A stretch of 31,463 nucleotides of DNA from Myxococcota bacterium. GTDB taxonomy: Bacteria > Myxococcota_A > Polyangia > Polyangiales > Sandaracinaceae. Both the position numbers and the translations under genes were made by a program. The notes under the pieces are model-generated. The model saw only the letters and a program-made list of their open reading frames with translations, made no database searches and was not told the origin of the DNA. Below are positions 1 through 31,463 of this stretch, piece after piece (positions within the stretch are counted from its first letter, which is position 1; the number at the start of each line of letters is the position of its first letter). The stretch spans positions 1 to 31,463 of the forward strand of contig JAYZQJ010000288.1 in assembly GCA_036149055.1 (NCBI GenBank). The letters run 5' to 3'.

Positions 1-160
1 GGGGGGGCCCCCGCACCCCTCCCCCTCCGGGGGTGTGGCTGCGCCCCCCCTCCCGCCGCCGCCCGGCGGCCGCGGGCCGCCGGGCTCCGTCTGCCGGGCG
101 CGATCGAGGGCGCGGGTGTCCCCGAAATGGGGCGCTGGGGGCCTTGGCTCGGCCTGCGAT
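1..160. repeat. GC-rich palindromic (REP-like) intergenic element, probably truncated by the window edge
   Basis: Hairpins CCCCC-TCC-GGGGG (21-33) and GCCCGGCGGCC-GCG-GGCCGCCGGGC (61-85). GGGGCGCTGGGGGCC (129-143) recurs as its reverse complement at about 31333-31347. Confidence 0.55.
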
Positions 161-216
161 CTGGGGCGAAACGCCGAAGCGCACGTCAATTCGCGCCAAG
201 CTCGTGCCTCCCGGCT

Positions 217-296
217 CGAGTTTTCGCGGCCGGTACCGAGTTTTCGCGGCCGGTACCAGGTACGGTCGCTCGTCGTCGAGTCGGTACTAGGTACGG
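217..296. repeat. 20-bp perfect tandem direct repeat followed by a second imperfect repeat pair
   Basis: CGAGTTTTCGCGGCCGGTAC at 217-236 and 237-256. CGGTACCAGGTACGG (251-265) versus CGGTACTAGGTACGG (282-296). Confidence 0.85.
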
Positions 297-310
297 CGAG
301 GGCAGCCCCT

Positions 311-2356
311 TCAACGGCGCGCCGCGAGGGCGCGGTCGAGGTCTTCTCGGGTGACCACCTCGTCGACCTCCAGGAGGCCCTCCTCGTCCATCGTGAAGAG
401 GAGGCGGTGGTGGATGCCGACGCGCGCCGAGCAGAGGCCGTGCAGGCCCTCGAGCTTCTTCGCGTGTCGCCAGGCCTCGGGGCGTCCGGCGCCGAGGGTG
501 CCCGCCGCGGCGATGGCCGAGGCGACGACGTTCTTCGGGAGCTTGTCGAGGGAGCTTCGGGCCTTGTCGCTCCAGATCGGGACGCGCACGCCGTGGGGGA
601 TCGCGGGGGCCTGGCGCTCTTCCAGGCTCTCCTCTTCCTCGACCGCGGTGTCGGTCTGCTGCTGGCTGGCTAGCTCCTCGGCGCGCTCGCGGAGCTCTCG
701 GCGCTCTCGCTGGCCTTCGCGGATGCGGCCCTCGAGCTCTCGGATCTTCTGGCGCAGGCGCTTCGCCGCCTCGACGTCTCGCTCCGCCGCCGCGCGCTCC
801 GCGGCGCTCTTCGCCTGGACGCGCCTCGCCTCGGCCTCCGCGGCCTTCGCCTCGAGCTCCTCGAGCTGGGAGCGGTGTTTGCCTAGCTCGCGCGTCAGGA
901 CCTGCGCGTCCGCTCTCGCGCTCTGAGCCTCGGCGCGCATCCGCTCGAGCTCGCGACGCAAGGCCTCGCGCTCCTCGTCCCCCGCCCTCGCGAGCCGGCG
1001 CTCTTCGTTCATCAAGTCCCACAGCGACCACGCCGGGTCGTCGGGCGGGGCGCCGAGGCGATCTCGCGCCCACTCGATCTCCGCCAGCAAGGTCTCGCTG
1101 TCCGAGGCGTGCTCGGCGTCCAGGCTCCCCCGCGCCATCACGACGCCCAGCGCCGGATAGGGCTCGAGCAGCTCGTAGGCGAGGACCATCGGCGCCGGTC
1201 CGCCGTCGACGACGTGGGCGCGGCACTCCGCCTCGAGCACGTCGAGCACGCTCGCGTCGGGGCTTCGCAACGCGCGCCCCAGCGCGACGTGCCGCGGCAC
1301 GCTCTCGGGCCGCTCGAAGAGCTCCAGGTGCCGCGCGACGAGGTCGTCGTGACCCCAGTCGTGGGCGTAGGTGACCAGCTCCGCTCGCAGCGCGTCCACC
1401 GTCAGGCCCTCGGGCAGCTCCCGTTCGCTCAGGAGCCCGAGCGCGCGCTCGGCGTCGTCGAAGCGCTCGCTGTCGATGAACGCGCCGAAGCAGGCGTCGA
1501 GCTGCTCCGTGGTCAGCTCCTCGAGCGGCAGCCGCGCGAGGTCCGCCGGGTGCTCGCGCGCGAGCTCCTCCGGGGTCTTCACCTCGTGGAGCCGCCGCCG
1601 GTACTCGCGCATGGTCAGCCCGGCCACCGGCGACAGCGCCTCGCGCGCCTCCTTCTTGCCGGCGCAGCACTTCTTGTACTTCTTGCCGCTCCCACATGGG
1701 CACGGATCGTTGCGGCCGACCTTGGGGGTCGCTCTCCGCGCGGTGTATCCGCTCGCGATGACGTTGCTGCGGCTCGGCTCCAGCGAGTCGATGCCCGGCG
1801 CCTCGCCCAGGTACTCGAAGAGGCGGGGATCCTCCTTCTCGACGTCGCGCTTCACCTTGAAGAGCTCGTCGAGCTGCGCGTCACCGACGCGGAGCGCGGC
1901 CTGCACCGCGAAGCCCTCGCCGACCCAGCCCTCGCGGGTCCGGGCGAGGCTCCGGAGGACCTCCATCAGGGCCGGCGGCCAGGGGCCCTCCGGCGCGATG
2001 ACGGTGTAGAGCGCGCACGCGACCGCGAGCTGATAGCGGTCGAGCTGTCGCATCCGCAGCATGCGCTCGAGCACCGCGAGGCGCTCCGGGTGGGCGGCCA
2101 CCAGGACCTGGGCCGCCCGATCGCTCAAGGCGTCCGGGTAGATGCGCACGACCGCGTCGGCGTCGGGGACCTCGCCCTTGGCGAGCAGCGCCAGCGCGAG
2201 CGCGGTGGCGGCGTCGATCTCTCTCGCCGCGAACGCCTCCTCGAGCCCCGCCCGGAGCGCGTCCGCGTCGTGTCGCTCGGCGAGCGCGCGCACCTCGTCC
2301 TGCACCGCCTCCGCGGCCGCCGCCTCTTCGATCAAGCTGGTCCCCTCCGCGCTCAC
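311..2356 (-). CDS. SEC-C metal-binding motif protein with long coiled coil and C-terminal RelE/ParE-like domain (~681 aa)
   Basis: GTG at 2356 overlaps the upstream TGA (GTGA coupling). SEC-C motif [20 protein letters not shown] (~1663-1725). E/R/A-rich heptad region ~640-1010. C-terminal [14 protein letters not shown]...KKLEG...[12 protein letters not shown]...[10 protein letters not shown]. Confidence 0.85.
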
Positions 2357-3756
2357 GGCGTCACGACGTAGAGGCCTTCGATGTCCCCGCCGCCCGCGGC
2401 CACCCGCCACACCTCGACGGGCGCGCGGGTCTCTTCGCTCACGGGGTCGAAGTCGAGGTCGCCCGAGGCGCCGCGCACGTCGACGCTCTCCCCGAGGCGG
2501 AAGCGCTCCGTGATGTCGGCGTAGCTCGAGATCCGGAGGTCGAAGGGCGGCCCGGCGCTCGTCATGCGCATCCCGCGGGCGATGGTCTCGGGCGTCAGGG
2601 CCCCGCCCTCCTGGAGCTGCGCCCAGGTCGCCCCGAGGAGCGCGATCCAGGCCGCGTCGTAGGCGTGGGCGGTGAAGCTGAACTGCTCGGCGTTCGCGCC
2701 CATGTTCTCCGCCGCGTAGGCGCTCACGAAGGCGTCGAAGACGATGCCCTCCGGCGCGGCCGGGCGGGTCCCGCGGATCCGGTCGAAGAGCCCGGACGCG
2801 GCCGACGCCCCGGTGAGGAAGTCCCGGTTGGCGGCGCTATCGCTCAGGAAGATCTCCTTGTCGGCGTACCCTGCGAACGAGTCGGCGAAGAGCACGAACG
2901 CGACGACGTCCGAGGTCTGCGAGCCGAAGAAGAGCACCTCCTCGGCGCCGCTCGCGCCCGCGTCGGTGGCCGCGGCGTTGCGGGTGCTGGCGCTGTCGTA
3001 GCCGAAGCGCTCGACCTCACCGCCGAACGCCGCCTCCAGCTCGTCCGCGAGGCCGGTCCCGTAGGCGCCGTCCTGGGCGATGACGGCGACGCGGCTGACG
3101 CCGCGCATCTCGAGGTCGTCCGCGATCACCCGCGCCTGGAGCGCGTCGGGGGCGACGGTCCGCCAGAGCCGGCCGGGATCGGCGTCGCTCGCGTCGCCCT
3201 CGAGCGCGGTGAGCGTGGAGCTCGACGCCGACGGCGAGATCAAGAGGACCTCGTCGGTCGCCTCGAAGGCGGCGCGGGTGGCGTCGCTGGAGGGCGGCCC
3301 GAGGATCACCGGCACCCCCAGCTCGTCCTCGAGGTAGCGCGCGACCTCGGCGGTGGCCTCGGTCTGGCTCAGGTCGTCGATGCGCGGGTCGACCTCGTTG
3401 GTGCAGAAGACGAGCCCCACCTCCCGGCCGTCCAGGCCGCCGAGATCCCGGACCTCGGTGAAGGCGAGCCGGACCGCGCGCTGGCGGGCGAGGTGGGTCT
3501 CCACGCTGCCGTCGATGACGCTGCCCACCACGAGCGCGTCGGCGAAGGCCGGGCTCGTGAGGTCGGCGGGGAAGGTGGTCGGGCACCGCGGGTGCGGCTC
3601 GACGGCGCGGCAGAACCCCTCGTCGCCGCAGGCGAAGCCGAAGCCGAACGCGCCGCGGCAGTCCGCGTGGCTCTCGCACGCGTCCCGTCCCGGTCGCGTG
3701 AGCGAGCAGGAGCCGGCGAGGAGGGCCAGCGAGAGGAGGAGCCCGAGCCGCCTCAT
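2353..3756 (-). CDS. Lipoprotein, periplasmic-binding-protein type 1 (branched-chain amino-acid ABC substrate-binding family), 467 aa
   Basis: Signal peptide with lipobox LLAGSC and a short Cys-rich N-region. Family motifs [46 protein letters not shown]. Confidence 0.9.
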
Positions 3757-3758
3757 GC

Positions 3759-4565
3759 TCAGAACCGCCCCCGCGCGAAGAGCGCCGCGCCGCTCGGGGT
3801 CACGGCCGCGCTCACCGGCGCCTCGTCCTCGGCGGAGAGCGCGTCGATCAGGAGCCAGACCCCGACGCCCGCCGCGGCGAGGCCGGTGAGAGCCAGGACG
3901 TCGGTGGTGATCGAGAGCGCCTCGTCGGTCTGCAGCGGCCCCGCCGCGTCCACCGAGCAGAGGCCGTCCACGCAGGAGGCGCTGGCTTCGTCACGCGCGG
4001 CGAGGGCCAGGCCGCCGGTGACGCCCGCGGCCACCAGGAGCGCGCCGGCGCCGCCGAGCACGAGGGCGGGGAGGGTGAGGTCGGGCCCGCTCGGCGCGGG
4101 GGGCGGCTCGGTCGGGATCTGCGCGCGCTCGGCCTCCGCCGCGGCCTCCGCTGCGGCCTCCGCCCGCGCCTCCTCGGCCCGTCGGGCCTGCTCGGTCGCG
4201 CGCTCCTCCTCCGCCACCCGCTCCCGCAGCGCGGCCAGGCGGCTCTCCACTTCGGCTCGCTCGCTGCGTCGCGCGTGCGGCAGGTAGCTCTCCAGGCTCG
4301 CGATCGCGTCGCGGAGATAGCCGGCCCGCTCCTGGGCGTTCGCCAGGTTGAACAGCAGCAGCGGCCGCTCGCTCAGCCGGTAGGCCTCCTCGAAGGCGGC
4401 GATCGCGGCGTCGTAGCGCCCGTTCGCGTACGACTCGTCGCCCAGCTGGAACAGCTCGCGCGCGCGCCGCTCGTCGGGGGTCAGCCGTCGGCGCCGCTGG
4501 GCGTCGGCCGAGACGCTGCCGAGCAGGACCGCGAGCGCGGCGAGGGTCGCGAGCAGCCGCGTCAC
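3759..4565 (-). CDS. Secreted/membrane tetratricopeptide-repeat protein (~268 aa)
   Basis: GTG at 4565 preceded by GGAGGAG and overlapping the kinase stop. Signal peptide, then TPR ARELFQLGDESYANGRYDAAIAAFEEAY...LLFNLANAQERAG, then two C-terminal hydrophobic segments. Confidence 0.85.
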   Translation of the reverse strand: MTRLLATLAALAVLLGSVSADAQRRRRLTPDERRARELFQLGDESYANGRYDAAIAAFEEAYRLSERPLLLFNLANAQERAGYLRDAIASLESYLPHARRSERAEVESRLAALRERVAEEERATEQARRAEEARAEAAAEAAAEAERAQIPTEPPPAPSGPDLTLPALVLGGAGALLVAAGVTGGLALAARDEASASCVDGLCSVDAAGPLQTDEALSITTDVLALTGLAAAGVGVWLLIDALSAEDEAPVSAAVTPSGAALFARGRF

Positions 4566-6121
4566 CGCTCCTCCGCCCAGGGGTCGCGGTTGTCGGTGCG
4601 CGGGCGGTCGCGCTCCGGCGGCCGGGTCACGCCGCGTCGGGGCCGGCGCGCCGGCTCGAGCCGAACGTGCAGCTCCTCTTGCCCGCCGCGCACCGTGACG
4701 TCCCGGTCCTCGTGGCCGCGCGCCGCGATGGAGAGCGTCCAGGCCTCGCCGCGCGGGATCACGAGGTTCACCGGGGCGTCGCCGAGGTCGCGCTCGCCGC
4801 GCCGCACCCGCGCCCCCTCGGGCTCGGTCGTCAGGCGCACCACGGAGTCCTCGGGCGCGGCCGGGGTCTCCGGCGCCGCCTCGGAGGTGGGCTCCGGCTG
4901 CGCCGCAACGGGCGCGGGCGTGGTCGCGGGCGTCGCCGGCTCGGGCTCGGGCTCGGGCGCCTCGAGGCCGCGCACCACGACGAAGCCGACCGCGAGGGCG
5001 CTCAGCAGCAGCGCGCCGACCACCAGCGCCAGGATGCCCTTCTGGCCACCGCTGGCGGCGGGCGCCGGCGTCGAGGCGCGCACGCCGCTCTGGCTCGGCG
5101 ACACCTCGGACGGCGGATCGGTGAGCGTGGGGGTGGGCCGCGGCCGTGGCTTGGACACCCGCGTCGAGTCCGCCTCGTCTCCGCGGTCCGGAGGGGCCGG
5201 CTGGCTGACGAGCCCTCCGAGGGACCAGGATCCGGAGCGCGTGGAGCAGGCGAGGAGCGCCCGCGCCACCTCGCGCATCGAGCCGTACCGCTCCGACGGG
5301 CGCTTGCGCAGGCAGCGCAGGATCACCTGCTCGAGCCCGTCGGGCAGCTCGGCCTTCGAGACCTCGCTGATCGGGTCGGGGTCGACGTCCGCGTGCTTCA
5401 CGAGCAGCTCGAAGCGGTTGTCGGCCTCGAACGGCGGCCGCCCCGCGAGCGCGTGATAGAGGGTCGCGCCGAGCCCGTAGACGTCGGTGGCCGGGCTCAC
5501 CGGGTCCCCGACGATCTGCTCGGGGGCCATGTACTTGGGGGTGCCGACCATGAAGCCGGTGTGGCTCGCGTCGAGCCCGGTCTCGGGGCGGTGCTTGACC
5601 AGCCCGAAGTCCAGCACCTTCACGAAGTCCGGGTCGTCGCCCCGCTTGGTGAGGAAGATGTTCCCGGGCTTGAGGTCGCGGTGGATCAGCCCCTGGTCGT
5701 GCGCCTCGGCGAGGCTCGCGGCGATCTGCGCGCCGATCTTGATGACGTGCTCGGGGTCGACGAGGCCCGCCTTCATCACCTGCCGCAGCGTGCGCCCCTG
5801 CAGCAGCTCCATCGCGATGAAGTAGGTGTCGTCGTCGACCTGGCCGTAGTCGTAGATGACGATCGTGTTCGGGTGGTTGAGCTTGGCGAGCGAGGAGGCC
5901 TCGAGCATGAAGCGCCGGGTGAAGTCCTCGCGCAGCCTGGGCTCCACGTCCCCCGCCGTGTCGAGCACCTTGACCGCCACCTCGCGGCTCAGCTGCACCT
6001 GGAGCGCCCGGTAGACGCGCCCCATCCCGCCCCGCGCGAGCGGCTCGAGGATCTGGTAGCGGTCGCCGATCAGCGTGCCGACCAGAGGGTCGGCGCCAGG
6101 GCTGGGGGTGCTCGTGGACAA
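4562..6121 (-). CDS. Membrane Hanks-type Ser/Thr protein kinase with C-terminal PEGA-like domain (~519 aa; start uncertain)
   Basis: RGGMGRVY, VAVKVL, HRDLKPGN, DFGLVK, GTPKYMAPEQ, DVYGLG. TM segment ILALVVGALLLSALAVGFVVV. PEGA-like VRLTTEPEGARV...LGDAP. TTG at 6121 is the candidate start. Confidence 0.92.
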   Translation of the reverse strand: MSTSTPSPGADPLVGTLIGDRYQILEPLARGGMGRVYRALQVQLSREVAVKVLDTAGDVEPRLREDFTRRFMLEASSLAKLNHPNTIVIYDYGQVDDDTYFIAMELLQGRTLRQVMKAGLVDPEHVIKIGAQIAASLAEAHDQGLIHRDLKPGNIFLTKRGDDPDFVKVLDFGLVKHRPETGLDASHTGFMVGTPKYMAPEQIVGDPVSPATDVYGLGATLYHALAGRPPFEADNRFELLVKHADVDPDPISEVSKAELPDGLEQVILRCLRKRPSERYGSMREVARALLACSTRSGSWSLGGLVSQPAPPDRGDEADSTRVSKPRPRPTPTLTDPPSEVSPSQSGVRASTPAPAASGGQKGILALVVGALLLSALAVGFVVVRGLEAPEPEPEPATPATTPAPVAAQPEPTSEAAPETPAAPEDSVVRLTTEPEGARVRRGERDLGDAPVNLVIPRGEAWTLSIAARGHEDRDVTVRGGQEELHVRLEPARRPRRGVTRPPERDRPRTDNRDPWAEER

Positions 6122-6153
6122 GTGCAGTGCTTCTCGAAAGTTCAGGCCGGAGC

Positions 6154-7566
6154 TTATCCGTGCCCGGATCCATCTTCCACCCACTCGACCGTCCCTCGCA
6201 GCGAGAGCGCGAGCGGCTCGGGCTGGGCGCCCTGCAGCAGCGCGTTGCTGTCCCGCGAGCGCGCCCCCGGCGCCCGGCTGACCGTGACGTGGAGGGGCCC
6301 GCCGTCGCGCGGGCGCTCCGTCACCCCGGCGACCGCCACGAGCAGCGCCTGCACCGCGGGGTCCCGGGCCTCCCCGCGCACCTCCACCGACACCACGTCG
6401 CCCACCTTCGCGCCGCCGGGGATCCAGGCCGGATCCAGGGCGCCCGGGTCGACGCGGTGGGCGAGGGTCACGTGGGTGCCGCGCAGCACCGGGTGCACCG
6501 CCCGGGCCCGGACCGCCTCTCGGCTCGCCTCGTCGAGCACGATCCAGAGCGAGCGCCTCGCCGCCGCCGCCTCGAGCCGGGCGATCGCCGCCGCGTACTT
6601 CTCCGCCCTCGCCCGGTCGCGCGCGTCCGGTGCGGGGATCCGCCCCAGATCGGAGTTGTCTCGCAGGTCCAGCAGCTTCACCCGGGTGGCGAGGCCGTCC
6701 GCCTCGATCCGGTCGAGGAACGCCTCGTAGCTCTCGCCCTCGCGCCGGGTCAGCGCGTCCACCGCCCGCAGCACCCGCTCCGGGAAGCCCTCGTCGGCCA
6801 GCCGCGCGAGCGTCCAGTGCGGGCTGTCCTCGACCACGTCGTGCAGCGCGGCCGCCATGCGCTCGTCGGGCGAGGCGGCGGCGAGCACCAGCCGCATGGG
6901 GTGATAGACGTACGGCGCGCCCGCCTTGTCGTACTGACCGAGGTGAGCCTGGGCGCAGATCGCCATCGCCCAGCCGGGCAGCCACCGCTCGATCGTCTCG
7001 AGCAGCGCGCGTCGCGCGGCGTCGAAGGTGGCCAGCAGGCGGGGGTCGACGGCGCCTTGGTAGACGGTCCGCAAGGCGCTCAGCTGCGCGTCGTGCTGGC
7101 CGGGGCGGGTGCTGAGCCGCATCAGGAGCGTGTGCCCGGCCTCCTCGGCCTCGACGAGGCTGCGCGTGTTGTGGATCTTGTCGGCGCAGCTGATCGGGAT
7201 CGCGCGGCGCGCCGCCTCGGTGTCCGCCTTCAGCCCGGCCACGTAGTCGCGGAACCGGCTGGCCTTGTCCCGGGGCTTGCCGCGGGCGTCGCGCTTGCGC
7301 TCGGTCAGGGCCTCGACCGTCGCGATCACCTCCGCCGGCATCTCCTCGCGCATGCGCGCCGCGTGCGCCGGCTGATCCTCGAGGAGGTCGTGCAGGTAGG
7401 CGGCCGCGACCTGCACCTCGTCGTCGTGCCCGTGCTGCACGAGGAGCTCCGCCACCGCCTCGAGGTGGGAGAAGTAGGGGACGCCGCCCGCCTTCCGTGT
7501 CTGCTCGGCGTGCGCGGCCCGCGCGAGCTCCCGGGCGCGATCGACCAGTCGAGTGCGGGGAGACAT
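6154..7566 (-). CDS. Tandem RelA/SpoT-type HD hydrolase (SAH/Mesh1-like) x2 plus C-terminal 2H phosphoesterase domain (~470 aa)
   Basis: HD1: AHAEQTRKAGGVPYFSH, LHDLLED, ADKIHN. HD2: AHLGQYDKAGAPYVYHP, LHDVVED, KLLDLRDN. C-terminal region has two HVT motifs (6474-6466 and 6291-6283). Confidence 0.85.
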   Translation of the reverse strand: MSPRTRLVDRARELARAAHAEQTRKAGGVPYFSHLEAVAELLVQHGHDDEVQVAAAYLHDLLEDQPAHAARMREEMPAEVIATVEALTERKRDARGKPRDKASRFRDYVAGLKADTEAARRAIPISCADKIHNTRSLVEAEEAGHTLLMRLSTRPGQHDAQLSALRTVYQGAVDPRLLATFDAARRALLETIERWLPGWAMAICAQAHLGQYDKAGAPYVYHPMRLVLAAASPDERMAAALHDVVEDSPHWTLARLADEGFPERVLRAVDALTRREGESYEAFLDRIEADGLATRVKLLDLRDNSDLGRIPAPDARDRARAEKYAAAIARLEAAAARRSLWIVLDEASREAVRARAVHPVLRGTHVTLAHRVDPGALDPAWIPGGAKVGDVVSVEVRGEARDPAVQALLVAVAGVTERPRDGGPLHVTVSRAPGARSRDSNALLQGAQPEPLALSLRGTVEWVEDGSGHG

Positions 7567-7643
7567 GGGGGCATGGTAGACGCGCCGCGTCGTCACGGGA
7601 ATGCGGGTGGTTTCGAGCCGACCGAGGCTCTAGGCTCCTCTCG

Positions 7644-8390
7644 ATGCTGCCCTGGGAGACGCTCCGCCGGCTGCTCGGGTTGCCGCCCGACATGTCACCG
7701 CTCGGCGCGACCGAGCTGGTGCGGCTCGCGATCGACGATCCGCGGCGGGCCCGCATCGTGGCGATGGGGCTGCGCGGGCAGCGCCCCGACGAGGCGGCCG
7801 CGGGCATGATCCTGGCGGCGCTCGACCGGGGAACGCTGCCGCCCGAGCTCGCGGCCGAGCTGCTCGGCGCGGTGGGTCATCGCGCCGCCTACGACATCCT
7901 CCGGGCGATGCTGCTCGACCCCGAGATGCCGAACGCGTGGGCGGCGGCCGGGGTGGCGATGGCCCAGGTGCTCGGGCTCGACGCGGGGCCCGACCTGGCG
8001 GTGGCGATGCGGGAGGCGCCCGAGCGCGGCGCGCGCGAGGGGGCCGCGTTCGGGCTGGCCGAGCTGGGCGACGAGGCCGCGGTGGCCGGGATCGTCGAGG
8101 CGGGGCTCCGGGGGCTCATCCGGGCCCGGGTGGCGGCGCGCTGCGGCGCGGACCTGCCGTTCCTGCCCGAGCTCTGGCTCCAGCTCCTCGCCTCGTCCGA
8201 GCGCACGGCGCGCCGCCTGGGCACCGAGCTGATCTACGTGCTGCTCAACCGGAACGATCCCGGCGCGCAGGAGCGGCTCGAGGCGCTCGGCCCCCGCGCG
8301 AAGTCCGCGGTGCGCGAGGCGCTCGAGGACCCCTCGCTCTACATGCTGCCCGAGAAGCGGGCGACGCTCGAGGCCTGGTCGGCCGCCTGA
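7644..8390 (+). CDS. Hypothetical all-helical protein, HEAT-repeat-like (~248 aa)
   Basis: GC3-biased frame. ATG at 7644 lies 7 nt after TAGGCT. HEAT-like segments AAELLGAVG and AREGAAFGLAELGD. Confidence 0.7.
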   Translation: MLPWETLRRLLGLPPDMSPLGATELVRLAIDDPRRARIVAMGLRGQRPDEAAAGMILAALDRGTLPPELAAELLGAVGHRAAYDILRAMLLDPEMPNAWAAAGVAMAQVLGLDAGPDLAVAMREAPERGAREGAAFGLAELGDEAAVAGIVEAGLRGLIRARVAARCGADLPFLPELWLQLLASSERTARRLGTELIYVLLNRNDPGAQERLEALGPRAKSAVREALEDPSLYMLPEKRATLEAWSAA

Positions 8391-11300
8391 TCACTCCTCG
8401 TCGCCGCGCTTCACCAGGCGGATCCGGCCGAGCGAGGACTTGCGGCGGCGGGCCGGGAGGATCTGGTCCTCGACCTGCTCGCAGTGGTCCCAGAGATCCG
8501 ACGCGGCGATCCGGAGCGTGGTCAGCACGTCCCGCGGCGCCGCGTGCGCGCGCTGGCGGGCCGACTCGATCAGCCGAGAGGCCTCGGCGCGGTCGCCCTC
8601 CGCCGCCGCCTCGATGGCGTCGAGCAGCTCGAGGTGGCCCTTGCGCAGCTCGGTGATGTGCTCGACCGGCGTGCCCCGGAGCGAGGCGGCCACGCCGCTC
8701 ATGTGCGCCGCCCACTTCCGGGCCGCCGCGCCCTCGCCGAGGCGGGCCCGCGCCGCCACCAGCACGCCGAGGAAGAACACGATCACGCCGCGCTCGCCGA
8801 TCCTCTGCAGCGTCTCGACCGCCTTCTCGATCGCCTCCGCGCCCTGCTCCCAGTTGCCCTGGAGCGCGACCGCGTAGCCGATGAGGCCACGCGACACCGC
8901 GCCGTATCGCTCCTCGCCGAGCTCGCGGAAGATCTCCTCCGAGAGATAGAGCGCCTGGTGGGCCTGATCGGGGCGCCCGTCGTCGAGGAGCTGCGCGCCG
9001 AGGTTGCTGAGGGTGATGCCCTCGTACACCCGGTCCTGCGCGTCGCGGCTCGCCTCGAGGGCGACCCGGTACATCATGGTGGCCGCCTGGGTCTCGCCCT
9101 GCTCGCTCAGCAGGTTCGCCAGCCGGAGCAGGACCACGCCCTCGCCCCGCCGGTCGCCCGCGTCCCGCATGGCGGCGAGCGCGTCGCGGTAGCGCTTGGC
9201 GGCGTCGGTCCCCTGACCGCAGCGCACCTCGACCATCGCGAGCTCGCTGCGGGCCTCGGCCATCAGCTCGGGCTCGGCGGTGCTCTTCGCGAGCTCGAGG
9301 CCGCGGTTGGCCGCCTCGAGCGCGGGCTGGAAGTCGAACTGCCAGCCGTGGGCGCGGGCCTCGGCGAGGGCGCCGCGGGCGGCGAGCGAGGGGCGCGGCC
9401 CGGCGCTGCGGGCGAGCTCGAGCAGGGCGACCAGGCTGCGGTGATCGCCGCGCCGCGCGAGGGTCGGCTCCAGGCAGAGCGCGGCCCGCATCGCGCGATC
9501 GCCGTCGCGCTGCGCCACCGCCATGCCGTGGATGCCGCGGAGCTCCGCCTCGGCGGTGCCGAGCAGGGCGAAGGCGCGCCCGGCGCCGGGGCCCCGGAGG
9601 CTGGTCAGCAGCTCCTCACCCGCGTCGAGGAAGTAGGCGGCGTGGCGCTCGCGCGTCGCCTCCACGAGCACCGGGTCGGTGACGCTCGCGCAGAGATCGC
9701 GGACGCTCTGGTGCAGCCGGAACCGCCCGCCCTCCTGCAAGAGCAGGGACTTGTCGACGAGCGCCGCGAGGGCCTTGGGGGCGGACTCGACCCGCAGCAC
9801 CGCGGTGGCCGAGATGCCGGTGAACGAGCCGTGGAAGACCGAGCACTGGAGCAGGGCGCTGCGCTCCTCGGGGCTGCAGCCCTGCCATGCGTCCCGCAGG
9901 GCCGCCTCGGTGACGTCCTCGGTGACGCCGGGCGACGAGGGCCGCAGCTCGCCGGCCATCACCGACGGCGTCTCGTTGGCGGCCCGCGCGGCGGTCACCA
10001 CGATGGCGAGCGGGAGGCCGTCGAGCCGGCGGAGCACGCGCTCCACCTCGCGGCGACGGTCCGGGTTCCGCCAGCGCTCCACCGCCTCCGCGCCGCCGAC
10101 CTCCTCGAGCCGGGCGAAGAAGAGGTCCGCCGCCGGGCCGCGCAGCTCCTTGGTGTACGAGGCGCGCAGCGGCTCCAGCCGGATCGACTCGCCGCGCTCC
10201 ACCGGGATGCGCTCCCGGGAGGTGATGACGAAGATCGTCTCCGGGGCCTGGTCGAGCCAGGCGCCGAAGAGCGCCGCCGCCTCCTCGAGCAGGTGGTCGA
10301 GCTGATCGAAGACCACGACCGCGGGGCCCGCGCTCGCCAGCAGCTCGCCCGCGTCCTGCACGGGGTCCCGGGAGCCGCGCGGCTGGACGCTGGAGGGGGC
10401 GAGCTTGGCGATCACGAGGTGGGCCGCGTCGTCGCCGGTGCGCGCCTGCTGGGCGTCGCAGAAGAGCGCCCGCGCGCCGGTCGTGTCGCGCACCTGGGCC
10501 GCCCACGCGACCGCCGCCCGCGTCTTGCCCACGCCGCCGCGCCCGTGGAGACAGAGCACGCGGACGCCGCGCACGATCGCGTTGTCCATCGCGCGCAGCT
10601 CGTCGTCGCGCCCGAGGAGCGCGTCCTCGAACTCCGGGAGGTCCGGGTCCTCGGGCGGCGGCGCGAGCGTCTCGGTCGGCGTGCGGAAGACGCCGGAGTC
10701 GGTCGTCGCCTCGAGCGGCGTGAGCCCCCCGGGGCCGAGATCGGGACACGAGGCGCGCATCCACTTGGCGAGCTCCTCGCGGCCGGTCGGGCGGCCGAAC
10801 TCCGACAGCCAGCTCTGCACGGCGTCGGCGAACGCCTCCGCGCTCGCGTAGCGATCCTCGGGGCGCGCCGCGGTGGCCCGGGCGACGATGGCGTCGAACC
10901 GGAAGTCGAGGCGCGGATCGAGCTCCGACGGGGGCGGGATCTCGCCCGGCGCGTCGTCCGCCTGATCGAGCGGGCGGCCGGTGCCGAGCTCCCAGAGCAC
11001 GACGCCGAGCGCGTAGACGTCCGCGCGCCGGTCGATCGCGCCCTCGTCCGCCCGCTGCTCGGGCCCCACGTAGGCGCTCGCGCGCATGCCCTTGCGCGCC
11101 GCCCAGCGCGACGAGGACGAGAGCGCCGCGCTGAAGTCGGCGACCTTCACCTCGCCGAGCTGCGAGATGAGGATGTTCCCCGGGCGGATGTCCCGGTGCA
11201 CGACCTCGAGCGCCTCCCCGTCCGCGCCCTGGGCCTCGTGCGCGTAGTGCAGGCCCCGCGCCGCCTCGGCGACGACGTGCGCGCCGATCTCGATCGGGAT

Positions 11301-11645
11301 CCGGGTGCCGACGCCGCGCGTGTAGCCGATCAGGTTGGCCAGCGACGGGCCGTCGACCAGCTCGAGGGCCATGAAGTAGTCGGACCCGTCCCGGGACAGG
11401 TCGAGGGCCTGGACGATGTTGGGGTGGCGGAGGTGCGCCACGAGGTTCGCCTCGTCGAGGAAGAGCTGCACGCGCTCCGGCTCGTGGCTCAGCTCCGAGC
11501 GGAGGCACTTGAGCACGATCCTCCGGCGGAAGCCGCCTTCCCCCTCCAGGTGAGCGAGGAACACCTCGGCGACGTCGCCCACCCCGAGCCGTTGCCCGAG
11601 GAGATAGCGACCTCGCCTGTGCTCCTCCGGGACCGGCGCAGCCAT
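8391..11645 (-). CDS. Ser/Thr kinase (degenerate motifs) - STAND-class P-loop NTPase - TPR protein, 1084 aa
   Basis: Kinase motifs LGVGDVAEV, IVLK, HRDIRPGNILI, DFS, YVGPEQ, DVYALG. Walker A HGRGGVGKT, Walker B VVVFDQLDH, ITSRE, LDGLPLAI. TPR-like repeats DRRGEGVVLLRLANL and DRVYEGITLSNLGA. Confidence 0.9.
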   Translation of the reverse strand: MAAPVPEEHRRGRYLLGQRLGVGDVAEVFLAHLEGEGGFRRRIVLKCLRSELSHEPERVQLFLDEANLVAHLRHPNIVQALDLSRDGSDYFMALELVDGPSLANLIGYTRGVGTRIPIEIGAHVVAEAARGLHYAHEAQGADGEALEVVHRDIRPGNILISQLGEVKVADFSAALSSSSRWAARKGMRASAYVGPEQRADEGAIDRRADVYALGVVLWELGTGRPLDQADDAPGEIPPPSELDPRLDFRFDAIVARATAARPEDRYASAEAFADAVQSWLSEFGRPTGREELAKWMRASCPDLGPGGLTPLEATTDSGVFRTPTETLAPPPEDPDLPEFEDALLGRDDELRAMDNAIVRGVRVLCLHGRGGVGKTRAAVAWAAQVRDTTGARALFCDAQQARTGDDAAHLVIAKLAPSSVQPRGSRDPVQDAGELLASAGPAVVVFDQLDHLLEEAAALFGAWLDQAPETIFVITSRERIPVERGESIRLEPLRASYTKELRGPAADLFFARLEEVGGAEAVERWRNPDRRREVERVLRRLDGLPLAIVVTAARAANETPSVMAGELRPSSPGVTEDVTEAALRDAWQGCSPEERSALLQCSVFHGSFTGISATAVLRVESAPKALAALVDKSLLLQEGGRFRLHQSVRDLCASVTDPVLVEATRERHAAYFLDAGEELLTSLRGPGAGRAFALLGTAEAELRGIHGMAVAQRDGDRAMRAALCLEPTLARRGDHRSLVALLELARSAGPRPSLAARGALAEARAHGWQFDFQPALEAANRGLELAKSTAEPELMAEARSELAMVEVRCGQGTDAAKRYRDALAAMRDAGDRRGEGVVLLRLANLLSEQGETQAATMMYRVALEASRDAQDRVYEGITLSNLGAQLLDDGRPDQAHQALYLSEEIFRELGEERYGAVSRGLIGYAVALQGNWEQGAEAIEKAVETLQRIGERGVIVFFLGVLVAARARLGEGAAARKWAAHMSGVAASLRGTPVEHITELRKGHLELLDAIEAAAEGDRAEASRLIESARQRAHAAPRDVLTTLRIAASDLWDHCEQVEDQILPARRRKSSLGRIRLVKRGDEE

Positions 11646-11659
11646 GCCGCATCCTAACA
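11646..11659 (-). promoter_or_regulatory. Extended -10 element (TGnTAGGAT) 5 nt upstream of ATG 11645; likely leaderless promoter
   Basis: Minus strand reads TGT-TAGGAT-GCGGC-ATG, with no SD sequence. Confidence 0.5.
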
Positions 11660-11799
11660 GTTGTGGCGGACGCCAGGGTAGGGCGTATCTCCGCCCTCGG
11701 TCCGGCGTTGCCCATGTCCCGAGCGGGTGTAGGCTTCTGACCGGACAGGAACGGAGTGACTGGCGCCCTCCGGGGAGACGCCCGTCGCGAGGACACCAG

Positions 11800-14700
11800 T
11801 TGTTCCACTACTTCGGATACGGCTCGAACATGAGCGCCACCAGCCTCGCGGCGAAGGGCGTGGAGTCCGAGCGCTCCGAGCCCGCGGTGCTACGCGACTG
11901 GCGGCTCTCCTTCACCGTCCCGAACTTCTTCGCCATCGAGGGATGCACGGGGAACATCGTCCCCGACGAGGGACGCGCGGTGCACGGCGTGCTCTACGCC
12001 TGCGACGACCGCTACCTGCCGGTGCTCGACGAGCTCGAGGCGGTCGACGTCGCCTACGCCCGGCGCGAGCTCGAGGTCGAGACCTACGGCGGCGAGCGCG
12101 TGGTCGCCTACGTGTACGTCGGGCTGCCGGCGCGCGTGGTCCCGGAGGGCATGCCCTCGCTGCGCTACCGCAACATCCTCGTGCAGGGCGCGCGGGACGC
12201 GGGGCTGAGGGACGACTACGTCGCCTGGCTCGGCGACCTCCCGGTGGTGGAGCGGCCGGACCCGGAGCCGTTCCTGCACCCCGAGGAGGGCGAGCGCCTG
12301 ACGCCCGAGCAGCTCGCGAGCCGCTCCTCCCACGTCGCGCTCGCGGGCGCGGTCTTCGACATGTCGACCGCGCCGCCCGAGCACGCCTACCTCGAGCGCT
12401 TGTTCGCGGGGCGCGACGCGACCCTCTTCTTCCTCAAGCGGATGGACACGAGCGACGGCTCGGAGACCCTCGCCGACATCAGCGAGGGGAACCTGACCGA
12501 GGTGCAGCGCCGCTACCTCGACGCCTACCTGCACGAGTTCGATCGCGTCTATCGCTACGTCGGCCGGCTCCAGTACGGCGGCGCGACCAAGGGGCGCGGG
12601 GAGCGCATCGCGTCGGCCGCCCGAGCCGCCCACACCTTCGACCCCGCGCGGGCGCACGAGCGGCATGGCGAGATCCTCGTGCCGTCCCGCCGCGTGCTGA
12701 ACGAGGCCGAGCAGACCAACCGCCGCCTCGGCCACGAGAACCTCGGCTTCCTCTCGGAGGTCCACGGCTTCGCGCCGATCGAGCCGCCGCGGCTCTCGCT
12801 GCCCCCGAGCCACGCGGCCTGGGATCAGGCGGTCGAGGACCTCACGTCGCTCTACCGCGGCCTCGGGCTGCGACGCCGGCTCGAGGCGATGCCGGTGCTG
12901 CCGGCCGATCCCGAGCACCTCCCCGACGCGCACCTGCTGCGGGCGGGCGCGGTGCTCTCGATGCTGGCGCACGCCTACTGGTACGTCGAGACGCAGCCCC
13001 CGCAGTCGCTGCCGCCGAGCCTCGCCAGGCCCTGGGCGGAGGTGCGGCGGCGCCTCGACCGACCGCAAGAGGTCCTGAGCTACATCGACCTGATCGTCTA
13101 CAACTGGCGGCTCCTCGACCCCCGGGCCGACGACCCGCGCCGCGTGGAGAACATGCGGCTGGCGATCCCCACGGTCGACAACCAGGAGGAGCGCGTCTTC
13201 TACCTGACGCAGTTCGAGATCCTCAGCCGCTGCAGCCCGGTGATCGGCGCGGTGGTCCGGGCCCAGGAGTCGGTCGCGCGCGACGACCCCGACGGCCTCG
13301 AGACCGAGCTCCACCTGATCATGGAGGCGCTCGAGCGGGTGGTCCGGGACTCGCTGCTCAAGATCAACCCCAACCCGCACGGGCCGCACTACGTCGACCC
13401 GGTGGTGTGGGCCAAGACGGTCGCGCCCTTCGCCGTGCCCTTCCGCGAGGGCGTGCAGGGCCCGAGCGGCACCTCGTCGCCCATCTTCAACCTGCTCGAC
13501 ACCTTCTTCGGCCGCCGCGGCCACGCGACCTTCCTCGGCAAGGAGATCAAGGCGCTCCGGAGCGGCTACCCGAAGTACTGGCAGGAGATCATCGCGGCCA
13601 CCGGCGAGGTCTCGATCAAGGACTACGTCGCGCGCGTCGACAAGCCGTGGCTCTCCGGGCTGCTCAAGGACGCCATCCAGGTCTACGCGGGGCAACAGGG
13701 CTTCCTCGGTCGCCACCGCATGAAGGTCTACGGCTACCTCGAGCTGGCGTTCAAGGTGGGCCGCAGCGTGACGATCGGCGGCTTCTCCGGGGTCTTCTCG
13801 GACCGCACCTGGGATCAGGTCGACTCGGAGCTCGAGTACGCGCGCAAGGAGCGCATGGCGAGCTTCCCGCACGGCGCCCACCCGGCCCGCGTCCGCGAGG
13901 CGCGCAAGACGACCGAGCGAGGGACCGAGCGGGTGCAGCACGTGGTGCTCGACGTGCGCGGCGCCGGCGTGCGCTACGAGCCGGGTGACCGCTGCTACGT
14001 CCTGCCCGAGGCCGCGCCCGAGCTCGTCGATCGCACCCTGGCCGCGCTCGCGAGCACCGGCGACGAGGTGATCGCGCTCACCGACGAGTGGAAGGAGGCC
14101 GTGTCCTTCCGCCCGCAGCGCGCCTCGGAGGACACGTTGACGCTGCGCGAGCTGCTCCGCTACGGGCGGCTGCGCCCGGTGGAGCCGCGCGTCGCCGAGG
14201 CGCTGCACGCGGTGACCCAGAGCGACATGCTCCTCGCCGCGATCCGCGAGCAGACCACCGAGCGCTGGGAGCTGTGGGATCTGCTCGAGGCGCTGCGCGC
14301 CGAGGGCTGGGATCCGCGGCGCCTGATCGACGCGCCGCCGACGTCGACCGAGCACATCGCCCGGGTGGTGCCGCCCGAGACGTTCCGCGCCTACTCGATC
14401 GCCTCGGTGATGGACGAGCCCGACGCGACCGCGGCGACCGAGGTGCACCTCACGGTGGGCCGCATCCGCTACGAAGACGAGGGCAAGCGCCGGGCCGGCA
14501 CCGCGTCGAGCTTCCTGGTCCGCGCCGCCGGGCGGGACGAGCCGGTCTCGATCGCGGTGCACCACCCGCCGCGCTTCGCCCTGCCGCCCGACCCGCAGAC
14601 GCCGGTGATCTTGATCGCCGGCGGCACCGGCATCTCACCGTTCCGCTCGTTCATCCTGGAGCGCGCCCGGCAGCCGAAGGCCGGGCCGACCTGGCTCCTC

Positions 14701-16506
14701 CTCGGCGTGCGCACGCGCGAGCACCTCCACTACCGGGACGAGCTCCAGCGCTTCGTCCGCGAGGGCAAGCTCCGGCTCGAGGTCGCCTTCTCGCGGGACG
14801 AGGCGAAGCTGCGCAAGGTGCAGGCGCTCCAGGGCATCCAGCGCATCACGGTGCGGCCGGGGGAGAAGCGTCGGGTGGACGAGCTGGTGCTCGACGAGCG
14901 CATCGGCGGCGACCTGCTCCGGCTGCTCCGCGGCACCACCACCTCGCCCCCCGCCCAGATCTACGTCTGCGGCCACGCTCGCTTCGCCCGCTCGGCCCAC
15001 GCCGCCCTCAAGCGCCTGCTCATGCAGGCGGAGCGGGGCGACGACGGGGTCCGTCGCGCGGCGGCCGAGCGCACCCTCCAGCGGCTCGCGGCCGAGGGGC
15101 GCTACCTCTTCGAGGTCTTCACCGACAACCGCAGCTGGGATCGCGATCGGGCGCCCCTCGACGTCTCGCAGGTGGTCGAGCGCAACGACGCCGAGCACGG
15201 CTACTGGATGGTGATCGACGGCACCGTCTACGACGTGACCGAGCTGCTCGAGCTGCACCCCGGCGGTCGCTCGGTGCTCCGCGGCTACACCGGCATGGAC
15301 GCCACCCAGGGCTACATGCGGGTGCACGAGGGCCGCACCGAGGTCGACGCGATGCGCGGCATGTTCGAGGTCGGCAAGCTCCGCGCGATCGACTTCGGGG
15401 GCGTGCGCGGCACCGTCTACTACGACGGGGTGGCCCAGACGGTCGCGCTCGCCGCCCTGCACCGCGCCTGGGTGAAGCTGACCTACCTGGTGGTGGAGAT
15501 GCAGAACGCGCTGGTCGCCGACCAGTCGCTGCAGCTGGGCAAGACCACCCGCGACGAGCCCCTCGAGCCGCGCTCGCCCTATCGCTGGCAGCGGGCGGTC
15601 GAGACCCACCAGCGCTTCCTCTACGCCTACCTCGATCCCCTCAGCGGGCCGGCGCTCTCCGACGTGCAGGTCATGACCTGCGGGCTGCTCGGCGATCCCC
15701 GCCAGGCGTCGGCCCTCCAGCTGCGCCTCGAGGCGGTGCGGGACTCCGAGAACGCGCGGCTCGGCGACGCCGCGCCGCACGAGCTCCACGAGCGCCTAGA
15801 GCAGCTGCTCGCGGACGAGAGCGCGCCGGGGTCGGCCGAGTGGGAGGGCCTCGAGCACGCGGTCCTGGCCCTCGAGGAGCTCGACCGCGGCCTGCTGCGC
15901 GACCTGAAGGCGACCCTCTCGGAGGCGCTGCGGGCCTTCGAGCGCCACGGGGCGCACACCCTGGAGGACGCGGGAGAGACCCTGATCTCGGTGCTCGACT
16001 CGGTGATCGTCCTCATCGAGGAGTATCACCGCACCGTCAGGTGGCGCCTGACGCGCTCGGGGCTACTACCCGCTACAATTCCCCCACCCCGACCCAGCTC
16101 ATCGCAGACCATGTTGAAGTCCGTCGTATCGACTTCCCTCTGGCACATGGTGGAGGACCTCGACCGCAAGGTCGTCCTCCTCCGCCGCAGCGCCGCCCCC
16201 GTGGAGTCCATCCACGATCTCGTCGAGCAGAACGAGATGGTCATCCAGTCCATCCGCGCCGAGCACGCCGAGTGGGGCATCGTCGTCGACATGCGCCAGG
16301 CGCCGTCGCGGAACGACCCCGAGTTCGAGGGCGCCATGCGCAAGCTCCGGGCGGCGACCGGTCAGTTCAAGCGCGTGGCGCTCCTGGTGACCAGCGCGAC
16401 CGGCATGCTCCAGGTCAACCGCCTGAGCCGCGACGAGGGCGCCCAGACCACCTGGGCCACCCAGTCCGAAGACGCCGCCCTCCGCTTCGCCGCCGGCTCG
16501 GCCTGA
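11800..16506 (+). CDS. Multidomain redox enzyme: gamma-glutamylcyclotransferase + MAPR-type cyt-b5-like + IDO-like heme domain + FAD/NADPH reductase + cytochrome b5 + helical + STAS/SEC14-like (~1568 aa)
   Basis: TTG at 11800 with GAGGA upstream. GGCT: YFGYGSNM, LDELEAV. MAPR-like: VFDM, FAGRDAT, YVGRL. IDO-like: GFAP, LAHAYWY, LSYIDLIVYNWR, GPSGTSSPIFNLLDTFFG, RHRMKVYGYL. CPR/CysJ-type FNR module: YEPGD, RAYSIAS, GTASSFL, IAGGTGISPFRSF, AFSRD, IYVCG, RYLFEVF. Cyt b5: WMVIDGTVYDVT, HPGG, DATQGYMRVH. STAS/SEC14-like: IVVDMRQAPSRNDPEFE, RVALLV. Confidence 0.88.
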   Translation: MFHYFGYGSNMSATSLAAKGVESERSEPAVLRDWRLSFTVPNFFAIEGCTGNIVPDEGRAVHGVLYACDDRYLPVLDELEAVDVAYARRELEVETYGGERVVAYVYVGLPARVVPEGMPSLRYRNILVQGARDAGLRDDYVAWLGDLPVVERPDPEPFLHPEEGERLTPEQLASRSSHVALAGAVFDMSTAPPEHAYLERLFAGRDATLFFLKRMDTSDGSETLADISEGNLTEVQRRYLDAYLHEFDRVYRYVGRLQYGGATKGRGERIASAARAAHTFDPARAHERHGEILVPSRRVLNEAEQTNRRLGHENLGFLSEVHGFAPIEPPRLSLPPSHAAWDQAVEDLTSLYRGLGLRRRLEAMPVLPADPEHLPDAHLLRAGAVLSMLAHAYWYVETQPPQSLPPSLARPWAEVRRRLDRPQEVLSYIDLIVYNWRLLDPRADDPRRVENMRLAIPTVDNQEERVFYLTQFEILSRCSPVIGAVVRAQESVARDDPDGLETELHLIMEALERVVRDSLLKINPNPHGPHYVDPVVWAKTVAPFAVPFREGVQGPSGTSSPIFNLLDTFFGRRGHATFLGKEIKALRSGYPKYWQEIIAATGEVSIKDYVARVDKPWLSGLLKDAIQVYAGQQGFLGRHRMKVYGYLELAFKVGRSVTIGGFSGVFSDRTWDQVDSELEYARKERMASFPHGAHPARVREARKTTERGTERVQHVVLDVRGAGVRYEPGDRCYVLPEAAPELVDRTLAALASTGDEVIALTDEWKEAVSFRPQRASEDTLTLRELLRYGRLRPVEPRVAEALHAVTQSDMLLAAIREQTTERWELWDLLEALRAEGWDPRRLIDAPPTSTEHIARVVPPETFRAYSIASVMDEPDATAATEVHLTVGRIRYEDEGKRRAGTASSFLVRAAGRDEPVSIAVHHPPRFALPPDPQTPVILIAGGTGISPFRSFILERARQPKAGPTWLLLGVRTREHLHYRDELQRFVREGKLRLEVAFSRDEAKLRKVQALQGIQRITVRPGEKRRVDELVLDERIGGDLLRLLRGTTTSPPAQIYVCGHARFARSAHAALKRLLMQAERGDDGVRRAAAERTLQRLAAEGRYLFEVFTDNRSWDRDRAPLDVSQVVERNDAEHGYWMVIDGTVYDVTELLELHPGGRSVLRGYTGMDATQGYMRVHEGRTEVDAMRGMFEVGKLRAIDFGGVRGTVYYDGVAQTVALAALHRAWVKLTYLVVEMQNALVADQSLQLGKTTRDEPLEPRSPYRWQRAVETHQRFLYAYLDPLSGPALSDVQVMTCGLLGDPRQASALQLRLEAVRDSENARLGDAAPHELHERLEQLLADESAPGSAEWEGLEHAVLALEELDRGLLRDLKATLSEALRAFERHGAHTLEDAGETLISVLDSVIVLIEEYHRTVRWRLTRSGLLPATIPPPRPSSSQTMLKSVVSTSLWHMVEDLDRKVVLLRRSAAPVESIHDLVEQNEMVIQSIRAEHAEWGIVVDMRQAPSRNDPEFEGAMRKLRAATGQFKRVALLVTSATGMLQVNRLSRDEGAQTTWATQSEDAALRFAAGSA

Positions 16507-16592
16507 CGCGTCCGCATTGAGCCCGCCGGATTAACGCGCCGCTAATGCCGGCCCAGCGCACGGTTCGCCTCGCATTCACCAAGGAGCGAACC

Positions 16593-17071
16593 GTGACCCT
16601 GTCGAACGCCCTCTCCACCGCCTCTCTGCTCACCGTCTGGGCTGCGCTCTCCGGCTGTCAGCCCGCCGCCGGCGGCGGGGGGCTCCCGAGGATGTCGACG
16701 ACCTCGAGATCGCGCCCGGCCGCGACGTGCGCCTCGACGAGATCATGGAGCTCTCCGCCGACGGAACGTCGCGAGGCGACTTCGCGGGCTGGGATCCCGT
16801 GACCCGTTGTGTGATCACCTATCGGCTCACGGGCACCTGGGGCACTCCGTCGGACGACTCGATCGAGGTCGAGTGGACCTCCATCCGCGGCGCGGTCGGC
16901 GGCTGCCTCGACGAGACGCTCGACGCCCCCGACGCCGACCTGACGGCGGAGGAGGGCGCCTACTGGGATGCCGGCTCGGCGGCTTCTGGCCGCCTGTGCT
17001 TGCCGGGCAGAGGCGGGGCCCCCCCACGCACTCCGGGTCCGCCGGCGCGCGTCCCCCTCTCGCGTCGGTGA
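16593..17071 (+). pseudogene. Frameshifted small lipoprotein gene (pseudogene, phase-variable gene or sequencing error)
   Basis: AAGGAG (16581-16586), GTG at 16593, signal peptide ending in lipobox LSGC. After the G6 run (16677-16682) the GC3-rich frame shifts (APEDVDDLEIAPGRDVRLDE...). A second probable shift lies near 16970. Confidence 0.6.
17013..17040. repeat. Dispersed repeat fragment
   Basis: GCGGGGCCCCCCCACGCACTCCGGGTCC matches the reverse complement of 31376-31403 at 26 of 28 positions. Confidence 0.7.
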
Positions 17072-17086
17072 CGCGACGAGGGGGAC
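17051..17086. terminator. Stem-loop between convergent genes
   Basis: GTCCCCCTC-TCGCGTC / GGT loop / GACGCGA-(C bulge)-GAGGGGGAC forms a 16-bp stem 7 nt past the FKBP stop. There is no clear U-tract. Confidence 0.6.
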
Positions 17087-17093
17087 TTCCACT

Positions 17094-18476
<1,383 letters not shown>

Positions 18477-18492
18477 CGGCGGGACTGTAGCA
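18477..18492 (-). promoter_or_regulatory. Extended -10 element (TGnTACAGT) 7 nt upstream of the FKBP ATG
   Basis: Minus strand reads TGC-TACAGT-CCCGCCG-ATG. Confidence 0.5.
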
Positions 18493-18516
18493 GCCCACCA
18501 CGAAGAAACCTCCCTT

Positions 18517-19614
18517 TCAGCCCGTGTGGTCGGCGAGCCGATCGGGCTGGGCGCGGTCGGGGCGGACCAGGGCGCCGAGGGGATCGTGCTCGCCGTCCAT
18601 GAGGCGGGCGCAGAGCTCGCCCGCGGCCACCGCCACCGTCATGCCGCGGCCGCCGAAGCCGGCCATCCAGCTCACGCCGGGCGCCCGCGGATCGGGGCCG
18701 ATCACCAGCTCCCGGTCGTGGGCGTAGGTCCGGAGGCAGGCCCACTTGGTGCGGACCGGCGCGTCCACCAGGCTGGGGGCGACCGGGTCGAGGGCCTCGG
18801 CCAGCGCCTCGAGCGCCGCCGGATCGGCCGCGGGCAGCGACGGGGCGACCGGCTCCTCGTCGCAGGGGCTCGCGAGCACGCCGCCGGACTCGGGGCGCCA
18901 GTAGACCTGGGGCGCGCCGAAACGCCACACCGTCGTGCCCGCCGCGCGGGGATCGGCCTCGAGCAGCACGAGGTGGCGGCGGAGGGCGACGAGCGGGATG
19001 TCCGCGCCGGCGAGCGCGCCGAGCTCCCCCGCCCAGGCCCCGGCGGCGATCACCACCTCGTCGGCCTCGATCCGCTCGGACTCGAGCTCGACCCCGCGGC
19101 CGGACAGCCCCCGGACCGGGGCGCCCATGCGCACCCGCACCCCGAGGTCCCGGGCCGCGCGGTGGAGCGCGCCGACCATCGCGTGCGGGTCGAAGATGCC
19201 CGCCCCCTCGATCCGCAGCGGCACGCCCGCCTGCGCGGTGATGACGGGGCTCTCGGCGCGGGCGGCGTCGAGGTCGATGGGCGCGGCCCGCACCCCGCCC
19301 TTCTCGGCGCCGCGGGCCACCGAGGCCGCGCCCGCCTCGTCCGGGGCGAGCACCAGGGCCCCGCTCCGCGTCAGCCACTCCGCCTCGTGCCCGAGGAGCC
19401 CGCTCAGCACCTCGGCGCTGCGCAGGGCCAACGGGCCGGTCGTCTCGTCGTCGTCGACCGGGAGCCAGATCTGCGCGTTGCGCGCCGAGCTGTGGCTGCC
19501 CAGCGCCGGCTCCATCTCGAGCAGGGTCACGTCGCGACCGCGCTCGGCCAGCGCCTTGGCCACCGAGAGCCCGGCGATGCCGCCGCCGACCACCACGCTG
19601 CGCGCACGCTTCAT
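18517..19614 (-). CDS. FAD-dependent oxidoreductase, D-amino-acid oxidase/glycine-sarcosine oxidase family (~365 aa)
   Basis: [11 protein letters not shown] dinucleotide-binding motif, [40 protein letters not shown]. Confidence 0.9.
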
Positions 19615-19649
19615 CGCGCGGAACCCTAACAACGCTGCTAAGGCTCGCC
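19615..19649. promoter_or_regulatory. 35-bp divergent promoter region with back-to-back extended -10-like boxes
   Basis: Minus strand: TGT-TAGGGT, 8 nt before ATG 19614. Plus strand: TGC-TAAGGC, 5 nt before ATG 19650. Confidence 0.45.
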
Positions 19650-20252
19650 ATGGCGGTCGACGAAGAGAGGCTCCGAGCGCAGCAGAAGCTGCGCATGAGC
19701 CACATGCCCTGGCTCTACTTCCGGGCCAAGCCGGCGATCCGCGCCTGGGCGGAGCCGTGGCAGGCGGAGGTGCAGGCGGCGCTGGCCGCGCTCGAGGAGG
19801 TCGAGCTCGCGGCGGGCTGCTTCATCGCGCCCGAGGCTCGGATCTTCGCCGAGCCGCACCGCCCGGTGCGCATCGGCGAGGGCGCGAGCGTCGCCGCCGC
19901 CGCCTTCCTCCATGGCCCGATCACCCTCGGCGCGGGAGCCAGCGTCAACCCGCGCGCGAGCCTGGACGGCGGCCGCGCCGGCATCTCGATCGGCGCCGGC
20001 ACGCGCATCGCGACCGGGGCGGTGATCTTCGCCTGGGATCACGGCACCACGCCGGGGACCCCCATCGCGGACCAACCCACCCGCTCGCGCGGCGTCCGGA
20101 TCGGCGCCGACGTGTGGATCGGGGCCAACGCGGGCGTGACCGACGGGGTGACGATCGGCGACGGCGCGGTCATCGGGATGGGCGCGGTGGTCACCCGTGA
20201 CGTGCCGGCGGGGGCCAAGATCGGGGGCGTGCCGGCGCGGCCGTTGGGCTGA
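19650..20252 (+). CDS. Hexapeptide-repeat (left-handed beta-helix) acyltransferase, maltose/galactoside O-acetyltransferase-like, 200 aa
   Basis: [65 protein letters not shown]. Confidence 0.92.
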
Positions 20253-20311
20253 AGAGCGCCCCCTTTCGTCGCGCATCGGGGGAGGGCACGTTATGATGAC
20301 GTCCCCATCGA

Positions 20312-22018
20312 ATGACACGCTTTTCTTTGATGTTCGGGGCCGTCGCGCTCCTCTTCGCGATCGGCTCGTCGGGCTGCTCGCTCCGCCGCAGCGGCGTCGC
20401 CCCGGCGGACGCCGGCGTGCGCATGGACGGTCAGCCGCCGACCACCGACTGCAGCGCGGACCGCGAATGCGACGACGGGCTGTTCTGCAACGGCTTCGAG
20501 ATCTGCAGCGGCGGCGTCTGCATCGCCGGCAGCCCGCCGCGCTGTGACGACGACGTCGCCTGCACGATCGACGTGTGCGACGAGGCGAGCGACGCGTGCC
20601 TGCGGCTCCCGGACCACCCGATGTGCGCCGACGACGAGCTCTGCTCGCCTTCGGAGGGCTGCGTCCCGGTCGAGCCGTGTGCGTCGGACGCGGAGTGCGA
20701 CGACGGCTTCGTGTGCAACGGCGCGGAGCGCTGCGACGGCGATCGCTGCGTCGCGGGGACGGCGCCGACCTGTGACGACACCGTCACGTGCACCATCGAC
20801 GCCTGCTCCGAGGCGCTCGGCGGCTGCGTGAGCACCCCCGACGCGCGCGAGTGCGCCGGAGACTTCGTCTGCGATCCGGCGGCGGGCTGCGTGCCGCCGA
20901 CCCTGTGCACGTCGGACGCGGACTGCGACGACGGGAACTTCTGCGACGGCGCCGAGCGCTGCGTCGACGGTCGGTGCGGGCCCGGCACCCCGCCGGACTG
21001 CAACGACGGCGTCGCCTGCACCGTCGACGCCTGCGACGACGTCGCCGACGCGTGCGTGAACGTGGCCGACGACTCCCTCTGTCCGCTCGACCGCCAGTGC
21101 ATCGCCCCGGGCGGCTGCACCTTCGTGGGCGACTGTGTCACCGCCGCGGACTGCGACGACGGCTTCTTCTGCAACGGGCTCGAGGACTGCGTCGCCGGGC
21201 GCTGCGCGGCCGGGGTCGCGCCGAGCTGCGGCGACGCGGTGGCCTGCACCGTCGACTTCTGTGACGAGGTCGCCGAGCGCTGCGCGAACCTGGTCGACGA
21301 CTCGCGGTGCGCGGCGAACGAGAGCTGCGACGCGGCGATGGGCTGCGTGCCGGAGTGCACGGGCGACGCGGACTGCGACGACGGTCAGTTCTGCAACGGC
21401 GCGGAGACCTGCGTGATGGGCGCGTGCACGCCGGGCACGGCGCCCGCGTGTGACGACGCCATCGCCTGCACGATCGACGGCTGCGACGAGACCGCGGACA
21501 CCTGCCGGAGCATCCCGGACGACGCGATGTGCGGGTCGAGCGAGACCTGCAGCGCGACGATGGGCTGCGTGCCGGAGTGCACGGGCGACGCAGACTGCGA
21601 CGACGGGCTCTTCTGCAACGGCGCGGAGACCTGCGTGATGGGCGGCTGCGTGCCGGGCACGGCCCCGGACTGCGACGACGCGGTGATGTGCACGATCGAC
21701 GGCTGCGACGAGACGGCGGACACGTGCCGGAACATCCCGGACGACGGGATGTGCGGGCCGAGCGAGACGTGCAGCGCGTCGATGGGCTGCGTGCCGGAGT
21801 GCACGGGCGACGCGGACTGCGACGACGGGCTGTTCTGCAACGGCGCGGAGACCTGCGTGATGGGCGGGTGCATGCCGGGCACGGCCCCGGACTGCGACGA
21901 CGCGGTCGACTGCACCACCGATCTCTGCGACGAGACCGGGGACCTCTGCCGGAACCTGCCCGACGACTCGGCGTGCACCGGCCCGCTGGTGTGCACGCCG
22001 AGCGGCTGCGCGCCCTGA
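20312..22018 (+). CDS. Cys/Asp-rich repeat surface lipoprotein, 568 aa
   Basis: Signal peptide with lipobox SSGC, then seven ~74-aa repeats of C..D.DCDDG.FCNG.E.C..G.C..G..P.CDD...CT.D.CDE....C...PDD..C. Confidence 0.9.
   Translation: MTRFSLMFGAVALLFAIGSSGCSLRRSGVAPADAGVRMDGQPPTTDCSADRECDDGLFCNGFEICSGGVCIAGSPPRCDDDVACTIDVCDEASDACLRLPDHPMCADDELCSPSEGCVPVEPCASDAECDDGFVCNGAERCDGDRCVAGTAPTCDDTVTCTIDACSEALGGCVSTPDARECAGDFVCDPAAGCVPPTLCTSDADCDDGNFCDGAERCVDGRCGPGTPPDCNDGVACTVDACDDVADACVNVADDSLCPLDRQCIAPGGCTFVGDCVTAADCDDGFFCNGLEDCVAGRCAAGVAPSCGDAVACTVDFCDEVAERCANLVDDSRCAANESCDAAMGCVPECTGDADCDDGQFCNGAETCVMGACTPGTAPACDDAIACTIDGCDETADTCRSIPDDAMCGSSETCSATMGCVPECTGDADCDDGLFCNGAETCVMGGCVPGTAPDCDDAVMCTIDGCDETADTCRNIPDDGMCGPSETCSASMGCVPECTGDADCDDGLFCNGAETCVMGGCMPGTAPDCDDAVDCTTDLCDETGDLCRNLPDDSACTGPLVCTPSGCAP
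21335..21980 (+). repeat. Three near-identical 222-bp intragenic tandem repeats
   Basis: TGCGACGACGG...TTCTGCAACGGCGCGGAGACCTGCGTGATGGGC starts at 21374, 21596 and 21818. Confidence 0.9.
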
Positions 22019-22023
22019 TCAGA

Positions 22024-23082
22024 TCAGAGGCGGAAGACGGTCGCGCCCCAGGTGAACCCGCTGCCGAACACGGTGGAGAGGATCATGTCGCCCTTCTTCA
22101 CCTTGCCCTCCTTGCGCCAGTGATCGATGGTCAACGGCACCGTCGCGGCGGTGGTGTTGCCATAGAACATGATGCTGTTGAGGGCCTTCTCGGGCGGGAT
22201 CTCGGCGTACTGCACGACCTGCTCGTTGATGCGCAGGTTGGCCTGGTGGGGCACGAACCAGTCGATGTCGTCCCAGGTCAGGCCGGTCTTCTCGAGCGCG
22301 CGGTTGGTGGCGACCACCATGTTGCGCACCGCGTGGAGGAAGACCCGCTTGCCGACCATCTGCGGGTACATGATCTCGTTCTGCTCGCGGTCCTTCGCGT
22401 CGTAGAAGACGTAGGGCTTGTGCCCGATGTCGAAGACCTTGAGGTAGAGGTTCATCGCGCCCGAGCCGTCGGCCTGCGCGTGCGTGTAGAGCACGCCCTC
22501 CTTCTCGTCGTCGGTCTCGGTCTTGCCGATCACCATCGCGCCGGCGCCGTCGCCGAAGAGCACCATGATGTCGCGGCCGCGCGTCGTGTAGTCGAGCGAG
22601 TGGCTGTGCAGCTCCGCGCCGATGAGCAGGATCTTCTCGTACTTGCCGGTGCGGATGAACGCGTCGGCCATCTCCATGCCGTAGACGAAGCCGCTGCACT
22701 GCTGGCGGATGTCGTAGCAGGCGCAGCCGTCCTCCCCGGCGATGCCGAGCTTGTCCTGGACGAAGACCGCGGTGCCCGGGAAGTGGATGTCGGGCGAGAG
22801 CGTGCCGAGGATGATGCAGTCGATGTCCTTCGGCTCGAGGCCGGCGTCGGCGATCGCGCGCTTGGCCGCCTCGACGCCGAGGTCGCTGGTCCGCCACTCG
22901 CCGTCGTTCGGCACGTAGCGGCGCTCCTGGATCCCGGTGCGGGCCCGGATCCACTCGTCGCTCGTCTCCGTCTGCTGCGCGTCCTGTCGGACGTGCTGAT
23001 CGTCGAGGAACGGGATCTCGTCGTTGGGGACGACCCGGTCGGGGACATAGGAGCCGAGGCCGAGGATCTTGGCGCGAATCAT
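22024..23082 (-). CDS. fabH: 3-oxoacyl-ACP synthase III (FabH family), ~352 aa
   Basis: ILGLGSYVP, TSDEWIRARTGIQERR, catalytic Cys QQCSGF, LFGDGAGA, His VPHQAN, Asn YGNT, FGSGFTWG. Confidence 0.9.
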   Translation of the reverse strand: MIRAKILGLGSYVPDRVVPNDEIPFLDDQHVRQDAQQTETSDEWIRARTGIQERRYVPNDGEWRTSDLGVEAAKRAIADAGLEPKDIDCIILGTLSPDIHFPGTAVFVQDKLGIAGEDGCACYDIRQQCSGFVYGMEMADAFIRTGKYEKILLIGAELHSHSLDYTTRGRDIMVLFGDGAGAMVIGKTETDDEKEGVLYTHAQADGSGAMNLYLKVFDIGHKPYVFYDAKDREQNEIMYPQMVGKRVFLHAVRNMVVATNRALEKTGLTWDDIDWFVPHQANLRINEQVVQYAEIPPEKALNSIMFYGNTTAATVPLTIDHWRKEGKVKKGDMILSTVFGSGFTWGATVFRL

Positions 23083-23121
23083 CGCTTCGCTGATAGCGCG
23101 TTTCCGGGCCTGGTCCAAGCG

Positions 23122-25458
23122 TCAGCGGGTCAGCGCGAGCTCGGGGGAGTGGGCCGACGCGGTGACGAACGCCGGCAGCGCGACGCTCAGCGGCACCCCC
23201 GGGTCCACCGCGAGCAGGAGCACCCGGCTCGCCTCCCGCTGGGCCCGCTCGCGGAGGGCCGGGGCCAGGCTGCCGCGGTCGAGCGTCTGCAGCGCGCCCG
23301 CGGTGCTCGCGAGCTGGTAGCGCCCGCCGTGCTCGATCCGCAGGACCCAGTGCACGAACCCCGGCGAGGGGCGGCGGTCCAAGAAGCGCACCGCCCCGAG
23401 CGCCCCGTCGGGCCCGCGCGCGATCAGGTGGACCTCGGCCGCGCCGGCGCGGTGCCCGAGGAGCGCGAGCCCCACCAGGGCGGAGGCGGGCGAATCTGCC
23501 CCCGCGGCGACGGTCAGCCGCCCGTCGCGCGCCCCGTCCGAGATGGCCCGGGCGAGCCGGCCCGACGCGAAGCCGGCCTCGAGGTCCCCCGGGTAGCCGA
23601 CCCGCTGACCGCCCGCGACCGCGCCCCGTCGGTCGAGCACGATCTCGGCCGGTTCCTCGACCGGCGAGAGCCAGGCGCTGGAGGTGGGCAGCGCGAAGCG
23701 CTCGGCCGCCGCCTCCCCGACCGCGCCGGCGAGCAGCCCGCTCCCGCCTCGCGCGGCCGCAGAATCGAAGCGCGCCTCCGCCTCGGCCTGCGCGTCGCCG
23801 ATGAGGGCGAAGAGCAGCAGCAGGGGCGCGAGCGAGGCGAGGCCGCCCACCGACACCGGGGTCGCGCGCCCCCGGAAGCTGACGGCGAGGGTGGTCGCGG
23901 CCAGCGGGATCGCGAGCACGAACCAGGGCCACGCGTCCGCCCAGACGGCGAGCGCCTCCGCGCGTCCCGCCAGCCGGATGGCCTGGCCGACGTCGTCGCC
24001 CGCGCGCGAGACCAGGTGGCGCCAGGTCACGTGGGACGCGGTGGTCCCCGCCGCCGCCAGGGCCAGGCCTGCGGCCACCGCGGCGCCGATCGGCAGCGGC
24101 GCGTGCTTGCGCCCCGCGTCCCCGCTCGCGGCCCAGAACACGAGGGGCAGCACGAACGCCGCGGCGAGCATCGCCATGCCGAGGAGCGCCGCCTCGGCGT
24201 GCGCGTCGTCGAGGGTGTTGCCGAGCGGGGCGAAGGGCACGACGGCGGCCAGGCCGAAGATCGCGTGCGCGCGCCGGCGGTGCGGGGCCCGGCGGATCAG
24301 CGCGGCCGCGGCGAGCAACACGGCGACCGCGAACAGGAGCGGGGCGGCGTAGGCGGCGCCCACCGCGCCGGCCTTCAGGCGGCGCGAGAGGCTCGCGCCG
24401 TCGAGCCGCATCAGCTCCGCCCCCCACCACGGCGCCGAGGCGAGCGCGATCAGCGGCAGCTCGCTGCCCGGGACCAGGCGCCAGACGCGCAGGCTCGAGA
24501 CCCCGATCCCGATCCCGAGGGCCACGGTGAGCAGGCCGAGCGCTGCCGCGTCGCGGCCCACGTGCAGGCCGTGGATCGCGGACAGCATCTCGGGCACCGC
24601 GATCGCCGCGACGAACCCGACCGCCGGCGCCAGGAGGCCCAGGAACGGCGCGTAGGATGGAGGCCGCGGGGCCGGCGTCGCCTCCCCGTCCCGGAGCAGC
24701 AGACTGGGCTGCCGCAGGAGCCGCAGCCGCGCGAGGAGCCCGGGCGCGCTGGCGCTCAGGGCCAACGCGGGGCCGTCGGCCGGGTAACGGAAGGCGACGC
24801 TCCGGGCCCCGATCGCGGGCAAGCCGGGCGCCGCCTCGCGGAGCGCGTCCCAGCGCCGCTGGAAGGCGCCGTCGAGCCGCGCCGGCGGCGCGAGGAGGAC
24901 CCGCTCGCGCCCCACGACCGCCTCGCCGACGGCGAGCGCGCGGACGTCGCTCTCCCGGCCGTCGAGCACCACCGCGAGCAGCCGCGCCCGGCGGAGGTGC
25001 CGGCGGAGGCGCGCCTCCCAGCCCGCCATCGGAGAGGGGCGCACCGGCCCGGAGGCCGGCCCCGGGCGAGGGCGCGCCACCGGGATCACCGGGCCCGCGT
25101 GGCTCAGCGAGCGCACGAGCGCGCGCTCCAGCAGGTGATCGCCGAGGTCCCGCCAGAAACCCGGGCTCACCACGAGCAGGCGCGCGTACCAGGGGCGCTC
25201 GCTCCGGGCGAAGGCGTGCACGAGCACCACCGGGCGCCGGCCGTCGGCCTCGGCGATCTCGAGCGGGTCCGGCGACCGGAGCCGCGAGGCCGCGAGCGCG
25301 AGCCCCGGCCAGGCGAGCGCCAGGAGCCCGGTGAGCAGGGCGGCGCCGAGCGGCACGTCGCCCGCCAGCCACGCGATCAGCAGGATCGGGGCGACCAGCG
25401 GCGTCGCCCACACGACGATCGCGAGCCCCCAGCCGGCCGTCTCTCGAAGCGCGCGCAA
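23122..25458 (-). CDS. Polytopic membrane protein of unknown function with soluble N-proximal alpha/beta domain and C-terminal ExbD-like region, 778 aa
   Basis: GC3-biased frame with roughly 10-12 hydrophobic segments. An in-frame stop at 25477-25479 bounds the start (TTG 25458). C-terminal LTVAAGADSPASALVGL...AGAAEVHLI resembles ExbD/TolR. Confidence 0.65.
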   Translation of the reverse strand: MRALRETAGWGLAIVVWATPLVAPILLIAWLAGDVPLGAALLTGLLALAWPGLALAASRLRSPDPLEIAEADGRRPVVLVHAFARSERPWYARLLVVSPGFWRDLGDHLLERALVRSLSHAGPVIPVARPRPGPASGPVRPSPMAGWEARLRRHLRRARLLAVVLDGRESDVRALAVGEAVVGRERVLLAPPARLDGAFQRRWDALREAAPGLPAIGARSVAFRYPADGPALALSASAPGLLARLRLLRQPSLLLRDGEATPAPRPPSYAPFLGLLAPAVGFVAAIAVPEMLSAIHGLHVGRDAAALGLLTVALGIGIGVSSLRVWRLVPGSELPLIALASAPWWGAELMRLDGASLSRRLKAGAVGAAYAAPLLFAVAVLLAAAALIRRAPHRRRAHAIFGLAAVVPFAPLGNTLDDAHAEAALLGMAMLAAAFVLPLVFWAASGDAGRKHAPLPIGAAVAAGLALAAAGTTASHVTWRHLVSRAGDDVGQAIRLAGRAEALAVWADAWPWFVLAIPLAATTLAVSFRGRATPVSVGGLASLAPLLLLFALIGDAQAEAEARFDSAAARGGSGLLAGAVGEAAAERFALPTSSAWLSPVEEPAEIVLDRRGAVAGGQRVGYPGDLEAGFASGRLARAISDGARDGRLTVAAGADSPASALVGLALLGHRAGAAEVHLIARGPDGALGAVRFLDRRPSPGFVHWVLRIEHGGRYQLASTAGALQTLDRGSLAPALRERAQREASRVLLLAVDPGVPLSVALPAFVTASAHSPELALTR

Positions 25459-25686
25459 GCGTCCCCCGGCGAGAGACTAGTGCGAGATCCATCCCGGTAG
25501 AAGGGGACCTGGCTCGTCCCGACGCTCCAGGGCGGCGTTGCTCCTCCTCGCCGATGCGGGGCATCGACTCGTCGTCGCGCCTTGCCCCGAAACGCCGTCC
25601 GGCGCCATCTCCCCTTCTACCGGTCGGATCTCCGCACTACCCGAGTCCCCTCGATCTTGGGACCGCGCTCGGGGTAGGGGAGGCGG

Positions 25687-26445
25687 GTGAACCGTCACCG
25701 CCTCTACGAGCTCGCCGTGCAGTCGCCCGAGGCCGACGTCGCGTTCTTCGAGCGCGTCTGGGATGGTCCGCGCGCGCCGCTCACCCTGCGAGAGGACTTC
25801 GCCGGCACCGCGCTCGTGGCCGCGGCGTGGGTCGAGAGCGACGACGACCGCGAGGCGACCGCGGTCGAGATCGACCCGGCGGTCCTGCGCGAGGCCGAGC
25901 GGCGGCGGCGGGCGCTCGACGAGGACGAGGCGACGCGGCTGCGCCTGGTCCGAGGGGACGCCCGGGCGCTCTCGGGCGCCTGCTTCGACCTGATCGCGGC
26001 CCTGAACTTCTCCTGGGCCCTCTTCGACGACGACGCGCTGGCCGAGTACCTCGCGCACGCCCGGGCCTGCCTCGAGGACGACGGCCTCCTGATCCTCGAG
26101 CGCTTCGGGGGGCCGGCCTTCGCCGAGCCCCGTCGCGACGCCCACCGGCACGACGGCTTCACCTACGTCTGGGAGCAGCGCGGCGCCTCGGGCGGCTGGC
26201 TGGACGCCCGCATCCACTTCGAGCTCGACGGCGGCCGGGTGCTGCGGGACGCCTTCCGATACCGCTTCAAGCTGCGGTCGTTCGAGGAGGAGCGGCGCCT
26301 GCTGCACGAGGCCGGCTTCGACCGGATCCGGTACTTCGCCGAAGATCGCCTCGGTCGCATCGCAGCGCGGGCGCGGGAGCCGCGGGCCCGGCTGCATCGG
26401 GGGGCCTGGGTCGCGGGTGGCGCCTCGAGTCGACGGACCGGCTAG
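25687..26445 (+). CDS. Class I SAM-dependent methyltransferase, 252 aa
   Basis: GGGAGG before GTG. Motifs LYELAVQSPEAD, LREDFAGTA, AVEIDP, GDAR, FDLIAALNFS, L..DGLLILE, FTYVWEQ. Confidence 0.85.
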   Translation: MNRHRLYELAVQSPEADVAFFERVWDGPRAPLTLREDFAGTALVAAAWVESDDDREATAVEIDPAVLREAERRRRALDEDEATRLRLVRGDARALSGACFDLIAALNFSWALFDDDALAEYLAHARACLEDDGLLILERFGGPAFAEPRRDAHRHDGFTYVWEQRGASGGWLDARIHFELDGGRVLRDAFRYRFKLRSFEEERRLLHEAGFDRIRYFAEDRLGRIAARAREPRARLHRGAWVAGGASSRRTG

Positions 26446-26577
26446 CCGGCTGGCCGGTTGTCGGCCTCGATCCCCCACGCGAGGCCCCCTCCGACGTCGG
26501 CCAGCGGATTGCAGGGTGCGCCCCTCGAGGCTCGACGCGCCCGCTCGGAGGGGCGTCCGCCGCATCTGGAGGGATCG

Positions 26578-28011
26578 ATGAATCGCGCTTTGATTGGTGC
26601 GGTCGCGGCGCTGTGTGCGCTCGCCGGCTGCGACGCGTCCGGACCCGGGACGACCCCCGAGGACTCGGGCATGGTCATGCTCATGGACGGCGGCTCGCCG
26701 CCGACCGGTGACCCCGACGCCGACACCCCGCCGCCTCCGCCGCCCGGCGGCCGCGAGCCCGGCTCCGCCTGCGACTGCGACGCGGAGTGCGCGGGGACCG
26801 ACGCCAACCCCGGCGCCTGCGTGCTCGGCATCTGCATGACCCGCGCGAGCGGGGACTGCTCGGCCGCCGGCTCCACCGCGGAGTGCCCGACCGGCTCCCG
26901 CTGCTGGGGCATCGACGGCGTCACCGGCGGCGTCTGCTGGCCCGACTGCGCGAGCTTCACCTGCGGCGGCGCCTGCGACGGCGACGGATCGTGCGTCCCG
27001 GACGACAGCTCCTCGTGCGACGCGAGCTGCTCCGAGATCTGCTCGGGCGACGAGCCGCCCGCCGACGGCTGCCCGCCCAACTCGCACCGCGAGGGCGACG
27101 GCTGCGTGTGCGACGACGGCTACACCGTCAACGAAGATCGCACCGCCTGCGTGCCCGCCTGCACCTCGACCGCGGACTGCACCGGCGGCGACGTCTGCAC
27201 CGACGGCCGCTGCGAGGCGCCCCCCTGCACGCCGGGCTCCTGCCCCTCGGGTCAGCTCTGCGCGGCGAGCGGCGAGTGCGTGATCGACATCGGCACGCCG
27301 CCCCCGGGGCCGCCCCCCGCCTGCTTGGCCGGCGTGGGCACGGTGCCGGACTGGCGCTGCACCGGATCGAGCTGCGGCGACCTCGTCCCCTTCGACCCCG
27401 ACATGGGCCCGGGTTGGTGGGACTACCCGCTCAACGGCGAGACCGCGTCGGACCAGTACCGCAGCTACATCCGCCGCGACGTGATGATGCTGATCAAGTA
27501 CGCCACCGCGATGGTCGACTGTCAGACCAGCGGCTGGAGCTTCGGCAACGTCGGTGAGCCGCTCGGGCTCGGCGACATGAGCGAGGCGGACGGCTCGATC
27601 CCCGGCACCCGCGACGGGCGCCCCGGGCACCCGGCCGGCACCCACGTGGACGGGCACGACATGGACATCGCCTACTACCAGATGTCCGGCGACAACCGCC
27701 TCCGCAGCGTCTGCCCCCACACCGAGGGCGGCAGCGACGTCTACCACTGCACCGGCGCGCCGAACGACCTCGACCCGTGGCGCACCGCGCTCTTCCTCGG
27801 CCACCTCCACGCGACCCCGAACCTCCGGGTCATCGGCGTGGACGGACGGGTCGGCCCGCTCGTCGACTCGGCGCTCAGCCAGCTCTGCGCCGACGGCTGG
27901 GTCAGCGGCGCGGCCTGCAGCCGTCACAGCATCACGTGGGAGGAGACGGACATGGGGCGCGGCTGGTTCCGCTTCCACCACCACCACCTGCACGTGAGCA
28001 TCAGCGGTTGA
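26578..28011 (+). CDS. Cys-rich lipoprotein with C-terminal MepA-like (LAS family) Zn endopeptidase domain (~477 aa)
   Basis: GGAGGG before ATG 26578 and lipobox LAGC. Cys-rich/EGF-like N-half. LGLGDMS, H-x6-D (HVDGHDMD, 27643-27666) and H-x-H (HHHHLHV, 27976-27996). Confidence 0.8.
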   Translation: MNRALIGAVAALCALAGCDASGPGTTPEDSGMVMLMDGGSPPTGDPDADTPPPPPPGGREPGSACDCDAECAGTDANPGACVLGICMTRASGDCSAAGSTAECPTGSRCWGIDGVTGGVCWPDCASFTCGGACDGDGSCVPDDSSSCDASCSEICSGDEPPADGCPPNSHREGDGCVCDDGYTVNEDRTACVPACTSTADCTGGDVCTDGRCEAPPCTPGSCPSGQLCAASGECVIDIGTPPPGPPPACLAGVGTVPDWRCTGSSCGDLVPFDPDMGPGWWDYPLNGETASDQYRSYIRRDVMMLIKYATAMVDCQTSGWSFGNVGEPLGLGDMSEADGSIPGTRDGRPGHPAGTHVDGHDMDIAYYQMSGDNRLRSVCPHTEGGSDVYHCTGAPNDLDPWRTALFLGHLHATPNLRVIGVDGRVGPLVDSALSQLCADGWVSGAACSRHSITWEETDMGRGWFRFHHHHLHVSISG

Positions 28012-28018
28012 GCGCGTT

Positions 28019-28043
28019 GGGAGGGGCTTCTCGAGCCCCTCCC
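28019..28043. terminator. Stem-loop between convergent genes
   Basis: GGGAGGGGCT-TCTCG-AGCCCCTCCC, a perfect 10-bp stem between the stops at 28011 and 28057. Confidence 0.65.
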
Positions 28044-28056
28044 GACCGCTGCGCCG

Positions 28057-29025
28057 TCAGACCCGTGCCCGCTCCTGCCGCTCCTCGAGGTCGCGGCAGA
28101 GCGCCTGGAACCAGGCGACGCCCGCCTCGTGCGCGCGGCTCAGGGTGCCTTGCCGGTAGAGCCGGCTCCGGGCGCCTCGGGCCGCGCGCTCCACGATCGC
28201 GTCGTCCTCCGCCTCGACCGCGTCGAGCCCCGCGCCCGCGCCGCGCTCGCGCTTCGCCGGGTCGCTGACGTAGGCCCGGTAGACCACCCGGGTGCGGGTG
28301 GGCCCGAGCGGCTGCACCGCGTTCAGGCTCACGCCCCAGGGGTAGAGGTTGAGCGCGGTCAGGGGCCAGAGGAAGAGGTAGTAGCCGCCGACCCGGCGAC
28401 GGGCGTCGGGATGGTCGGCGGGCAGGTCGAACGCCGGCTCCCCGTCGGCCGCGTCGCCGATCTGCAGCGCCGAGCGCTCGAAGAGCTCGGTCGTGTAGCC
28501 GGTGAGGTCGAGCGCGCGGGTCAAGGAGGGGTGCACGTAGGGGATGTGCAGACCCTCGAGGTAGTTCTCGATCCAGAGCGGCCACGGCGCCTCGAGCGTG
28601 AAGGCGCGGTCGCCCGCCGGGTCGTGCGTGAGCGCGCCCCACGGGAAGAACGAGAGCCGGTCCCGGGTCGGGCCCACGAGCGCCTCGAACGCGGACTCGG
28701 GGTCGATCGACGCGAAGCGCATCGGGCCGAGCGAGGCGGACGCGAGCGCGGGGAGCGGCTCGTCCGGGATGGCGTCGAAGCCGGGCGCCGCGCTGACCGT
28801 TCCGTCGAGGCGGAAGCGCCGGCCGTGGTAGGGGCAGCGGATCGACGGGCCGTCGGTGGGCGCCTCGAGCAGGCACGCCGCCCGGTGCGTGCAGACGTTG
28901 GAGAGGACACGGTCCCGGGTGAGCAGCACCGGCTCGTCGAGCGCGCCCGGGAGCAGCGTCGCCGGCCACGCCGCGTGGGCCCGCTGGGTGTCGACGAAGC
29001 TCCAGGCGCGCGCGAGGTCGATCAT
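28057..29025 (-). CDS. Rieske non-heme iron oxygenase alpha subunit, choline-monooxygenase-like (~322 aa)
   Basis: Rieske ligands NVCTHRA and CPYHG. Mononuclear Fe motifs ENYLEGLHIPYVH and EAEDDAIVE. ATG overlaps the upstream TGA (ATGA). Confidence 0.88.
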   Translation of the reverse strand: MIDLARAWSFVDTQRAHAAWPATLLPGALDEPVLLTRDRVLSNVCTHRAACLLEAPTDGPSIRCPYHGRRFRLDGTVSAAPGFDAIPDEPLPALASASLGPMRFASIDPESAFEALVGPTRDRLSFFPWGALTHDPAGDRAFTLEAPWPLWIENYLEGLHIPYVHPSLTRALDLTGYTTELFERSALQIGDAADGEPAFDLPADHPDARRRVGGYYLFLWPLTALNLYPWGVSLNAVQPLGPTRTRVVYRAYVSDPAKRERGAGAGLDAVEAEDDAIVERAARGARSRLYRQGTLSRAHEAGVAWFQALCRDLEERQERARV

Positions 29026-29816
29026 CGCGCCGCCGCCCGGCGCGCGCGGAGCCCGAGCCAGCCCGCGAGCGCGAACGCCGGCAGCCAGAGGGCGAGGAAC
29101 CCGAAGAACGCCGGCGTGAACGGGCCCGGGCGGTCGCCGACGTAGGGCGCGACCGGGCCCACGCCGCTCAGCGCGATCTGGAGCGCGGGGCCGAAGCCCT
29201 GCGCGGCGCCCCACCAACTGAAGGCGGCCAGGAAGAGGAGATGGAAGCGGTGCTCCACCTCGCGGGGCGCGCGCGTCAGCCGGCTCGAGAGCGCCGCCGC
29301 GACCGAGAACGTGGCGATCATCCAGAGGGCGCCGGTCCACGGATCGAAGCGCAGCACGATCGCGATCGCCGCGAGCGCGCCGAGCCCCGCGAGCGACGGG
29401 CCGACGAGGCGCTCCGCCGGGTGGGCGCGTCTCCGGGCGAAGGCCGCCCAGCCGCGGCGCACGAAGAAGAGCACGCAGAGGGCGGCGTGCAGGAAGGCGA
29501 GCCGCGCCGGGATCGAGCTGGGCATGCCGAGCCCGGCGTGGGCGACGTGGTTCGCCTCGAAGCGGACGAGGAGGCGCACCAGATCGACCCCGATCCCGGT
29601 CACCGCGGCCGCGCCCATGCCCCAGAGGAACGCGGCGCCGACTCGCCGGTGCGCCGGGCCGCCCTTGCGCGCGAGCAGCGCGATCACGCCCGCGACGACC
29701 GCGGCGCCGGCGATCGCCGCGTGCACCCCGACCGCGAGCACGAAGGCGAGGTCCGCCGCGTCGCTGCCGTAGTCCACCGGCTTGTGGAGGAGCGCGGTGT
29801 GCGAGGGCTCGGGCAC
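29022..29816 (-). CDS. Integral membrane protein (DUF2306-like), 264 aa
   Basis: About 7 hydrophobic helices. H..IAG...G.IALLARKGGPAHRRVG motif. Confidence 0.7.
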   Translation of the reverse strand: MPEPSHTALLHKPVDYGSDAADLAFVLAVGVHAAIAGAAVVAGVIALLARKGGPAHRRVGAAFLWGMGAAAVTGIGVDLVRLLVRFEANHVAHAGLGMPSSIPARLAFLHAALCVLFFVRRGWAAFARRRAHPAERLVGPSLAGLGALAAIAIVLRFDPWTGALWMIATFSVAAALSSRLTRAPREVEHRFHLLFLAAFSWWGAAQGFGPALQIALSGVGPVAPYVGDRPGPFTPAFFGFLALWLPAFALAGWLGLRARRAAAR

Positions 29817-29842
29817 GCGCCGAGTATGGCCGGACGATCAGC

Positions 29843-30517
29843 TCACCGCGAACGCACGGCCACCTGGTGGACCAGGGTGACCCGGCGCCCCGGCGCGCCC
29901 TGGACGCGGAGCCGGGACACGACCCGATGGAGGCAGGTGGTGGCGCCGGGGTCCGCGCCCGACGGGAGGTCCGCCCGGATCAAGGTCAGCTGCCCGGTCC
30001 GCTCGACCGCCACCCGGAGGGTCGCCGACTCCGGGAGCCCGGCCGCTCCGAGGCAGCGCTGGAGCGCCCCGGTGCGGCTCGCCAGGGTGCGCCGTACCTC
30101 GGCCTCGGAGTACGCCGCGGCGTGGCGGGGCAGCGGCGGCTCGGGTCGCCCCTCGATCCGGAAGGTGTGGCGCGCGCTCACCGGCCGCGGCACCGCGTAT
30201 GGGGCGCGTCGCAGCGCGTCCCGCACCGCGCGCCCGACGCACGCCTCGAGCGCGCCGTCTCGGTGCCGGCTGCGGACCACGACGTGGATCCGGGCGCCGT
30301 ACATCGTGGCCGGGGGCGGCCCGGGGCGGACGCGCACCCGCACCTCGGCGAGGTGCGCCCCGGAGTCGGTCTCGCGCGCGCAACGCGAGACGGCGTGCTG
30401 CTGGGCGAGCACCAGCTGAGAGAGCGCGCCGGTGTGCAGGTCCGGCACCCGGTCGACCGGACGCTGGGCGGCCGCGGTCGCGGGCGCGAGCAGGGCGAGG
30501 AGGCAGAGGAGGCGCAT
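29843..30517 (-). CDS. Secreted protein with two AgmX/PglI C-terminal (TonB-C-like) domains, 224 aa
   Basis: Signal peptide MRLLCLLALLAPATAAA. Two repeats, each with a Cys pair: AVSRCA...LEACV and ALQRCL...LRVAVERTG...TTCL. Confidence 0.65.
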   Translation of the reverse strand: MRLLCLLALLAPATAAAQRPVDRVPDLHTGALSQLVLAQQHAVSRCARETDSGAHLAEVRVRVRPGPPPATMYGARIHVVVRSRHRDGALEACVGRAVRDALRRAPYAVPRPVSARHTFRIEGRPEPPLPRHAAAYSEAEVRRTLASRTGALQRCLGAAGLPESATLRVAVERTGQLTLIRADLPSGADPGATTCLHRVVSRLRVQGAPGRRVTLVHQVAVRSR

Positions 30518-30559
30518 GGCGGCTGGACTCTCCTACGTCCGCCGAGCTTGGATCTGGTT

Positions 30560-31132
30560 CTACCGGTCGCGCCAGCGGAGCACGACCTCCATGTGGGCGT
30601 CCCCGTCCTCGCCGCCGGCGATGACCCGGGCGGTCATGTCCTCGGCGCCGAGGTTCGACAGCACGCCTTCGATGCCGCCGATGAAGTCCCACCACATGAG
30701 CCGCGTGTAGCCGTGGTACTCGCGGAAGCGGTAGTGGATGTGCCCGTCCCCGGCGCTCACCACCTCGATCTCGCCGCCGTCGATGTAGCGCCGCGAGACG
30801 CGCATGCTCTGCTGGAGCGCGACCTGCGCGGTCATGAACAGGCGCACGACCTTGAACAGCGTCTTGAAGTCCGCGGCGACGGCCGCGCGGGACAGCAGGC
30901 GCACGCTGCCGGCGTCCCCCCGCGTCTCGGCGACGATGGCGTCGAGCAGCTTCCCGTACCAGCCGGCCGGATACCAGCCGCTCGCGAGCAGCGCGCCGTG
31001 GCGAACGCTCTCCCCGAGCTCCCCCGACAGCCTCTTCTCGACGCGCTGACGGACCTCGCCGCCGTGTTGTTTGCCGAGGGTCTTCAACGTCCCGAGGAAG
31101 TTGATCCCCTTGAGCTTTCGTTCGGCGCTCAC
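30560..31132 (-). CDS. Conserved hypothetical protein (myxobacterial DUF2378/V4R-like), 190 aa
   Basis: KG..F, GWYP, RRYIDGG.IEV, IGGIEGVL...GA pattern. Strong GC3 bias. Confidence 0.65.
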   Translation of the reverse strand: MSAERKLKGINFLGTLKTLGKQHGGEVRQRVEKRLSGELGESVRHGALLASGWYPAGWYGKLLDAIVAETRGDAGSVRLLSRAAVAADFKTLFKVVRLFMTAQVALQQSMRVSRRYIDGGEIEVVSAGDGHIHYRFREYHGYTRLMWWDFIGGIEGVLSNLGAEDMTARVIAGGEDGDAHMEVVLRWRDR

Positions 31133-31149
31133 GCGCGCGGAGCATACCA
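31133..31149 (-). promoter_or_regulatory. Extended -10 element (TGnTATGCT) 8 nt upstream of GTG 31132
   Basis: Minus strand reads TGG-TATGCT-CCGCGCGC-GTG. Confidence 0.45.
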
Positions 31150-31229
31150 GACGACGATCGCTCGAGAGGTGGCAACAATGGCGCCGGGGCAGTCCGAGCC
31201 CGCTTCCGCGACGACTGACCCGAGACGAC

Positions 31230-31463
31230 AGCAGCGACGAGCGCAGCGAGCTCGCCGCACGCGCGATCCCCCCGGGTTCGATCCCGCGGCAGCGGGCGGC
31301 CAGCTCGCGCGCAGCGCGAGCGCGAGCCGCAGGGCCCCCAGCGCCCCGCGCTGGGGTCGGGGCCGAGCGGAGCGAGGTCCCGGAGTGGGTGGGGGGGCCC
31401 CGCGGAGCGGGTGCAGCGATGTTTGCGGAGGCGTAGCCGGAGCGAACATCGTTGTGCCGGCGC
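31230..31463. repeat. GC-rich palindromic (REP-like) element with clustered GCGNAGC mini-hairpins
   Basis: GCGNAGC at 31241, 31309, 31367, 31402 and 31431. Imperfect inverted repeat CAGCGATGTTTGC/GCGAACATCGTTG (31414-31426/31442-31454). Shares segments with 129-143 and 17013-17040. Confidence 0.6.

Follow-up and report, generated by a model that had tools for sequence, protein, structure and literature searches.

A single open reading frame in the 31,463-nucleotide window (the whole stretch of DNA analysed, from a marine bacterium) raises the question of what reaction, if any, is served by an indoleamine 2,3-dioxygenase (IDO) fold that carries its own reductase. The encoded protein, P0001, runs in the order GGCT, MAPR-like, IDO fold, CysJ-type FAD/NADPH module without flavodoxin, bis-His cytochrome b5, helical bundle and STAS fold, as follows.

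11789..11793, + strand: Shine-Dalgarno-like GAGGA, 6 nt before the TTG start (from the sequence)
11800..16506, + strand: ORF P0001, 1568 aa, spanned by the independent contigs X2 and X11
11800..12249, + strand: gamma-glutamyl cyclotransferase (GGCT) domain, residues 1-150 (Pfam GGACT/AIG2_2; human GGCT at E 4e-5)
12280..12585, + strand: MAPR/PGRMC1-like b5-fold domain, residues 161-262 (profile search; accompanies GGCT)
12697..13863, + strand: IDO-fold heme domain, residues 300-688 (Pfam IDO; model pLDDT 90.5; alignments)
13882..15129, + strand: CysJ/CPR-type FAD and NAD(P)H module without FMN domain (Pfam, PDB sequence match, motif conservation)
15151..15384, + strand: cytochrome b5, bis-His H1153 (in HPGG) and H1176 (Pfam Cyt-b5, 60 bits; both His in 120/120)
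15400..16059, + strand: helical bundle (model pLDDT 94.5; predicted clamp of the IDO domain against b5)
16114..16503, + strand: STAS/SpoIIAA-like domain (VIA-align Z 10.7 to 2q3l, 8.7 to 4xs5)

The ORF is real and not chimeric. Its frame is unbroken up to the stop codon at 16504-16506, as the initial annotation had stated, its TTG codon at 11800 coincides with the start point of homologues (consensus MFYYFGYGSN), and GC at codon positions 1/2/3 is 0.73/0.46/0.97. X2 and X11, single contigs from two other studies, cover 10500-16509 without gaps, at 13 and 23 substitutions, ruling out the chimeric assembly that the annotation had considered; 23 of the 25 differences listed inside the ORF are synonymous. 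A search for a sigma-70-like promoter found none. Contigs X14 and X18, from RNA libraries, cover most of the gene, though contigs cannot show transcription.

All seven parts proposed earlier were upheld, the MAPR-like one only tentatively. Pfam matches above cut-off comprised GGACT (4-108), AIG2_2 (61-144), IDO (319-515, 99 bits), FAD_binding_1 (695-905), NAD_binding_1 (938-1066) and Cyt-b5 (1124-1194). The idea that the seven form one system held in part: the order recurs in 74 of 119 close homologues, yet GGCT-MAPR and STAS are separable, and 75 of 144 distant representatives consist of the core only, with neither of these and no output domain. Because 31 of the 144 lack the flavin module while keeping IDO and b5, the fixed core of the family is IDO, b5 and the helical bundle; GGCT-MAPR and STAS are add-ons that also occur separately. 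Other members carry fused FHA, PAS or EF-hand domains, reductive-aminase-like domains (P0218, P0255), a DsbA-like domain (P0154) or, at locus L034, a cyclase in the STAS position. The family tree comes from a quick search. Named isolates carrying the family include Oligoflexus tunisiensis, Aquimarina agarilytica and Chitinophaga solisilvae. The public labels that we saw, sulfite reductase flavoprotein, cytochrome b5 domain protein and GGCT, conceal a heme enzyme.

Modelling of the heme domain confirmed the predicted IDO/TDO-superfamily fold: with 349 residues aligned in each case, it scored Z 41.1 against IDO2 (rmsd 1.8) and Z 39.1 against IDO1 (rmsd 2.0), the Foldseek E being ~1e-14; PrnB (Z 25.6), TDO (14.1) and MarE (11.1) lie far below. 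The lower Z, together with no sequence match, ruled out membership of the PrnB/MarE group. The histidines named in the initial annotation, at 13714 (H639), 15256 (H1153) and 15325 (H1176), were correctly placed and are invariant in 120/120 aligned proteins; H639 and D567 (13498) are also kept in 133/133 distant sequences. D567 aligned to IDO Asp274, and H639 would be the proximal His346 by position and invariance, the printed alignment ending 9 positions short of it. The Y126 and F163 wall and the DE loop are likewise kept.

What the earlier reading overlooked is that the residues gripping tryptophan have been replaced. A542 aligns with the Arg of the IDO2 segment GIRIFLSGW, which we take to be IDO1 R231, and this position is Ala in 120/120 close sequences and Arg in 0/133 distant segments. 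Q471 stands at S167 (kept in 79/133 distant members), W537 at F226, and three pocket positions have become Ala (538, 542, 545). In place of GTGG in the JK loop lies TIGGF (13771-13785), placed by motif position rather than alignment, which occurs in 157/263 proteins, with other T/S-initial variants in most others; no aligned sequence has Gly at the first GTGG position. We rejected K539 as a substitute for R231, since its partner in the model is D1241, a bundle residue. R231 reportedly ion-pairs with the tryptophan carboxylate, and GTGG holds the ammonium group (PMC5700043). Given that the R231 position is never Arg, that GTGG reads TIGG and that the host has a TDO, the protein is probably not a tryptophan dioxygenase, and any different reaction is a candidate only.

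At the level of sequence, the cofactor sites are all present and conserved. Against PDB sequences, the flavin part matches CysJ best (E 6.6e-36), and the cysJ model matches P0001 only over model positions 236-524 of 597. Its motifs are RAYS (863-866), GGTG (941-944), FSR (997-999), C1057 and E1105-V-F1107, with conservation over 120 sequences of 120 for Y865, C1057, E/D1105 and S/T998, 118 for S866 and 101 for R999; among these we presume the Ser/Cys/acid triad roles to be filled. The annotation's view that an FMN flavodoxin is missing holds: there is no Pfam match and no FMN-loop pattern, and the IDO and FAD domains lie only ~10 residues apart.

The same annotation had proposed that b5 relays electrons in place of the flavodoxin, and as a prediction this gains support from the 31 representatives that keep IDO and b5 without the flavin module and from a complex model in which b5 and the bundle dock on the IDO domain (ipSAE 0.87 vs 0.00 for the best control). 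The ipSAE mark is reached by 116 of 157 solved pairs and 2 of 215 mismatched pairs; runs share at least 93% of contacts, and partner pLDDT is at least 89. The invariant bundle residues E1233, D1241, E1268 and R1272 fall in the predicted interface, where bundle positions are more conserved than elsewhere (0.65 vs 0.45). When the bundle was considered as a di-iron, heme-oxygenase-like or globin domain, Foldseek found nothing at E<=0.001 and VIA-align returned only generic bundles (best Z 8.5); we tentatively read it as a scaffold. On this modelling, electrons very probably pass from NAD(P)H through FAD and b5 to the IDO heme. At five FNR-less loci, the flanking ORFs that were inspected included no separate reductase gene, and a metagenome search for such loci gave 1 locus only.

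As for the add-ons, the GGCT domain carries the YGSN motif and a candidate catalytic Glu. This residue, E80 (12037-12039), falls opposite the Glu that PDB 3cry, presumably the catalytic E98Q mutant, carries as Gln, and is kept in 69/73 fused homologues and 120/120 stand-alone GGCT-MAPR proteins. The MAPR identity is the weakest of the domain calls: the segment has no Pfam match, and the top three of the four matches to a 16-sequence profile are PGRMC1, at E 0.016, followed by a pair of plant MAPRs at E 0.026 and 0.031. Y197, found in 67/73 fusions, is out of the MAPR heme-Tyr register by two residues, and heme ligands are not conserved in the stand-alone proteins (H195 in 66/120, Y197 in 28/120). 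As GGCT-MAPR also exists as a separate protein of ~262 aa (281 matches), it appears, from sequence comparison, to be an independent mobile module; no gene context for it was found in plasmids or in a sample of 401 genomes from the class to which genome G110 belongs. The best match of the C-terminal domain (Z 10.7) has rmsd 3.4 over 120 aligned residues, with several further STAS chains at Z 7.5-8.7 and no Pfam match; tblastn found three paralogues elsewhere in the genome, and STAS occurs as separate genes at L001.

We next turn to the neighbourhood of the family. Thiol genes (GSTs, C-S lyase, bacillithiol genes, DsbA) adjoin it in 22/80 loci and were not seen in 58/80, many on short contigs; signalling genes (CBS, PAS kinase, cyclase) adjoin it in 44/80. 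GST-like genes lie at L003, L005, L007, L012 and L033, with a Cys/Met PLP lyase at L012 and L033, a DsbA-like gene at 8 loci, and a bacillithiol-type cassette of shuffled gene order at 9, of which L013 has BshA and BshB1 above curated cut-offs. The Mca-like label of a neighbour (E 8e-12, far below cut-off) is a lead only, and BshC identity of a 386-aa neighbour was set aside, with ESM Atlas scores of 0.87-0.88 only and no Pfam or PDB support. A PAS hybrid kinase lies upstream in 15 loci, its PAS domain holding a conserved His and Cys but nothing diagnostic of heme binding; a CBS protein is present in 25, and a class III cyclase lies immediately downstream at L004, L029 and L051. Redox-stress neighbours are HxlR, DsbA and DCC1. 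Since these groups follow the family tree, they represent few independent events. The host itself has GshB, with no BshA above cut-off and no BshC found.

From these observations we favour, with a probability of roughly 45%, a heme monooxygenase from the IDO branch that is soluble and self-sufficient; a thiol would be coupled to its product, and the GGCT would then act in the manner of GliK. The bundle is predicted to clamp the IDO domain and set the b5 heme edge against the proximal-His helix. NAD(P)H would pass hydride to FAD, which would give b5, in the flavodoxin's place, single electrons for the IDO heme. With two electrons per turnover, the ferrous-oxy heme would add one oxygen atom to its substrate, a small hydrophobic or aromatic molecule without an alpha-amino-acid handle, an indole-type compound being the obvious candidate. 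A reactive product (of epoxide or imine type) would be trapped by a low-molecular-weight thiol of the host. Where this is glutathione, as in the host of P0001, conjugation would fall to a GST, after which the fused GGCT, the MAPR fold serving as its binding cap, would take off the gamma-glutamyl group as 5-oxoproline before a C-S lyase step; in Chloroflexota a bacillithiol cassette with its Mca-like PIG-L protein may fill the same slot. STAS, FHA, PAS and CBS partners would regulate the enzyme.

Dioxygenation by IDO/TDO needs no extra electrons, while monooxygenation by MarE needs two and is determined primarily by the external donor (PMC12312684). Human IDO itself is reported to have monooxygenase activity (PMC12921851), and GliC, GliG and GliK are described as a pathway of monooxygenase, GST and GGCT (PMC6923255). 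The missing Arg in all 120 + 133 sequences, K539 as a poor stand-in for it, a host with a TDO but no kynureninase above cut-off, the co-occurrence of TDO in other carrier genomes, the docking, the thiol neighbours and host GshB, the reductive-aminase-like fusions and a pocket that differs among subfamilies, as in enzymes with differing substrates, all favour the monooxygenase. Against it, no substrate or pathway gene adjoins P0001 in the window, most loci show no thiol gene, the commoner signalling neighbours and the L034 fusion are poorly explained, the groups follow the tree and so are few independent events, the Mca-like and BshC-like labels are leads only, and the FNR-less loci showed no reductase gene among the ORFs inspected. 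A clean swap of glutathione for bacillithiol is only partly borne out: GshB is present in 8/8 tested kinase-type genomes, whose enzymes lack GGCT, and matches in only 2/10 GGCT-type Oligoflexia genomes, both below cut-off. The loop argument is weak, as a TDO with an SLGGS loop still performs ~95% dioxygenation (PMC12312684), and loss of the Arg does not forbid tryptophan binding, given that MarE R118A reportedly loses only ~12-fold in affinity (PMC11904535).

The signalling neighbours fit better with an IDO fold repurposed for gas chemistry, which we consider unlikely but the nearest competitor: an NO dioxygenase or nitrite reductase using one electron per turnover by flavohemoglobin or cytoglobin/b5 logic transferred to a fold that is not a globin, an enzyme oxidising sulfide, or a self-reduced ferrous heme sensor whose bundle relays a signal to STAS or a nucleotide cyclase, the GGCT opening S-nitrosoglutathione or a related glutathione adduct. 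The cyclases, PAS kinases, CBS proteins, sensory fusions and redox-stress genes speak for it, as do the lost amino-acid anchors, the distal Gln/Tyr/Trp and the finding of no globin or H-NOX in the 96% complete host genome. Precedents include molluscan IDO-like myoglobins reported to have lost tryptophan activity (PMC4191572), a reported nitrite reductase activity of IDO1 (PMC9786828) and NO scavenging by cytoglobin served by b5 and b5 reductase (PMC9706631). Q471, however, is poorly kept in distant members, the three alanines suggest room for an organic ligand, over half of the representatives have no output domain, and near-full-length flavohemoglobin matches co-occur in 5/49 carrier genomes, a figure without a baseline and thus uninformative as an anti-correlation. 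More specifically, the family might be a non-globin, non-NOS system making, removing or sensing NO or sulfide from thiol adducts, coupling IDO heme, reductase and b5 to bacterial cyclases, STAS switches and PAS kinases, while EF-hands would put other members under Ca2+ control. This we regard as improbable; if true, it would be an independent counterpart of the NO/soluble guanylate cyclase pair.

Less probable still is a tryptophan/indoleamine 2,3-dioxygenase whose b5 and reductase serve to hold its heme in the ferrous state, a role reported for them with human IDO1. The nearness to IDO2/IDO1 and the kept wall and DE loop favour it, CPR with or without b5 is reported to support IDO1 in vitro (PMC13142367), and 23/51 carrier genomes have no detected TDO, many being incomplete. 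Opposed to this are the missing Arg and Gly, the reported attenuation of IDO2 by R248W (PMC4238401), and the lack of any kynurenine-pathway gene among annotated recurrent neighbour clusters. The host has a TDO and no kynureninase above cut-off; TDO occurs in 28/51 carrier genomes, although bacterial TDO and IDO are reported to be mutually exclusive (PMC4191572). Least probable is the order proposed in the initial annotation, in which GGCT would free an amine or amino acid from a gamma-glutamyl conjugate for the heme domain to oxidise. The conserved Glu and frequent fusion favour it, but most relatives have the core without GGCT, their heme domain has hardly altered (112 positions reach at least 95% conservation across the full set of 120), GGCT-MAPR moves independently, and no gamma-glutamyl ligase occurs among annotated recurrent neighbours, whereas GSTs do. 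The GSTs, C-S lyase and bacillithiol genes with the Mca-like protein instead fit a GGCT acting on the product's thiol conjugate.

Among known systems, P0001 resembles human IDO1/IDO2 (PF01231) in the two-domain fold, His/Asp heme pair, wall and DE loop, and in a predicted reducibility by CPR/b5, which act on those in trans and are here fused with the clamp. It differs in its 18-25% identity, the R231->A, F226->W, S167->Q and GTGG->TIGG changes and a ~10-residue insert, conserved in the family, after the TIGG loop. With the His-ligated heme-dependent aromatic oxygenases MarE, PrnB, SfmD and TyrH it shares the superfamily, a non-GTGG loop (SLGGR in MarE) and, putatively, monooxygenation needing an outside electron donor; these are structurally farther, and MarE retains Arg118 for carboxylate binding and lacks a fused redox partner. 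The gene set of the Oligoflexus loci matches gliotoxin GliC/GliG/GliK by analogy of logic only: GliC is a fungal enzyme in its own right, and neither an NRPS nor a scaffold gene turned up. Flavohemoglobin and cytoglobin with b5/b5 reductase likewise feed a His-ligated heme with single electrons from an FNR-type flavin, and molluscan myoglobin repurposes the IDO fold for O2, but P0001 has no globin fold and gas chemistry is only a candidate.

We found no description of an IDO-b5-reductase architecture in the open-access literature (PMC, bioRxiv), going mostly by listings. What donates electrons to the His-ligated heme aromatic oxygenases is still debated: MarE needs ascorbate in vitro (PMC12312684), and CPR/b5 reduction of IDO1 in vivo is described as unclear (PMC13142367). 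As this family is a natural, covalently fixed IDO-b5-reductase unit, b5-to-IDO transfer and the switch between mono- and dioxygenation become testable in one soluble protein. Like P450 BM3 and NOS, it joins a CysJ/CPR-type FAD/NADPH module to a catalytic heme domain; unlike them, it has no FMN domain, places b5 after the FAD module and uses an IDO-fold heme with a His ligand. If it is a monooxygenase, it would be a P450-BM3-like self-sufficient biocatalyst built on a His-ligated heme.

The reading frame of the enzyme is uninterrupted up to a stop ending at 16506, and a TTG at 11800, preceded by GAGGA, is likely the start of a 1568-aa protein. Above cut-off, Pfam recognised domains of GGCT, IDO, FAD-binding, NAD-binding and b5 type, arranged as first described, the flavin part being nearest to CysJ by sequence comparison. 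Two stretches without a Pfam match were tested separately: residues 161-262 gave weak but specific MAPR matches in a profile search (E 0.016-0.031), and the model of residues 1439-1568 presented a SpoIIAA/STAS-like fold in structure comparison (Z 10.7, rmsd 3.4, 120 aligned). The seven parts and their coordinates, as drawn in the initial annotation, hold, the MAPR assignment being the weakest. Nor is the ORF a chimeric assembly, since contigs from two other seawater studies cover the whole gene gap-free and 23 of the 25 listed strain differences inside it are synonymous. No paper on this architecture was found in the open-access literature; new here are the modular add-ons, a form lacking the FNR-type module, the family-wide loss of tryptophan anchors, a predicted docking of IDO with b5+helical, and links to thiols and cyclases.

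It had been proposed that the b5 domain replaces flavodoxin as the relay to the IDO heme. Neither Pfam nor inspection between domains revealed a flavodoxin domain in the ORF, and the listed homologues keep the FAD and nucleotide motifs as well as the two b5 histidines. When the IDO domain was co-folded with the b5+helical piece and two hemes (two pieces of one chain, using our own alignments), the complex reached an ipSAE, a score of model confidence, of 0.87, compared with 0.00 for the best control; among solved pairs 116 of 157 attain the ipSAE mark, among mismatched pairs 2 of 215. Runs shared at least 93% of contacts, with a partner pLDDT of at least 89. The predicted interface comprises the HPGG loop (1153-1159) and residues 1170-1175 on the b5 side, and 524-526, 641-654 (the helix bearing H639) and 665-667 on the IDO side, while the helical domain is predicted to grip IDO residues 533-540 and 352-356; its conservation is 0.65 at 30 interface positions versus 0.45 at the 190 remaining ones. 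Such docking would explain the family's invariant surface motifs. We know of no solved IDO-b5 complex. The missing flavodoxin, the conserved motifs and the docking model support, as a prediction, an NAD(P)H to FAD to b5 to heme path with b5 in flavodoxin's place. Human IDO1 is described as supported in vitro by CPR, with b5 optional (PMC13142367).

The IDO-like segment takes the IDO fold, its model being closest to IDO2 (Z 41.1) and IDO1 (39.1), followed by PrnB (25.6), TDO (14.1) and MarE (11.1), and H639 and D567 are invariant in the aligned close and distant members. In IDO1, R231 is reported to pair with the tryptophan carboxylate and the GTGG loop to bind the ammonium group (PMC5700043). 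By alignment, the query carries A542 at the R231 position, where arginine occurs in none of the 120 listed close and none of 133 distant sequences (11 short segments of 144 omitted), and the loop at the GTGG position reads TIGGF in 157 of 263 proteins. Q471 and W537 align with IDO1 S167 and F226, and the complex model places K539 outside the pocket, in a predicted pair with D1241. By structure the enzyme belongs to the IDO family; two features of a tryptophan dioxygenase, the arginine and the GTGG motif, are absent. TDO is present in the host genome and in 28 of 51 carrier genomes, contrary to PMC4191572, where TDO and IDO are reported to exclude each other in bacteria. The lost anchors should not be over-read, given that MarE R118A reportedly loses affinity only ~12-fold (PMC11904535) and that TDO carrying an SLGGS loop is still ~95% dioxygenase (PMC12312684). 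The electron requirement is the stronger argument: dioxygenation takes no extra electrons and monooxygenation two, the donor determining the outcome in MarE (PMC12312684), so that a fused and conserved chain points to an electron-consuming reaction. We consider a plain tryptophan dioxygenase improbable.

A near-length search returned 288 homologues among 8000 scored candidates, the best 120 of which were analysed. Besides the query, 74 of these have all seven parts, 30 the core (IDO, FAD/NADPH, b5, helical) plus STAS, 7 the core only and 8 partial N-terminal modules. An IDO-domain profile matched 2456 clusters (50% identity), 400 of them with E<=1e-30; among the best 150, 144 new representatives were classified as IDO-FAD-NAD-b5-helical (75), IDO-FAD(-NAD) (15), IDO only (16), other (7) or IDO-b5 without the flavin module (31, with the helical domain detected in 23). 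No helical domain without b5 occurred among the 144; the 31 short entries with IDO only or without b5 could be fragments, and one of them (P0137) appears frameshifted. Stand-alone GGCT-MAPR proteins (281 matches, ~262 aa) keep the GGCT catalytic Glu position in all 120 listed, 118 of which stop directly past the MAPR part. GGCT-MAPR is a separate, older unit, and STAS homologues also exist as genes of their own. Because of these and the family classes, the enzyme is better described as a four-part core with add-ons than as the seven-part unit initially envisaged.

The stand-alone family, which matches 11800-12585 of the window, is wide and frequently mislabelled; named carriers (among P0292-P0411) include Marinobacterium, Guyparkeria, Chromatiaceae, Ca. 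Thiodiazotropha, Prosthecobacter and Stappia. A search of 401 sampled genomes of one class and of plasmids yielded no genomic context for it. Further fusions involve FHA, PAS and, in homologues P0218 and P0255, a reductive-aminase-like part. Homologue P0223 has an EF-hand above the Pfam cut-off inserted within its flavin module, and P0261 an insert there with an EF-hand recognised by eye only, which suggests Ca2+ control.

In the GTDB survey 107 candidate stretches proved to be relatives and 80 loci were kept, spanning Myxococcota, Oligoflexia, Chloroflexota, Bacteroidota, Poribacteria, Actinomycetota and Acidobacteriota. Of 32 genomes in the host's family, 3 (G000, G001, G003) carry the full-length enzyme, as do, host included, 2 of 301 in a phylum sample; the distribution is patchy. 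Neighbours were surveyed at the 80 loci, many with short flanks; neighbour groups follow a quick tree and therefore represent a few independent events. Signalling-related neighbours occur at 44 loci, with a CBS protein upstream at 25 and a PAS hybrid kinase upstream at 15. Among these 44 loci, a class III nucleotide cyclase is downstream at three and fused at one; the window holds further genes:

L034:8001-13382, class III nucleotide cyclase fused to the enzyme, replacing STAS
L004:4715-6007, L029:12278-13402 and L051:3657-4793, class III nucleotide cyclase directly past the enzyme
Window 6154-7596, minus strand, tandem HD_4 protein (Pfam)
Window 8391-11645, minus strand, divergent Ser/Thr kinase-NTPase-TPR gene; 155 bp separate it from the enzyme start
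Window 16510-17090, segment past the stop with a 114-aa ORF, no Pfam match
Window 17094-18476, minus strand, tandem FKBP isomerase with an acidic N-terminus (Pfam)
Window 28057-29340, minus strand, Rieske oxygenase alpha subunit (Pfam)

The kinase gene is the enzyme's sole neighbour in the window and is also kept in G001; its product could regulate the STAS domain. Nothing linked the HD_4, FKBP and Rieske genes in the window to the enzyme. Segment 16510-17090 looks like a strain-variable insert; G001 lacks it between the two corresponding genes, its depth is reduced in two spanning contigs from other studies (X2, X11), and contigs of three runs break at 16509. In G003, outside the 80-locus count, a response-regulator/thioredoxin-reductase-like fusion gene (L093:6872-8977) is upstream of a seven-part homologue.

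Thiol-related neighbours occur at 22 of the 80 loci. GST-like genes are present at 5 Oligoflexia loci (with a Cys/Met PLP lyase at two and DCC1 at one), and a DsbA-like gene at 8 Bacteroidota loci, HxlR at 7, with DsbA fused in one homologue (P0154). Nine loci hold all or part of a cassette, in varying order, made up of BshA, BshB1, a PIG-L/cNMP protein and a 386-aa protein. Since exactly one BshA above cut-off occurs in every one of these 9 genomes, and none was found in 7 further Chloroflexota-type carrier genomes, this bacillithiol-type cassette seems to move together with the enzyme. The 386-aa protein (L013:16114-17274 and 7 similar ORFs) is conserved, adjoins BshA/BshB1 and has no Pfam match, a Cys-rich C-x24-C-x-C stretch and a weak Atlas likeness to BshC; it could be a cysteine-adding enzyme that has so far escaped recognition in Chloroflexota. 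GshB, surveyed at 50 of the 80 loci (49 genomes), is present in 6/6 myxobacterial-type GGCT genomes, 2/10 Oligoflexia (both below cut-off), 8/8 kinase-type genomes without GGCT and 0/25 remaining genomes.

The main rival to a monooxygenase is gas turnover or sensing, which accounts better for the cyclase, STAS and kinase links and has reported precedents in IDO-like myoglobins (PMC4191572), the nitrite reductase activity of IDO1 (PMC9786828) and cytoglobin supported by b5 (PMC9706631); we regard it as unlikely, though less so than a tryptophan dioxygenase. Most likely, at a tentative probability of about 0.45, a small aromatic or hydrophobic compound without an amino-acid handle would be monooxygenated, the reactive product captured by glutathione or bacillithiol, and the thiol adduct trimmed by GGCT or an Mca-like amidase. 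For this monooxygenase reading, the cofactor sites are evident from the sequence and fold, and the electron path is predicted; we infer the chemistry and thiol step from neighbours and precedent. The same order of monooxygenase, GST and GGCT as proposed here is documented for GliC, GliG and GliK in PMC6923255. The earlier idea that GGCT releases the substrate first is the most doubtful of the readings. The enzyme itself is predicted to work most like a self-sufficient MarE-type monooxygenase.
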